From positions 1 to 60,779 of the forward strand of contig JAQXFL010000016.1 of assembly GCA_029250345.1 (NCBI GenBank): DNA of 60,779 nt, read 5' to 3'. This document shows, piece after piece, positions 1 to 60,779 of this stretch (its first letter is position 1; every line of letters starts with the position of its first letter). This DNA comes from Candidatus Poseidoniaceae archaeon (GTDB lineage: Archaea; Thermoplasmatota; Poseidoniia; Poseidoniales; Poseidoniaceae). The notes beneath the pieces are model-generated. The model did not search any database, was not told the DNA's origin, and saw nothing but the letters and a program-made list of their open reading frames with translations. Position numbers and translations under genes: made by a program.

Positions 1-347
1 GTCCCAGTCTCAGCAAGGTCGCCAAAGTTCAAATGAAATTGGCTGGTGTTGGTGAGCGTCAATGCAGAACTGATGTCTTCTCCCGTTAGTGAGCCGGTGA
101 GAATGAGTTGTCCGCCATTTTCGACAGTAATCTCATTGCTTGGTCCAACCGTCATATCGGCATCAATGGTCAAAGTGGCACCGTTTTTCACCAGAACGTT
201 TCCGTTCATTGCCTGTGATTCCGACCAAGTTTCATCAGCGTCAATGATTACATCGTTGCCATCGCTGGGTGGAGCTGCGTCCACATTTACCAAACCAGCG
301 AATGAGGTGAAAATTAGGAGCATCATCAGTGTCAAAGCAGTTCGCAT
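1..347 (-). CDS. secreted protein, N-terminal fragment (3' end lies beyond the window start)
   Basis: Absent from the ORF track because it runs off the window. The reverse complement from ATG (345-347) reads MRTALTLMMLLIFTSFAGLVNVDAAPPSDGNDVIIDADETWSESQAMNGNVLVKNGATLTIDADMTV... with no stop. It has a basic n-region, a hydrophobic core and a small-residue cleavage-like site, i.e. a Sec-type signal peptide. The mature N-terminus resembles that of the beta-helix protein at 13658. Confidence 0.55.
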   Translation of the reverse strand, partial: MRTALTLMMLLIFTSFAGLVNVDAAPPSDGNDVIIDADETWSESQAMNGNVLVKNGATLTIDADMTVGPSNEITVENGGQLILTGSLTGEDISSALTLTNTSQFHLNFGDLAETG

Positions 348-390
348 GAAAACACTCACACTGTGGTGTTTTATAGGCTTCTCTCCGGAA

Positions 391-1044
391 TCAATAGGGC
401 ACATCTTTCCATCCGATCTTGTAACCGAGAAGGTTGAACGATCGGTGAAGTATGGGGGTGATGGCGACCAATGCCAACATTGGGAGCAGAAGTTCCGAGT
501 CGGCAAGTATGGATGTGCCAAGGAATAATTGGCCGGCCAAGAAAACCATTATTGCGAAAGGTAGCGTATCCAAAAGTGGAGCTTTCGATGAGATGTCACC
601 TTCTCTCTTGAGTCCACGACGGCGCTTGACAAAAGAACCGCTGCTGTCTCCGACCAAGCAGAAGAATCCAAGGAAAGTTCCGAGAATGAACGCCGTCATG
701 TGGTCGCCACCGATATTGAACCAAGTTCCTTCAGCGCCTTGCAATGGGTGAGTGAAAATACCGTTTTCTCCGATGGCAGCACTTGCGGCAGGAATGTCTC
801 CCATGAGCGAGACAATGAGGACGCTAAGAAGCCCAGAAGTAAGCGAGCCTCCGATCAATCCATTCCATGTTTTTCCATCGCCAAGGATACGGTTTCCGTC
901 GCTAAGTGTGCGGCCACCATCGATCGGCCATGGCCCATATCCCGTCTTAGGCAACCATTTCCCCCATAGCATAGCGAAGGTGTTGGCAAGGAATCCTGGC
1001 ATGTACAACCAGAGCGTTAGGATACAGAGTTCTAAAAATTGCAT
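391..1044 (-). CDS. carS: CDP-archaeol synthase (CDP-2,3-bis-O-geranylgeranyl-sn-glycerol synthase)
   Basis: Polytopic membrane protein with CarS-family motifs ILGDGKTWNG and GDSSGSFVKRRRGLKREG and a C-terminal KDVPY like known CarS ends. The ORF is open back to ATG 1143. Alignment by eye to known CarS N-termini favours ATG 1044 (MQFLELCILTLWLYMPGFLAN), which leaves about 140 bp of divergent promoter space to purD. Confidence 0.85.
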   Translation of the reverse strand: MQFLELCILTLWLYMPGFLANTFAMLWGKWLPKTGYGPWPIDGGRTLSDGNRILGDGKTWNGLIGGSLTSGLLSVLIVSLMGDIPAASAAIGENGIFTHPLQGAEGTWFNIGGDHMTAFILGTFLGFFCLVGDSSGSFVKRRRGLKREGDISSKAPLLDTLPFAIMVFLAGQLFLGTSILADSELLLPMLALVAITPILHRSFNLLGYKIGWKDVPY

Positions 1045-1186
1045 GAAGTTCACCAAGGCTTGCACCTTTACATGCATCGCTTGGAGGGCGGTCTTTGAAG
1101 CATCCCCTTTGTTCGGGCGATTTTGGGTCAAAAGTCCAAGCATCTCTCACGATGAGATTATGTGATGGCATGGGTGGAGCACCAAC

Positions 1187-2461
1187 ATGGCTGGGAAGGT
1201 TGTACTTGTTGTCGGCGGTGGTGGCAGAGAACACGCTCTTTGTATGGGGCTATCAGACTCTCGTCACGTGTCGAAGTTGCATTGCACGCCCGGCAATGCA
1301 GGGACTGCATCCCTTGCCACGAATCATTCGGTTTCGGCATCCGACATCACAGGTTTACTTCGTCTCGCTCAAGAGGTGTCTGCTGACCTTGTCGTTGCAG
1401 GGCCCGAAGCGCCGTTGTGTGCAGGACTGGCTGACGAACTTTCAGCACAAGGAATTCCTTGTTTTGGACCAGTCGCGGCTCTTGCTCATCTTGAGGGTTC
1501 GAAACTCCACGCAAAAGAGGTCATGCGTGCAGCAAATGTTCCGACTGCGGCCTTTCACGTACTGGAGCACGGAAGTGATATTGACACTGCTTTGAATGAT
1601 TTTTCCGGACAACCATGGGTCGTCAAGCGGGATGTGCTGGCTGGCGGCAAAGGAGTTGTAGTTACCGAAGACCGTGCTGAAGCATTTTCGTTCATCCAGT
1701 CATCAATAGAATCCGATGGAAGAGTTTTGTTGGAAGAATTCCTTCCTGGTGAAGAGGCGAGCATGTTGGTCGTTATGGACGGATCCGGTTTTGTCTGCCT
1801 ACCTGCCAGTCAAGACCACAAAAGAGCATACGATGGAGACAATGGGCCAAACACGGGTGGAATGGGTGCGTACTGCCCAGCACCGGTTGTCACAAATGAG
1901 ATACGCGATTTGACCATTCAAACCATCATCGAACCGATGCATGCTTACCTGTGTGCGGCGGAGCAACCCTACCGTGGTGTGCTTTACGTTGGCCTCATGA
2001 TTCCTGAATCCGGACGTCCGAATGTGGTCGAATTCAACGTCCGATTTGGCGACCCAGAATGCCAAATCACCCTGCCCCTCATCGAGTCCGATTTGTTCGA
2101 ATTGCTGAATGCAGCAGCCACTGATGGCCTGTCGAAACTTGAGGTTAAGTTTAGTGCTCTTCATGCTGCAACAGTGGTTTTGGCAGCGGAGGGCTATCCA
2201 AGCTCTCCCGTCAAGGGTCGTACTGTTCGAGGCGCTGATTCCGAACCGCTTTCATCTTCAAACGGCAAAGCATGGGTCAGTCATGCAGGAACCGGTCGTG
2301 GTCCAAACGGCGAATTAATTTCAACCGGTGGACGAGTACTCGCTTGCAGTGCTACCGGTCCTACGCTCGAGGCGGCGGTAGAGATGGCGTATGCTCTTCT
2401 TGACACGATTGAACTTGAAGGTTCTCACCACAGAACGGACATCGGTTTCCGTGCTTTGTGA
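1187..2461 (+). CDS. purD: phosphoribosylamine--glycine ligase (GAR synthetase)
   Basis: 424 aa. The N-terminus KVVLVVGGGGREHAL...PGNAG is a typical PurD signature, the middle is ATP-grasp like, and the ending is PurD-like. ATG confirmed at 1187. Confidence 0.9.
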   Translation: MAGKVVLVVGGGGREHALCMGLSDSRHVSKLHCTPGNAGTASLATNHSVSASDITGLLRLAQEVSADLVVAGPEAPLCAGLADELSAQGIPCFGPVAALAHLEGSKLHAKEVMRAANVPTAAFHVLEHGSDIDTALNDFSGQPWVVKRDVLAGGKGVVVTEDRAEAFSFIQSSIESDGRVLLEEFLPGEEASMLVVMDGSGFVCLPASQDHKRAYDGDNGPNTGGMGAYCPAPVVTNEIRDLTIQTIIEPMHAYLCAAEQPYRGVLYVGLMIPESGRPNVVEFNVRFGDPECQITLPLIESDLFELLNAAATDGLSKLEVKFSALHAATVVLAAEGYPSSPVKGRTVRGADSEPLSSSNGKAWVSHAGTGRGPNGELISTGGRVLACSATGPTLEAAVEMAYALLDTIELEGSHHRTDIGFRAL

Positions 2462-2636
2462 GTTGTTTTGGCACTCCTATTTTATCCGTTAAATCGACAA
2501 CCGTAAACAACGCTCAATGTTATGCAGCAAGGCATTCATCTGTTGTCCGCTCAGCGGAGTCATTAAAAGAGGCTCTAAAGTGGCGAAGACGCTTCAGCCT
2601 TGCTGCTGTCGCGCAAACACCTTTGAGGGAAAAAAT

Positions 2637-5600
2637 ATGGAACAAATAACTGGCACAAAAAGCACAGCGCCAGCAGCACCGTTGGGATGGCTTATCGCTC
2701 CCCTAGCAGTTCTGCTCGCACTCGCAGCTATCAAGCTCGTCGGCATTGACTTCGAGCTTACCGCAGATAACTTGGCACCGATGTTGATCGTCGGCGCCGC
2801 AGGCATCCTGGGTCTGGTCCCATCGATGCTTGACCAATCCAATTCCGCATCTGTTTCCAAGGCCACTCTTTCCCTCTCCACTTTGGCCGTGGCGCTTATC
2901 GGTGCTGTGGCAATTTACATGCTCGACAATGGCGCATTCTCCGGTCTTCTGTTCGCTTTCGTTACGTTTGGCGTTCATTTCATGAGCAGCCGTGGGCGAC
3001 ACGAACTTGCGACCATTATCGTATTCATCGCTATGGGTGCAAACGTCGGTATCTTCATTGCATCCGATGCACTCACAACCCTGCCAGAGATTTACAATCT
3101 GGCGCCAGAGGGTGAACCACAAAGTTTGGTTTCAACACTCAACTTGAAGAATCAAGCTGTAGGCTACCTCTTCTTCTCACACCTTACCGTTTTCACCCTC
3201 GTCGGTGTATTGGTCGCAACCTTTGCTCGTGGTGTGCTTACTCCTGTTGGCGAATCCGGTTGGTTCAGTTTCTTGAACAGCGACACGAGTTCAAAATTCA
3301 ACAAGAACAACCTTCCTCTGCAAATCGCACTTACGGTTTGGGCTTTGGCTCACATCGGCAGTCTCTGGCACTTTGAGACCGTCAGCGTTGCTGACAAACT
3401 TGGAATTACTTCAGCGGCAGATTACCACGGAATTGTTGGCTACTGGCAAGCATTCTTCACCGGAATGGTGGCAGTTGTTGTAGCAGGTATGTTTTCCGAA
3501 CGATGGCACACTCGTGCCATGACACTCGGTTCTCTTTGGACGCTCTACGTTGTTTCGTCTTGGTACGATGCAGGAATGTTTTCAATGGATCTCCTCGAAG
3601 GCAACTGGGGCAGTTTGATTTGGCTCGGACTGACCTTCTTCATCGGAGTCGGCATTTACTCGATTTCAACCCACGAAACGTGGGGTGGCTGGGTCAACCG
3701 TGACGATCACGAATACTCCGGTGCTCGTAAGTTCTGGAATCAACACTGGTCCAGCGTCATGATTGGGCTCGCATTCTTCTTTGGTCTGGTCATCCGAACA
3801 CAATGGTATGTTGTACCGTCCATGAACGCTTTCGGAACCGGAAACTGGGACATGACCGGAGGATCTGACCCTTGGTACATGAAGCGTGTCGTCGATTATA
3901 TCCTTGCAAACAATGCTCACATGATTTTCGATGCAGACCGTTCTTACCCAATAGGTGGTATCAACCCTCGACCTCCGATTTTTACCTGGTCAATTGCAGT
4001 TGTTGCAACACTTCTCGAACCGTTCTTCAGCAACGGCGATGCAGTCTGGTGGGCTATACTTTCCCTCCCTGCAATTTACGGTGCTCTCACCATTCTACCG
4101 GTGGCTTACATCGCACGTGAACACATCAACGAAAAGGCAGCAGTTGTCGCCGCTTGGCTGATTGCTTTCATGCCGGCTCACGTGAGTCACACGACATGGG
4201 CACTTGCTGACCACGACGCTTTCATCATGCTCTTCATTACACTAGGATTCATGTTCTGGCTCCGTGCGGTGAAGTATGCAGGTAGCGAGCGCTTGTTGCG
4301 CTCCTCATCTCCGTCGGCTATGGCATTTGTAAACGCATTTACCGCCGTCGCACAAGAACGCCGTGCTGCACTTTCAGCCGCAGTTCTTGCTGGTGTGAGT
4401 TTCGGAATCGTTTCGCTCGGCTGGAAAGGTTTCGTCGTTGGTCCGTCGATTATCTTCTTGGCATACGCTGCACAAGTTGCACTCAACATGTTCCGCCGCC
4501 GAGATTCAACGACTCTCAACGTCTTGTTCCTCACCATGCTTTCAGTGAACTTCTTGATGGCTCTCCCATTCTACGGTCACCCTCAAATCGATCTCATGCT
4601 TGATGGAACCGGCCTTCAGCCGTTCTTGTTTATTGCTATCTTCACAATAGCAATCAGTTTCGTTACCACTGGATTCCGTGACAAGCCTTGGTTGCTCGTC
4701 CTCGGTGTTCTTGCCGGTGCTGGAACTGTGTTCTTCATCGTATTGTGGCTCCTCAAGGAAGCGAACCTCTCCAATGCTTGGGATGTACTCTTCACTGGTA
4801 GCGGATACTTCACCAAGACTAAGATTTTTGGAACTGTTGCCGAAGCAAATGCTCCAAACCGTGGACAGTTGTTTGCGCAATTTGGACCAATCACCTTCGT
4901 TCTTTCACTCATCATGGGTATTCTCTGCATTTGGTCGGCTCTACGTGATCGAAAGCAAACCAAACTCGTATTCGGTGTGTGGATTCTCGCAGCCTCGTTC
5001 ATGGCTTGGACTGCAGCACGTTTCATGTTCAATGCAACACCAGCAATCGCAGTCCTCGGCGCTTGGGGAATCGTTTCCCTATGGAAGTGGGCAAACTGGG
5101 AAGGCATGGTCAAAACATGGAAGAAGATGGGAATCCGTTCTCCAGAAGACCGTATTCGTGGTGCACGCAAGGCGCTCTGGCGTACTCCTTCCTTCTCCGC
5201 AATCATGCTCGTCATGATTATGTTGTTTGGACAACAGTTCACCTACGGTCTCGATGCAGCAATTCCTTCCAGCAACAATGCTGAAGACGATATCGATGAA
5301 ACAATCTACAATCTGATCCCTGACGCATTCCGCTGGGAAATCGGTGGTTTTTCGTTGCTTGATGACAGTACTTACGACGGAAACTGGTATCTCGGTTCTT
5401 TCGGCTCTGGATTTAACGACAACGGCTGGAACTCGGCATATGAGTGGCTTGCTGAACAGGATCAAGACATGAAATATTCAGAACGTCCTGCCTTCGTCTC
5501 TTGGTGGGACTATGGTTTCCAAGCCCTTGATACTGGGGAGCACCCCTCTGTATCCGATAACTTCCAGACTGGAATTTCTGCTACAGGTAACATGTTGCTC

Positions 5601-8600
5601 GCACGCAGTCAAGAAGACCTCGTATCCATGTTCATCTGGCAACTTGGTCAAGGCGACTTGACTTACAATGAGGCCAAAACAGGTAACCTTGAGTTCACAA
5701 ACGGCTATCAGAACATCGTAGGTTCATACCTCACCGATGAGCAAATGGATATTTTGAACGATGTTTCGACCGATGTTGATACCGATGAGAGGGTTTCATT
5801 CTTGAAACTCAACAGTTACCAAGTCTACCGTACCAACGAAGATACAGTCTTGGCTAGAGGATATCATCACACCGATGGAGTGTTCGATGAGTCTACGCAA
5901 TACTGGAGAGTTTACGACGAAGGAGAACGCATCCTCTGTACCGATTCACTTTCGACGACCTGTGTTGATGGTGACTGGTCATCAGAAGCAGAAGCGGAAA
6001 ACACCTTCTCGAACAATATTCGAACCGGTAATGACAACATCAATCGGGTCTCACACTACATTATTGGAGATTACTGGTACACCGCTGACCTCGTCGAGGA
6101 ATATGGATCTGTATCCACAAATCTCCACCGATCAAACGCAAGATTGGCACTCACCGTTCAACTGCTTTCCAACAGCCTCGACTCTGGCGAGATCATCGAC
6201 ATGTACGATGAACTCATCAACATGGAAGGCTACTACACCGTTCAAGATTACGACGGTGCACCCGGAGAAACGATTGATCGAGACCACGAAATCCGTTACT
6301 ACGCTATTGACAACCGACTGTACCCCCGTGCAGGACGTTACACTGCTGACATGAACTACAACCAAGGTCAACCGATGGGTATCTTCGGCGCACCAACAAT
6401 TCTCAGCGGCCAAGATATTACCACTTACATGGATGAAGTCTACGAAACCATCCGTGGCGACTTCCCAGACGAAATGACCCGTGCTGAAGTCGACGAAGCG
6501 ATTACTCAAGATTTCCTCAATCAACAATCTGGTGCTGATATTGACCCACTGCAAGTTCAAGATGTCCGTGTTGATCACAACTCTGCATTCTTCGACACCA
6601 TGCTCGCTCGTTCATACGTCGGATACGGCGCATCAACGCTTGGCGTCGATGCCGGCTCTTCAAACCCGCAACCTGCCCAGCATTTCGGTCAATCCGGTAG
6701 CCCTGGAAGCATTTTGAGTCAAGGACTGCCTTTGCCAGGTGCAATGACCAATCACTTCGTTATCTCGAACTGGTACTCACCTGAAGCAAATTCTTCAGTT
6801 ACCGCTGAAGAGCAAACAGTAGGTATTTCCTCGACCAACACATTGGTTAAGATTCTCAAGTACTACTCTGGCGCAGAAATTTCTGGTCAAGTTACCATGT
6901 CTGACAATGGACTGCCATTGCCGGGTGTTCGCTTGCTCATTGAGCGAGACGCATTCTCTGGTGAAGGCGCAGATGATTTGGACCCAGATACCTACTGGGT
7001 TCCAATTGGCTTTACAGATGCTGATGAGAATGGCCGCTGGTCGTTCGATGCACCTGCTGGCCGAATCCGTGTCAGCGCATACGCTGGCGACTACGACCCA
7101 ACTCTTGCACAAGATAACATCCGCTCTGGTGCATTCTCACAAGGTCTCGGAGATATATTGACAGAAACCAACGACGACCGAGTTATCAACGACATCTCGG
7201 CTATCCTTGGTGAAGTGGCAAACATGAGCTGGCTTGGTGAAAACCAACACAACATCACTGCTGAGCAAGCAGACAGCAACGCTCCAGTGAGTGCAGATTT
7301 CAACATCGCAGTCGAAAGCAGCGGCATCTCTGGACAAGTGACATGGAGTGGCCATGAATCATTCGACGGCGACGCACTGGTGAGCACAGACTTCATTCTG
7401 CGTAACATTTGGTCCTTGACCGACAATTACACATTGACCACTACGAACGGTTCTTTCACATCAGCCGACAGCAGAATCCTACAGGGCTCTGGAGAGGCAA
7501 CCTTTGTCGAAAACGGTACGTTTGAAAGCGAAGGTGTCGCCTTTGCTGACGACTTCACAGGAACCTTCACCCGTTCGATTGGCGATAAGCGAGTTTACAC
7601 CAGTAACGGTACATGGGACGGCAAGGGAACACTTGTTGCATCATGGATCGCTGAAGATAATGTCTTGGACTGCTTGGATAACGAAACAGCGCCTATGCCT
7701 GAAAATTCCACCGTGTGTATTCAGGACAGCACAACTTCACCACTCACATACTTGTTGGATGGCGCTGTTGAAGCAAACGGACGTTTGACTTCTGATGGCA
7801 TCTCGACACTTGTGACTGAGCACGTTGGAGATTCGTTTGAAGCAACTGGTTCCTTCGAAGGAACCGGTACTCTAAACGGAACAGGATTATTCATTGGTAC
7901 CGGATCTTTCAGCGGAGAAATGGTTCAGCCAGGTTCGTTCTACCTCACAGGTCTAGTGCCTGGTGTTTACAACATGATTGCCCAACTTGACAACGGCAAG
8001 GAAGTTCTCCTTCCTGACCCAGTCAACGTCGGCATCTCGCCATCCTATGACCTTGCCATGACAATGCCAGGATCTATCTTTGAAGACACACTGCAAGATT
8101 TCTATGAAGAAAAACTTGTCAATGAAGTCATTGAATGGGTCGATGTAGACCTCGGAATGGATTCCTTGGTCGAAATACACACCGATGAGGATGGAAACTT
8201 CTCGTATGGCCCTATTGCATCAGGTGAATACTTCTACCGTGTTGACATCGACAGCGATGGCTGGTACGAACTCAACGAAACAATTTATGCACGTGGTGAA
8301 TCAGAAAACTTCTCCCTCGCAATGGATGTTCCTGAAATGTACGACATCTCTCTCCAATTGACGTCACCTGTAGACCCTCAAACGCAAACGGCGTATGCAG
8401 ATGTTTCACAGAGAGTCGTTACATTTACCAATTCAGATCCGCTGTTCGGACCTCTCAATGCAACTTCTGATGAAACCGGAATGGTTTACATCGAACTGCC
8501 TATGGGTGCGTACACAATATCTGACGAGTCTGGTGATGACTACATTCTCTTCGATTTCGTTGAACTCAACAATGAAGATGTCGCTATGAGCAGTGCTTAC

Positions 8601-11600
8601 GCAATCGCTACATACGTCAATGGTAGTATTCGTGCTCCAGACGGCGGTTTGTTCTCCGCAGAATACACATATGCAGACTGGGCTGCTCAAGAGGCAGTTT
8701 ACAAGCTTGAACAAAGCCAACCAGCATCTGGTCTTGAAGTCAATTTCGTTGCGAACGACCTCTCCTTCTCGACAACCGTTGAAACGGATGGAAACTTCAG
8801 TATGCGCCTGCCAAGTGGAAACACCTTCCACATGACTGCGATTAGCCTTGTTTCTCAGATGTCCTCGGGCCAACTTGTGGTACTGGGCGGAGATGCAGAG
8901 ATTGATATCGGACTCATGTATCTTGAGCCAACCGTCGCAACATTGGGTCTTGTCTACCTTTACGACAACAGTTCGCTATGGGATGGACTCGTACCTGGAT
9001 ACGCTGCACAAGAAGTCGTGGCAACTGATTCAACCGGACTTGAATGGAGAACAACCATCGATGATCAAGGTGGCTTTGCATTCTCCCTTCAACCGGGTGA
9101 CTGGGATTTCACAGTTGATGAAGAATTACTCAATTCGACAACTGTAACGGACTACGCAATCCTCGATAACGAGGGAATTGCTCCGAACTCTGTTGAATTG
9201 TTTGTCAGCCCTGAACCGTTGACAATTGTACTCAATGTCTTCATGAACTCCGGAGGAGATGGAATTTTCGCAAACGGAACTGGCGTTTCTCCAGCATTCT
9301 CGCTGATTCCTCTCAACAACCACGGACAACAGTACAACTTTACTACGAGTGACTACACTGCAACTGGAAACATTTCAGTCGTCTTAGAGCCTGGACTGTA
9401 CAGTATTGACTTCAACGAAACCTCAGCTGATGATGAGAACGCTACGGACTACAACCTACTCGGCGATTCAACCTTTGAAACAATGATTGTTGGAATCGAG
9501 GCGTATGAAGAAGCAGTTTCGTTTGCACTACGCAATGAATACCTTGTAACTGGACAACTTACAAACTCGTCCGGTGAGGGTGTTGAAAAGCAATTCTTGC
9601 TCCGAAACGACGCAGACGACTTGTGGCATAACATCGCATCTGATGTGAATGGAAGTTTTGCCTCCTACGTCCCTGCTGGCGAATGGGTTGCTATTGTCGC
9701 ACCGTTCTCGGCGTCCAATGACAGTATGGAAACATACCGTGAAGCGTTCACAGTTAGCGAAGATTCATCATTGCGCACTGGATTGAACTTTACCTCTATC
9801 GAAGTGGTCACAGTGAACTTCCAAGTACAGGAATTGAACACTGACTCCAACATGAGTGATGTTCGGATTACCCTTGTCAGTCACGACGGATTCGGAAACA
9901 TCACGCTTTCGAAGTCGGACCAGTTCGGTAATGTCAGCGAAACCATCATGCCAGGTACTTGGAGCATGTTCCTCAATCAAACAGAGCCTCAGCGACAATG
10001 GAGTCTCGACACATTCGATACTCCTTTCACCACCGACAACGCTGTTGACGGCGTTCTTGAGCTTGGTATTGTTTCACCAGAACTCATGGTTGAAATCGGC
10101 GGTAAAGTCTTCTGGGATCTCAACGATGACGATATCCCCGGTGGTACCGAGGGTGTTGCTAACACCACAGTCAGCATCACTGGATTCAACAACACGGCTA
10201 TTGATACCAATGTGACAACCGATGAATTCGGTGTTTGGTCCTTGTTTGTACCTATTCAAGACGAATACCAAGTTTCAGTTTCGAAGGAAGGATTCAGTAC
10301 TGAAGTCTACAATGTTTCGAACACCAGTGCATACCCAGTCTATGCTGCTCCGGAATCGTACGATATCGAGATGACAGCAGGAAACGTTACTGTTTCTGGA
10401 AACGTCACAGACATCAATGACGCTGAGCGACTGAACGGGTCGATTGTTACATTGTACCCGACTTCTGGTATGGCCGGAGAGACAATTGTTGTTGAATCTC
10501 AATTTGACAACGAAGTGCTCACTTGGTCTGCAGTCATTTCACCCGGTGAATGGATTGTGGTTGTTACCGAAGCAAACCCTGGCGAAAACGGCGGCGGAGT
10601 TGCCATTGGTCTTCTTGATGCGAGCATCTCCGATGGCGCAACTCTCGACCTTGAGATGTCGCTCGGTGGCTGGCTTGACCTTTCCACCTCTTGGACCGAC
10701 ATCAAACTCGATGAATACCACGCTGGTTCATCCAGTGATGGCTGGATTTACATGAACGAGACTGCGGTTGTGACCATGACCATCGGCGATGACTTGGAAT
10801 GGGATTTGCCAGTTGGTGAAGACGGAACAATTAGCGTCCTTATGCCGGCATCTGAGATTGAAATGGACTCTTCGTTCATCACGATTCAACATGACTTACA
10901 ACTTGAGATGGAATACATCGGCGGTGCAGTAACACAGGTTGCTGAAGGCCGCTCACCGGTTTCCCTGTCGTACACACGAAGCATCAACTCTGATACTTCG
11001 ATCAGCATGGTCGAAGGAAGTGTAACTGGTGCAACCGTTGACTCAGAGGTGGCATTTACCGCAATTGAAGAGGAAGAAGGATACCAACAGATTGAATTTG
11101 AACTTGAATTGAATTACGAAGGAACGGAAACCGTGCAAGTCTTCGATGTTCTTGGACAAATTCTAGTTTCTCCTGATGAAGCCGACTGGACGATTGAGTT
11201 CAAGAACGGTTCGACCTATGAGGATTCATACCAAGTATCCCTTGGTATCGGAAACAGTACCAATGATACATCGGTTCAATCGACTGCAACGGTTGGTGTT
11301 CGAATCACTGTAGCAAATCAATCAGCGGCATGGCATCTTGAAGACCCTCACACACTGAAGGTTCGTATGCTAACTGACAGCACTCCTTCGAGTGAAATCT
11401 CAGTTACTGTTCAAGTACCTCAAATCTACGGATTGGAAACTTCTGACGAAGACGAATCAGTCGGAATTGGTGCAGGTGGAAGCAGCATGTTTGGATTTGT
11501 ACTTGAGAACACTGGTAACGGTGACGACTCGTACACCATCGAACTCTCAGACAACATCCCTGAAGGTTGGGAAGTTACTCCAATGAGTTCGGTGATCACC

Positions 11601-12194
11601 ATCGCTAAGGGTGACACACGATCTCAAATGTTTACAGCATTCGCTCCAGAAGATTTCGATTCTGGATCGAAGGTCGTCACCGTCACCGTCACCAGCGAAG
11701 ACGGTTTGACTACCGATTCCTTCGATGTGGAAATTGTCAAGGCGAGCATCGAACTTTCTGTCGACCAGGATGATATCAAAGAAGTTTCAAATCTTTACGC
11801 TAACCGAGCTGGCAAATTGATTATACCGATCCAGAACAGTGGATTCTTGGGCAGTGATGATATCGTTGTTTCTGTAAATATTCAAGGTGGTCGAAGCCTG
11901 GGTGCTCAAACCGTTTCGATCGACCCTGAGGGAATGACAAACGTCACTTTCGACATGGAGGCTTCAGATGCATCGGGTACTGTACGGTTTGATGTGCGTA
12001 TTGAAATTGTTGGCGAAGACAGTGAATTCACCGACAATGCTGTTGATGAGTTCGATTTCAAGATCGAGTATCAAATAGATGAATCAACTGACGATTCCAA
12101 CTTGTTTACCATTGTCATCGCAATTCTTGGAGTATTGGTGCTCTACGGTGGTGTTCGCATCTCCCGACGCAGCAACAAGGGCTCACGTTTCTGA
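2637..12194 (+). CDS. aglB: giant dolichyl-phosphooligosaccharide-protein glycotransferase (AglB/STT3 core) fused to extra N-terminal TM helices, about 1800 aa of beta-sandwich repeats and a C-terminal TM anchor
   Basis: One uninterrupted ORF (2517..12194). The likely start is ATG 2637 (MEQITG), preceded by GAGGG. An STT3 EL1-type motif GGSDPWYMKR has its Asp codon at 3867. The catalytic WWDYG motif is at 5502-5516, with many TM helices before it. Downstream are CarboxypepD_reg-like (ISGQVTMSDNGLPLPGVRLL...DENGRWSF), SdrD-B/Cna-like (GKVFWDLNDDDIPGG) and CARDB/NEW3-like (FVLENTGNGDDSYTIELSDNIPEGWEV) segments. A final TM, LFTIVIAILGVLVLYGGV, is followed by RISRRSNKGSRF. Confidence 0.8.
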   Translation: MEQITGTKSTAPAAPLGWLIAPLAVLLALAAIKLVGIDFELTADNLAPMLIVGAAGILGLVPSMLDQSNSASVSKATLSLSTLAVALIGAVAIYMLDNGAFSGLLFAFVTFGVHFMSSRGRHELATIIVFIAMGANVGIFIASDALTTLPEIYNLAPEGEPQSLVSTLNLKNQAVGYLFFSHLTVFTLVGVLVATFARGVLTPVGESGWFSFLNSDTSSKFNKNNLPLQIALTVWALAHIGSLWHFETVSVADKLGITSAADYHGIVGYWQAFFTGMVAVVVAGMFSERWHTRAMTLGSLWTLYVVSSWYDAGMFSMDLLEGNWGSLIWLGLTFFIGVGIYSISTHETWGGWVNRDDHEYSGARKFWNQHWSSVMIGLAFFFGLVIRTQWYVVPSMNAFGTGNWDMTGGSDPWYMKRVVDYILANNAHMIFDADRSYPIGGINPRPPIFTWSIAVVATLLEPFFSNGDAVWWAILSLPAIYGALTILPVAYIAREHINEKAAVVAAWLIAFMPAHVSHTTWALADHDAFIMLFITLGFMFWLRAVKYAGSERLLRSSSPSAMAFVNAFTAVAQERRAALSAAVLAGVSFGIVSLGWKGFVVGPSIIFLAYAAQVALNMFRRRDSTTLNVLFLTMLSVNFLMALPFYGHPQIDLMLDGTGLQPFLFIAIFTIAISFVTTGFRDKPWLLVLGVLAGAGTVFFIVLWLLKEANLSNAWDVLFTGSGYFTKTKIFGTVAEANAPNRGQLFAQFGPITFVLSLIMGILCIWSALRDRKQTKLVFGVWILAASFMAWTAARFMFNATPAIAVLGAWGIVSLWKWANWEGMVKTWKKMGIRSPEDRIRGARKALWRTPSFSAIMLVMIMLFGQQFTYGLDAAIPSSNNAEDDIDETIYNLIPDAFRWEIGGFSLLDDSTYDGNWYLGSFGSGFNDNGWNSAYEWLAEQDQDMKYSERPAFVSWWDYGFQALDTGEHPSVSDNFQTGISATGNMLLARSQEDLVSMFIWQLGQGDLTYNEAKTGNLEFTNGYQNIVGSYLTDEQMDILNDVSTDVDTDERVSFLKLNSYQVYRTNEDTVLARGYHHTDGVFDESTQYWRVYDEGERILCTDSLSTTCVDGDWSSEAEAENTFSNNIRTGNDNINRVSHYIIGDYWYTADLVEEYGSVSTNLHRSNARLALTVQLLSNSLDSGEIIDMYDELINMEGYYTVQDYDGAPGETIDRDHEIRYYAIDNRLYPRAGRYTADMNYNQGQPMGIFGAPTILSGQDITTYMDEVYETIRGDFPDEMTRAEVDEAITQDFLNQQSGADIDPLQVQDVRVDHNSAFFDTMLARSYVGYGASTLGVDAGSSNPQPAQHFGQSGSPGSILSQGLPLPGAMTNHFVISNWYSPEANSSVTAEEQTVGISSTNTLVKILKYYSGAEISGQVTMSDNGLPLPGVRLLIERDAFSGEGADDLDPDTYWVPIGFTDADENGRWSFDAPAGRIRVSAYAGDYDPTLAQDNIRSGAFSQGLGDILTETNDDRVINDISAILGEVANMSWLGENQHNITAEQADSNAPVSADFNIAVESSGISGQVTWSGHESFDGDALVSTDFILRNIWSLTDNYTLTTTNGSFTSADSRILQGSGEATFVENGTFESEGVAFADDFTGTFTRSIGDKRVYTSNGTWDGKGTLVASWIAEDNVLDCLDNETAPMPENSTVCIQDSTTSPLTYLLDGAVEANGRLTSDGISTLVTEHVGDSFEATGSFEGTGTLNGTGLFIGTGSFSGEMVQPGSFYLTGLVPGVYNMIAQLDNGKEVLLPDPVNVGISPSYDLAMTMPGSIFEDTLQDFYEEKLVNEVIEWVDVDLGMDSLVEIHTDEDGNFSYGPIASGEYFYRVDIDSDGWYELNETIYARGESENFSLAMDVPEMYDISLQLTSPVDPQTQTAYADVSQRVVTFTNSDPLFGPLNATSDETGMVYIELPMGAYTISDESGDDYILFDFVELNNEDVAMSSAYAIATYVNGSIRAPDGGLFSAEYTYADWAAQEAVYKLEQSQPASGLEVNFVANDLSFSTTVETDGNFSMRLPSGNTFHMTAISLVSQMSSGQLVVLGGDAEIDIGLMYLEPTVATLGLVYLYDNSSLWDGLVPGYAAQEVVATDSTGLEWRTTIDDQGGFAFSLQPGDWDFTVDEELLNSTTVTDYAILDNEGIAPNSVELFVSPEPLTIVLNVFMNSGGDGIFANGTGVSPAFSLIPLNNHGQQYNFTTSDYTATGNISVVLEPGLYSIDFNETSADDENATDYNLLGDSTFETMIVGIEAYEEAVSFALRNEYLVTGQLTNSSGEGVEKQFLLRNDADDLWHNIASDVNGSFASYVPAGEWVAIVAPFSASNDSMETYREAFTVSEDSSLRTGLNFTSIEVVTVNFQVQELNTDSNMSDVRITLVSHDGFGNITLSKSDQFGNVSETIMPGTWSMFLNQTEPQRQWSLDTFDTPFTTDNAVDGVLELGIVSPELMVEIGGKVFWDLNDDDIPGGTEGVANTTVSITGFNNTAIDTNVTTDEFGVWSLFVPIQDEYQVSVSKEGFSTEVYNVSNTSAYPVYAAPESYDIEMTAGNVTVSGNVTDINDAERLNGSIVTLYPTSGMAGETIVVESQFDNEVLTWSAVISPGEWIVVVTEANPGENGGGVAIGLLDASISDGATLDLEMSLGGWLDLSTSWTDIKLDEYHAGSSSDGWIYMNETAVVTMTIGDDLEWDLPVGEDGTISVLMPASEIEMDSSFITIQHDLQLEMEYIGGAVTQVAEGRSPVSLSYTRSINSDTSISMVEGSVTGATVDSEVAFTAIEEEEGYQQIEFELELNYEGTETVQVFDVLGQILVSPDEADWTIEFKNGSTYEDSYQVSLGIGNSTNDTSVQSTATVGVRITVANQSAAWHLEDPHTLKVRMLTDSTPSSEISVTVQVPQIYGLETSDEDESVGIGAGGSSMFGFVLENTGNGDDSYTIELSDNIPEGWEVTPMSSVITIAKGDTRSQMFTAFAPEDFDSGSKVVTVTVTSEDGLTTDSFDVEIVKASIELSVDQDDIKEVSNLYANRAGKLIIPIQNSGFLGSDDIVVSVNIQGGRSLGAQTVSIDPEGMTNVTFDMEASDASGTVRFDVRIEIVGEDSEFTDNAVDEFDFKIEYQIDESTDDSNLFTIVIAILGVLVLYGGVRISRRSNKGSRF

Positions 12195-12226
12195 TTTCAG
12201 ACAACCCATTATATCCAGAGTTCCAA

Positions 12227-13483
12227 ATGAACTCGTGTAGGGGGGTCGGAATGGAAGGGCTTGACAACGTAGAATTGCTCCCAGAGCCTAATGATTCACG
12301 CATACTTTCTGTTGTTGATTCTGCAGTTGTAGGCTTCCAAGACCAGTGGCGGTCAGAAGTCACTGGTTGGGCTCCAATGCAGGCCGTGCCAGTCCCTCGG
12401 ATACGTCGTCGTAAGATGCTCGTCACCAATGGCGTCGCCTTCTCTGTTCTTGTTATACTGATGCTCTATGTTTGGAATTCGGGATTGCTCTTTCTTGAGA
12501 TTCCTCCACCAAAGTCTGAATGGGCCATCGAACAGTCCCAATTTGAGGATTTGACCGATATGGGTCTGTCTGGTGAAGGCGTTCGGGTCTGTATGGTTGA
12601 CACTGGAATAGATCTCAGTAACCCTGCATTTTCAAATCTACAAGTTACCTTCAAGGACATGATAGGTGCTTCAACTTCTCCAGTTGACTACGGTTACGTT
12701 GCCCACGGTACGTTGATGGCAGGCATTCTTGTCTCGAACGATCATCAACTTGGTGTAGCACCAAATGTTGACCTTGCGATGGTTGCAGCTCTCGGTGCAG
12801 ATGAGGATGACATGAACAGCGGTTCAGAAGACACAGTTGCACGTTCAATTCGCTGGTGTCAAGATGAATATCAAGCGCACATCATATCTCTCTCTCTTGG
12901 TGGGGAGCAAAACGTTGAGATGCACACCGAGGGAAGCAGTGTTTCTGCGGTGCGAAGGGCTGTTGACTCAGGTATTTTCGTCGTCGCTGCGGCAGGTAAC
13001 GATGGTGGTGGGAGCGATGACGGTTTGGTATCTGTTCCCGGTAATGTCCCTCGAGTCATAACAGTGGGTGCATCTACAGAGTCTCAAAGTGTATGGGCAA
13101 ACTCATCTTCAGGGTCACAATCTTTACTGAACGGTGAACAACGCCAACATCCCCACATGAAACCTGAAGTGATTGCTCCTGGTGAAAACATCATCAGCAC
13201 AGGTGTAGGCGACACGTGGTTTTCCAGCAGTGGCACATCAGATTCCACGGTATTTGTTACTGGTGCGCTATCGCTTCTTCTCGAGGCGTTCCCTGAATAC
13301 AAGGCAACATCAGATTCAGACGGATCGTGTATCGATGCAGTCAAGAACGCTCTCATGGAATCTGCGCTGAAATACGACGATACTGCAACGCATGATAACC
13401 AATGGGGATACGGTCAATTACAGGCTTTGGACTGGTATTCTTACCTTGAAGTTCAATCACCTGTGTGCTCGTTTTCCGAATAA
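12227..13483 (+). CDS. membrane-anchored subtilisin-like serine protease (peptidase S8)
   Basis: Asp/His/Ser triad contexts are VCMVDTGID, HGTLMAGIL and SSSGTSDSTVFVTGALSLL. An N-terminal TM (MLVTNGVAFSVLVILMLYVW) follows RIRRRK. It lies 32 bp downstream of the giant aglB. Confidence 0.8.
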   Translation: MNSCRGVGMEGLDNVELLPEPNDSRILSVVDSAVVGFQDQWRSEVTGWAPMQAVPVPRIRRRKMLVTNGVAFSVLVILMLYVWNSGLLFLEIPPPKSEWAIEQSQFEDLTDMGLSGEGVRVCMVDTGIDLSNPAFSNLQVTFKDMIGASTSPVDYGYVAHGTLMAGILVSNDHQLGVAPNVDLAMVAALGADEDDMNSGSEDTVARSIRWCQDEYQAHIISLSLGGEQNVEMHTEGSSVSAVRRAVDSGIFVVAAAGNDGGGSDDGLVSVPGNVPRVITVGASTESQSVWANSSSGSQSLLNGEQRQHPHMKPEVIAPGENIISTGVGDTWFSSSGTSDSTVFVTGALSLLLEAFPEYKATSDSDGSCIDAVKNALMESALKYDDTATHDNQWGYGQLQALDWYSYLEVQSPVCSFSE

Positions 13484-13506
13484 AGGCTGTACTAAGCCGT
13501 ATTTTG

Positions 13507-13530
13507 TGTGCACCACCTTCTGCACATTTT
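13507..13530 (+). terminator. hairpin plus T-run downstream of the S8 protease gene
   Basis: TGTGCA (13507-13512) pairs with TGCACA (13521-13526) around an 8-nt loop, followed directly by TTTT (13527-13530). It sits 24 nt after the stop at 13483. Archaeal termination usually needs only oligo-T, so the hairpin's role is uncertain. Confidence 0.3.
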
Positions 13531-13634
13531 GATACTATGGTCGGTATATGATATTTTAACACCCTGCAAGATGATATTTTTGCCAAGTTTTGATATTCTT
13601 AAACTGACGATTGAGGCGCAGTATTATATTCTTG
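13529..13634 (+). promoter_or_regulatory. AT-rich promoter region with four phased TGATA(T/C)T repeats and TATA-like boxes
   Basis: TGATA begins at 13530, 13549, 13572 and 13591 (spacings 19/23/19 bp). TATA-like TATATGATATTTTAA lies near 13545 and TATTATATT near 13623, about 30 bp upstream of GTG 13658. Confidence 0.3.
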
Positions 13635-13657
13635 TTGACTATGGGGGAAGAACAGAG

Positions 13658-16600
13658 GTGTCTATTTTGAAGAACACAACATCGCACAAGAGTATATCGC
13701 TGGTCGCACTCCTTTTGCTTTCAACGCTAACAGGGCTTATCGCTATCCCAACTGCATCTGCAGTGAACGAAACCAAGTCTGGAATCATAACCGGGACTGA
13801 AACTTGGACTGGAACTATGAATCTTAACGGCGACATTGTCGTTGCAGAAGGTGCGAAGCTTGTTGTCAACGCCGGAACAGTGATCAATATCCCTTACGGT
13901 TACTACATTGATGTCGAAGGTGCAATCTGCATCGGTGACAGTGCTTGTGGCGCAAGTTCTGGTTCAGCAAGCAATCAAGCCCGATTCATCTGGTCGTCTC
14001 CGACCGATTACACCATTCAAGGGCGATGCTACTCCAACAGTTCCAGCAACCCAAATTACAACAGCGATACTGCTTGCGGTTCGGGTATGATTATTCGCTC
14101 GACAATTGACCAGGCGATTACTTCGATCAAGTATGCACACTTTGAAAACGCATACGGCCATCCTTTCGAAACCAATCAAGTGAGCGGTATGCAATACGGT
14201 GCTTTGGTTTTCGATGGTTCGTCAACTTCTGCACAGGGTCTTTCGTTTGCGAATATCAATACCTCGAACATCATGGCGATTGACCTTGCTGCGCCAAGTA
14301 TCTCAGATTCTACCTTCACCCTCGGTATCGATGGAAACGGATACGATGCAGCAGCAGTTCGTGCTTACGGAGCTGGAGCAGGTATTTTGGCAACAATGGA
14401 GGTCACAAATTCTGTTTTCACAGGGGACACCGCAGCAGAATGTGGTAACGACGGACGTAGCCTCATATATGTCGAAAGTTCATATGTAGATTTCTCTGAT
14501 CTTGACATCAAGGATAACTCCTATGGATTCTTCATGAAAGAAAGTTCTGGATCAATTACTGACTCGGTTATCAACGTGAAGTGCAGTGGAATCGACACAA
14601 ACTCTCACAAAGTCACGGGCACAATCAACCACACCCTTGTCATCAACGACAACACGATTACTACCGCAGATGGTTCTGGAATCACAGCCTATGACGGAGC
14701 GATTGTCGTTGCTGAGCGCAACACTATTTCCGGCGCAGCGTCAGGTTCTGGTTTTGGTATCCGCTCCTCAACAGTCACTGCTAACAACAACATCATCGGC
14801 CCAATCGGAGGCTGGAACGGATTGTGGATTTACGGAACATCCGATGTTGTTGCTGAGAACAATACCATCCAGGACACTGCCAAAGAAGCAGTTCTCATTG
14901 GTGAATACCATTATCTCGATCAGGGGTGGAATGTCCCAACACCAACCGCATCCCGTCTTTATCTTGCCAACAACCAAATTTCGAACAACACCGGTGTCTG
15001 TAACTCTCAAATGTACGATGGAGACTTCCAATGCCCTGCAATTCACGTGTTCATGTCTTCAGCAACCCTGTATGACAACACCGTCACGAACAACGGTGGA
15101 GACGGCATGAGAATCAAAGCAAGCATCGTCAACGCTCAACGAAACACCATTGAAGTCTCTGGATTTGCGGCGAACGTCTCGTTGTTCGACGATAACTACG
15201 GTAACAAGTACGGTTCAATTGCCTACTTCTCCGAGAACACATACACGAATGCGACACAGGTCTACAACATCACCGAGTCCCGTGTTACAGTTCAGTCTGA
15301 ATACATCCCAGATGCAGGCGGTAACGAACTGTATCCTGTTCAAATGAGCTGGCTTGGCCCTGAATGTCCATATGTTCAGGATGAATGTTTGCAAGTCCCT
15401 CCTACTGCAATTATGCCTCCGGCCTTCATGCCATTGGCTCTCGAAGTAGTTGATAATTCCACAGTGTTCTCCTACGCAAACCTGCAGAACTTTGATTCCT
15501 CTAAGATACACGTTCAGAACCAAAACTCCGCCTGGGGTAGCCAAGTCCGAGAGGGAGAACTTGTTCGATACCAAGTGAAGGCCCAAAACAGCAACGTCGT
15601 TGACGCAACTGTTGTTATCCGCGATGCATCTGGACTACCGCTTTACACACTCACCACCGATGCGTTTGGGTTCACTCCTGAGGTTTCACTTCCATCCGAC
15701 TTCCTCCTCGACCGTAACTGGAATCACAATGTCGGTGAAACGAATGTCCAGATTCCTGGTGTCCTTGATTCTGAAGGCAACCCAGTCTTCATCGACGAAA
15801 ACTCCTGCGCCGATGGATACGATAACGACGGAGATACCAAGGTTGACTCCGAAGATGGAGACTGTACTGGTGGCCGCGAGTTGCCTTTCTACACCGTAGA
15901 AGCGTACAAATTCGGAAAGGGTCAGAAGGATTTCAATTTCGTTCTCAGTGGAGGAATCGACGATGTGATTAACCTCGTGAACCTGAAGCCGAGCGTCACC
16001 GTTACTCAAAACGATGGATACTCATTTGCCACGACTGCCACTCTAAGCGGCGGTGCATGGGATGGAATTTCCGGACCATATGCGCTCGATCAAATCGCTT
16101 ACGACAATCAATTCGGTGTCATTAAGCGTGTGGAAATCCAACCGCCAGGCTCTACCGATTGGTACAACGCCATTGACACCTCGGGTGCGAATGGGATGAT
16201 TTCGATGTCGACACATCCTTACAAGACATGGTCGTTTGAATGGGATTTGTCAGCACATCCAGAAGGTGAGGGCGACGTCACCTTCCGTGTCCGTTCATAC
16301 GACGGGTTAGATTACTCTCCTGTCGAAGTACGAAAGTACAAACTGAATCTCGTGGCTCCGACAACTCTTGTGAATTCGCCTGCTGATGGCACATCGCATA
16401 CCAACGGCAAAGTGACTTTCACTGGTACTTCCAGCGATCCGTATTCCGGAACATGGGGCAGCGATATCAAATCCATTTGGTTCGATATCAATGGTCCAAA
16501 CGGTTACACCGCAAATTTCGATGTGTCTGGTTCTACTGCATGGGCATACGACTGGATTTTCCAAGAATTGCAAACTGGGCAGTATGATTTCCGCATTTGG

Positions 16601-18055
16601 GCTTCAGACAGTGATTTCTGCAACACGAAATCCAGCTGGGTTGATTGTGAACACGAAACTCGAAGCATCAACATCAATACCGATAACGCAATTCCTTTCG
16701 TTCAACTTAGCGAGCCACTGAATTCTGATATTCTTCGAGCCAGTGAAACTCAACTCATTCAAGGTGTAGCATTGGATAACGATGGACTGGTCACTCGTGT
16801 CGAGATTTCAATCTTTGATCTCGCAAGTGGTGCTACTGTCAATAACGGTCCGAACCCTGTGACAAACTTTGCTCCGAACGGTGCATGGTACACAACTTGG
16901 GATACATCCGACCTCATCCATGACCAACAATATGAATTGGTCATCAAAGCATGGGACGGCAAGGACTTTTCGAATGAGGAGCGAATCCGCATCACAATCG
17001 ATAATCCAACTGATGCAAACAATCTCGTTCCAGAATTCAACTCAACTGGCTGGTCGAGTACTATTACTTTGTTCTGTGACTCAAACCCGACCAAGCTCGA
17101 CCGTTGCAACGGTGGAATCAACGTTGACTTGATGGATTACTTCTCAGACCCAGATGGTGTTGAAGACGGTAAAACCGATGGGCTGAACTTCGATATCTAT
17201 GACGATCCTACCAACTTGGATGATGATTTCTACGGCGATTACCTTACTCTTTCCGATAAGGGAGTTGTCAGTTATGACCCTGCATTCGTTACCGGCCTTT
17301 CCAACGATGTTTCAGAATGGTCACTCGTTGGTCTCATGTTTGTGGCTCGTGACGCTTACGATTCAGTCGCTTACTCCTACAAGGTGAACGTCGTAGTCGT
17401 TGAAATCTCATTCAGCGTCGTTCGAGACAACTCTGGACCTCTTGGGCCAGACTCCCCTGCATATTTCAGCGGCCAAGGTTTGCCGAACAGTCTAGTTGAG
17501 GCTCGGTTTGACAGTCTCAAGGGTGTTCGAATTAACCAAACCCGTGTTAATGCAGATGCAACTTGGACAATGGAAATTTCAAGCAGTCAGCTTTCTGGCA
17601 TGGAAGGAACAAGCAACATTATCTTTGAGATGGATGATCAGGTCTATTCAGTCCCTGGTGAAAACACAAACGCTCTCTTCCAACTCAGTGTTGGTGATGG
17701 TTCTGAATCCAATTCCAACGTCTGGATGATTGTCGGTGCTGTATTCGGAATCATTGTATTGTTAGGTGCTGGTATGTTCTTCTTCCAAGTCGAATACGAT
17801 GACATGGATGAACTTGCCGAAATGGCACAAGCCGAACAAGAGGCTGCATCAGCAGACCCTTACGCATGGGCCAAGGCTCGACAAGAACCGGTAGGCATTC
17901 CTGCCGCTACCGTTGCCACGACTCCGGTCGCTGCTCAAACAGTGGCAGCAGCAGTTCAACCTGCGGCCCCACAGGCATCTCAGCATCCGGGATGGATTTG
18001 GGATTCGGAGTCCAACAACTGGGTTCCAGATCCAAACTACACTCCTGATCAGTGA
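13658..18055 (+). CDS. giant surface protein: signal peptide, right-handed parallel beta-helix (PbH1/CASH-like), Ig-like repeats, C-terminal TM and cytoplasmic tail
   Basis: The ORF is open from 13508 (GTG). The best start is GTG 13658 (VSILKNTTSHKSISLVALLLLSTLTGLIAIPTASA, a signal peptide); ATG 13571 is the alternative. Repeated NNTI/NTIS beta-helix rungs are visible (ERNTISGAASGSGFGIRSSTVTANNNIIG...AENNTIQD), as is a CADGYDNDGDTKVDSEDGDC metal-binding-like motif. Ig-like segments follow. The TM is VWMIVGAVFGIIVLLGAGMFFF, with an approximately 90-aa Ala/Pro-rich tail. Confidence 0.75.
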   Translation: MSILKNTTSHKSISLVALLLLSTLTGLIAIPTASAVNETKSGIITGTETWTGTMNLNGDIVVAEGAKLVVNAGTVINIPYGYYIDVEGAICIGDSACGASSGSASNQARFIWSSPTDYTIQGRCYSNSSSNPNYNSDTACGSGMIIRSTIDQAITSIKYAHFENAYGHPFETNQVSGMQYGALVFDGSSTSAQGLSFANINTSNIMAIDLAAPSISDSTFTLGIDGNGYDAAAVRAYGAGAGILATMEVTNSVFTGDTAAECGNDGRSLIYVESSYVDFSDLDIKDNSYGFFMKESSGSITDSVINVKCSGIDTNSHKVTGTINHTLVINDNTITTADGSGITAYDGAIVVAERNTISGAASGSGFGIRSSTVTANNNIIGPIGGWNGLWIYGTSDVVAENNTIQDTAKEAVLIGEYHYLDQGWNVPTPTASRLYLANNQISNNTGVCNSQMYDGDFQCPAIHVFMSSATLYDNTVTNNGGDGMRIKASIVNAQRNTIEVSGFAANVSLFDDNYGNKYGSIAYFSENTYTNATQVYNITESRVTVQSEYIPDAGGNELYPVQMSWLGPECPYVQDECLQVPPTAIMPPAFMPLALEVVDNSTVFSYANLQNFDSSKIHVQNQNSAWGSQVREGELVRYQVKAQNSNVVDATVVIRDASGLPLYTLTTDAFGFTPEVSLPSDFLLDRNWNHNVGETNVQIPGVLDSEGNPVFIDENSCADGYDNDGDTKVDSEDGDCTGGRELPFYTVEAYKFGKGQKDFNFVLSGGIDDVINLVNLKPSVTVTQNDGYSFATTATLSGGAWDGISGPYALDQIAYDNQFGVIKRVEIQPPGSTDWYNAIDTSGANGMISMSTHPYKTWSFEWDLSAHPEGEGDVTFRVRSYDGLDYSPVEVRKYKLNLVAPTTLVNSPADGTSHTNGKVTFTGTSSDPYSGTWGSDIKSIWFDINGPNGYTANFDVSGSTAWAYDWIFQELQTGQYDFRIWASDSDFCNTKSSWVDCEHETRSININTDNAIPFVQLSEPLNSDILRASETQLIQGVALDNDGLVTRVEISIFDLASGATVNNGPNPVTNFAPNGAWYTTWDTSDLIHDQQYELVIKAWDGKDFSNEERIRITIDNPTDANNLVPEFNSTGWSSTITLFCDSNPTKLDRCNGGINVDLMDYFSDPDGVEDGKTDGLNFDIYDDPTNLDDDFYGDYLTLSDKGVVSYDPAFVTGLSNDVSEWSLVGLMFVARDAYDSVAYSYKVNVVVVEISFSVVRDNSGPLGPDSPAYFSGQGLPNSLVEARFDSLKGVRINQTRVNADATWTMEISSSQLSGMEGTSNIIFEMDDQVYSVPGENTNALFQLSVGDGSESNSNVWMIVGAVFGIIVLLGAGMFFFQVEYDDMDELAEMAQAEQEAASADPYAWAKARQEPVGIPAATVATTPVAAQTVAAAVQPAAPQASQHPGWIWDSESNNWVPDPNYTPDQ

Positions 18056-18114
18056 AGCATCTTCTGCTCGCAGGAGCGGAAGTGTTGAAGAGTAGAAAAA
18101 CGCGAGGTAAGGAT

Positions 18115-20640
18115 ATGTCTGTTCAACCGAAGCCAGGTGTGCAAGAACGAATACTTCTGCACCTTCTTGATTATTCAGATTTCAAGAACAGTGTCGAAGT
18201 CCCTTTTGCCCTCTCCCAAATGGGGATTGCTAACGCTGTGGCGATTGCTCGTTCGAACGTGCCTCGAGCAATTGCTGGACTCAAAGACCAAGGTTTGCTA
18301 ATCGAACGTCAAGCACACGTCACCGGTGTATCTCGTAAGCGTAAAGCGTACTTTCTCACCGACCCTGGCATGAATGTCTCTGAGGATACATGGGAAAGGC
18401 TTCGACACTTCCAACTGCGTAGTATCATGGATGATGGAGCAATAATCAACTCCACTCTTGGAGAAATCAATGACCACCTGGAATTTTCTATGCGACCGGT
18501 TGACATCATTCGTTATATGGATGACAACTGTGTTTTGGATACTCGGACACTCTCGGCCGATTTGGTCGAGCGTGATTTATCCAAACATGTGGAGAAGCAA
18601 TTGGTGACCTCACTTGGGGATTTGCCACGATTGCGGCACTTTTACGGTAGAGAAAAAGAACTCGACAATATGGCAAATCTGATTGATGCACGCGCTACAA
18701 CACTGCTTATCCCGGGTATCGCAGGAATTGGCAAAACGACAATCGCTTCCAAGTTAATTGAGCGGTTTATGCACCGGCGCAATCTGCTGTATCACAGATG
18801 TCAGGACTGGGAAGGTTCCCGCTCGTTCTTTGAGTCGATTGCGGATTGGTTGGCCAATATAGGTGATTCAACCTTTGCTGATTACCTTGCTGCCACACCG
18901 GTACCACAACCTGCTGACGCAGCACGCCTCTTGGTTGACTCACTTGAGGGAACTCCGAGTTTGATTGTCATCGATGACTTTCACAAAGTGGCTGACACAA
19001 CCCTCCACCAGACCTTCCAGGCCATGTCACTGGCGCTGCTTGGTAGTGAAGAGGAAATCGGCCTCGTAATTTTCTCCCGTTCGTTCAAGCCCGTTGTTCC
19101 TACAAAGGATGCTGAAGGGCGTATTGCGAGTTTGGTTCTACCTCTTGATGGACTTGATTCCGACGCTGGCCGTCAATTACTCAGTAGTTTTGAGAACCTC
19201 GGCGATGAGCAGTGGCTTCACATTCACGGCTTATCACGCGGCCATCCACTCGTTTTGGAATTAATTAATCGAGGTGCTTCTGCAGGCGCTTTCCACGAAA
19301 CCTTGGAGAACTACGTCACCGTTGAAATCTTCTCGAAATTGAGTGCAGAACAGAAGCGAGTATTGTCAGCTTTGGCTATTTATCGAGAACCAGTGGATCT
19401 GTCTGCACTTGCAGAACAAGGACTTGACACTGATGAACTTGATTCTCTTGTCGAACAAGGATTAGCCCGCCAAGGTGATGTTGATTTTTACGATGTTCAC
19501 GATTTGATTCGAGAGTTCTTGGTCCGCAGTCTCGACGAAAGTACCAAGCAGGATTTCCATGCGAAGTGCTGCAACTGGTATGAAAAGCAAACTTCAGCGC
19601 CGGCAATATTGATTGAGCACATATACCACCTTATCCGTTCTGGAAAGAGTGAGGAGGCGGCAGTCCTCATTGCTGAGCAAGGCCGAAACTTGATTGCTCA
19701 AGGCCATATGGAACTTCTTGGGTTGATGGAAGGCCTGACCATGGAAGACATTGGCAATTCAATATGTATGCGTGTACGACAATTGCACGGTGAATTATTG
19801 GTCCTTCTCGGGCGGTTTGCAGAAGCAGAGACCGTCTTTGTCTCCATTTCTCAACTTGACCCCCAATCCAAAGCGGTTCGGTTGAATGCTGAAGTTCACT
19901 CCGCTCTCGCTGATCTTGCACTCAAGCAGGGTGATGCTGACAAAGCACTTGGCATGCACCGTGAAGCATTGGAGAAGTTCATTGAATGTGGAGATGCAAA
20001 AGGAGCAGCCCGTTCATACAACAACACGGGATACTTACTACGCCGTAAAAATGATGTCTCGAAGGCTCTCGAAGCGTATGGGGAAGTTGAGAAAATTCTC
20101 AGTGAATCCGATGGTGTCGAACTCATCGGGACCCAACTGACCCTTGCTCGTGCTTTCCTTGAGTTGAATGAGATTGACCGTGCACGTGACCATGCTCTCC
20201 AAGCTTTCGAAGTTTCCGACGATGGAAGTGATGTCCTGCTTCACGCTCGTGCACAAGCCGTTCTTGGTCGATACTACGCAAAGGTTGGAGATGCCGATGT
20301 TGCATCGCACCACTACACCACGGCCCTTGAAACGATGAGCGTTGCTGGAGATTTGCTTTCACTGGTGGAAATTACCATCCTTCTTGGAGAAGTTCTGCAA
20401 GATGCTGGACGAGCTGAGGATGCGATGGAACACTATCGTGAGGCTCTTGTCATCGCAGAGGCGAACGATTTGCGCATGCAAATTGGGGAACTGCTTTCTC
20501 GCCTTGGAGGTGTCGCTCCAGATAAGCGTCGAAGGATGGAATATCTGCAAAGAGCGCTCGCTGTATTCCGCGAACTGGGTGCAAAGTCGAGAATGCGTGA
20601 TGTCCAAGCTCAAGTCCATGCAGCGGTTATGGGTCGCTGA
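18115..20640 (+). CDS. STAND-type P-loop NTPase regulator with N-terminal winged-helix DNA-binding domain and C-terminal TPR repeats
   Basis: The wHTH-like N-terminus is ERILLHLLDY...MGIANAVAIARSNVPRAIAGLKDQGLLIE...RKRKAYFLTDPG. Walker A is IPGIAGIGKTT and Walker B LIVIDDFH. The C-terminal approximately 300 aa is made of TPR-like helices (AL..A...GD...A...Y..AL). ATG 18115 is preceded by GAGGT. An alternative GTG at 18052 overlaps the upstream stop (GTGA). Confidence 0.75.
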   Translation: MSVQPKPGVQERILLHLLDYSDFKNSVEVPFALSQMGIANAVAIARSNVPRAIAGLKDQGLLIERQAHVTGVSRKRKAYFLTDPGMNVSEDTWERLRHFQLRSIMDDGAIINSTLGEINDHLEFSMRPVDIIRYMDDNCVLDTRTLSADLVERDLSKHVEKQLVTSLGDLPRLRHFYGREKELDNMANLIDARATTLLIPGIAGIGKTTIASKLIERFMHRRNLLYHRCQDWEGSRSFFESIADWLANIGDSTFADYLAATPVPQPADAARLLVDSLEGTPSLIVIDDFHKVADTTLHQTFQAMSLALLGSEEEIGLVIFSRSFKPVVPTKDAEGRIASLVLPLDGLDSDAGRQLLSSFENLGDEQWLHIHGLSRGHPLVLELINRGASAGAFHETLENYVTVEIFSKLSAEQKRVLSALAIYREPVDLSALAEQGLDTDELDSLVEQGLARQGDVDFYDVHDLIREFLVRSLDESTKQDFHAKCCNWYEKQTSAPAILIEHIYHLIRSGKSEEAAVLIAEQGRNLIAQGHMELLGLMEGLTMEDIGNSICMRVRQLHGELLVLLGRFAEAETVFVSISQLDPQSKAVRLNAEVHSALADLALKQGDADKALGMHREALEKFIECGDAKGAARSYNNTGYLLRRKNDVSKALEAYGEVEKILSESDGVELIGTQLTLARAFLELNEIDRARDHALQAFEVSDDGSDVLLHARAQAVLGRYYAKVGDADVASHHYTTALETMSVAGDLLSLVEITILLGEVLQDAGRAEDAMEHYREALVIAEANDLRMQIGELLSRLGGVAPDKRRRMEYLQRALAVFRELGAKSRMRDVQAQVHAAVMGR

Positions 20641-20641
20641 A

Positions 20642-21118
20642 TTAATCGTACGTTTGCGGTCGATCGTACTGCAATGATGTAACCCCATCCGAGTGGACAA
20701 TCCATACGGAAGTTACTCCTGCCAAGACTACTGTTCCCTCATGGGTTCCCGCACCTGTTCCTGACAGAGACACACTTGTGTCAAGCGTCCCTCCATCGTG
20801 AATCAGTTCGATTGAGGTGTCGGTGAGTTGCAATGTAATTCTTGCTTCATCCGCCTCGGTGAGTCTCCAGGTTACCTTTTCGGCATAATCGACTGCTCCC
20901 ATTCGGCTTGCTTCGTCAGCTCGTTCTACCGCTGCCGCCAAGTCATCAAGATTTGACTGAATTGCATTTTCGTTCCACCGTTCTCGAGTTGCCGTTTCTA
21001 TTTGATATGCCCAAATACTGAATGTTGTGAGCAACAGCACTCCGAGCAGGAACGTGAATATGTAGCCGAGTTCAGTCGCAGCTGCTTGTTCATCTCGGCG
21101 AAGTTGATTTTTGTTCAT
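20642..21118 (-). CDS. type IV pilin-like protein (class III signal peptide), small
   Basis: Likely start MNKNQLRRDEQAAATELGYIFTFLLGVLLLTTFSIWAY: a charged n-region, then a long hydrophobic helix. Its ATG overlaps the stop of the upstream gene (ATGA at 21115-21118). The longer ORF to 21196 would overlap the upstream CDS by 82 nt. Confidence 0.6.
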   Translation of the reverse strand: MNKNQLRRDEQAAATELGYIFTFLLGVLLLTTFSIWAYQIETATRERWNENAIQSNLDDLAAAVERADEASRMGAVDYAEKVTWRLTEADEARITLQLTDTSIELIHDGGTLDTSVSLSGTGAGTHEGTVVLAGVTSVWIVHSDGVTSLQYDRPQTYD

Positions 21119-23325
21119 GAGACCGCCTCCGTCATGTGTGCATTGAGTGCAGCCATTTGAAGCGTAAATTGTATTGGTTCTCCATTGGTGTGCCAAACGG
21201 CTTCTGAAGTACCATATGAGGGGTCAGGTACCCATCCGACATAATCGGTGAGTAGGTCGATACGTCCAGGATAAATGGTCCAGTCTTCACTTGCTTCAAG
21301 ACCGTCCGCAGATGATTCTGCAATGGCTACTCCGTAAGGTTTCGACCATCCTCTTCTGACCTCATAGGCAGTGGCAGATGCCAAAGAAGAACGGTCAACA
21401 AGTTCGATGTCGAGATTCATTTTTCCAGCACCACTTACGCTGTCTGCAGTTGGATGGAGCGACGGTATCGTTGCTGCAAACCGTGGTCCAGGACCTCCAC
21501 GGTCAGACGGTGAAACAACGATGTAGGGCTCAAATTCCGGATGGTTGGTGACGACAGCACCACCTGCATAAGCCACTTCCATTCCAACGATTGAGGATTG
21601 GAACTCATAACTCAGCCGGGAGAGATGGAAACCCCATACCGTGCCGAGTGTGGCATGACTTGATGCTCCGTTTTCGCCAATAAGACTGATCTGCATACTT
21701 GCAGGGTGTGTTCCTGCCTTCCACGCATTCTTGAGGTCAACTTGGCTTCTTCCACTCATTGATTGCCATGGGAGTGTGGAACTAATCCATCCACTTGCTT
21801 GAACATTAATTGGTAAGCAACGTTGAGCACCGTCATGCATCGCTTGGACAAGACCTTCTTGTCCTCGAATAGAATAAACACGCAATGAATCGCCGTCGCT
21901 CACATTGATTTGAGTTATGCCTTGTTCAAGTTCAACTGTGTTGTGATTCACATTTTCAAGGAATGTACCGTTCGCTACGGTGCTACCGGTCATGTTCCAT
22001 TCAGTGTAGTACCCAGCATGGGTTATGTGGAGTTTATGAACTCCGGATTGAGTGTTGTGGAATGTGTGCAACTGACCAGAAAGTGCTCCCGTGTCATCTG
22101 CTGGTTCGACTTGCAGCCCAGAACCGCTTGAATTCTTTCTCCATGTGACGAAGATGTCGCCGTTTGCATCAAGAATCGGCGCCCCCTCTATATCGGCAGG
22201 GGGCCATGAGAAAGATGTACTCTGGTTTGCTGCAATCGAGAGTCCCCCGCCTCTCCACGTCACAGTCACGCTGTCTGTGCTTGGGTTTGAGAACACGAGT
22301 TCCCCGTCGAGTGAAGGGGTGATGAAGGAGTGGCCGAGATATTGACCATCAGTACTGGGCAACGCCATTTGGCCGGTCGTAGAGTTCGTGTTGGTCTGCA
22401 GAATCAGTCTTGATGGAGAACTGGTCGAGATGTGGACCACTTCTGGCGAGGATATGCTCAACTGGTGTGTGAAGTCAACACCTACTCGGTTTTGATTGGA
22501 TGGTAATGCATAGAATGTGTTCGTGGAATCGTTTTGAATCGTGATTTGATTTGCAGTTTCACTGAGAATTTGAATTTGGTTCTCGCCAGCAGGGAGCGGG
22601 ATTGACCATGAACTTCCAGTCGAGTCAACGGGGTTTGGGTCGTTGGATTGCATCATTGTCGTACCTCCACTTCCGACCGAGAGAAGCAGATGCAATTGGT
22701 GGGAGGAGTGAATGACTGTTTCACCAAGTTCACTCATGTCCAGAACACGCATGCCATCGACCATCAATTTCAGTTCCGACAACGTTTCGCTGCCATTTAC
22801 TATTTCCACATCGATCGGTCCGAGCGGCAGGGCAAGTCCTGGCGATGCTGTAAGTAGGACCTCATCGACCCATTCAGGGATTGTGAATATGTACGGGTTC
22901 GCAGGGCCAAGTCGCAAATCATCGATACAAACTGCGGTATTCATTGATTCAGGGTGTCGGATTCGCAGTTCGTCGTCGTAGTCGAGAGCGCCTTGGACGC
23001 GGAACGAGGTATCATCAGCCCAAGTTGCCGAATACCACATGCTGCTCTGCATCATGTTCCAATTGAGCGTTCCGTCAACGGGAATGAGACGAATCTCTGT
23101 CGAGTCGCCGGGCATGCCTGTTTCACTCAATGCCGCAGTTTGGTGCGCCAACAGAGTCATTTGAGACGACATGTCGTGTCGTTCGATTGAACCTTCCAGT
23201 TCCTCGATTACCGGGATCATGGAGACCATCATCATGGCAATAATCGACAGTACGCCACCGAACAGGAGAACAGTTGCCACGGCTGCTGACACCGCATCTT
23301 CATCTCGTTGGAGCATGGATTTCAT
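21115..23325 (-). CDS. large type IV pilin-like protein (class III signal peptide, DUF1628-like N-terminus)
   Basis: N-terminus MKSMLQRDEDAVSAAVATVLLFGGVLSIIAMMMVSMIP, followed by about 700 aa of beta-rich extracellular sequence with no other recognisable motif. ATGA overlap with the upstream gene at 23322-23325. Confidence 0.6.
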   Translation of the reverse strand: MKSMLQRDEDAVSAAVATVLLFGGVLSIIAMMMVSMIPVIEELEGSIERHDMSSQMTLLAHQTAALSETGMPGDSTEIRLIPVDGTLNWNMMQSSMWYSATWADDTSFRVQGALDYDDELRIRHPESMNTAVCIDDLRLGPANPYIFTIPEWVDEVLLTASPGLALPLGPIDVEIVNGSETLSELKLMVDGMRVLDMSELGETVIHSSHQLHLLLSVGSGGTTMMQSNDPNPVDSTGSSWSIPLPAGENQIQILSETANQITIQNDSTNTFYALPSNQNRVGVDFTHQLSISSPEVVHISTSSPSRLILQTNTNSTTGQMALPSTDGQYLGHSFITPSLDGELVFSNPSTDSVTVTWRGGGLSIAANQSTSFSWPPADIEGAPILDANGDIFVTWRKNSSGSGLQVEPADDTGALSGQLHTFHNTQSGVHKLHITHAGYYTEWNMTGSTVANGTFLENVNHNTVELEQGITQINVSDGDSLRVYSIRGQEGLVQAMHDGAQRCLPINVQASGWISSTLPWQSMSGRSQVDLKNAWKAGTHPASMQISLIGENGASSHATLGTVWGFHLSRLSYEFQSSIVGMEVAYAGGAVVTNHPEFEPYIVVSPSDRGGPGPRFAATIPSLHPTADSVSGAGKMNLDIELVDRSSLASATAYEVRRGWSKPYGVAIAESSADGLEASEDWTIYPGRIDLLTDYVGWVPDPSYGTSEAVWHTNGEPIQFTLQMAALNAHMTEAVS

Positions 23326-24407
23326 CGTGAAACCTCCACACGCTTGACATCGACTTCGAGTATAAGCTGATTTTCTTGCGACTCGACAGTAAAGCCATCG
23401 GCGCCACTTGCTCGAAGATACGGTGCGTATCCAGTGAATGTGTCAAGTGTTCCAGACGCTCGGTTCAGCGTGTGGTCTTCCAACATCTTGTCGTGGTATT
23501 GCGGTGTAATGACGTCATTGAGCGCATTTTCAACCGTGAATCGGAGGTGGTAGGCATTGCCAGTGAACAACGTCATCGGGCCGAGTGAAACCATGTCCAT
23601 GCCGATATTTTCTCCGGAGCCAATCGAGCCGTTAATGGTGACATCAGTGAGGACAATGGACAAACGTAATTCACCGGTTACCAGCGTGTCGAGTTCGATG
23701 TTTGGGAATTGGGATACTTTCCAAGGTTCATTCGGGAATCTTTCAGCCCGAGCGTCGTTCACCAGAGCAATTTCATGTTCTCCGAGTCCAAGTGAGGTTG
23801 AAATTTGAATGCCGGAAACGATGTACGATACGCTCGTGTGCAGGGCTCGTTCGTCTGCATCGAACACAGTGACCGTCATCCAGTGGTCTTGAGAGGATTG
23901 ATGCTCAATCACAACTTCATTGAATGAACCACTGAATGCATGAGATTCGATCCCCATTGGGCTTTCGATTGTTACGCTTCGAGCAGTTTCATTGATGGCT
24001 GTAATGCCAATTGCTGAGTTGTTGATGTTACGAACAGTGATCCGATCATCGGGAGTTAAGTCAGCAGCTATCGTCCATGTTTCAACTTTGATGACTGGTT
24101 GGACCATTGTCGACTTGAGTGCCAATGTGTGTCGGATGCCTGTGCCTTCTGGTGCGCTTCCAGCCACATCGATTCTGTCTTCAAACCGGTCTGCAATTCC
24201 GTTCGCACTGTTCCAGTTTGTGTTGTCTTCGAAATCTGAAATGTAGGGGCTAAGGAAAATCCACACCCCTCCCATAATTGTGACGACCATAGCCAGCATC
24301 ATCACGACACCGAGAACCTCGCTGACAGCCCTTTGGTCTCGGCGAAGAGACGGGCGAAGTACAGTGGGGTGGTGTGCGTTCACAGACATCAGAACCTTTG
24401 GTATCAT
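23322..24407 (-). CDS. type IV pilin-like protein (class III signal peptide, DUF1628-like N-terminus)
   Basis: The N-terminus ...SLRRDQRAVSEVLGVVMMLAMVVTIMGGVWIF closely mimics the archaeal pilin N-terminal consensus (R-A-V-S-x-V-[IL]-G-V-[IL]-[LM]). ATG at 24407, with ATG 24389 as an alternative. It is the first gene of a three-gene coupled set. Confidence 0.65.
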   Translation of the reverse strand: MIPKVLMSVNAHHPTVLRPSLRRDQRAVSEVLGVVMMLAMVVTIMGGVWIFLSPYISDFEDNTNWNSANGIADRFEDRIDVAGSAPEGTGIRHTLALKSTMVQPVIKVETWTIAADLTPDDRITVRNINNSAIGITAINETARSVTIESPMGIESHAFSGSFNEVVIEHQSSQDHWMTVTVFDADERALHTSVSYIVSGIQISTSLGLGEHEIALVNDARAERFPNEPWKVSQFPNIELDTLVTGELRLSIVLTDVTINGSIGSGENIGMDMVSLGPMTLFTGNAYHLRFTVENALNDVITPQYHDKMLEDHTLNRASGTLDTFTGYAPYLRASGADGFTVESQENQLILEVDVKRVEVSR

Positions 24408-24424
24408 TTAGCCATTGACCTTAG

Positions 24425-24444
24425 CACCCCCCCTAAGGGGGGTG
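24425..24444 (-). other. GC-rich hairpin between the MBL gene stop and the pilin-like operon start
   Basis: CACCCCCC (24425-24432) pairs with GGGGGGTG (24437-24444) around a 4-nt loop CTAA. It lies in the 47-bp gap between the stop at 24455 and the start at 24407. No T-run follows on the minus strand. Confidence 0.4.
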
Positions 24445-24454
24445 ATTTGGGTGA

Positions 24455-25273
24455 TTAGCTCTTCTTCGGGCGGAGGTCCGACGCTTCAGGTTGTTCCACC
24501 GTTCGGCCAATGTAATGGGAATTTTCAGGGCCATCTTGGAGCGAGATTGTGATGTCTCCGCTAAACACTTCATCAATGTGATACAAGACCGTTGACTCGG
24601 CCAAGTGTGGTTGATTGTTTTTTTCTGAAAGGTGAGTCAAAGAAATACTGCGTGTAGCAGGTGTACAAACTTGAGCCAAGAATTGGCCGGTTTGGTCGTT
24701 GGATAAGTGGCCTCCCCGTCCACTGATGCGATCTTTCAGCGAGAAAGGATACGGTCCGTTCATCAAACGGTTGTAGTCGTAATTTGCTTCAATCGCAATG
24801 TGTTCACATCCTCGAACGTGGGTGATTAATTCATCCGTCCATGAACCCAAATCTGTGATGACTGCTGCCCTTTGTCCGTTGTGGCTGGCAACAAAGGCGA
24901 CGTTATCTGCTCCCGAATGTGGGACTGGCACCGGAAGGACCGAGAGGTCGTCGCTGACTTGAATTAAATCTAAAGAATCAAAATAGTGTGTCAATTCGGT
25001 TTGGAGGCCCAATTCTTCGGCCGTCCGGTGGTTTGCTTGAACCTTCATCTTCCAACGTTTTTGGGCGACCAGTGCGCCACCGCCATGGTCGCCGTGATGG
25101 TGACTCACAAAGATGTAATCAATTTCAGTCGGGTGGATGTTGAGTCGAGCAAGTCGCTTCTCTAATTGTGCTCCGCTGAATCCCTGATCGATGAGGACTT
25201 TCGCCTGTTCGGTCTCAAGCAAAGTGGCGTTTCCGCGACTGCCTGTTCCGAGGTGGGTCAGTACCATTGTCAT
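24455..25273 (-). CDS. metallo-beta-lactamase fold hydrolase
   Basis: 272 aa. The N-terminus is MTMVLTHLGTGSRGNATLLE...VLIDQGFS, and the HxHxDH motif appears as VSHHHGDHGG. Later His/Asp ligand contexts are present (VPHSGADN, GGHLSN). Confidence 0.75.
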   Translation of the reverse strand: MTMVLTHLGTGSRGNATLLETEQAKVLIDQGFSGAQLEKRLARLNIHPTEIDYIFVSHHHGDHGGGALVAQKRWKMKVQANHRTAEELGLQTELTHYFDSLDLIQVSDDLSVLPVPVPHSGADNVAFVASHNGQRAAVITDLGSWTDELITHVRGCEHIAIEANYDYNRLMNGPYPFSLKDRISGRGGHLSNDQTGQFLAQVCTPATRSISLTHLSEKNNQPHLAESTVLYHIDEVFSGDITISLQDGPENSHYIGRTVEQPEASDLRPKKS

Positions 25274-25370
25274 CTCAATCGTATCTACTGGTCGCGAGAG
25301 GCCTTTGAAGACACCGCCTTCCCCGTTTGGAACGTTGCCCTTTCAGGCGTATCTCGATAATTCCATCGGG

Positions 25371-25488
25371 CGAATTAGGGGGTAATTCGATTTCATTTCA
25401 AGGTCGACAATTTCGTCTCTGTCCGAACATCGCTCCATCATCCTCATAAGTGTCTTGAGAAGCATACACAACTGCGAAGCGTATGCTT
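25371..25488. promoter_or_regulatory. two short palindromes in the 232-bp divergent intergenic region
   Basis: CGAATTA-ggggg-TAATTCG at 25371-25389. AAGCATAC-(13 nt)-GTATGCTT at 25460-25488, ending 18 nt before ATG 25506. Function unknown. Confidence 0.25.
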
Positions 25489-25505
25489 TGTAGGCTGGTC
25501 TCCAA

Positions 25506-28500
25506 ATGCGACGAAGTATAACCACTCTTCTAACAACGCTTGCTGTTGTGGCAAGTCTGCTTTTTATGTCTCAATTTCCGGCTGTATCATCGGTGTCGAA
25601 TCTTCACCCGGACACGACGGATGGTTCCAAACCGCCGACCACGGATTCCGATGGGGATAAGATTCCAGATGTTCACGAAAATCTATTCTCTGAATGGATG
25701 AATTGGACCGCCGTGGACGGCCGTGCAGTCGTCATTGAAGGAATGGATAGCAATGACGCATCAGACGCTTTATTCGATTCTGACATGGATGGTTTGAATG
25801 CAACAGAAGAATATTGTTGGCCGTATCCCGCCAACTGTACCGCCCCAGGCTTCCCACGCGGCCTGACGGGTACAGTGGATGATGAGGGTGAACGCTCGTA
25901 TCTTGACCCTCGTATTGCAGACACCGATGGAGATGGAATGCCAGATGGGTATGAAGCCTACATGTGTGAACGTGTTGGAGGCTACAATATATTCTCCTTC
26001 AAGTACGAATGCAATACATTTGACCCACTCAATGCTTCTGATTTGTACGATGATCCGGACGAGGACGGTTTTGACGTAAACCGCGACGGAGTGTTGTCGA
26101 CCACGGAACGGTTTTCTTCACCTGAAGAATACATTTACGGCGCTCCAAGCAACCATACGAACGAACTTGACGGACTTTGGTGTTCTGCCACGTTGCCTGA
26201 AGGCTCTGTGTTTGAAAATTGGCCGTTTATTCCTACTGGAGCCAACGCAACATTCCAAAACATTCTCTCCGCATGCACTGAGAACGCCACGATGGTAATC
26301 GACGAAGACATCTGGCTCGGCACCGACCCTCTTCTTGCTGATTCTGACCGCTACCATTGGGACGGATATTCCATTCGACGTTTATTCCCGTCGTTTGGTG
26401 ACGGCATCCCCGACGGTTGGGAAGTCCACTTTGGCCTCGAGCCATTAAACAGAACCAATGCTTTACTTGACCCAGACAACGATGGATGGGACGCCAACCG
26501 TGACGGTGGTGTGTCTCCGGATGTAAGCCGAACCCTCACAGCGCTTGCGCTCGGTGAATCACTCTCCACGCTTGAGGAATATTATGTCCATGATGACAAC
26601 GGCAACTCTGTTCTTCCGGGCATGAAAACAGCCTTCCTTGGCACTCAGGATGACAGCGTTGAATATGTACCGTTGAGTTTTGATTCACCGGCAGATGAAA
26701 TGAGTCTTATCCATTACGATTTACGCGACATGGATACGGACAGTACAACGGTCTATGCAACAACTCGTTACGGGTTGACCGTCTTTGATTACGACCAGAT
26801 GGTAAGCTATGATCATTGGATGCCAGAAGGCATCGAATTGTATTCGTCCTTGTTGCTTGCTCAAGACGATCAGAACTTCGCTCTAGCTATCGCATCTAGT
26901 GCCGGCCTTGCCGTAGCACCTCTACAAGCAGACGGTGACTTGGGTCCTTTGGACACGTGGTCTTGGTCACTTTCAGAGGAGCTTTTTGCACTCACTGTAC
27001 TCGCCATTGATGGACAAAACAGTTTCGTTCTTGGATTGGGCGATGCCGGTGAAGGTTCGGTCTTCGAGATTACATCTTCTGCTGAAATCACTGACCAATT
27101 TGCTATCTCCACGGACTTAGAAACAGCTCTTCGCCAATCAAACGCCACGGTTACGCATTTGGCTCATGGCCCTGCAGGCGGTGGTGCTAACATGCTCTTT
27201 GTCGGCACCGATCGTGGATTGCTGACCGGTGAGACAACCACTGTTCGAGACGAGTTCGAAGCCAACTGGAGATTTTTCTACACGCCAGAAACCACACCTT
27301 TCCCTACTGCAATCGATGAGTTGCGTTCGCTTTCGTTAGGTATGGTAGCGAACCCTGCTGAAGTTCGAGCCATGATTCTCGATGGCCCGAATGCTGCAAA
27401 TTCACAGGTCCTGTGGTTCGGGACGCCATCCGGCGTTCACATGCTGAACTTGGTGGACAACACAATCTCCCACAGCGGTCTATTGGAGCATCCTGGTGTT
27501 GAGGGACGATATGTTCGCGAGTACAACAACATCCATTCTTTGCACACAACCGGCGACGAAGTGTTGGTTGGCTCAGTCAAAGGTATGTGGGCAATCTCTG
27601 GTGATTATTCTGCTGTCTATGGATTCCAAGAGCAAGAAACCATTTACGGCGAAATAGTGACGATTCAATCGTTGCTTATCGACGGTAATACAACCGTACT
27701 GACTGGTTCATCTCCCGGGCAATATGCAAATCTTGAACTCATCAATCCAGGAGCAAATGACTCAGATAACGATGGAATGCCTGACGGCTGGGAAGTCGCG
27801 AATGGTCTCGATCCAACCGATCCTTGGGATTCATTGTTCGATGCGGACAGCGACGGCCTTGACCTCGATCAAGCAGACGATGGGTTCCTCGAGCGGCTAT
27901 GGACGAACCTTGACGAATACAGATTTGTATCTCAATCCCTGAATGGGTATAATTCAACAAATCCGAAGGTCGGTGACACCGATGGAGATGGCTTAGGTGA
28001 TGGAAGCGAATATTTCGGCTTCTTCTATGAAACCTCTAACCTGTGGTGTCACTACACCGTCCAAATGGAATATGTTTGCGGTGATGCGGCGGGACTGGCA
28101 GCGAACGACACTTATCTTGCCTTGTCCAGCAGCGATCGTGGTACTGATCCGACAAACTTCGATAGCGATGGTGATGGAATGCCTGATGGATGGGAGATTG
28201 AACATCGCAGATGGATTGGTTCTTCGTTTACCGGAGGCAACAATTGGACACTTGACCCGAACCGTGCAGATGACGCAAATTGGGATGCAGATCGAGATGG
28301 GCTTGCAAACTTGTGTGAGTTCCAATGGTCTGTAGTCCGTAATGCTGCAGTTGATGGACTGTTGTTTGAATCGCATGGAGAGTCGATCAATTCAAGCATG
28401 GAATGGTTTGACGCTGACCCAAACAACATCGATTCTGACGGAGATTCACTACCGGATGGTTGGGAATCTGGTGGCTCGTGTACATGGGACCCTTCCAGGC

Positions 28501-31259
28501 AAGGTGTCAATCCTCTCAACGCATCGGACATCTTTGAAAACCCCGATGGTGATGGATACGATATCAATCACAACGGGGTTCTTGAGGACAATGAGGCCTT
28601 TGTCAACTATCTTGAATTCCACGTTCGCTCGGACTTGTTCAACGGCAACCAAACACTTGCTGGAGTCCCGCTTCCTGATGGATTCAGCACGGACTTGTTT
28701 ACCAACATCAGTCTCAACGGAGCTCCGGAGGCAACATTTGGCGAACGTGCATCTGGTTCAGTTACTGCTCTTCAATCAAGAACAAGCGTGGGTTCTTCTG
28801 ACCCATTGAATGCAGATTCTGATGCTGACGGAATGCCTGATGGATGGGAGATTTGGTTTGCACGATGGAATATTTTGGACGATGCTTGGACATTGAATCC
28901 GCTTGATTCCTCTGACCGCTGGCAAGATGCCGATGACGATGGAATGGCAAATTGGGAAGAGTACAATTCGATTGCCCCTGAGTATTCTGAGACCGATCAG
29001 GACCGCTCTGCGCCTCAATGGTTCGTTACGACAGTCGGCTCGGCATTTGCTCTTCAGCAATGGCCTGGTAACAGTGTTGAATTCTCTTTTGGTTCGTTCA
29101 TTGAATCGGACCAGATCAATCTCACCGGTTGGACATCTGATCCAAATAATGTCGATACAGACGGGGATGGGATGATTGATGGAATTGAACAATTGTTCAC
29201 TTCATGGAATCTATCTGCTGGACGCTGGACTCTGAATCCGTTGGTTGCTGGTGATGGCTTGTTCGATGGTGATGGTGACGGACTTACCGACGGCCAAGAA
29301 TTTGCTGTGGCGACTGAAAACCCCGAGAATGGGGTGGAACATCCGTCAGATGCTCCACTTCTCCACCTCGATGGAGATGTACAACAACCGACCGAGAAGG
29401 CCCAACGTGTATTCAACATTCTCATTACCAAAGAAACGCGTGGAAAGAGGCTGCTGGCTGATTTCAATGACTGGCAAGCGGGGGTGCCTCCGAACGCAAT
29501 TTTATCGACGCTCTTAGGTATGACTGATCCGACAAATCCGGATACCGATGATGATGGTATGTATGATGGGTTCGAGTATTGGTTCACTGAATGGGATTTG
29601 GAGGAGAATCGCTGGAGTATGAATCCACTCATTGATAGCGACGTCAATCTCGACTCTGATGGCGATAGTTTCGACTGCGATGGTGATGGTAACATTTCAT
29701 TGGACGAGAGATTCTCAAATTTACGTGAATGGGAATCAAGAACGTACGGCAAGTTTAGTGAGCGCTTTTCAGTACCACCTGCAGCCGGTCTGATCGACTT
29801 CGGCGAAGATGCAATTCAAGCATATATGGAGGAACTTGGTTTTACTTCTGCACAGGCACAACAAGCGTTGTACCTCGATTTTGCATCGAAGAGTCAGGAA
29901 AGTTCGGACAGAATGCTTAAGATTAACGAATTCAACGACGAGAACTTCAATCGTACTTTACTCGGAGTTGCAGACCCTACCAGCACCGATTCGGATTCTG
30001 ATGGTATCGAAGACGGCTGGGAATACTGCTATGCACTTTATGGAATGGAGGACCCGACTACAATCAATCATTGGGCTTCCAACCCGCTCAATCCTTGGGA
30101 TGTAAATTACGATGGTGACCACGATGGATGGTACGATCGCTCAGCGTTTGACCAACCTGCTGAGCAGGGTACCTGGTTTGAGCGTACGTTCACGCCAAGT
30201 ACGTCAATCGTACAGTCAGGTGTCGGCGACTTGCCGTTCACCAACTGGATGGAATGGGATAACCAAACACGTCCTGATTTGAACGATTCAGATGGCGATA
30301 GTGTCTCGTACACAACAGTGGTTTCAAACGGACAAGTTGTTTCACACGAGCAAGATTTCAATCTTTCTGATGGCCGTGAAGTATTCAAGTATGGCATAAA
30401 TCCAAGCGATAACGACTCTGACGGGGACATGATTCCGGACTGGTATGAATATGCGAAGGCTTGGAATGAAGGTAACGATAACTACAGTACATACATGCAA
30501 ATTCGGGTGATATGGATTGATGCTGCTACAGGCGGGGCCTGTACAACCGATACGAATTCATGTCTTCCGCTCTCACAGCAGGGCGCAGAGGGCGTCCTGT
30601 CTCGACCTGAGTTGTCGTTCACATGGTTTACCATGAATCCTGCAGACCCACTTGATGCAAACTTTGATCCTGACCAAGACGGTAATTGGGACTGTACTGG
30701 TGCCGGTTGTGTTTACGAACCTTACACCAATTTCCAAGAATTCTTTGCGATTACGACACCTGATCTCTCTTCACCGAATGCAGTGCGCCTTAGTGGCCTG
30801 ATTTACGACGGAGAAATTGTTCAGGAATGGTGGCAACTACGAGCTGCATTGCTGAAATTGGATGAAACCGGTTCAAGTGCAGAAAACTACCTCAAGATGG
30901 ACAAATCTTTCGGAAATGATATTCGATTTGCCTTCGTTGTCGATGACAAAGACACGAACTTCCTTCTCTTGGATTCGGGCAATGATGAAGTCTTACTCGC
31001 TGGAAACCTTACTGACGCTTGGGAGATTTACTACGTTGGCTCACCGGATACTGCGCCAGTGCGTTCCGTTGGCGAGCATGAATTCGGCTGGTATCTCCTG
31101 GATTATGATAACGACCACATTGCCGAAGGGACGGACCCAACCAATTGGGATACAGATGGCGATTGGATGGTTGACTGGTTTGAAGTTCATGATGACGAGG
31201 AAGACGGCATCCGTGGTGACTCTTCACCTATCCGTTATGATTCGCGTCAAACTGGGTGA
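25506..31259 (+). CDS. giant secreted Ca-binding repeat protein (thrombospondin type-3-like repeats plus a Reg_prop-like beta-propeller region)
   Basis: 1917 aa. The N-terminal hydrophobic signal is LLTTLAVVASLLFMSQFPAVSSVS. There are more than 20 DxDxDGxxDxxE loops (DSDGDGMPDGWE, DTDGDGMIDGIE, DTDDDGMYDGFE and others). The central region carries propeller-like repeats (YGLTVFDY, MLFVGTDRGLLTG, VLWFGTPSGVHML, VLVGSVKGMWAI). No C-terminal TM is present. Confidence 0.75.
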   Translation: MRRSITTLLTTLAVVASLLFMSQFPAVSSVSNLHPDTTDGSKPPTTDSDGDKIPDVHENLFSEWMNWTAVDGRAVVIEGMDSNDASDALFDSDMDGLNATEEYCWPYPANCTAPGFPRGLTGTVDDEGERSYLDPRIADTDGDGMPDGYEAYMCERVGGYNIFSFKYECNTFDPLNASDLYDDPDEDGFDVNRDGVLSTTERFSSPEEYIYGAPSNHTNELDGLWCSATLPEGSVFENWPFIPTGANATFQNILSACTENATMVIDEDIWLGTDPLLADSDRYHWDGYSIRRLFPSFGDGIPDGWEVHFGLEPLNRTNALLDPDNDGWDANRDGGVSPDVSRTLTALALGESLSTLEEYYVHDDNGNSVLPGMKTAFLGTQDDSVEYVPLSFDSPADEMSLIHYDLRDMDTDSTTVYATTRYGLTVFDYDQMVSYDHWMPEGIELYSSLLLAQDDQNFALAIASSAGLAVAPLQADGDLGPLDTWSWSLSEELFALTVLAIDGQNSFVLGLGDAGEGSVFEITSSAEITDQFAISTDLETALRQSNATVTHLAHGPAGGGANMLFVGTDRGLLTGETTTVRDEFEANWRFFYTPETTPFPTAIDELRSLSLGMVANPAEVRAMILDGPNAANSQVLWFGTPSGVHMLNLVDNTISHSGLLEHPGVEGRYVREYNNIHSLHTTGDEVLVGSVKGMWAISGDYSAVYGFQEQETIYGEIVTIQSLLIDGNTTVLTGSSPGQYANLELINPGANDSDNDGMPDGWEVANGLDPTDPWDSLFDADSDGLDLDQADDGFLERLWTNLDEYRFVSQSLNGYNSTNPKVGDTDGDGLGDGSEYFGFFYETSNLWCHYTVQMEYVCGDAAGLAANDTYLALSSSDRGTDPTNFDSDGDGMPDGWEIEHRRWIGSSFTGGNNWTLDPNRADDANWDADRDGLANLCEFQWSVVRNAAVDGLLFESHGESINSSMEWFDADPNNIDSDGDSLPDGWESGGSCTWDPSRQGVNPLNASDIFENPDGDGYDINHNGVLEDNEAFVNYLEFHVRSDLFNGNQTLAGVPLPDGFSTDLFTNISLNGAPEATFGERASGSVTALQSRTSVGSSDPLNADSDADGMPDGWEIWFARWNILDDAWTLNPLDSSDRWQDADDDGMANWEEYNSIAPEYSETDQDRSAPQWFVTTVGSAFALQQWPGNSVEFSFGSFIESDQINLTGWTSDPNNVDTDGDGMIDGIEQLFTSWNLSAGRWTLNPLVAGDGLFDGDGDGLTDGQEFAVATENPENGVEHPSDAPLLHLDGDVQQPTEKAQRVFNILITKETRGKRLLADFNDWQAGVPPNAILSTLLGMTDPTNPDTDDDGMYDGFEYWFTEWDLEENRWSMNPLIDSDVNLDSDGDSFDCDGDGNISLDERFSNLREWESRTYGKFSERFSVPPAAGLIDFGEDAIQAYMEELGFTSAQAQQALYLDFASKSQESSDRMLKINEFNDENFNRTLLGVADPTSTDSDSDGIEDGWEYCYALYGMEDPTTINHWASNPLNPWDVNYDGDHDGWYDRSAFDQPAEQGTWFERTFTPSTSIVQSGVGDLPFTNWMEWDNQTRPDLNDSDGDSVSYTTVVSNGQVVSHEQDFNLSDGREVFKYGINPSDNDSDGDMIPDWYEYAKAWNEGNDNYSTYMQIRVIWIDAATGGACTTDTNSCLPLSQQGAEGVLSRPELSFTWFTMNPADPLDANFDPDQDGNWDCTGAGCVYEPYTNFQEFFAITTPDLSSPNAVRLSGLIYDGEIVQEWWQLRAALLKLDETGSSAENYLKMDKSFGNDIRFAFVVDDKDTNFLLLDSGNDEVLLAGNLTDAWEIYYVGSPDTAPVRSVGEHEFGWYLLDYDNDHIAEGTDPTNWDTDGDWMVDWFEVHDDEEDGIRGDSSPIRYDSRQTG
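28150..30140 (+). repeat. five tandem copies of a composite approximately 55-65 aa module (Ca loop - Trp linker - NPL - Ca loop) inside the 1917-aa gene
   Basis: The copies start at FDSDGDGMPDGWEIEHRRW...WTLDPN, ADSDADGMPDGWEIWFARW...WTLNPL, VDTDGDGMIDGIEQLFTSW...WTLNPL, PDTDDDGMYDGFEYWFTEW...WSMNPL and TDSDSDGIEDGWEYCYALY...WASNPL. A 24-nt exact DNA repeat ggaatgcctgatggatgggagatt occurs at 28176-28199 and 28830-28853. Confidence 0.7.
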
Positions 31260-31326
31260 GATAAGTCTCACACGTAGGGGTATAATTCAAAGGCCATAGC
31301 GCCTGTGGGTGCTACGGGGAGCAGTC

Positions 31327-34300
31327 ATGCAAAACGAATTTTCCAACGGGCGCGGCATAATGTTCGTACTTTTTTTCATTATGGTCCTGTCTCCAATGGG
31401 TCCAATGGCGGAAGTTTTCGTAGGTTCTGCAGATGCTGCAGGCGTATCTCGCCACATCTATGAGTTCAGTGACGGAACGACTGAACACGTGGCTTTGTAC
31501 CAAGGTGCAAATCCTGATATTGGAGCTGAAATCTCTTTGCCCAAAGGGGCACATGTCACTGAAGTTTCCATGACACTTTCTGGTGCATCTGCGACTGGAT
31601 GGAGTCAAACAGTCACCGATGAGCGTGATGAATGGTTTGCAGGTGGTGCCTCTTCAACCGACTCGCGAAGCGGTGATTTGAGCCTTGATTTGGCAAACAG
31701 TTCTACTCGCTTCTTCGCACACGGGTACGATGAAGCAACCAATCCGACTTCGAATGCGTGGTTAGACAACGGTTCATACGCTGTTCGTCAACCTCACACA
31801 TCCAATTCAACTGAAAGCAGATTTTCCCAGCAAGTCCTCAAGTCCTCGAATGCTATGATGAAACAGAGTCAAGGCGCTGTGCTCAAACACCACGACTGGT
31901 TGTTTATGTCAACATGGAGTTCTTCTACGTTCCAAAACATCGTTCACCGACTCTATCCGAACAATGCTACCAAAGAATCGGTCATCACATTGGACCAAGC
32001 CCAGTGTACGCTTCCAAATCTACACTCATCCTCATACTACGCAAACTATGGGTTCCGAGATTGGACAATTACTGATGACGAGCGTATGTTTGCTATATTG
32101 TCTGGATACAAATACCACTATTCATCTTCAGCCCCGACGCAATATCACCGCGTTCTAGAAATGGATATTTCAAGGGATGATGTTTGGACTTGTATCGACT
32201 CTTATGACGTATCTCCGCAGTATTCAGATTATACAGCAATTGCATACGATCGCACGACAGAAGAAGTTTGGATTGTACACAACGCACAACGAAGGATTGT
32301 TCCTTACACATTTGGTGAATCTCCTGATGGAACATACACCCGTGGAGATGACATGTATTCGTATTCATCCTCATCTGGTAGCTCTTGGGAGTGTGGCAAG
32401 ACCGGGCAACAAGTTCGTGGATTGGAAGTAAACGAAACGACGTTCTTCATGCGTTGTCAAAAAGGCACTACGAGCCAAGACAAAGACCAACTGGAAGCAT
32501 GGACGATATCTGGGTCCTCTACTTCTCTGATTCCTCAGTCCGGAACTCGCCTTCTCTCAGCACTCGGTTATGGGTTGCAATTTGATGGGTCACGGTTTGT
32601 CACAATTGATTGTGGCTACTCTACCTGGTCGTCTTCGACGCTTTACTACCGTGAATATGGCACTGGATGGCAATTCAAGACAACGCCTGCGCCTGGCACA
32701 ACCACTTGGTTTGGACCGATAATGAAATCCAACGAGCCAGTACTTGCTGCAAACATGCAGACCTACTGGTCGGCGGCATCGATTGGTGATCGTGTAGATT
32801 ACTGGATTTCCGCCGATAACGGCACTCACTGGGAGCCAGTTACATCCAATTCCACGATACACTTTGATTATCCCGGTGAGGAATTGATTTGGAAAGCACA
32901 ACTCATTGGCTCAACCGCAGTTTCATGGTGGGTCGATGTCGAGTATGCCACAGAGTACTCCACCTCCGGCAGTTGGACTTCATCGCCCCAGACCACAGGT
33001 ACCAAGGTCGGCAAGGTTCGACCCAACTGGCAAGCAGATGTTCCAGCAGGGACTTCTGTTCTGGTACAAGTTTCAAACGATAACGGCACATCTTGGTTAC
33101 CTGCCCTCAACAATCAAGAAGTCAGTTTCCCCTCTACCGAAGCAGGCGATACCATTCGGTACGCTATCAGTATGACTTCAACAGATGCTTCTTTGACACC
33201 ACTCATTGATTCAGTGACGATGGAGTACGAAGAAGGCTATCCTGACCGACCCAAGATTGATATCGGCAACGACCTCGTTTGGGATTGGGAATCGGTTCTC
33301 TTCCTCAATGAATCATCGGTCATTGCCAGCGATATGTCCATTGTTAATGCAGAAGTCAAATCCCAACCTACGCTTGTTCAGGCGTTTAATTCGTTTATAC
33401 CTCAGAACGGTGACGGTGATGTCACTATTCCTGTAGCAATCAAGGCAGCAACACCGGGTCGTGTAAAAATCTCCAATATTGATGTCACATACAAGCTACA
33501 GACGAGAGCGGTAGACGCCTCTCTCGAAGGTGGAATGATTTCCCCAGATGGAGTGTTTAGAAATTTGCACGTTCGGGTCGCACCAGGAGACGATGTTGAC
33601 CGTGTGACAAGCGCACTTGTTGCTCTGAACAATTCATACGGTGAAAACCCGGCCTTTGAATGGGAGCGTGGTGATACATGTTCAGTTGTTAGCGATGCGG
33701 AAGGTATCGTCCAATTTGATGTGGCGAATTGCACCTCTGTGATGGATTCAACAGGTCAGGTCACGATTCGTATGCCAATGTCCGTGAATTGGACTTGGGA
33801 CGATGAAAATAAATTGCAGGCACTTATTTCAGTTCATGATGAATTGGGCCAGGCGGTTACTGCCTGGGAGACCGATTCATTGGACATGATTGTGGAAAAC
33901 GATATCCAACTTGACGGACTTCGGGTGTATGAAGAAACAGGTAGGGAGCTGTATTCCCTGGATTGGGTACGGGGAGGATATTTGATTTCGTTTACCGGTA
34001 TCATACACTTCCAAAACTCGCAGCTCACTCCGTTAGGGGGTCAATTTGATCTACGGGTTTTGGGTCAAAACGTAACCTATGATGGGGACCCTATCGGTGA
34101 GCCTGTTGAACTTGCTCGTGAACAGAATCCTGCATTTGGCGCCTTCAACATCACCATAACTTCTCCAATGGAATCATCCCCCGGGGGCATGGTGTTCTAT
34201 GTGGAAGCCACAGAATTGAAAAACGGTTCAATGTTTACCAATCCGGGTTACAACACAATTCGCCTCGTTCTCGACGGAAACTCACCTCTCGTCTTGGGCT

Positions 34301-36873
34301 CCACTCCTGAAGATGGCTCTGAACGTCATGCAGGCCCACCTGCTCCAGGTGGTCAGGCACTCAGTTTCGTCATTCAAGACTCTGTTGATCCACCGAGTCA
34401 GATTACCCTCAACTACTGGATTGGATGCAAGGCAAGTGAATCAATTGGTTGCAGCGATTACAATTTTGACGGTCTACCGAACGCCAATGAATACGAAATG
34501 AAGGTACTTAATTCACCGGATACTCAAGTTGGTGGCCTCAACATCTTTGACGGTCTTATCGACGATTCAATGCTCGAACACGGCCAACTGGTGTCCTACT
34601 TCATCACCGGAAAGGATGCTCAAGACAACGCTATTGCAATGGGTGGTGGACCTGTCTGTCCCGACAGTAATACTGCTTGCGGTTATGTCCCCGGAGAGAC
34701 AGTTCCTGATTGGGACAATGACTTGGGAACATATCGAATACGGGTAGAGTTTGAACCTGAATTGGACTTAGACAATTCTACAATCCTTGGACATGATGAT
34801 TCATCGCCACTCCATCCAGGAATCCCGTATACAGCTCAAATTGTTCTCTCCGACCGTAACGGATGGGAAGACATTCAATACATCCAGTTGGCTCTTGGTG
34901 GAGACTTTGAAGACGATGAAAGTTCACTGTTCATCTCCTTGACCAAAGGCCACGATGGTATGCCAATCGCCGTAATGGAGTCTGGCTCTGCAAACATCGC
35001 CGTTTCAAACCTCTATTCGAGTGTGAGTCTCGATGAAAATGATAATTCCATCATTAAGATTCTTGCCCGATTCCAACTCACTTGGACGTTCCCTGAAGTC
35101 TTTGATACCGACGGATTAAGTTTGGTTATTCCAAAGATTCTGGTCACTGACTTGCCGTGTAACGATATTGAAGTTACGCCGTGTTTCGAAGCCAAGGAAG
35201 GTTTGGGTAACGATGCCTGGAGTCTTGACAACGATTTCCGATTTGATACAATGGAAGGTCACATACGTGCAGTCGAACTCCGCGATGGGACGAACCACTA
35301 CAATTCCGACTTCGAAGAAACTCTCATTGGTGCTGGACAAGCACTTCGAGTCAACGGCAGAATCCTCTTCTCAGAAGATGAAACTCCAGCGCCCCCAGGT
35401 GCATTTGATGTCGTGTTTGGAGATTACGATAACACATGGACGACATCAACCCGTGATGATGGTGAGTTCAGTCTGGACTTATTGATTCCGTCCGTACCTT
35501 CCGGCCATCTTGATTTACAATTGGGCCTCGGTGATTTACCTGGTTTCGCAATGGATGAAACAACTTCCACTCAGCGTGTTCGTTTAGCTGTGGACAGTTC
35601 ACGGCCAACGATTTCAGCCATCACTCTCGACGAAGTCAAATCTGGTTCGCCGCTTTCGATTGGTTCATGTGGTGACTTGCTTGTGATGCTTGAAACACTC
35701 GACGACTATGGATTTGATCTCGACGAACCAGCCGTTCTTCACTACAGAGTTCGAGCTGGAGAGGCTGAAATTTCACGTGGCAGTGTTCCTCTTCCTGATA
35801 CGACTCCATTTGGTGAACAGTTCTTTTGGACCGGTAGCCTCGACTTGACAGATGCGGGAGCTACTACACTCCTACCTTCGTACATGGTGGATGTTTGGGT
35901 CTCAGGCTCAGATTCTGCAGGTAATCCATTCGATACGATTGGTAACTCAATTGATGAGCCAATTGCATCATGGTCGCTGGCCTTACTTGGTCCAAGCATC
36001 GACCTCAACGCCGCTACAAGCAGATTCTCGTGGGACGACCCAAGTCCAATCTCACAACAATCTGTGAATCTTGATTTCGAGGTCCGAAACCTTGGCGGTA
36101 AGGGAGATGTTGCCTTGGTTCTGCAACGTGCTGTTGAAGGTGGCTTTTGGGAGAACATTGCTCGTGTTGACATTGTTGCTACGGCTGGTGGTGACCTCAC
36201 CGGTTCTCTGCCAACAGTAGCGAACGCTGATGTCGGTGAAAGCATCGAATTCCGTCTCGTTGTTTTAGTCGATGAAGTGGAAATGGACCGTGCATCACTC
36301 GACCCTCTGTTCATCAAGGAACAGACGATTCGTGACGGTGAAGCACTGGCACAGCAAGCCCAAGAGGGTACCTTCAGTATTGTTCTCTACATTATTGCGC
36401 TCCTGTCACTGAGTATGGCCATGTATCTCTTGGTGATGAATCGACGAATCCGTGAAGGTGACTTGGAAACCAGTGCTGAGGATCAAACGGATGAAGTGCT
36501 CGAAGACCTTGAAAAAGCAAAAATGCTTCCAGCAATAGGCCAAAATCTACCAGCTCCAACTGGTTTGGCATCTGGTGTGCCTCAACCGAATCCATCGGTA
36601 GTTTTCAGCCCAAATGTTGAGCCAACACCCGCTTCTCTGTCAGCTTCCCTTTCTGCATCTACACCGGGTTCGTCTTCGCCGGGTCTGGTTCAAAACATCA
36701 CTTACAACATTTCGGACAGTGCGGTGGGAGCAATTCCTACTACGAATTCAGTTAATGACGGTATGCCGGCTAAGGCTCCACCACCTCTACCTCCGACAGG
36801 TCTGCCTGAAGGATGGACTCTTGACCAATGGAATCATTTCGGTTGGCAATATGTTGAATCGATGAAGAAGTGA
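31327..36873 (+). CDS. giant surface protein with signal peptide, Asp-box-containing beta domains, C-terminal TM and Pro/Ser-rich cytoplasmic tail
   Basis: ATG 31327 (MQNEFSNGRGIMFVLFFIMVLSPMGPMAEVFVGSADA), preceded by GGGGAG. Asp-box-like SADNGTHW (32809-32832) and SNDNGTSW (33073-33096) are present. The TM is FSIVLYIIALLSLSMAMYLLVM. The approximately 145-aa tail ends ...KAPPPLPPTGLPEGWTLDQWNHFGWQYVESMKK. Confidence 0.7.
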   Translation: MQNEFSNGRGIMFVLFFIMVLSPMGPMAEVFVGSADAAGVSRHIYEFSDGTTEHVALYQGANPDIGAEISLPKGAHVTEVSMTLSGASATGWSQTVTDERDEWFAGGASSTDSRSGDLSLDLANSSTRFFAHGYDEATNPTSNAWLDNGSYAVRQPHTSNSTESRFSQQVLKSSNAMMKQSQGAVLKHHDWLFMSTWSSSTFQNIVHRLYPNNATKESVITLDQAQCTLPNLHSSSYYANYGFRDWTITDDERMFAILSGYKYHYSSSAPTQYHRVLEMDISRDDVWTCIDSYDVSPQYSDYTAIAYDRTTEEVWIVHNAQRRIVPYTFGESPDGTYTRGDDMYSYSSSSGSSWECGKTGQQVRGLEVNETTFFMRCQKGTTSQDKDQLEAWTISGSSTSLIPQSGTRLLSALGYGLQFDGSRFVTIDCGYSTWSSSTLYYREYGTGWQFKTTPAPGTTTWFGPIMKSNEPVLAANMQTYWSAASIGDRVDYWISADNGTHWEPVTSNSTIHFDYPGEELIWKAQLIGSTAVSWWVDVEYATEYSTSGSWTSSPQTTGTKVGKVRPNWQADVPAGTSVLVQVSNDNGTSWLPALNNQEVSFPSTEAGDTIRYAISMTSTDASLTPLIDSVTMEYEEGYPDRPKIDIGNDLVWDWESVLFLNESSVIASDMSIVNAEVKSQPTLVQAFNSFIPQNGDGDVTIPVAIKAATPGRVKISNIDVTYKLQTRAVDASLEGGMISPDGVFRNLHVRVAPGDDVDRVTSALVALNNSYGENPAFEWERGDTCSVVSDAEGIVQFDVANCTSVMDSTGQVTIRMPMSVNWTWDDENKLQALISVHDELGQAVTAWETDSLDMIVENDIQLDGLRVYEETGRELYSLDWVRGGYLISFTGIIHFQNSQLTPLGGQFDLRVLGQNVTYDGDPIGEPVELAREQNPAFGAFNITITSPMESSPGGMVFYVEATELKNGSMFTNPGYNTIRLVLDGNSPLVLGSTPEDGSERHAGPPAPGGQALSFVIQDSVDPPSQITLNYWIGCKASESIGCSDYNFDGLPNANEYEMKVLNSPDTQVGGLNIFDGLIDDSMLEHGQLVSYFITGKDAQDNAIAMGGGPVCPDSNTACGYVPGETVPDWDNDLGTYRIRVEFEPELDLDNSTILGHDDSSPLHPGIPYTAQIVLSDRNGWEDIQYIQLALGGDFEDDESSLFISLTKGHDGMPIAVMESGSANIAVSNLYSSVSLDENDNSIIKILARFQLTWTFPEVFDTDGLSLVIPKILVTDLPCNDIEVTPCFEAKEGLGNDAWSLDNDFRFDTMEGHIRAVELRDGTNHYNSDFEETLIGAGQALRVNGRILFSEDETPAPPGAFDVVFGDYDNTWTTSTRDDGEFSLDLLIPSVPSGHLDLQLGLGDLPGFAMDETTSTQRVRLAVDSSRPTISAITLDEVKSGSPLSIGSCGDLLVMLETLDDYGFDLDEPAVLHYRVRAGEAEISRGSVPLPDTTPFGEQFFWTGSLDLTDAGATTLLPSYMVDVWVSGSDSAGNPFDTIGNSIDEPIASWSLALLGPSIDLNAATSRFSWDDPSPISQQSVNLDFEVRNLGGKGDVALVLQRAVEGGFWENIARVDIVATAGGDLTGSLPTVANADVGESIEFRLVVLVDEVEMDRASLDPLFIKEQTIRDGEALAQQAQEGTFSIVLYIIALLSLSMAMYLLVMNRRIREGDLETSAEDQTDEVLEDLEKAKMLPAIGQNLPAPTGLASGVPQPNPSVVFSPNVEPTPASLSASLSASTPGSSSPGLVQNITYNISDSAVGAIPTTNSVNDGMPAKAPPPLPPTGLPEGWTLDQWNHFGWQYVESMKK

Positions 36874-36882
36874 GTTGTCGAC

Positions 36883-37335
36883 ATGTCTGGTGAAGATACA
36901 TCCGCAGTGGATGGAATGGTGACGATGCAAGAGCGGATGGTCAACTTGATCAATCAACTCAACATGCCACTCATTGAGGTCAGTCTCGTCCTTAGCAAAC
37001 ACATCGCAGGCCTCTCACGTTCGCTTGATGAGCACATCAATGCAACTCAACAGGAGTTTCCCGAAACAGTCACCCATCCATGGCCCATTCAGAACGGTGG
37101 TGAGGATGATTCGAGTTTCCAGTTTGATTTAGAAAAAATCTTCAAGATTATCGACGAGGACAGAATGGATATCTTAGCTACACTGATCCGTGTCACTTTG
37201 GTTGAGATTGACGCTTCACTTGCGGAGGGTCTTCTCGCTTTACGGCCTTGGGAAGCGCTTTCAAGAACTCAGTTATCAAACGCCAAAAGTCCAGGGCAAT
37301 TGTTTTCACCGCTGGAAATACCTGAAGAGTGGTAA
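36883..37335 (+). CDS. hypothetical small acidic cytoplasmic protein
   Basis: 150-aa ORF with ATG 9 bp after the giant gene stop. It has no TM, looks helical and has no recognisable motif. Confidence 0.5.
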   Translation: MSGEDTSAVDGMVTMQERMVNLINQLNMPLIEVSLVLSKHIAGLSRSLDEHINATQQEFPETVTHPWPIQNGGEDDSSFQFDLEKIFKIIDEDRMDILATLIRVTLVEIDASLAEGLLALRPWEALSRTQLSNAKSPGQLFSPLEIPEEW

Positions 37336-37371
37336 GCAATGGTTTGAAAATAACCACCTCTACGGCTTAAC

Positions 37372-38163
37372 ATGGAGCGTCTCCGCCGCCTTGGTACCGG
37401 TTTACTTGTTCTCCTCTTGTTGCCCGCACTCTCTGGATGCCTTGGCTCAGATGGAATACTCGGTATTCCGGAAAGCAAAGGAATCCCCGGTGGACTGACC
37501 CTTGCGTGCTTGGACAGTTCAAAATACACTTCGATGACTGTTGAGATTGATTATGAAGCGGGCTATCTGCCAGAGTCAACGTCAACAGACATGCTAAAGC
37601 AACGGCTTGAATCGGTTTGCGATAAACCGAACGGTATCAATTTCCAATTTACGGAGACTGACTTTTCCAACGATGAGACTTGGTCTGCGAATGATGTCCG
37701 TAATTTGGGCGACGAGGCAAAGGCTGTCGCGCCCCAATCGGGATCTACACTGACCTGGCAGATTTTATTCCCCGCTGGAACATACGATGATACCAGCGTT
37801 CTCGGGGTTGCAGTCGATGCTTCGACCGTTGCAATTTTCAAAGATTCGATCGATGATGCTGAGAATATTTTCCGTCGGCCTTCCGCTGAAAAAATTGAAA
37901 ACAGCGTTTTGGTCCATGAGGTTGGACATCTTTTGGGATTAGTCAATTTGGTGTACACCTCACCGGCAGAACACGAAGACAGTTCGCACCCAGGGCATTC
38001 GAACAATGAAGATTCAGTTATGTATTGGGCCATTGAGTCGTCAAGCATTGCTAATTTCTTTGACAATGATTTGCCGACAGAGTTTGACAGTGACGACCTC
38101 AATGACTTGTCCGGACTTGCTGATGGAAGCATCAAGTGTACCGATCAACTTTGGCGACCCTAG
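37372..38163 (+). CDS. putative lipoprotein zinc metalloprotease (HExxH, metzincin-like)
   Basis: The signal peptide carries a lipobox (LLLLPALSGC). The zinc motif is VLVHEVGHLLGLVN, with His-rich AEHEDSSHPGH downstream and a possible Met-turn SVMYW. Confidence 0.6.
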   Translation: MERLRRLGTGLLVLLLLPALSGCLGSDGILGIPESKGIPGGLTLACLDSSKYTSMTVEIDYEAGYLPESTSTDMLKQRLESVCDKPNGINFQFTETDFSNDETWSANDVRNLGDEAKAVAPQSGSTLTWQILFPAGTYDDTSVLGVAVDASTVAIFKDSIDDAENIFRRPSAEKIENSVLVHEVGHLLGLVNLVYTSPAEHEDSSHPGHSNNEDSVMYWAIESSSIANFFDNDLPTEFDSDDLNDLSGLADGSIKCTDQLWRP

Positions 38164-38498
38164 TCCTTCGGCTTGGCTATCAACTGCGTGGCTACTCTCC
38201 ATGCATCAAAGATTGAATAGAGCCACAGGCCAACCCAAAGAACGATTGTTAGTGCAAGAGGAATTTGCAACAGCGACCAATCAAATGCTTTTCGATGTTG
38301 TCGATTTACATGCTGGCCGAGGAATAAAAAGGGTACAGTCGCAATGACAGCGGTGAAAAGTGGGCGTAAAGTGCCCCATGCGCCGACACCAAAGGTGAAT
38401 TCTTTCCAGATTTCACGAAGGAGTCGAACAGGCCTCAAATCAGAGATGCCGTCACTTTCCTCTTCAAGGGTCAATGAAACTTCTTCAGCCGAATCCAT
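38160..38498 (-). CDS. hypothetical two-TM membrane protein
   Basis: The ORF is open to TTG 38567, and ATG 38498 (MDSAEEV...) is the more plausible start. Two hydrophobic helices are present (LFTAVIATVPFLFL and LQIPLALTIVLWVGLWLYSIF). Its stop overlaps the convergent metalloprotease stop in the palindrome CTAG (38160-38163). Confidence 0.45.
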   Translation of the reverse strand: MDSAEEVSLTLEEESDGISDLRPVRLLREIWKEFTFGVGAWGTLRPLFTAVIATVPFLFLGQHVNRQHRKAFDWSLLQIPLALTIVLWVGLWLYSIFDAWRVATQLIAKPKD

Positions 38499-38591
38499 GT
38501 TCCCCACATGTCGACGTAGCGGCTCTTGTTTGTCAAGATGACGCAAGATGTGAGGCAAGAGAATCAAAAACCCTCACCTCAACGACCGTCC

Positions 38592-39629
38592 ATGGCTCGG
38601 GTGCTGGTTACTGGATTCGAACCGTTTGGTGACAATCCAAGAAATATTTCGATGGAAGTTTTGTCCCAACTCCCAACATTTTTGCATTTCATAGACCCGT
38701 GGAAGAGTTTGAGGGCCACTGAAATCGAACCAATACATGCCAGGATTGAGACAATGATTCTCCCTGTCGACGAACTCGGTGCGAACACTGTTTCGAATCT
38801 TCTTACTTCTGGAGAGGTTTGGGACGTTATCGTTCATCTCGGTCTGTGCGAGTCGTGCGAAGTTCCGAGGGTCGAGATTCGAGCACAAAACAAGATGAGT
38901 ATGCGAATTACCGACAACTCTGGTCGCCAAATTATGGAAGGATGTTTGTCGCAGGACGGGGATATGTATGCCTCGGTGCCCGTTCAAACATGGGTGGATC
39001 AAGGCCTTGACACCGATTGGGAACTCTCAGTTGATGCAGGCACATTCGTATGCAATGAGACATTCTACAGGACACTCCATACCCTTGCAAACCACGATGT
39101 TGCAGATGCTCCGTGTCTCTTTGTTCACCTACCGGACTTCGAAAGATGTACACTGGTTCAAGCCTCAAGTCTCATTCTTGAAGTCATTCAGAACATGTTG
39201 TTTCGACCGGTTCTCTCGGTCGTAGGTGGCCTGATGACTCGCGATGAAACATACCTCATAGCGCGTCGTGCTCAGCATGAGAAGCATCCCGGTAAGTGGG
39301 AGTTTCCAGGTGGGAAAGTCGAATTTGGTGAATCATTACAGCAAGCCATTGTTCGAGAATTTAACGAAGAACTCGGTTGGAATGTTCGCCCCGGTTCATC
39401 AATTGGCATCTGGCATCATTCATTGGCAAAGTTCGATATCGCTTTGAACATCCTGCCAGTTGAGTTTACAGGTGCGAACCCCGATGAAGACGACAGAAGC
39501 AGTTGGACTGCACATGATGCGCTGGTTTGGAGATCGCTCGACGATGATTCAGCACTTGATTGGCTCGGGAGTGATGAGCAAGTTGTTCACTGGATGAGAG
39601 AAACTGGATATCTATCTAAACCCAAGTGA
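38592..39629 (+). CDS. fusion protein: pyroglutamyl peptidase I (Pcp, C15) N-terminal domain + NUDIX (MutT-like) hydrolase C-terminal domain
   Basis: ATG 38592 (MARVLVTGFEPFGDNPRNIS) is a typical Pcp start. Catalytic contexts are RVEIRAQN (Glu), DAGTFVCNETFY (Cys) and LFVHLP (His). The C-terminal half has a perfect Nudix box GKVEFGESLQQAIVREFNEELGW, preceded by GKWEFPGG. Confidence 0.75.
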   Translation: MARVLVTGFEPFGDNPRNISMEVLSQLPTFLHFIDPWKSLRATEIEPIHARIETMILPVDELGANTVSNLLTSGEVWDVIVHLGLCESCEVPRVEIRAQNKMSMRITDNSGRQIMEGCLSQDGDMYASVPVQTWVDQGLDTDWELSVDAGTFVCNETFYRTLHTLANHDVADAPCLFVHLPDFERCTLVQASSLILEVIQNMLFRPVLSVVGGLMTRDETYLIARRAQHEKHPGKWEFPGGKVEFGESLQQAIVREFNEELGWNVRPGSSIGIWHHSLAKFDIALNILPVEFTGANPDEDDRSSWTAHDALVWRSLDDDSALDWLGSDEQVVHWMRETGYLSKPK

Positions 39630-40131
39630 CAGCTTCCCCATCGGCTCCCATTGCATTTTCATCCTTGATGCCTCGTGGGACAGCATCACGTCCTTTATGC
39701 CATGTTGCTGCCTCAAGCCAATCACCCAGATTTTCACCTTCAAGGTGTACTGTAATAACTCCTCCAAGCGGATGTTCACCCGGCAGGGGAAAGGCTACTT
39801 TTCCAACTACGGCTGCTTGTCGCAGTAAAGCAAAGTGTGTTTTGGAGCCATCGAATGAAGCGGTCATGGAATCCAAGGCAGTGTCAAGAATTCGTTGCTC
39901 GTGTAAAAGTTTGAGAAACGCACCAAGTGACACTCCTTCTGCACGCCATACAGTGTCGCTGGCCTGTCCAAGTTTGGGTTCTTGCGGGTGTGTTGGGACT
40001 GGGAACTCAGGGAATATTGCGAGGAGTGATTCTTCGACACGCTGTGGAACATCAGCGCCTTGCAAAACCGTTTCAATGCGAATCTGCAAGTTTTCATTCA
40101 CGCCGTTCAGACGCAACAGTGGTTCTTGCAT
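39616..40131 (-). CDS. hypothetical protein, possibly UPF0201/COG1931 RNA-binding-fold family
   Basis: The ORF is open to 40371, but that would overlap the divergent GT2 gene. ATG 40131 (MQEPLLRLNGVNENLQIRIETV...) leaves a 90-bp divergent gap. Family-like patterns are IRIETVLQGADVPQRVEESLLAIFPEF and FALLRQAAVVGKVAFPLPGEHPLGGVITVHL. This is a recollection-level match only. Confidence 0.4.
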   Translation of the reverse strand: MQEPLLRLNGVNENLQIRIETVLQGADVPQRVEESLLAIFPEFPVPTHPQEPKLGQASDTVWRAEGVSLGAFLKLLHEQRILDTALDSMTASFDGSKTHFALLRQAAVVGKVAFPLPGEHPLGGVITVHLEGENLGDWLEAATWHKGRDAVPRGIKDENAMGADGEAVTWV

Positions 40132-40220
40132 GGACCTGCCAACAGCCTCCTGCACATGAACATGCCTTTCAACTGCATTTTCAGGGAACAGGTGAAAGAG
40201 GTGGGCACATACGGGAGGGT

Positions 40221-41252
40221 ATGAGTGATTCAGGGCCGATGGTGGCAACCGTTGTACCTGTTCTGAACGAAGCGACTTACATCGAAGCATGTTTGAAATC
40301 GCTGATCGGACAAAGTCTGTCTCCCGAACAGCATATGGTCCTCGTTTTTGATGGAGGTTCGACTGATTCAACTCGAAACATAGTCGAGAGAATGATCGTG
40401 TTGAGTAAAGAAACAGGTGGGCCTCGTATCGAATTGCACGACAACCCTGGAAGGTTTGTATCTCAAGCCCGAAACCTCGCTCTTGAGCTTCTACCGACCT
40501 CAGTTCAGTTCACCGTTGAGATGATTGGCCACTCGACGGTCGACCCAGACCATCTTGAAGTTCGACTTAGCGAATGGAAATTGATTCAAGAGGAACATTC
40601 GAATCCACTTGGTGCTGTCGGCGTTAAGGTCTTGCCTCGACAAGGTGAGCACGGTCGGGTTGAGTCGTGGATTGAAGGTTGCCTAAGATCACCGTTGGGA
40701 AGTGGTAACGGTCAATTTGACGGCTTCAGTGAGCGAGGTCTTACTCAGGTTCCAGCCTTTGCCATGCATTCACGTGAAGCAGTCGAGTCCATTCATGGTT
40801 GGGATGTCGATTTCATTACCAGTCAGGACAGCGACCTTTCAATGCGCCTTCTCAACGCAGGCTTTGTCCTTGCGCGTACACCTTCGACGCATGTTCGTAT
40901 GGTAAAGCGTTCCACTTTAGGGAAGTGGTGGAAGATGGGGCATCGGTATGGTTTTTGGCGTATGAAAATTCTTAGAAAGTATCCAAAACGAACCAGCCTG
41001 AGAGAGTTTTTACCATGGTTTGGGGCATTGAGCACGGTCACACTTCTCGCCCTACAATCCCCCTATGCAGGTGTATTGCCCGCATGTTACCTTGTGGTTT
41101 TATCACTTGAGGGGCTTCGAGGTGCACTGATGTCGAAACGGTTTTCGTTGGTTCTCGGTATTCCTGTTTGTCTCTTTATGCTTCATTCCAGTTTTTCAAT
41201 CGGTCTTCTGGATGGGTTGGTTCGAAAAGGGCGTGCCCCGAAGGATCGTTGA
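40221..41252 (+). CDS. family 2 glycosyltransferase with C-terminal TM helices
   Basis: ATG 40221 directly follows GGGAGGGT. GT2 signatures are VATVVPVLNEATYIEACLKSL, LVFDGGSTDST and SQDSDLSMRLLNAGF. Two or three C-terminal hydrophobic helices are present. The upstream part of ORF 39927.. is antisense to the neighbouring gene. Confidence 0.8.
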   Translation: MSDSGPMVATVVPVLNEATYIEACLKSLIGQSLSPEQHMVLVFDGGSTDSTRNIVERMIVLSKETGGPRIELHDNPGRFVSQARNLALELLPTSVQFTVEMIGHSTVDPDHLEVRLSEWKLIQEEHSNPLGAVGVKVLPRQGEHGRVESWIEGCLRSPLGSGNGQFDGFSERGLTQVPAFAMHSREAVESIHGWDVDFITSQDSDLSMRLLNAGFVLARTPSTHVRMVKRSTLGKWWKMGHRYGFWRMKILRKYPKRTSLREFLPWFGALSTVTLLALQSPYAGVLPACYLVVLSLEGLRGALMSKRFSLVLGIPVCLFMLHSSFSIGLLDGLVRKGRAPKDR

Positions 41253-41301
41253 TGCCTTCAAGCAACTTATGCCAACATACTTGAGTGTAGTATGAAAGCG
41301 C

Positions 41302-42297
41302 ATGGTGTTCACCATGGCGAAGGAGCGTTCAGTCACAGCCCGTGGTGTGGCGATATTGCCGCTCTTGTTGATGGGTGCCGTTCACCTGTCAGTCACGCCT
41401 CTTCGCCAAATTTTTGAGATTGAGCCACTTTTCATGTACGCATGGTACGGTATTGCCGTGGCCCTCGGTTTCGTCTTGTTTCGGAAAACACGTACAGTAC
41501 GGGATTTCGAGTACCACCGGTCTCAGACGATGAAGTCCATGAAAAAGGTGTATCAGGCCGAAGAAGCAGGAGTTTGGCAAACCAATGTTCAACTTGATGC
41601 CAATTTAAGCCCCGAGGGAAAGCTAGCCTTACAGAGACAAGTTGCCAGTATTGACAAGGAATCTCCAGAACTGGAATTGCATGAAGATGATAAAGTCGAA
41701 GTTGACCTCTTGTTGGAATCAAAACAAGTTCGTACAGCCAACCGCAGAGTTTCCGGTGACGAAATGTTTGGTGATGAGCAGGTCCACTCGACAATCGGAG
41801 CCAAGCGCAAAGCTTCGCCAATGGATTCTTTCCTGGATTTTGTTGGCGCACTTTTTGGTCGTGGCAATGCGGATGAGCAGCGTGAAGAACGCCGACAGGC
41901 AGCACTTCGTGCGGCCTCAACCGCTGCACCGGTGACCGCTCAACGGCCAGTTGCTCCGATGCGTAGCACTTCAAGCAGAGATGATTCAGAATTGAAAATG
42001 ACATCGATGAGTGATGATGGGGGTGTTGATTCGGTCATGACTGAATCGGGAACGAGTCTTTCCGAAGCCCAAGAGATGGCTGCACCAGTCGATACGACCT
42101 ATGCATGGGATTCAGCACCTGCTCCATCCAATCACGGAAGCATCGAGGACATGGCTATGATGGGTACTGCTCAGTTTACAACCGCTCCTGTTACCAGTGC
42201 CCCAGCACCGCTACCAGCAGGAAACCGCTGCAGAGGGTGCAGTGCGATCATTCCGCCCGGAGAACCGTTCTGCCTTCATTGTGGTCTCGATGCCTGA
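41302..42297 (+). CDS. hypothetical membrane protein with disordered acidic linker and C-terminal zinc ribbon
   Basis: Two N-terminal TM helices (GVAILPLLLMGAVHL and MYAWYGIAVALGFVLF), a long low-complexity region, and a C-terminal CRGCSAIIPPGEPFCLHCG. Alternative start at ATG 41314. Confidence 0.55.
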   Translation: MVFTMAKERSVTARGVAILPLLLMGAVHLSVTPLRQIFEIEPLFMYAWYGIAVALGFVLFRKTRTVRDFEYHRSQTMKSMKKVYQAEEAGVWQTNVQLDANLSPEGKLALQRQVASIDKESPELELHEDDKVEVDLLLESKQVRTANRRVSGDEMFGDEQVHSTIGAKRKASPMDSFLDFVGALFGRGNADEQREERRQAALRAASTAAPVTAQRPVAPMRSTSSRDDSELKMTSMSDDGGVDSVMTESGTSLSEAQEMAAPVDTTYAWDSAPAPSNHGSIEDMAMMGTAQFTTAPVTSAPAPLPAGNRCRGCSAIIPPGEPFCLHCGLDA

Positions 42298-42363
42298 GCC
42301 GATGGATTTTGTCCGTGATGTTGAAAGAGGACTTCACTACCCCTAGGCTTGTTCGGTGAGCAT

Positions 42364-43491
42364 ATGTCTGAGAAACGTGACTACTACGAGGTTCTCGGTG
42401 TGGATAAACAAGCCACATCTGCGGAACTCAAGAATGCCTTCCGTAGCCTTGCTCGCAAGTACCATCCCGACCGAAGTCAAGAAGAGAATGCAGAGGACAT
42501 GTTCAAAGAAATCCAAGAAGCATATGCAGTTCTTTCCGATGACCAGAAGCGTGCTCAGTACGACCGTTTCGGGCACAACGGCCCAGGAGGTTCACCGTTC
42601 GGTGGATTTGGTGGCGGTGGATTCAATATCAATCTCGATGACATTCTTGGAGGTGACTTCTTTTCCAACATCTTTGGTGGCGGCGGTGGAGGCTCTCGTC
42701 GTTCTCGTCGTAGAGGTTCTGACATTCGGATGATTCACACCGTTGATATGTTCAAAATCTACGAAGGTAGCACGGAAGAAGTAGAAGTTGACCTCCCTGT
42801 CGCCTGTACTCACTGTGATGGTACGGGTGCAAAGGAAGGTAAGACTTCCGAATGCAGTGATTGCAGTGGTCAAGGGCGTGTCCGAATGCGGCAACAAGTT
42901 GGCCCCTTTGTTCAAGATGTTGTTCGAGAATGTCCAACTTGCGGTGGCACAGGCAGTTCGGCTGATGAATCATGTTCTCCGTGCAGGGGCAACGGTAAGG
43001 AAATCAAATCTTCCACGCTTCGATTCAATATCCCTGCTGGCGCAGAAGCTGGCACACGCCTGCGCATGCGTGGTAAAGGGGAGCCAGCCCCTCAAGGGAG
43101 AGGCGAAGACGGTGACTTGTTTATTGAAATCGACATTGAACCTCACCCATGGTTTGAACGCTCCAACGCAGACCTCATCATGTCGTTGCCGCTCGGTTAT
43201 TCAGACTTGGTGCTCGGAACAACCGTGACCGTTCAACACGTTGACGGAAAGGACTTGAACATTAAGGTCCCAGCCTATTCCAATTCTGGAGATACCCTCG
43301 AAATTCGAAAACGAGGCCTACCTCGGAGCAGAGGCAGCGGGCGTGGTGATGTTGTTGTTCTTCTGAAATTACACATGCCTAAGAAAGTAGACAAGAAGTC
43401 GAAGAAGGCTCTTCAGGAATTGAAGTCAGCCCTTGCACCAAAGGATATTTTGGAGCGAATCAAGGACGATGCCAAGGATCGACGAAACTGA
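42364..43491 (+). CDS. dnaJ: molecular chaperone DnaJ (type I Hsp40)
   Basis: The J domain is DYYEVLGV...KYHPDRS (HPD). A Gly/Phe-rich linker follows. Four CxxCxGxG zinc-finger repeats are present (CTHCDGTG, CSDCSGQG, CPTCGGTG, CSPCRGNG). ATG 42364 follows GGTGAG. Confidence 0.9.
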   Translation: MSEKRDYYEVLGVDKQATSAELKNAFRSLARKYHPDRSQEENAEDMFKEIQEAYAVLSDDQKRAQYDRFGHNGPGGSPFGGFGGGGFNINLDDILGGDFFSNIFGGGGGGSRRSRRRGSDIRMIHTVDMFKIYEGSTEEVEVDLPVACTHCDGTGAKEGKTSECSDCSGQGRVRMRQQVGPFVQDVVRECPTCGGTGSSADESCSPCRGNGKEIKSSTLRFNIPAGAEAGTRLRMRGKGEPAPQGRGEDGDLFIEIDIEPHPWFERSNADLIMSLPLGYSDLVLGTTVTVQHVDGKDLNIKVPAYSNSGDTLEIRKRGLPRSRGSGRGDVVVLLKLHMPKKVDKKSKKALQELKSALAPKDILERIKDDAKDRRN

Positions 43492-43582
43492 TTCAGCAAT
43501 CATTTCGGCCTCTGAAACCATGTCAAAGGTTGACATAAATATCGTATAAGTCTTCATAACCTCCAGACCTTTGGACAACAGC

Positions 43583-43885
43583 ATGTCCGAGAAGCGTGTA
43601 CTGCGCAAGATGAAGAAACTCGCTTCTCGAATCCATGACAAGATGGAAGCAGTTCGGGATGTCATGGAAGATTTGGAAATCGAGTTCGAGATGCTCCAAA
43701 ACCAGATTACGAAACTTGAATCAAAGAAGGGTTTGACCCGTGACGAAAAAATCATTGAGAAAAAGTCAACTCCACGTGCGGTAAACGATTCCTCAGACGA
43801 ATCTGATTCTGATGAAGAAGAAGATGACGATGACATTCTCGACTTGGAAAACACTTCCGTAGTTACCGTTCGTCCAAAGTTCTGA
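43583..43885 (+). CDS. hypothetical small coiled-coil protein with poly-acidic C-terminus
   Basis: The track ORF starts at TTG 43571, and the first ATG is 43583 (MSEKRVLRKMKK). The sequence is charged and helical, with an acidic run DESDSDEEEDDDDILDLE. No family was recognised. Confidence 0.45.
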   Translation: MSEKRVLRKMKKLASRIHDKMEAVRDVMEDLEIEFEMLQNQITKLESKKGLTRDEKIIEKKSTPRAVNDSSDESDSDEEEDDDDILDLENTSVVTVRPKF

Positions 43886-43935
43886 ACAAAACTACTACTC
43901 AGCGAAATATTGGCTTTCGATGAGAAATGATTTCA

Positions 43936-46173
43936 TCACTCTTCTTCAAGCGATTGAATCTGAAGCGTTGAAGGAATCCTTGCAGCGCTCGGTTCTCCAT
44001 TCATGCGCCCGTTAAGTTCGATATCAACTGCGGAGGCAGTTCCGCTGATTTCTGCCATGATGAAGGTGCGGTTACCGTTTGCCATTGTGTCAAGGAATAC
44101 TTCCTCTCCTCGGTTTAGGAATCTCGGTTCGACATTTTCAACATTCCACGCCTGACCAACTGGAGCATCAAATCGAAGTGCTGCCAAGTCCCATTTTCCT
44201 TCAACAATGTGTATTCCCACCATGAGTGGTATTGCCCCTTCTGACTTCGCAATCCTCTCGTCGAGTCTCCATACCGCCATTGCAACGCTGTCCGTGCGGT
44301 AGTCAAGGTCAGGTTTGCCCCATGTCGAGTTGGCTTCATCCCACGACAGTAATGTCACGGCTTGAAGAGCACGTGCAAGGTTTGCACGCGATTGCTTCGG
44401 TGTTGTTTTACCTGAGTCTAATTGTGATTTAAACCAAGCGAGTTGCTCAGATTTCATCGAGAATTCTCGGGCTGTCTTCAAAGTGCGGTATTGAACCAAG
44501 CCAAAGTACAGGACGGGTAAAAGGAACAAGGAACCAAGGAAGAAGCGAGCTCTAGTTCCCCACTTCTGAGCATTTTCGTCCGGCGGGAAATACGGTTCCT
44601 CTCCTTCATCAATCTCAGAGTAGGTTGACGACAAGAGGTACACCAACGCTGGCGCATCTTCGCCCCATGGATGTGGCGTGTTGTTGGTCGGATCAACAAG
44701 TGCGACACGCAGGAAATGTGTTCCAGGTCCCACCTCGAGCGACGCTTGGATTTTACCGTTTGAGTAGATGCTTCGGCGTGTATCGATGACGTCCCAAGAT
44801 TCTTGGTCAATGTTCCACACTTCCAATTCAAATTGTTCGATGTGCATGCTTTCAAGGGTGAATCGAATGAGGTGCACGGATTCAAACCACCCGTTTACTT
44901 CAACCCGATAGACATCCGCAGTGTCATGAACGGCAAGAGTCATTTCACCTTCAATCGGTCCTGATTCTAGATTCATTAATGGCCATGAGGCGTTGTCACT
45001 CTGAAGGGACAGAGGTCGCACTGATGGTGCTTCAAGTCCTGAGCCTAAGTCAGAGAAATCTTCGACCATTAAGTTGACATAATGCACCGGGGAGTGGAAA
45101 TGCACACGAACTGCACTGATGTTTGGATATGGATAAAAGGTGTATGCTGGGTCTGGAGTGATGTTCTTTTCTGCACCCAATATCCATGTTCCTCCAACGA
45201 GTTGATCCACCGTGATGGATGTGTTCGAAAACAACGGCTCGAAGGTGAATTTTTCTGTGTCATTCATGGCGAGCATTACTGCAGTCGAATGATGGCCAAC
45301 AATGTGCATGTTTTCAGAACTTTCAGTGAGTTGGAGTGATGAGTTGTGGGCATAACGAATCGTTTTGATTGCCCATGCCGTATGAGAAATACTTGCTTCA
45401 ATCTTCACCACAACTCGACCCGATTCTTCGAAGAACCAAAGGCCATTCTCGCCGTGCAGTGACGCTGCTATTCCTTGAGGTTGAATCAATTCGTGACCGT
45501 ACAACGTTTCAGTCGAATTCCATTGGAAGTAGACTGAAATCGTGAGGTCATTGGTAGCGTGCATTGCTTGGAGTTCAAGTGTGTCTCCAGCCTCTATATC
45601 GAACGCAATGTACTCCGAACCTGCTTGTTCATGGATACCCGTCGTGAAATCTGGGGACGAATATTCCCCGTTTGGTACACCGTCGAGGTGTCCTCTGGTG
45701 GGTTGAATGCATTCGTTCATGTTGGAGCAGTACTCAATTGTTTGCGATTCGACCGTTTCAGATGGAGCTGGGCGTACGGTTGGGAAGGATTCATCGATGG
45801 ATTCGATCAATGAATAGTACACATTTTCCTCAACAGGTGAATGGATGCTGAGAGTTACCGTGCCACTTACAGCGGCTTGAACAGTGAGGACGTCCGTGGT
45901 TTGGTACGCCGTTCCTGCGAGGTCGATATCTGCGGTGCATTGCTGGCATTCAAGGACAAGACTGGTCCACTGCCCTTCTTCAATGGTCCACTGACGCGAA
46001 TGGTTATCGACTCCGTTTGATAAATAGCCGATGATTCGTCCGTCTGCTTGGATGGAGTTTCCTGTTTCGTTTTCTGCTGCAACGAGGGGTGCGGGAGACA
46101 ATGAAAGGATGCAGAGTAGGCATGCCATGAACACACCAGTGCTCATCCGACGCAGTGACATGTTGCCGTCCAT
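43936..46173 (-). CDS. hypothetical type I membrane protein: signal peptide, PPC-like extracellular domains, one TM, approximately 190-aa cytoplasmic domain
   Basis: The signal peptide is MSTGVFMACLLCILSLSPAPLVAA, with start candidates at 46173, 46161 and 46146. Pre-peptidase-C-terminal-like patterns are visible (YIAFDIEAGDTLELQA and DTADVYRVEVNG). The TM is FFLGSLFLLPVLYFGLV. Confidence 0.6.
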   Translation of the reverse strand: MDGNMSLRRMSTGVFMACLLCILSLSPAPLVAAENETGNSIQADGRIIGYLSNGVDNHSRQWTIEEGQWTSLVLECQQCTADIDLAGTAYQTTDVLTVQAAVSGTVTLSIHSPVEENVYYSLIESIDESFPTVRPAPSETVESQTIEYCSNMNECIQPTRGHLDGVPNGEYSSPDFTTGIHEQAGSEYIAFDIEAGDTLELQAMHATNDLTISVYFQWNSTETLYGHELIQPQGIAASLHGENGLWFFEESGRVVVKIEASISHTAWAIKTIRYAHNSSLQLTESSENMHIVGHHSTAVMLAMNDTEKFTFEPLFSNTSITVDQLVGGTWILGAEKNITPDPAYTFYPYPNISAVRVHFHSPVHYVNLMVEDFSDLGSGLEAPSVRPLSLQSDNASWPLMNLESGPIEGEMTLAVHDTADVYRVEVNGWFESVHLIRFTLESMHIEQFELEVWNIDQESWDVIDTRRSIYSNGKIQASLEVGPGTHFLRVALVDPTNNTPHPWGEDAPALVYLLSSTYSEIDEGEEPYFPPDENAQKWGTRARFFLGSLFLLPVLYFGLVQYRTLKTAREFSMKSEQLAWFKSQLDSGKTTPKQSRANLARALQAVTLLSWDEANSTWGKPDLDYRTDSVAMAVWRLDERIAKSEGAIPLMVGIHIVEGKWDLAALRFDAPVGQAWNVENVEPRFLNRGEEVFLDTMANGNRTFIMAEISGTASAVDIELNGRMNGEPSAARIPSTLQIQSLEEE

Positions 46174-46224
46174 ATATGTCCCTGTGAAGTATGCTCTTTG
46201 AACTTAGGCCCTTCTTCGTGTCCA

Positions 46225-48033
46225 ATGCTTGAAGAAGCAATGGCTTTTGGCCCAACCATGGAGGATGGTCTCGGTCGAACCGTTACAGCACGTTACCGCT
46301 TTGCTCGTCAGTGGGCCTTGGGCGACCGCAAGAGTCCACTGTCGTCGACTCCAGCCCTCGTTTTACTTGATGGCGATCCAGATGTGGCGGCTCACATTGC
46401 CCCATTTCGCTCTTCAACCGATGATGCGATTCCGGCGACACTTCACTTTGAATCACGATTGCCACTGTCTCCACCAGATTTTGCCATAAATTCTCCTTCA
46501 TGGAGTGTCTCAATCGGCCACGTTCTCCCCCCCTCACTCGATGAAGCTGATGCTGGTGAGGCAGCGGGTACTGCTCAAGTTTTGCCTGTTTCCTGGCAGA
46601 GGCTCAATCACGATGCAAGCCTCACAAATCCGGAGCTCAAGCCTGATGTCGTCGTGCTTGTTGATGCCGTTCAGCTTGCTGCACAGCCCGGCAGGCTGGT
46701 TGAGGCGATATCCATTCTCAAGCAACAATTCCCTGGTGCCCTTTTGTGGACTCCTGGATTGGGCGGGCCTGACAATTTGGCTGTGCTGGTTTGGTTCGGT
46801 GTTGATTTGTTTGACCTCTCTCGGTCTCGACAAGCCGCCGCTGCAGGAGTCTTACTGACCGAGCAAGGCCCAAGGCATCTTGTTGGCTCAATGGGCGAAT
46901 CTGCAGGTATGGATGAACAAATCTCGCATTGGAGCAATGCTATTGCATCGGTTCGTGGCGCACTAGCCTCCGACCAGATGAGGTCTCTTGCGGACCGCCA
47001 ATCACTCACCAGCCCAAGACTGGTTGAACATTTGCGCCGTCATGATCTCTTGTGCCAAAACATTCCTGGACTGCTCTCATCACATGTGGCTGCTGATTTC
47101 AAATTCCCATGCCATTCGGCTTCCGTTCAAACTGACCCATTGATTACAGACTGGGAATCTTACATGACCACGGAATACTCTGCTCCAGTTGGCTTGGACA
47201 CCATTTTGGTATTGCTACCGTGTTCCGCTCGAAAACCATATCGACTTTCCAAATCCCATGGTCGCTTCATACGTGCGATTGGAACCAGTGCATGCCACGA
47301 GGTGATGGTCACATCGCCTCTTGGACTTGTCCCACGTGATCTCGAAGAGGTTTGGCCTGCAGGACATTATGATGTTCCAGTTACTGGCGATTGGACCGGT
47401 GATGAACTTGCAAGAATCCAACGTATGTTCCGGGTCTTGGTAGACCGGCATGATTACAAGAGAATCATCAACCATTCCGGCATCCATTTTGAACACCCCT
47501 CTGTCGAGGTTGTCGAGACACGACAAGGCGATTCTGCAGGCTCACACGATGCATTAGAGCGTCTCTCCGAAGCAGTTCGTTCTGCCGTTGATACCTTTAG
47601 CGCCCGTGGGCGAAAGACTGAGAAGATTTTATTGGATAATTTTGCAAGTATTTCTCGCAAGCAAATGAACAACGATGCTTGGCTTGCTGACATGAAAGTT
47701 CGCGGAAAGCCTCCGCGCTACCGACTTGAGCGAGATAAGAACCAGATGGCTCTTTGGTCCATCGACCGAAGTGGCTTTTCTCTACCGAAAGCTGTCATTC
47801 CAACATTGGATGAACTCAACTCGTTACCAGCCGTTCACCTTCGTCCAGATGTCGCTTGGAAGGGCGACATCTTCGGAGTGCTCGTCGAATCATTTGACAA
47901 ATCAATACGTGCAGGCAGTGATGTTTTGGTCTACCAAAACGGTTCTGTGATCGGACTGGCTCGGGCCCATGCGCCTGCTTGGGAATGGCCAAACACTCCG
48001 GGACGCTTAGCCAAATCTCATCAAAGACTGTGA
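46225..48033 (+). CDS. arcS: archaeosine synthase (tRNA-guanine transglycosylase-like, DUF5591 + PUA)
   Basis: The ArcS signature PC-x3-KPY-x2-S-x2-H is present as PCSARKPYRLSKSH (47218-47259). VTSPLGLVPRDLEEVWPAGHYDVPVTGDW follows, and a PUA-like C-terminus is present (AGSDVLVYQNGSVIGLARA). The track ORF starts at TTG 46198; the first ATGs are 46225 and 46240. Confidence 0.8.
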   Translation: MLEEAMAFGPTMEDGLGRTVTARYRFARQWALGDRKSPLSSTPALVLLDGDPDVAAHIAPFRSSTDDAIPATLHFESRLPLSPPDFAINSPSWSVSIGHVLPPSLDEADAGEAAGTAQVLPVSWQRLNHDASLTNPELKPDVVVLVDAVQLAAQPGRLVEAISILKQQFPGALLWTPGLGGPDNLAVLVWFGVDLFDLSRSRQAAAAGVLLTEQGPRHLVGSMGESAGMDEQISHWSNAIASVRGALASDQMRSLADRQSLTSPRLVEHLRRHDLLCQNIPGLLSSHVAADFKFPCHSASVQTDPLITDWESYMTTEYSAPVGLDTILVLLPCSARKPYRLSKSHGRFIRAIGTSACHEVMVTSPLGLVPRDLEEVWPAGHYDVPVTGDWTGDELARIQRMFRVLVDRHDYKRIINHSGIHFEHPSVEVVETRQGDSAGSHDALERLSEAVRSAVDTFSARGRKTEKILLDNFASISRKQMNNDAWLADMKVRGKPPRYRLERDKNQMALWSIDRSGFSLPKAVIPTLDELNSLPAVHLRPDVAWKGDIFGVLVESFDKSIRAGSDVLVYQNGSVIGLARAHAPAWEWPNTPGRLAKSHQRL

Positions 48034-48147
48034 ATTCAACCTTCTTTCACCTCGCAATCCTGCGTTAAGACGATGCGATTTGCGCTTGGTTGAAGCGGAG
48101 CGGTTAAGAAGGGGTGACAAGTCGGCTTTTTCCTTGGAGTTGTCCTT

Positions 48148-48606
48148 ATGGCACGGATGTACAAATCACGCAAAGGAAAGAGTGGGTCCAGTAAGCCCTA
48201 TGTCAGCGAAGCACCAGAGTGGTCAAACACGGATGCTGCGGCGGTAAAGCAACTTGTAATCGACCTCGGTAAGGATGGACATTCCTCCGCAGTCATCGGC
48301 ACAATTCTACGTGACCAGCATGCAGTTCCTAACGCTCGGCTCGTTCTCGGTAAGAGAATTGGTGCAGTTCTCGCTGAGAACAACATCGGTGGTACATATC
48401 CTGAAGATTTGATGAATCTGATGCGACAAGCTGTCGGCATCATCAACCACCTCGGCAGCGGCAACCACAAGGATTTGCACAACAAGCGGTCTCTTGAAAT
48501 CACCGAAGCAAAGATTCGCCGACTTTCTAACTACTACAAGTCCGAAGGTCGCTTGCCATCCGATTGGCGATACAAGCGAGAAGAACTCCGACTCATGGTC
48601 GAGTGA
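48148..48606 (+). CDS. rps15: 30S ribosomal protein S15 (uS15, archaeal S15P/S13e type)
   Basis: 152 aa. MARMYKSRKGKSGSSKPY... is a typical archaeal/eukaryotic-type S15 N-terminal extension, and the C-terminal S15 helices include ...HLGSGNHKDLHNKRSLEITEAKIRRLSNYY. Confidence 0.9.
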   Translation: MARMYKSRKGKSGSSKPYVSEAPEWSNTDAAAVKQLVIDLGKDGHSSAVIGTILRDQHAVPNARLVLGKRIGAVLAENNIGGTYPEDLMNLMRQAVGIINHLGSGNHKDLHNKRSLEITEAKIRRLSNYYKSEGRLPSDWRYKREELRLMVE

Positions 48607-48676
48607 TTCCTCACGCTCTTCTCGTTTGATGTGAGACTTCATCAACGGTCACCATTTAGATTCAAAGGGTGCGACC

Positions 48677-49579
48677 ATGAACGACTTGCTTCAGACTGCC
48701 CCGTTCCATGACATTCAATCCCACATTGAAGGTCTTGTTCAAAAAATCCATGAGGCTGAAATGGTGCATATTCATGCGCCTGCAGATTTACAGGGTCTAC
48801 TGTCTCTAACAACACTTGAATCTGCGTTTTTGGATGCTGGTGTCTCGTACAGACGGCGGTTTTTACCCCCGCACCAACACATTCCACGAGATGAGCGACA
48901 AGAACCTCAATCATCACTCGATGGCCTTCTCATTTTCATTGACCCATTCGAAGATACATGGACGATTAAGGATCTTCCACAAACTGAATTTATCCACATC
49001 ACTCCACTTTCGGTTACCGTTCGTTTGGGTTCGAATCAGTCCGAACGCAGGGGTGCACTGGATACCGTTGCCCAGTGTGCAGCAGTAGCCGCTGCGTTGT
49101 CGCCGAACGGACAAAAAACTCGGCTCATCCGTCCATTTGCCTCCACTGGTCTCTGGCTTCGCGAAGCACTTGATACCACATTTGATCCAATTCACACAAC
49201 CATACGTGACCATTTGCGTGCTGAAGGAGCATTCAGAGTTGTTCCTTTGCCAGAGGTACCGACACCTGCTACGGGAATGATTCCCGACCTTTCGGAGAGA
49301 ATGCTTTCTCGTCTACGCAAGGGTTGGTCGAAAATGGATGCCGAAGCCCGTTCAGGTGCACTGAGTGAACTTCTCTTGCCCGCACTTCAAAATTCCACTC
49401 TTTCCACTCCCCGTTTAGAGGAACTGGTCTGGCATCGATTGCTACTGGGTGCATCGGATGTCGATGTCATGAGTCAAGTTCACTTGGCTGAACAGTCATG
49501 GCCCAGTGAAGCAGGTAAAGCAAAGATACATGCCTCCAAACTCGCTGACAGCTTTCTCAAAACAGGTCTTTTAATTTGA
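48677..49579 (+). CDS. hypothetical protein; possibly a degenerate DHH/RecJ-Cdc45-like domain
   Basis: 300 aa. The N-terminal pattern VHIHAPADLQGLLSLTTLESAFLDAGVSYRRRFL, followed by LLIFIDPFED, resembles DHH motifs I/II with the acidic and His ligands lost. No DHH or GGGH motif is present. It lies directly downstream of rps15. Confidence 0.3.
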   Translation: MNDLLQTAPFHDIQSHIEGLVQKIHEAEMVHIHAPADLQGLLSLTTLESAFLDAGVSYRRRFLPPHQHIPRDERQEPQSSLDGLLIFIDPFEDTWTIKDLPQTEFIHITPLSVTVRLGSNQSERRGALDTVAQCAAVAAALSPNGQKTRLIRPFASTGLWLREALDTTFDPIHTTIRDHLRAEGAFRVVPLPEVPTPATGMIPDLSERMLSRLRKGWSKMDAEARSGALSELLLPALQNSTLSTPRLEELVWHRLLLGASDVDVMSQVHLAEQSWPSEAGKAKIHASKLADSFLKTGLLI

Positions 49580-49625
49580 ATCTCTTCATCGACGGGTTGA
49601 AACCAAAGAACCAACTGGGCTGTAC

Positions 49626-49976
49626 ATGGCCATTGAACGATTGCTCACAGGTAGTATTCGAGACCAAGTTCAAGATTTAATGTCGACCGAAGACCTCGTC
49701 ATCGAAGCATTTCGAGACTTGGTTAAGGATGAACTCAAGGCGCACATTCGAGGTAAGGTGGAAGAAGACCCGGAATTGAAGGCCGAAATCAAAGAAGCGG
49801 TCGCTTACTATTTCCACACGAAGGCACGAACCGTCTATGCTGAACTCAAGGCCACACGAGCTGCAACTCGGCTCGGATTACGCCTGCTACCTGATGATTT
49901 GCAAGGCGAGGTTGGCGAAGCTGTTGTTTCTCTGTTTGAGAAGGAATTGGGCGCTCTTCTTGAGAAGGCTCTTTGA
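49626..49976 (+). CDS. hypothetical small helical protein
   Basis: 116-aa ORF with an ATG start. It is a charged helical sequence with no TM and no recognised family. Confidence 0.45.
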   Translation: MAIERLLTGSIRDQVQDLMSTEDLVIEAFRDLVKDELKAHIRGKVEEDPELKAEIKEAVAYYFHTKARTVYAELKATRAATRLGLRLLPDDLQGEVGEAVVSLFEKELGALLEKAL

Positions 49977-50044
49977 CGCTGTTTGTTCACTGAAAGGCGC
50001 TTCTCTTATGTGCCATGCGCGCTGCCATTGCACTCGGTGAAGTC

Positions 50045-52120
50045 ATGTCTGCACGCCCATTGTTAATTGTGCTGATTTTTTTGGCATCAATGGCTGCACC
50101 CTTTAGCGACAATTATCTTGGCGATGTGTCTGCTGAAGATGCCCTCGTGTGCTGCGATACTGCGGATGTAGAGCTGTATCTCCTTGGCTCCGCATCTGCG
50201 GGGACATTGTCTCCGTTTTCTCAGGATCTTTCTGCCGACACGTCATCTTCTGCAGCGATTGCAGGTTCTGTAACATCTGAAGAGTCTGTTGGAAAATGGG
50301 TTCTTCCGAATGTTTGGCCAGGAACCGTTCCAGCAAACACATGGAAGGTTTCCATTGAATACGAGTTAACCAATGCGGCCAGCGCTCAAATAAACGCCAC
50401 AGCTTCTCTCAAAATAGGCAGCCAAACGTACAGTGCATCAACTGAGCCTGGAAGTTCAGTGTTAGCCCAAGGCACGGGTACGCTCACTTTTGACATTGAA
50501 GTAGACGCTACCTCGGTTTCTGATATGGGGGCAATTGAACTCTCTCTCACCGCTCGCTCGCTTGTTTTCACAATCCCAACCGGTGATGCCCAACTTGAGT
50601 TCCTCTGGGGTTCGGAGGATGCAGACTCTCATGTGGAGGCGGAAATACCGCTCTTCGACCTTACGTTGTTAGAGCCTGAAATTGAAGGTTCGGATGTTTA
50701 CTTTTCAGTCTTGATTGATTCAAACTGGGGAATGGATTTGTTATCAAAGTCGGACTCACTGCAAATATTCGTGGCTGGGACAGAGCTCTCTGGCGATCCT
50801 ATTGAGACTGGTGCTGATGGTGCAGTGCGAGTCACTTGGACTTGGCAAGGCGCCAAGGGTGGTACTGAAACCGTAAGCGTGGAGGCTCGCCTCACCATCG
50901 AATCAGGTGGGCAATCACTTTCCGGTTCAACTACATTTGAAATCGAAACCTTCGACACCAGCGGTGGTACAGGAACATACTATCCCCCGGATGAACCACT
51001 CAAGACAAACGGTGACGGAAGCCCTATATCCGTTTCAGGGACATTCACTCTTCTTAAGAACTCTGAAGGCGTTCTACAACTGGACCGGACCACCCGAATT
51101 GAAATCGGTGGGGAAATGGCATTTTGGATGCGATGGGGGATGGACCACATCGGCGATGAAGTGACTACACTTTCACCGGTTTTGAAGAGTTTTGACGCTG
51201 GAAGCGTCGGTGATGATGAGCGCGTTAGCCGTGACATCGAACAAATTGAGGTCATGGAAATGGAACGACAGTTGCTAAGCGCCTCAGGCTCATCCGGGCT
51301 TCTTTCCTACTACCTGAGCGTTGGTTTGGGATTAGAGGTAGAAGAACTACTTGGAGGCAGCGTCAATCAATTCCTTAGCCGTGACATCGATATCGAACTG
51401 AACGGTGAATCGCAAGTTGTGAATCATCCAGTTACCCTCATTGTCAAAACAGTAATGCTGTTTGATGGTGACGATGCTCCGAATGAAGGAGAACGAATCG
51501 AACTCATTGGTGGCTTTATCACAGCTCAACCAACTCCACTTTGGGGTAAAGTTTCCCTCTCTTTAGTCGGCAAATCCTCCGCCATGACTTCGTTCGCATT
51601 CCCTAAGGTTGTGTCGTCGAACTCGGTTACCTATCGCCATTTTAGGATGCCTTGGGGTGAAACACTCACCCTTGAGGGGTCCGATATCGCTGTTGATGAT
51701 TATTTTGCTTTCAAAATGACACCATCGAACTCACTTGTGACGTCGCCGGGTGTTTTGTCCGTACTGACATTGTTTGCCCTTTTCCTTGGTTTCATGTTTG
51801 CCCTCGCATTCTCGCGTAGTCGTCGCCGAGGAATTCTCCTTCTGGAGTTGATTCTCATTCCTTTGGTCGGGGTTATTCATTGGCTTGCTTATCCATCGGT
51901 ATTTGTTGGAGGGTCAGCGGTTACTGTGGTCGTCATTTGGTGGGTCACTGCCGTCACGAGTCCCCGGAAACGCAGTCAACTTCTCGAACAAGCGATAAAA
52001 ATCACCACGCCTGTGATCAATTGTCCTGCATGTTCGACACCTAATCCAGTGGAAAGTCAAGAACGCCCGCTTCGATTTGCATGCGTTGGATGCCAGCGTG
52101 TGATTCGGATTGAAGCTTAA
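50045..52120 (+). CDS. hypothetical surface protein with signal peptide, C-terminal TM helices and terminal zinc ribbon
   Basis: ATG 50045 (MSARPLLIVLIFLASMAAPFS); the ORF is open from 50015. The beta-rich ectodomain carries no recognised motif. Three C-terminal hydrophobic helices are followed by CPACSTPNPVESQERPLRFACVGCQRVIRIE. Confidence 0.6.
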   Translation: MSARPLLIVLIFLASMAAPFSDNYLGDVSAEDALVCCDTADVELYLLGSASAGTLSPFSQDLSADTSSSAAIAGSVTSEESVGKWVLPNVWPGTVPANTWKVSIEYELTNAASAQINATASLKIGSQTYSASTEPGSSVLAQGTGTLTFDIEVDATSVSDMGAIELSLTARSLVFTIPTGDAQLEFLWGSEDADSHVEAEIPLFDLTLLEPEIEGSDVYFSVLIDSNWGMDLLSKSDSLQIFVAGTELSGDPIETGADGAVRVTWTWQGAKGGTETVSVEARLTIESGGQSLSGSTTFEIETFDTSGGTGTYYPPDEPLKTNGDGSPISVSGTFTLLKNSEGVLQLDRTTRIEIGGEMAFWMRWGMDHIGDEVTTLSPVLKSFDAGSVGDDERVSRDIEQIEVMEMERQLLSASGSSGLLSYYLSVGLGLEVEELLGGSVNQFLSRDIDIELNGESQVVNHPVTLIVKTVMLFDGDDAPNEGERIELIGGFITAQPTPLWGKVSLSLVGKSSAMTSFAFPKVVSSNSVTYRHFRMPWGETLTLEGSDIAVDDYFAFKMTPSNSLVTSPGVLSVLTLFALFLGFMFALAFSRSRRRGILLLELILIPLVGVIHWLAYPSVFVGGSAVTVVVIWWVTAVTSPRKRSQLLEQAIKITTPVINCPACSTPNPVESQERPLRFACVGCQRVIRIEA

Positions 52121-52540
52121 TCAAAGTTTCAAACTTTTGAGCGATGATACGAGTTCACTTGCCTCTTGGTAATCATTGGGCGAGAAGTATCCTGCAAATT
52201 CACCGTTTTCATCTACTGCCACAACGGCTTGCGGCGCACGCTTTTGGACATCAGCAAGTACCGCTTTGAGCGTATCACTCAGTTGAACTTCAAGGAAATC
52301 CATTTCCATCCATTCAGAACATTTTGAATTGTTTGCATCCACGTTCTCAGAGAGTGCCTTGAGGAATTGGCGGTGTCCGATAACGCCCTTGGTCTTGGAG
52401 TCTCCATCGAGTACGACAAGTATCCCGCCAGTCATAGTTAGCAAGCGGCTGGATGCTTCAGCAATGCTGTCATCAATGCCGATGGTCATGTGTTCATCGT
52501 CAAGGTCCAAATCTGCTACCGTCTTTACCATGTTCGCCAC
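52121..52540 (-). CDS. CBS-domain pair protein
   Basis: 139 aa with two CBS-like units (ILVVLDGDSKTKGVIGHRQFLKAL and AVVAVDENGEFAGYFSPNDY). The start is GTG 52540 or ATG 52531. Its stop abuts the convergent gene's stop (52120/52121). Confidence 0.7.
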   Translation of the reverse strand: MANMVKTVADLDLDDEHMTIGIDDSIAEASSRLLTMTGGILVVLDGDSKTKGVIGHRQFLKALSENVDANNSKCSEWMEMDFLEVQLSDTLKAVLADVQKRAPQAVVAVDENGEFAGYFSPNDYQEASELVSSLKSLKL

Positions 52541-52582
52541 TGTGTGGTGGTGGCGTTCGGGAATTATATTCTTACCCGTAGG

Positions 52583-54328
52583 TCAAGAGTGAGTGAAGAC
52601 GAGCGTCGAAGCGTCAACCACCTTGGCGTAGCCGATTCTTTCAATCTGCAACATCGTGCCTTCCGGATAGTTGTGTTTTTCCATTTTTCCTTCGAGTCGA
52701 ACAATTTCACCGTCTTCTGCGAGAAGAAGTGTGGCATCGATGGCATTGGATGTACTCAACCAGTGGACGATCGGACGACGGTCATTACGCTCAATAGAGC
52801 CTATTGTTGCAATTTCCCCAGAAATCTCAATGTTGGCGAAGCCTTTCAATCGGATTTCTGTTTTCATAATGTCTTCCTCTTCCGCCCATACTGTATTGGG
52901 GGTTAAGTCAAACTTGCGAGCGCCGAGTTTCGGATGGTTCGGATGGACATCCACATCGATGGAATCCTCGTGTTCACCGACCAGTACGATTTCTTTCGGG
53001 TTTCGAACAAATGAGAGCCTTGGTGCATCATCATCGATGCTCTTGATATTGTGGGAGTAAAGTGTCGAAAGCGGAACAGAAATGTCCTTTTGTGTGACGC
53101 CTAACTCAACCCAGAAGTTACGAAGTGCTTCGGCGGTGATGCCTCTGTTTCTTAGACCAGTTAGTGTCGGTAGTCGTAAGTCATCCCAGCCAGAGAACAG
53201 CCCTGCTTCGATGTCTCTTCGCATCTGTGATGTTGAAAATCCTCCCCATTCGTGAACCTTGACACGGCCCCAATACATTGTTTCTGGATACGTCCAGCCA
53301 AAATGTGCGTAAAGTAGGGTTTGCTTTCGCGTAGAATCCATGAGGTCTTTTCCACGGATGATGTGGGTTACCCCTTGAAGATGGTCTTCGACAGCGCTTT
53401 GGAAGTCGAGCAGCGGCCATACCCGGTACTTTGAACCAATCTCAGGGCGTGGGTGTGGGTGTTCAGCAGTGTTTTGAATACGAAGTGCTGGCCAGTCTCG
53501 AAGTGCTGGATTCTTCAAATCCATTGCTGTTTTCACACGAACGACCGCATCGCCAGGGACGAATGTTCCATCGAGCATCTTTCTCCACAATTCCATGTTG
53601 AATTCCACTGTATTGAGCCGGCATGGGCATTCGGTTTTAGAAACTCGGAATTCCTTGAACGCTTCACCGCTGCATTGGCAGACATAACCGAAATCTCTCT
53701 GCAACATCATCTCTGCATGTTCGTAATACTGGGGGATGCGATCGCTGGCAATGACAATTCGATGAGGTTTGAAGCCTAACAACCATTCTGCTTCTTCAGG
53801 GATTTGTTGGTAGGCCACCGGGAGTGGTGGTTTGACGACGGTGTCCGTATCATCGAATCGCAGAATAAGCTCTCCGTCCCATTCTTCAGCGTATCTGCCG
53901 TTAATGACGATGCCACGGGCGTGGCCAAAGGAAAGTGGTCCGTTTGGGTTTGGTGCAAATCGAAGTACCACTTTTCCTTTCGTTGCATTTTTGAGTTCAG
54001 GCAACCCTTCTCGACGCTCTTTCTTTTCCCTCTTTTCAAGCAAGTGTGGTGCTTCTTGCTCAAGAATCGCCTGTAATGCTTCTATGCCTTTCTCGGCTGC
54101 CATTGCGTTTGCTTCGGCAACTGCTTTGGCAATGAGCGGTGAAATTATTTTTCCATGCGGTCGAAGGTCACTCCGAGTACCCATGAGACGGCCAATAACC
54201 GACCCGGGGGCTGCCTTACCTTCGTATTCAATTGCATTCTGCAGAGCAAGGTGTCTGAACGATGCAAGCGTTTTTTCATCAGGTGTCCACGTCATGGGGC
54301 TCAACCTTTCCTGCAACCGTTGCTTCAT
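52583..54328 (-). CDS. gltX: glutamate--tRNA ligase, archaeal type
   Basis: It matches the archaeal GluRS layout: KVVLRFAPNPNGPLSFGHARG, LILRFDDTD, AVVRVKTAMDLKNPALRDWPALRI, HPRPEIGSKYRVWPLLDFQSAVEDHLQGVTHIIRGKD and GWDDLRLPTLTGLRNRGI. The track start 54331 is TTG; ATG is at 54328. Confidence 0.9.
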   Translation of the reverse strand: MKQRLQERLSPMTWTPDEKTLASFRHLALQNAIEYEGKAAPGSVIGRLMGTRSDLRPHGKIISPLIAKAVAEANAMAAEKGIEALQAILEQEAPHLLEKREKKERREGLPELKNATKGKVVLRFAPNPNGPLSFGHARGIVINGRYAEEWDGELILRFDDTDTVVKPPLPVAYQQIPEEAEWLLGFKPHRIVIASDRIPQYYEHAEMMLQRDFGYVCQCSGEAFKEFRVSKTECPCRLNTVEFNMELWRKMLDGTFVPGDAVVRVKTAMDLKNPALRDWPALRIQNTAEHPHPRPEIGSKYRVWPLLDFQSAVEDHLQGVTHIIRGKDLMDSTRKQTLLYAHFGWTYPETMYWGRVKVHEWGGFSTSQMRRDIEAGLFSGWDDLRLPTLTGLRNRGITAEALRNFWVELGVTQKDISVPLSTLYSHNIKSIDDDAPRLSFVRNPKEIVLVGEHEDSIDVDVHPNHPKLGARKFDLTPNTVWAEEEDIMKTEIRLKGFANIEISGEIATIGSIERNDRRPIVHWLSTSNAIDATLLLAEDGEIVRLEGKMEKHNYPEGTMLQIERIGYAKVVDASTLVFTHS

Positions 54329-54354
54329 CAAGTGCTCGCACGAAGTCAGCCCGT

Positions 54355-55080
54355 TTACTCGAACAATGTTGATTGATGTTTGTCTCGAAATGGCCGCTTA
54401 GGTGGGTCTGTGCCGTAGATTTCATTCCATGCCCTCGTCACGGTTTTCCACGACCATCGAAGTGCTGGATGGGGTGTCTTGTCACATAAGAGGCCTGGCA
54501 GGGCAGCTTTCGTATTCGGATCGCTCGGATATCCAGAGCCAAGAGGTGAACCAATTTCGTCAGTCAGTTGATGAATTGCGTCGTCTCGTTTCACTTTTGC
54601 CAGAATGCTTGCCATACCAACAATCGCGTGATTCGTGTCTGCCTTGTGTTCTGAGTGGATGGTAGAATCATCCCATGGCCAATTTGGAAGTCGAGCAGCA
54701 ATCCGGTCGCTGAATCTTTGCTCATTGACATCGCATGCGTCGTTTAAGATGTATACCGGTTCTTTAACTTGTGAACGAATTTCTACAAGAGCCTCTGAAA
54801 ACAATTCCACTTCCAGTAAATTAAGGCCAGTTGATTGAACCGCATGGTCGATACGCTCGGGGTTGCATACGATGACTGAATGCTTCCAATTTCGTTGTTG
54901 GGCATTCATGTGAAACCATTCGACAAGTTGGAATCGTTTCTTGTGCGTTAAGTCCTTTGAATCCTTTACTCCATGTTCAACGAGCAGGTGAACATCGTCG
55001 GCCGGTATTGCAACAGCGCCAACCACTAACGGACCCAATACCGGACCACGACCTGCCTCATCTACTCCCACATTCCACAT
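54355..55080 (-). CDS. rnhB: ribonuclease HII
   Basis: N-terminus MWNVGVDEAGRGPVLGPLVVGAV (DEAGRG motif), with later DSKDLTHKKR and GSGYPSDPNT. 241 aa. Confidence 0.9.
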   Translation of the reverse strand: MWNVGVDEAGRGPVLGPLVVGAVAIPADDVHLLVEHGVKDSKDLTHKKRFQLVEWFHMNAQQRNWKHSVIVCNPERIDHAVQSTGLNLLEVELFSEALVEIRSQVKEPVYILNDACDVNEQRFSDRIAARLPNWPWDDSTIHSEHKADTNHAIVGMASILAKVKRDDAIHQLTDEIGSPLGSGYPSDPNTKAALPGLLCDKTPHPALRWSWKTVTRAWNEIYGTDPPKRPFRDKHQSTLFE

Positions 55081-55089
55081 ATGAACTCC

Positions 55090-57510
55090 TCAGATGTCCA
55101 AATCATCGTCGATTGGTTGGCTCATTTTTCGTGGTTGAACAGGGATGATGGGCTCAACTTGAGAAGGTGGTGTTTGAATGGCTAACGTTTCAAGTTCACG
55201 GGTAGGATGAGACCCAACTTTGATGTCGGCTAAGAGCGAATCAGCAGATGAACGCAAATCGTTGGAACTGTGGTGTTCAAGCACTGTCGTTGCGGCCTTC
55301 GTTAACGATGCATCAACCGGTGCACTTGCTTCTTTGTATGCTCCTGAACGTCGTTGAAACGCTTGTTTGAAATGTTCGGGATGAACCTTTACCGTTGAAT
55401 CTTGGACAGTTTCTTGCTCACTTGGCGCAAATTTGTTCATCCAATCTCCCACCGCTTCTTGTGGTTTGGGCTGATTGAGGGCATCCATTTCCATCTGTTC
55501 TGCAGTACGTTGATTTCGTGCAACAATGGATTTGTAGATGACGACTCCGGATACGAGAATCGCTCCAATCATCAGCGACCAAGCCTTGAGTACACTAAAA
55601 CCGGTGGATATCATTCCGAGCACGTCCAGTGCTTCTGTTTCAACCTCATCTTGCCAAGGCACACCTGTATAATCCCCTTTCGAGGTGTGGACAAACTCTG
55701 TGTTCGGTTGGAATTGTGAGCGTACGGTTGTGTTGACCCAAACTGTTCCGTTACTCGGCTGGTCTTGCGGTAAATCAATCCAAGCTCGGACAGTGAAATT
55801 GTATCCGATCGGTATCCCACTCACTTCAAACGATCTTGGATATTCAACGCCCTCCTCATAAACCGCAATTTTTGGAGGCAGGAAGGACATTGGCGTCGAA
55901 TGTGAAGACTGCAATTGGACAATTAAACCGTCTGCAGTGTTCCCTTCGTTTCTCAACGTCATGGCGATCGATAGCCTTCCATTGGAATCAGTTTCCTCTA
56001 TGATCTCAGTGAAGTTCCATCGAATGACTGGTGCAATTTTTACTGGAATGCGTGATATGCCAACTGTGGTGTCGGTGTTGAGCAGGTATGTTTCCACTAC
56101 AATCTCTCCAATTTCGAATGCTAACGCAGATGCGTTTGCAGTTATTTCGATCAAAGTGAGATTCATGTATTCGCCGGGTTGTAATTCGGTTGTCGATTGG
56201 ACCAATTGAGCAGATACAAATTCTGGAACTTGCTTTATTGAATATTCGAAAGAGTCAACGGCGTTGCCTCCGTTGTATACTTCGACATCAGCGCTGCAAC
56301 TCTCGGATGGCAACAGAGATTGGCATGCATCTGTTCGGAGTTCTACGCTACCGCTACGTTCCCAACCAATTGATGCGCCGATATCGACAGTTCGCGTATT
56401 TTGGATTGCTCCACCGGCGAACACACGCAGTCGGATATCGATTTCGCTTGAGTAGTCCAACGGCGCTTGGAATGCGATTTTGATAGTTCTCGATTCATTC
56501 GGCTGAAGGATGTTTTCTTCGAGTCCACCAAAAAGGGCCATTGTCCAACCATCGGTTGCAATTCGGTCAAAGTTAGGAATGTCCGGAATTACGTCTCCTT
56601 GTGCATCGATTGCTTCGAGCGTGATGTTAAGGTAATTCGGAGAATTGCCAGTGTTTCGTACATCTATGGAGACTCTCTCGACACCTCCTGGTTCTATGAC
56701 TGCATCTTCCCCAACTTGATCGATTGAGGCGTTTTTGAATTCATTCATCAGCATGTCAAAAGACCATTGTACAATGCCGCCATCAATGCCTGATACCGCA
56801 CTTATTTGGAATCGAGGCCCGTTGTTGTACAGCGGTGAACCATCGATAACAGACGGAACATCGACCCACAAATAAATGTAGGATGCCGTATCTTTTTGAA
56901 CGGTTTCATAGGCGTTTGGTCCATCTGTTGAATTCATTGTCCACCCCCAATTCCAACCGGATACGGTGTAGAGATTGAATGTGACATCGTCATCAAGAGT
57001 GGCATTATTGGTGATGTTCATCGCTACCGAAGTTCTCGTGTTTGGAGATACGATGAATGAGGATACGCCAGTTGTGCCAAAGTTGAGATTTGAATATGGT
57101 GTGACTCGGACTTGGAATGTTTCGGTTTGATTCCAGTTTGCATCGTTGAGTGACGTAAACAGTATCGAAAGATTGTAAACATCATATCCGGCATCAAGGT
57201 CTGCTGAAAGATTGAATTTGACTTGTCTCAGGTATCCACTTTCCAGTGTTTTACTAAGCGGTAGTCCCGTTATTGTCAAATTATCGACCGGTTCAACCAA
57301 GTCAAAATTGAATGTGTCTGCTTGGTCACCTCGATTATGGAGTGTGAACAAAACTTCAATTTGTTCTCCACGGTGAACCGTATATTGGTTGAGGCCAATC
57401 ACGTCAATTTGCGTATCCCGGCCTTCAACTGTTGATGGCTCACCGGCAGCACCTGCAAGTGGAACAATCACATGCATCAGTATGAGTATCCCAACGAACA
57501 CACTGCGCAT
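55090..57510 (-). CDS. cell-surface protein with repeated CARDB/NEW3-like (COG1470-type) domains, C-terminal TM and cytoplasmic tail
   Basis: The signal peptide is MRSVFVGILILMHVIVPLAGAAG. Repeated patterns of the FTLHNRGDQADTFNF, IDVRNTGNSPNYLNITL and MTLRNEGNTADGLIVQL type are present. The TM is AWSLMIGAILVSGVVIY, followed by an approximately 190-aa tail. It lies 9 bp upstream of rnhB. Confidence 0.65.
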   Translation of the reverse strand: MRSVFVGILILMHVIVPLAGAAGEPSTVEGRDTQIDVIGLNQYTVHRGEQIEVLFTLHNRGDQADTFNFDLVEPVDNLTITGLPLSKTLESGYLRQVKFNLSADLDAGYDVYNLSILFTSLNDANWNQTETFQVRVTPYSNLNFGTTGVSSFIVSPNTRTSVAMNITNNATLDDDVTFNLYTVSGWNWGWTMNSTDGPNAYETVQKDTASYIYLWVDVPSVIDGSPLYNNGPRFQISAVSGIDGGIVQWSFDMLMNEFKNASIDQVGEDAVIEPGGVERVSIDVRNTGNSPNYLNITLEAIDAQGDVIPDIPNFDRIATDGWTMALFGGLEENILQPNESRTIKIAFQAPLDYSSEIDIRLRVFAGGAIQNTRTVDIGASIGWERSGSVELRTDACQSLLPSESCSADVEVYNGGNAVDSFEYSIKQVPEFVSAQLVQSTTELQPGEYMNLTLIEITANASALAFEIGEIVVETYLLNTDTTVGISRIPVKIAPVIRWNFTEIIEETDSNGRLSIAMTLRNEGNTADGLIVQLQSSHSTPMSFLPPKIAVYEEGVEYPRSFEVSGIPIGYNFTVRAWIDLPQDQPSNGTVWVNTTVRSQFQPNTEFVHTSKGDYTGVPWQDEVETEALDVLGMISTGFSVLKAWSLMIGAILVSGVVIYKSIVARNQRTAEQMEMDALNQPKPQEAVGDWMNKFAPSEQETVQDSTVKVHPEHFKQAFQRRSGAYKEASAPVDASLTKAATTVLEHHSSNDLRSSADSLLADIKVGSHPTRELETLAIQTPPSQVEPIIPVQPRKMSQPIDDDLDI

Positions 57511-57604
57511 ATACGTTCCAAGCCATTCACCCTTTGAACTTCACCCAATCTCTGCATCAGCAGCACTTCGCAGTCTTCATCAAGCAGGAGTGATACGGAG
57601 CGTC

Positions 57605-57985
57605 ATGCCTCCTTTCTGGCCCTTCGGGAAAAAGAAGCAACCTTTGCAGTTGGATGAGCCTGAACCTCAAGCGATTGTTTATCGTAAAGATTCAGAGTCA
57701 ACCGAACAAACCCTCGCAGACTCCTCCCATCGTGAATCCGATGACTATATGGCTGCAGTCTCGTTGTTCGGCAACGGTGATACGACCATTAAAAGAGCGG
57801 AAGAGCAGTCACAATTTTACGAAGGAATTGTCGATTCAAGTACGCATGAAGTCAAAAATAAAATTGAATTCACCTGGGTTCATCATTCTGATGGCTATCA
57901 TTACAAGAAAAAGCCAGACGGTTCATTTGATCCAGCCCCTCACCAAAAGAACGATGATGGAACATATGTTCCTTACCAATCCTAG
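57605..57985 (+). CDS. hypothetical small cytoplasmic protein
   Basis: ORF 57389.. overlaps the divergent surface-protein gene. ATG 57605 (MPPFWPFGKKKQPLQ...) gives 126 aa. The C-terminus is FTWVHHSDGYHYKKKPDGSFDPAPH. Its stop overlaps the pheT stop in CTAG (57982-57985). Confidence 0.45.
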   Translation: MPPFWPFGKKKQPLQLDEPEPQAIVYRKDSESTEQTLADSSHRESDDYMAAVSLFGNGDTTIKRAEEQSQFYEGIVDSSTHEVKNKIEFTWVHHSDGYHYKKKPDGSFDPAPHQKNDDGTYVPYQS

Positions 57986-59730
57986 ACTGGGTCAGGAAGA
58001 ACAGATTGCAACGCTTGGATGTCGAATTCAGCACCGTTGAGCGGGACTTTGAGTTCATAGTGTGCACTGACAGAGGGGTCCATCTCTCCAAAGCAACCCA
58101 CATGAACACCTTTGACAATGACTTTTGCACAACGCCCGGCTAGCCAAGGTCCCATCTCACCACCGAGAGGTTCGATGGTGTAATCTGAAGCCCCTAAGTC
58201 TCTCATCAACGCTTGAATGCGGCCTCGAACTGCAGCAAAGCCGCCACCTTGCTCAGCCACAAGGAAAGCGAATCGGTCGCCGTTTGAATGGTTGCGAACA
58301 ACTGTTCCCAGTTCATAGACTGCTTGCGGGAGGTCATGATGCCTGTTCGATGCCATCAATCGAAACAAGCCTGGAAGCAAGTATTGTCGAAGCAATGTGT
58401 GTTCGATGGTTATTGGATTCGTAATTCGGGTGACATCACCCATTGCAGGCCATCTCATTGCTTCAAATTGGTCAAAATCATTGGAGAGAGTTAACGATTG
58501 AATTTGCATCAATCCAAGGCCTTGCAGCGACTCACGAATCCGTCTACGAACTTGTGAATCCGACCGAGGGATAGCTGTCATCGGTGCTTTGGGTACATCG
58601 TTGCCGAGGTCTTCGTAGCCGTGGCCAATCGCAACATCTTCTACCAGGTCGATTGGATGCAAAATGTCGAATCTCCATCTGGGCATTGCGAAGGTGAGGA
58701 CAGTATCGCCTTGAACTACATCCGACATTCGATTTTGCGGATTCGAAGTGAAGATCTCTGCAGGTTTGCGTCCCAGGAATTTGCCTCCCATTCTGTTCGT
58801 CGCAGCCTTAACTTCCTCATCGGATAAACTGCGTCCGAGTAAGCCGTCGAGTAATCGTTGCGTCACTTCATGCTGAATTGGCGCAGGGTTTGGCAAACTC
58901 TCGGACATTCCGTTGAAGCCAACCACTTCTATTGCTTCGATTGAACCGCCTCGTTCAGCAAGTTGGAGGGCGATTAACATCATGCTCGATTCACAGGCTC
59001 TTCGATCCCATCCTGTTACTTCAATGAAGAAATCTGTAGTCGAGTGTGTTACGGTCGTTTGGACACCGTTGATGATGGGCGGGAATGAAAGAACTTGGCC
59101 CTCAGAATCGGTAATGAGTGGGAATGAACTCAAGCCTTCGAGGAGATGAGCATAATCCACACCTTTCGGATGGGATGTCAACATTTCGGAGAGTGACAAT
59201 TCTTCATCCATGCCCAACGGGCAAAATCTGGTGTCCGGAGATGCTGCTTGAACGTGAAACGGAGGTGAGATGGTTGAGAGATCATGTACTCCAATGGATG
59301 CCCTGCGCCGTCCACGTCCGAGTGCAAAGTGCAGTTTTTCTTGGTGGTCCATAAGTGCCTTGATGAAGGCGTCTTTATCCTCTACATTGCCGCCAATAGA
59401 GATTCCACGAACGACAGCCCCGACAACGACAGGACGAATATGCTCTAATTCAGCATCAACGGTCATTGTGATCTCACCCTTGGTAACTTCCATACTTGGT
59501 TCGCTTTCAGCACCATGCAAGAAGGGTCGAATGGCTTTCGTTAGCGTCTCTCCTGACAGCAAATCTGGGCGATCAGGGAATATTTCGATATCGAGGACAT
59601 TCTCATCACAGGTGTCAATGTCTGTACCGAGAAGCGGTAATTGTTCATCCATCGCAACAATGTCGTGCACGAGGCCGTGCTTTTCGAGGAGTCTACGAAT
59701 GAGATTTTGTTCTACTGAGATTGTCGGCAT
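57982..59730 (-). CDS. pheT: phenylalanine--tRNA ligase beta subunit, archaeal type
   Basis: 582 aa. The N-terminus MPTISVEQNLIRRLLEKHG..., the length and the B3_4/B5-like middle (FPPIINGVQTTV) are typical of archaeal PheT. Confidence 0.85.
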   Translation of the reverse strand: MPTISVEQNLIRRLLEKHGLVHDIVAMDEQLPLLGTDIDTCDENVLDIEIFPDRPDLLSGETLTKAIRPFLHGAESEPSMEVTKGEITMTVDAELEHIRPVVVGAVVRGISIGGNVEDKDAFIKALMDHQEKLHFALGRGRRRASIGVHDLSTISPPFHVQAASPDTRFCPLGMDEELSLSEMLTSHPKGVDYAHLLEGLSSFPLITDSEGQVLSFPPIINGVQTTVTHSTTDFFIEVTGWDRRACESSMMLIALQLAERGGSIEAIEVVGFNGMSESLPNPAPIQHEVTQRLLDGLLGRSLSDEEVKAATNRMGGKFLGRKPAEIFTSNPQNRMSDVVQGDTVLTFAMPRWRFDILHPIDLVEDVAIGHGYEDLGNDVPKAPMTAIPRSDSQVRRRIRESLQGLGLMQIQSLTLSNDFDQFEAMRWPAMGDVTRITNPITIEHTLLRQYLLPGLFRLMASNRHHDLPQAVYELGTVVRNHSNGDRFAFLVAEQGGGFAAVRGRIQALMRDLGASDYTIEPLGGEMGPWLAGRCAKVIVKGVHVGCFGEMDPSVSAHYELKVPLNGAEFDIQALQSVLPDPV

Positions 59731-59739
59731 TGTATCAAC

Positions 59740-60779
59740 TCAACGTGAAAACCAGTGCGGTAATGGGCGGTCGTATCCAACCAGTCGTAGTCCGCTGATT
59801 GCTGCAGTCTCATAGTCGAGCGCTCGCAGGTGCTTGCGCTTGAGTAGGTCGATAGAATCGAGCCCAATGCGCTTGAGAATGGATGTCAGCTCGTTCGAAA
59901 TACTTTGTAGCCAGTGTGCTAAGTCCTGTGCGTCTTGCATTGGGACTTCGCAGCATATGACGTCAATGCCTGAAGCACGAAGAATTGCAATATCTGTGCC
60001 GCTTGCGGAAAGTCCGAGCAACATTCCAGTCTGTGTTGATGTTTCCGATAGATGACTTTTGGTTGACCTGCCAATCATTGGCAGGGCTGCTGCTTCTGCG
60101 ATACCAGATCCGTCTTCAATGCGGCTGACCGCCAAGTCGAGTCCATGGTGTGCGGAGCGTACATGCAACGATTCAACTCGGCCGACCGAATTAAGGAAGC
60201 CAAATGTCTTCTCCATCCCAAGAAGCGTTCTGACAGCGACAATGAATCCATCAATTTCTTCAGAATTCATGGCAGGCAAATCATCGATATCTGCAAGAGC
60301 CCCGTTCGAGACTTCCAGCAACTCAGGAGCATCTGCGAGGTTTTCAGAATCGAGGAGTACGATATCCATCGGTCGTGGGTTCATATGGGTGATGAACGGT
60401 TGTTGAGCCAATATTTGTGCTTCGAGCGGGTCGCTGTTTTTACCAAGCGAGAGTGATTTCCCGTCAGTGACAATTGGCAGTAATGGCAGTGGTAAAGCCA
60501 CTGGCGTATTACTTCCCCCACGCTCGGCAAGCAAAGTGATGGTGTCGCATGTTTGGTATGGCACCGAGTGGTGCAAGTCGCCTGCGACCAAGCCGATACT
60601 TGATAAATCCGAACGAGAGATTGGCATTTCCGGTGATTCCACTTGGAGAAGAGGGGAGTGAACGAGGCATACCGCATCTTTAGGGATCTCCATTTCAGGA
60701 TCGTTGAGTTCTTTGTTGATTGATTTGACTTCAGCGGCGGTGAGTGGCCGCAGTGCTACTCCTGCAGGAGGTGTTGGGC
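59740..60779 (-). CDS. hypothetical protein, possibly a divergent TIM-barrel (FMN-oxidoreductase/glutamate-synthase-like) fold; may be 5'-truncated by the window end
   Basis: ATG at 60693, but the frame stays open upstream to the window edge (...PTPPAGVALRPLTAAEVKSINKELNDPE-MEIPKD). Weak barrel-like patterns are LLGLSASGTDIAILRASGIDVICCEV and a C-terminal LKRKHLRALDYETAAISGL. It lies 9 bp upstream of pheT. Confidence 0.4.
   Translation of the reverse strand, partial: PTPPAGVALRPLTAAEVKSINKELNDPEMEIPKDAVCLVHSPLLQVESPEMPISRSDLSSIGLVAGDLHHSVPYQTCDTITLLAERGGSNTPVALPLPLLPIVTDGKSLSLGKNSDPLEAQILAQQPFITHMNPRPMDIVLLDSENLADAPELLEVSNGALADIDDLPAMNSEEIDGFIVAVRTLLGMEKTFGFLNSVGRVESLHVRSAHHGLDLAVSRIEDGSGIAEAAALPMIGRSTKSHLSETSTQTGMLLGLSASGTDIAILRASGIDVICCEVPMQDAQDLAHWLQSISNELTSILKRIGLDSIDLLKRKHLRALDYETAAISGLRLVGYDRPLPHWFSR

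Follow-up and report, generated by a model that had tools for sequence, protein, structure and literature searches.

A 3185-residue AglB/STT3 protein of a Poseidoniaceae archaeon carries an in-frame, sequon-dense stalk of beta-sandwich domains with its own C-terminal membrane anchor

To our knowledge, AglB/STT3 is the sole enzyme common to all N-glycosylation systems, and the characterised archaeal AglBs are all stand-alone proteins of about 600-1050 aa. AglB-L of Archaeoglobus fulgidus (3WAJ/3WAK/5GMY/7E9S) contains a 13-helix GT-C domain followed by an external C-terminal catalytic domain, and its GG(N/S)DPWY, D-H-D/H, TIXE-type EL5 and WWDYG motifs are shared with the giant protein described here. 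Beta-sandwich domains, dense sequons and a C-terminal membrane anchor, which the giant protein also contains, are present in Sulfolobus SlaB (8QOX_B) and the Haloferax S-layer glycoprotein, whereas these are separate polypeptides with signal peptides and are not fused to an oligosaccharyltransferase. A further likeness was found to NOMO of the eukaryotic ER (BOS complex), which contains a transthyretin-like/CarboxypepD_reg rod followed by one C-terminal TM helix but is without a catalytic module. Marine Group II contains the ocean's most abundant planktonic euryarchaea, and we know of no member that was ever cultivated.

The window, which is the whole stretch of 60,779 nucleotides of Candidatus Poseidoniaceae archaeon DNA that was analysed (contig JAQXFL010000016.1), was found to contain the giant AglB gene on the forward strand, followed by an S8 subtilase gene. 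Homology searches of the 3185-aa protein were done part by part, and tRNA and Rfam scans of the whole window gave no matches. The features were as follows.

2637..12194, forward strand: giant AglB coding sequence, 3185 aa and a TGA stop (uninterrupted ORF, orthologue alignment)
2637..3716, forward strand: N-terminal membrane module, aa 1-360, 10 predicted helices, no known family (AF2 helices)
3720..5261, forward strand: STT3/AglB GT-C transmembrane domain, aa ~362-875 (PF02516, TIGR04154, phmmer, Foldseek)
3867..3878, forward strand: EL1 motif DPWY, aa 411-414, with Asp411 (aligned to AglB of A. fulgidus)
4209..4217, forward strand: D525-H526-D527, second acidic (DxD-type) motif (opposite DHH of 3WAJ)
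4833..4844, forward strand: TVAE, aa 733-736, EL5 TIXE-type motif (opposite the TIAE region of 3WAJ, phmmer)
5262..6836, forward strand: AglB external catalytic domain, aa ~876-1400 (weak AglB_core-like match, PDB alignments)
5502..5516, forward strand: WWDYG catalytic motif, aa 956-960 (aligned with WWDYG of 3VU0/3VGP/3WAJ)
6585..6869, forward strand: core-stalk linker, aa ~1317-1411 (low AF2 confidence, conserved motif)
6837..12086, forward strand: stalk outside the cell, made up of diverged beta-sandwich domains, aa ~1401-3150, ~1750 aa (Pfam, AF2, Foldseek)
12099..12155, forward strand: C-terminal TM helix, aa 3155-3173 (hydropathy 2.3-2.5)
12156..12191, forward strand: basic tail RISRRSNKGSRF on the cytoplasmic side, the last residue being an invariant Phe (sequence, orthologue alignment)
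12227..13483, forward strand: S8 subtilase, basic stretch and TM helix in its N-terminal part, aa ~58-90 (Pfam Peptidase_S8, 124 bits)

The stop-to-stop frame 2517-12194 was found to be a single ORF with 0 internal stops, in agreement with the uninterrupted 3185-aa ORF at 2637-12194 that had been proposed in an earlier sequence-only reading of this DNA. The start at 2637 (MEQITG...) matches a conserved Met in the orthologue alignment, and the resulting 3185 aa equal the called length in relatives such as P0080. That reading had also put the protein at roughly threefold the length of characterised AglBs, which was borne out. Compared with A. fulgidus AglB-L and other characterised archaeal AglBs, the giant protein is ~3.5 times longer.

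The GT-C transmembrane domain was found to contain the Pfam STT3 family (PF02516; CAZy GT66) at aa 399-650, scoring 53.8 bits where the cutoff is 24.5. The NCBIfam model TIGR04154 (archaeo_STT3) was matched over aa 375-993 (E = 2.5e-52; profile positions 3-574 of 831) with 178.3 bits, below its curated cutoff of 450 bits, and by sequence comparison the protein is related to this 'oligosaccharyl transferase, archaeosortase A system-associated' family but outside that subfamily. In phmmer, A. fulgidus AglB 3WAJ was matched over aa 369-807 (E = 2.5e-7), followed by the presence of a match to 5GMY. The AF2 model of aa 1-1200 (pLDDT 75.7) contained a GT-C fold of 13 helices and, outside the membrane, the C-terminal domain, and its best 19 Foldseek matches were all AglB/STT3/PglB (E 1e-11 to 4e-5, probability 1.00), including 7E9S, 3WAK, 6S7T, 8AGC and 5OGL. 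A. fulgidus AglB-L and other characterised AglBs were thus the best matches in sequence as well as in fold, with an identity of 15-17% over the fold alignment. When a 13-species profile was compared with the PDB sequences, only STT3/AglB was found and the stalk was unmatched. The GT-C domain was also the most conserved region of the protein (dN/dS 0.025-0.037). The complete STT3 core fused in frame to a beta-sandwich extension, as the earlier reading had it, is upheld by the PF02516 match, the AglB/STT3/PglB fold and the conserved frame.

In the first external loop, D411 of GGSDPWY was found to align with GGNDPWYY of A. fulgidus AglB and was invariant in 13 orthologues. The second acidic motif, D525-H526-D527, was invariant in the orthologues and remained >90% conserved when distant relatives were added, followed by the presence of TVAE at aa 733-736, which was likewise invariant in the orthologues; TIAEA was found in distant giant relatives. 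The WWDYG motif was found in every orthologous ORF spanning that position; among the giant relatives of at least 2000 aa it was present in 96 of 97, the remaining one containing WWDFG. The positions previously given for WWDYG (5502-5516) and for the EL1 Asp (3867) were both exact. A DK/MI motif, which would complete the Ser/Thr +2 pocket, was not clearly recognisable in the giant protein, and Ser997 was found to align with the DK lysine of 3VU0. A helix QEDLVSMFIW (aa 992-1001), with invariant D994 and M998, occupies the place expected for DK/MI, where truncation at aa 1200 makes the structure model unreliable.

The 10-helix N-terminal module, the sequon-dense extension together with a sequon-free catalytic ectodomain, and the downstream S8 subtilase had been overlooked in the sequence-only reading. 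The helices of the N-terminal module (H14-35 to H323-344 in the AF2 model) precede TM1 of STT3 and are extra to A. fulgidus AglB-L; the archaeo_STT3 and 3WAJ alignments begin only at aa 369-375, after this module. No Pfam match was found for the module even at E<=1. Its origin as an internal duplication of the STT3 TM domain was rejected, as the one overlap given by hhalign was an artefact of residues at the boundary and no profile similarity was found between the two. All relatives of the ~3150-3230-aa class were found to carry the module, which is missing from the class of 2000-2800 aa; its dN/dS was 0.07-0.11. The step to which the module is attached is one for which we know of no lipid-linked-glycan flippase identified in archaea.

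The external catalytic domain contained a weak AglB_core-like match at aa 949-993, and the C-terminal domains of 3VU0/3VGP were also found to align. The catalytic ectodomain (aa 901-1384) contained 0 N-X-S/T sequons against 4.9 +/- 1.9 expected. The linker that follows was modelled with pLDDT <50 (model residues 117-211) and was found to contain an invariant motif, LPGAMxNHFVIxNWY, at nt 6732-6776. At the distant locus L045, an in-frame TGA was found directly after the equivalent of this motif, and the stand-alone core ORF of that locus ends near the counterpart of aa 1400.

A collinear full-length ORF of 3184-3261 codons was found in 26 independently assembled Poseidoniaceae species, with a conserved gene order of PurD, AglB, S8 and beta-helix. 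The giant AglB gene also lies next to genes for further giant surface proteins and to pilin-like genes. It is extremely improbable that the giant ORF is an artefact, that is, a chimeric join, frameshift or misassembly of an AglB gene and an adjacent surface-protein gene. Some entries do look split, namely P0050 (1786 aa) and P0055 (1871 aa), both without STT3, and P0001 (1644 aa), and gaps lie close to the junction in two scaffolds; however, N runs in the scaffolds L043 and L044 account for the split stalk entries, and L001 and L046 were found to be frameshifted long-read pilon contigs in which the S8 gene is likewise broken. P0050 and P0055 were rejected as genuine split stalk orthologues on account of these gaps, and P0001 and P0072 were rejected as genuine short forms on account of the frameshifted contigs. 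The 26 independent assemblies contained a continuous ORF with a conserved junction, and aa 1250-1500, which covers the 6.5-7.5 kb interval where misassembly had been a concern, was stop-free in them with few indels and one short variable stretch. The dN/dS was 0.025-0.106 across all six regions, extension included, and every region, on both sides of the core-stalk junction, is under purifying selection. The giant ORF as a misassembly appears refuted for practical purposes. A frameshift or stop in the stalk was found in three species representatives (L034, L038 and L042), and these breaks may be assembly errors or may be a sign of a dispensable stalk.

The stalk was found to contain CarboxypepD_reg several times (Pfam, 62.8 bits), followed by the presence of weak Pfam matches to NOMO-like, FixG_C and CARDB domains. 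The CARDB match (PF07705, aa ~3040-3123) gave 13.6 bits and E = 0.083, below the gathering threshold of 22.7 bits, and in one distant giant relative CARDB was found with 21.8 bits within the 0.001 list; no Pfam match to SdrD_B was found in the window protein. Thus, of the domain types named earlier for the extension, CarboxypepD_reg stood, CARDB was weak and SdrD_B was undetected by Pfam, and in place of near-identical repeats the extension contained a fixed array of diverged domains. The likeness to Cna-B, SdrD and pilins rests on Foldseek and on Pfam matches in relatives. In the AF2 models the stalk was all-beta, at high confidence, over aa ~1410-2400, and its Foldseek matches were Gram-positive pilins, Cna-B, SdrD, alpha2-macroglobulin MG domains and SlaB, the pilin/Cna-B-type matches being 1D2P, 10PS, 2Y1V and 3KPT. 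Only generic beta-sandwich arrays were found by Foldseek of the stalk, with no enzyme and no lectin. The matches to NOMO are weak Pfam matches below the thresholds, and common descent is unsupported beyond the domain superfamily.

The stalk was found to contain 44 sequons against 17.3 +/- 3.8 expected (z = 6.9), with 14 against 5.8 +/- 2.1 at aa 1386-2000 and 23 against 7.8 +/- 2.6 at aa 2001-2600. About 30 of the stalk sequons were kept in at least 23 of the 26 orthologues, and the conserved ones include N1529, N1539, N1597, N2111 and N2421. Other surface proteins of the same window gave a sequon z of -1.1 to 3.6, and in 95 giant AglBs the median observed/expected ratio was 2.35 with a median z of 5.8. 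With ~2.5 sequons per 100 aa, the stalk is similar in sequon density to the Sulfolobus S-layer glycoprotein SlaA, for which 31 predicted N-glycosylation sites are reported (PMC2948927). From the sequon enrichment, glycosylation of the stalk is predicted. The stalk was acidic (D+E 16.5%, K+R 3.1%) and its dN/dS was 0.036-0.091.

The extension closes, as had been proposed, with a TM helix (aa 3155-3173) and the basic tail RISRRSNKGSRF, and the claim of a second membrane anchor after the stalk is confirmed by the C-terminal TM helix, which was found in all full-length orthologues. Across the ~3150-3230-aa class the tails close with RF, KF or PF, the final F3185 being invariant. The C-terminus of the window protein (...SNLFTIVIAILGVLVLYGGVRISRRSNKGSRF) was found to be without PGF and gave no match to the NCBIfam PGF-CTERM model, whereas PGF(E)-like motifs precede the last helix in some relatives of 2000-2800 aa. 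In the comparison with S-layer proteins, the giant protein thus differs in its tail without PGF-CTERM, and no lattice-forming domain was identified in it.

Compared with A. fulgidus AglB-L, the giant protein adds the ~1750-aa stalk and a 24th TM helix after the catalytic domain. The reading that we lean towards, on balance, is that of an active AglB oligosaccharyltransferase in one covalent chain with an envelope stalk that is itself heavily N-glycosylated, with both ends anchored in the membrane. In its favour are the invariant catalytic motifs, the STT3 fold, the architecture and gene order conserved in 26 species, the purifying selection and the sequon statistics; against it stand the DK/MI motif that was not clearly recognisable, the TIGR04154 score well below its cutoff and the frameshifts or stops in the stalks of L034, L038 and L042. 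The protein would be a single 24-helix membrane protein in which the 10-helix module is followed by the 13-helix GT-C domain, the WWDYG domain, the stalk and the final TM helix, and the basic tail after this helix would face the cytoplasm. The stalk lies between the GT-C bundle and the last helix and would therefore form a ~2300-aa extracellular loop with a membrane attachment on either side. The enzyme would transfer lipid-linked glycans to the Asn of N-X-S/T, and the stalk, whose ~44 sequons start where the sequon-free catalytic domain ends, would be a major substrate of its own enzyme and could receive its glycans in cis or from adjacent copies while emerging from the translocon. The glycosylated stalk would then be a fixed-length element of the envelope or glycocalyx, similar to a membrane-anchored S-layer stalk, and not a variable adhesin.

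The sequence-only reading had compared the extension to an adhesin, and it is very unlikely that the stalk serves as an adhesin for particles or cells and merely shares its polypeptide with AglB. Its top Foldseek matches are Gram-positive pilins and adhesins (TIE, RrgB, BcpA, Cna-B and SdrD), and the gene has pilin-like genes and those of further giant surface proteins beside it; however, the membrane holds both ends of the stalk, so that no free distal tip is left for an adhesin, and no recognisable binding domain was found in the stalk by Pfam. Adhesins usually vary in repeat number and are faster-evolving, whereas the giant gene was found to be near-constant in length (3184-3261 codons), with a dN/dS of 0.04-0.09. 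The adhesin reading is disfavoured by this tight conservation of length and sequence together with the membrane at both ends.

The topology, in which external beta-sandwich domains are followed by a C-terminal TM helix, is analogous to that of non-catalytic eukaryotic OST subunits, and the stalk and last helix may act as a built-in scaffold that positions or gates substrates or couples the enzyme to the translocon. This was considered quite unlikely. The last helix and tail were found to contain invariant I3161, G3172 and F3185, which suggests a specific contact of the last helix, and the first 600 aa of the stalk equal the catalytic ectodomain in conservation; however, neither the sequence nor the fold searches gave a match to ribophorins, OST48 or proteins of that kind, 1750 aa far exceed the need of such a scaffold, and the strong and conserved sequon enrichment indicates a glycoprotein product instead of a chaperone.

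The S8 subtilase gene begins 32 nt 3′ of the giant gene and was found to contain the D/H/S triad motifs DTGI125, HGT160 and GTS336, so that the protease looks active. In every Poseidoniales locus reaching that far, including the distant L045, S8 was found directly 3′ of the giant AglB gene, whereas in the giant-AglB lineages L047 and L048 the downstream neighbour was a small CARDB protein. A polyprotein, also raised as an option in the sequence-only reading, would be cut in the linker (aa ~1317-1411) into an AglB of ~1400 aa and a surface glycoprotein of ~1780 aa anchored by the C-terminal helix, and the co-encoded membrane-anchored S8 subtilase would plausibly be the linker protease. Cleavage of this kind is judged unlikely overall. 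The synteny of an S8 with an intact triad and a TM anchor extends to the 35%-identical L045, the low-confidence linker nonetheless carries an invariant linear motif, and the single in-frame TGA of L045 falls exactly at the core-stalk boundary, the core and the stalk therefore being separable units. However, giant AglBs of other lineages have the same architecture without an adjacent S8, the gene order kept within one order may reflect simple inheritance, no cleavage motif was found, and the downstream piece of L045 is without a signal peptide, so that the split form may need read-through or be defective.

Of the 150 nearest representatives of 50%-identity clusters, 97 were found to reach a length of at least 2000 aa, and 95 of these 97 giant relatives contained a C-terminal TM helix with a basic tail. 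The giant STT3 class of 2000-2800 aa, encoded by uncultured Thermoplasmata-like archaea (examples are P0112, P0176, P0141 and P0094), exists as database entries only; its members contain an STT3 core followed by a CarboxypepD_reg/SdrD_B/NOMO-like/CARDB array and a C-terminal TM helix with a basic tail, and share the sequon-rich stalk with the window protein; the nearest named matches of this class were 'Thermoplasmata archaeon' MAGs (homology search, 10 matches). They differ from the window protein in their identity of 28-37%, in the lack of the 10-helix module, in the position of WWDYG at about aa 565-820, in a PGF-CTERM-like motif in some of them and in a small CARDB protein downstream instead of S8. 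The fused architecture is thus not unique but conserved and widespread in related archaea. The caveat that the architecture may prove common and annotated in relatives was found to hold for its frequency, but the annotation there is generic ('STT3 domain-containing protein', 'hypothetical protein' or 'carboxypeptidase regulatory-like domain-containing protein'). No description of a giant or fused AglB was found in the literature searched, the survey by Nikolayev et al. 2020 being outside that search.

The giant AglB is a widespread variant of a known enzyme for which no published description was found; the enzyme is built permanently into a protein of 3185 aa, the additional two-thirds of which resemble its own heavily glycosylated substrate, and almost a hundred 50%-identity clusters show the same plan. 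In field data on an MGIIb genome, the genes with differentially high transcription included one for an oligosaccharyltransferase (PMC9723583). If the stalk is an envelope component, as in the reading of an active AglB joined to a glycosylated stalk, the finding bears on what covers Marine Group II cells, on the coupling between glycosylation and export, and on the surfaces met by marine archaeal viruses and grazers. A bolder proposal, put forward tentatively and with more doubt than belief, is that the principal glycosylated envelope protein of MGII and many Thermoplasmatota is the C-terminal two-thirds of the oligosaccharyltransferase and not the product of a separate S-layer gene, that the enzyme, translated first, glycosylates its own stalk, and that the stalk, pinned at its two ends or released by the neighbouring membrane subtilase, forms the glycocalyx. 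If true, this would provide a natural enzyme-substrate fusion in N-glycosylation and the first molecular handle on the MGII cell envelope.

The giant AglB gene was found to lie in a stop-free plus-strand frame (2517-12194), and the start at 2637 (MEQITG...) fell on the Met conserved among orthologues and agreed with gene calls of 3185 aa in relatives. The uninterrupted 3185-aa reading frame claimed from the sequence alone was thus recovered with zero internal stops. No break in base composition was found across the gene, and tRNA and Rfam scans of the whole window gave no match. The catalytic region contained the following motifs, the DPWY and WWDYG motifs lying exactly where the sequence-only reading had placed them.

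nt 3867-3878 (aa 411-414), plus strand, DPWY, with D411 opposite the catalytic Asp in GGNDPWY of Archaeoglobus fulgidus AglB-L (3WAJ)
aa 525-527, plus strand, D525-H-D527, opposite the DHH of 3WAJ
aa 733-736, plus strand, TVAE, an EL5 TIXE-type motif
nt 5502-5516 (aa 956-960), plus strand, WWDYG

The claimed STT3 core was borne out by Pfam STT3 (PF02516) over aa 399-650 (53.8 bits, cutoff 24.5), by the alignment to 3WAJ beginning at aa 369, and by NCBIfam archaeo_STT3 over aa 375-993 (E = 2.5e-52, yet 178 bits against a 450-bit cutoff). In the AlphaFold model of aa 1-1200 (pLDDT 75.7, 45-sequence alignment), the 19 best PDB fold matches were AglB, eukaryotic STT3A/B and PglB. No DK/MI motif was recognisable; Ser997 aligned with the DK lysine and was followed by an invariant Met998.

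Every STT3 alignment was found to begin only at aa ~369-375, and the model placed ten helices, not mentioned in the sequence-only reading, before STT3 TM1. Since this number is even, the N-terminus would stay inside the cell and the catalytic domain outside, as expected. The module gave no Pfam match at E<=1, no sequence relatives in the PDB and no similarity to the STT3 membrane domain in profile comparison, and its dN/dS of 0.07-0.11 indicated purifying selection.

The core was followed by a linker of ~95 aa with low model confidence, containing an invariant LPGAMxNHFVIxNWY, and by an all-beta chain, for which model confidence was high over aa ~1410-2400. The strongly acidic stalk (D+E 16.5%, K+R 3.1%) was followed by a hydrophobic helix at aa 3155-3173 and the tail RISRRSNKGSRF, so the beta-sandwich extension and terminal helix with basic tail were confirmed. 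As to the domain types proposed for the stalk, several CarboxypepD_reg domains were found by Pfam, the CARDB match was weak, as were the NOMO-like and FixG_C matches, and the Cna-B/SdrD likeness came from Foldseek. Foldseek returned only tandem beta-sandwich proteins, namely Gram-positive pilins, Cna-B, SdrD, alpha2-macroglobulin MG domains and the Sulfolobus S-layer stalk SlaB. The last residue was an invariant Phe after R, K or P throughout the 3150-3230-aa class (last two codons at window nt 12186-12191), an ending seen in no other large ORF of the window.

With each GTDB species represented by a single genome, a scan returned 41 Poseidoniales loci; in 26 the orthologous ORF was complete and unbroken (3184-3261 codons), with WWDYG present and a C-terminal helix and tail of the same type. 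The remaining loci reached contig ends except for L034 (in-frame TAA near aa 1900), L042 (frameshift near aa 2000) and L038, located on the MG-II reference chromosome CM001443.1 (frameshift at aa 1543). In each of these three the break lies within the stalk rather than the core, a count too small (n=3) to be statistically meaningful; the breaks may stem from faulty assembly or hint at a dispensable stalk. Regional identities to the window protein fell in parallel, the stalk's first 600 aa were conserved to the same degree as the catalytic ectodomain, and dN/dS was 0.025-0.106 in every region (Nei-Gojobori, against four relatives). The 26 assemblies contained zero stops and only one short variable patch over aa 1250-1500, giving no sign of a chimeric join, and the order PurD, giant AglB, S8 subtilase, beta-helix protein was invariant.

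Seemingly separate "core" and "stalk" database proteins were explained by N runs in two independent scaffolds, in or near the junction (L043:~490-804, aa 1258-1260; L044:~4013-4116, aa 1307-1418), and the apparent splits in L001 and L046 by indel errors in long-read contigs, where the S8 gene was broken too. Assembly may be prone to breaking at this highly conserved stretch, giving rise to spurious "stalk-only" entries. With the ORFs, junction and gene order conserved, dN/dS low and the split entries explained, misassembly was excluded for practical purposes; the observation of a giant fused AglB is correct and robust.

One genuine exception was found, the short-read Tara contig L045, whose core is 35% and whose stalk is 29% identical. 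Both parts share a frame, interrupted by a single stop that immediately follows the conserved motif NHFV(L)SNWY.

L045:9900-10010 (~ window nt 6830), in-frame TGA, between a core of 1377 aa and a stalk of 1886 aa

The downstream product (database entry P0079, a cluster of 14 sequences) contained no signal peptide. The TGA, which places a module boundary at about aa 1400, may be read through, may mark a genuine split or may be a defect.

An exhaustive HMMER search with core aa 334-1400 against 1.84 billion cluster representatives gave 836 matches. Among the best 150, ten proteins of 3146-3228 aa (identity 43-66%, a range including a named Thalassarchaeaceae fragment) contained WWDYG at aa 934-993, which implies the N-terminal module, and 87 of 2000-2775 aa (identity 28-37%) contained it mostly at aa ~565-820, which implies its absence. 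As 97 of these 150 were giants, 95 of them ending in a hydrophobic helix and basic tail, the architecture is widespread. Four domain-scanned giants contained STT3 followed by CarboxypepD_reg, SdrD_B, NOMO-like and CARDB domains; the closest named relatives of one were "Thermoplasmata archaeon" MAGs. Several giants of 2200-2700 aa (P0103, P0105, P0112, P0113, P0140, P0154 and P0186) carried a PGF(E)-like motif before the last helix, a PGF-CTERM/archaeosortase A-type sorting signal usual on S-layer glycoproteins. The sequence-only reading would have lost its novelty had the architecture been both common and annotated; it is common, but source annotations were generic, full-text literature searches turned up no description, and a recent review of archaeal N-glycosylation mentions no such fusions. 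The giant AglB is a widespread, apparently undescribed AglB variant.

The giant AglB gene stands at the head of an island of surface-protein genes, and its neighbourhood contained the following.

12227-13483, plus strand, S8 subtilase, 32 nt downstream of the giant AglB gene
within 13508-36873, beta-helix/Big_7 protein, 1515 aa
within 13508-36873, STAND ATPase with HTH and TPR repeats
within 13508-36873, minus strand, two archaeal pilin-like DUF7289 proteins
within 13508-36873, metallo-beta-lactamase-fold protein
within 13508-36873, two more giants, 1917 and 1854 aa
L047:15065-16009 and L048:8343-9152 (other lineages), CARDB-domain protein, 270-314 aa, directly downstream of a shorter-class giant AglB

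At its N-terminus the subtilase contained a basic RIRRRK and a TM helix, a type II anchor, and its DTG/HGT/GTS motifs were intact; its best NCBIfam resemblance, below cutoff, was to mycosin-type membrane subtilases. Its syntenic position directly downstream in all Poseidoniales would fit a chain that is later cut, with the subtilase in a processing role, but it is missing beside the giant AglBs of L047 and L048. There the small CARDB protein, 12 nt away in one locus and overlapping by 4 nt in the other, unrelated one, suggests a conserved partner of the shorter class. A beta-helix/Big_7 giant likewise adjoins the giant AglB in L047. The two options first proposed, a cell-wall machine or a cleaved polyprotein, are both plausible; the subtilase bears on cleavage, and sequons and conservation on the role of the stalk.

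Neither the N-terminal module nor the catalytic ectodomain contained any N-X-S/T sequon (for the ectodomain, 4.9 +/- 1.9 were expected). The stalk contained 14 over aa 1386-2000 (5.8 +/- 2.1 expected) and 23 over aa 2001-2600 (7.8 +/- 2.6 expected), and ~30 stalk sequons were conserved in at least 23 of 26 species. The whole-stalk enrichment was z = 6.9, against -1.1 to 3.6 for other surface proteins in the window, and in 95 giant AglBs the median observed/expected was 2.35 (median z 5.8). The density of ~2.5 per 100 aa resembles that of S-layer proteins with heavy glycosylation, such as Sulfolobus SlaA with its 31 predicted sites (PMC2948927).

We infer that the 23 N-terminal helices would insert first, followed by folding of the catalytic domain on the outside; the stalk would then be threaded outward, its conserved sequons being glycosylated by its own or neighbouring catalytic domains, and helix 24 would act as stop transfer, leaving the basic tail cytoplasmic. 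Sequon enrichment and strong purifying selection, a fixed length and anchoring at both ends together favour a stalk that would serve as a glycosylated structural element of the envelope rather than a variable adhesin.
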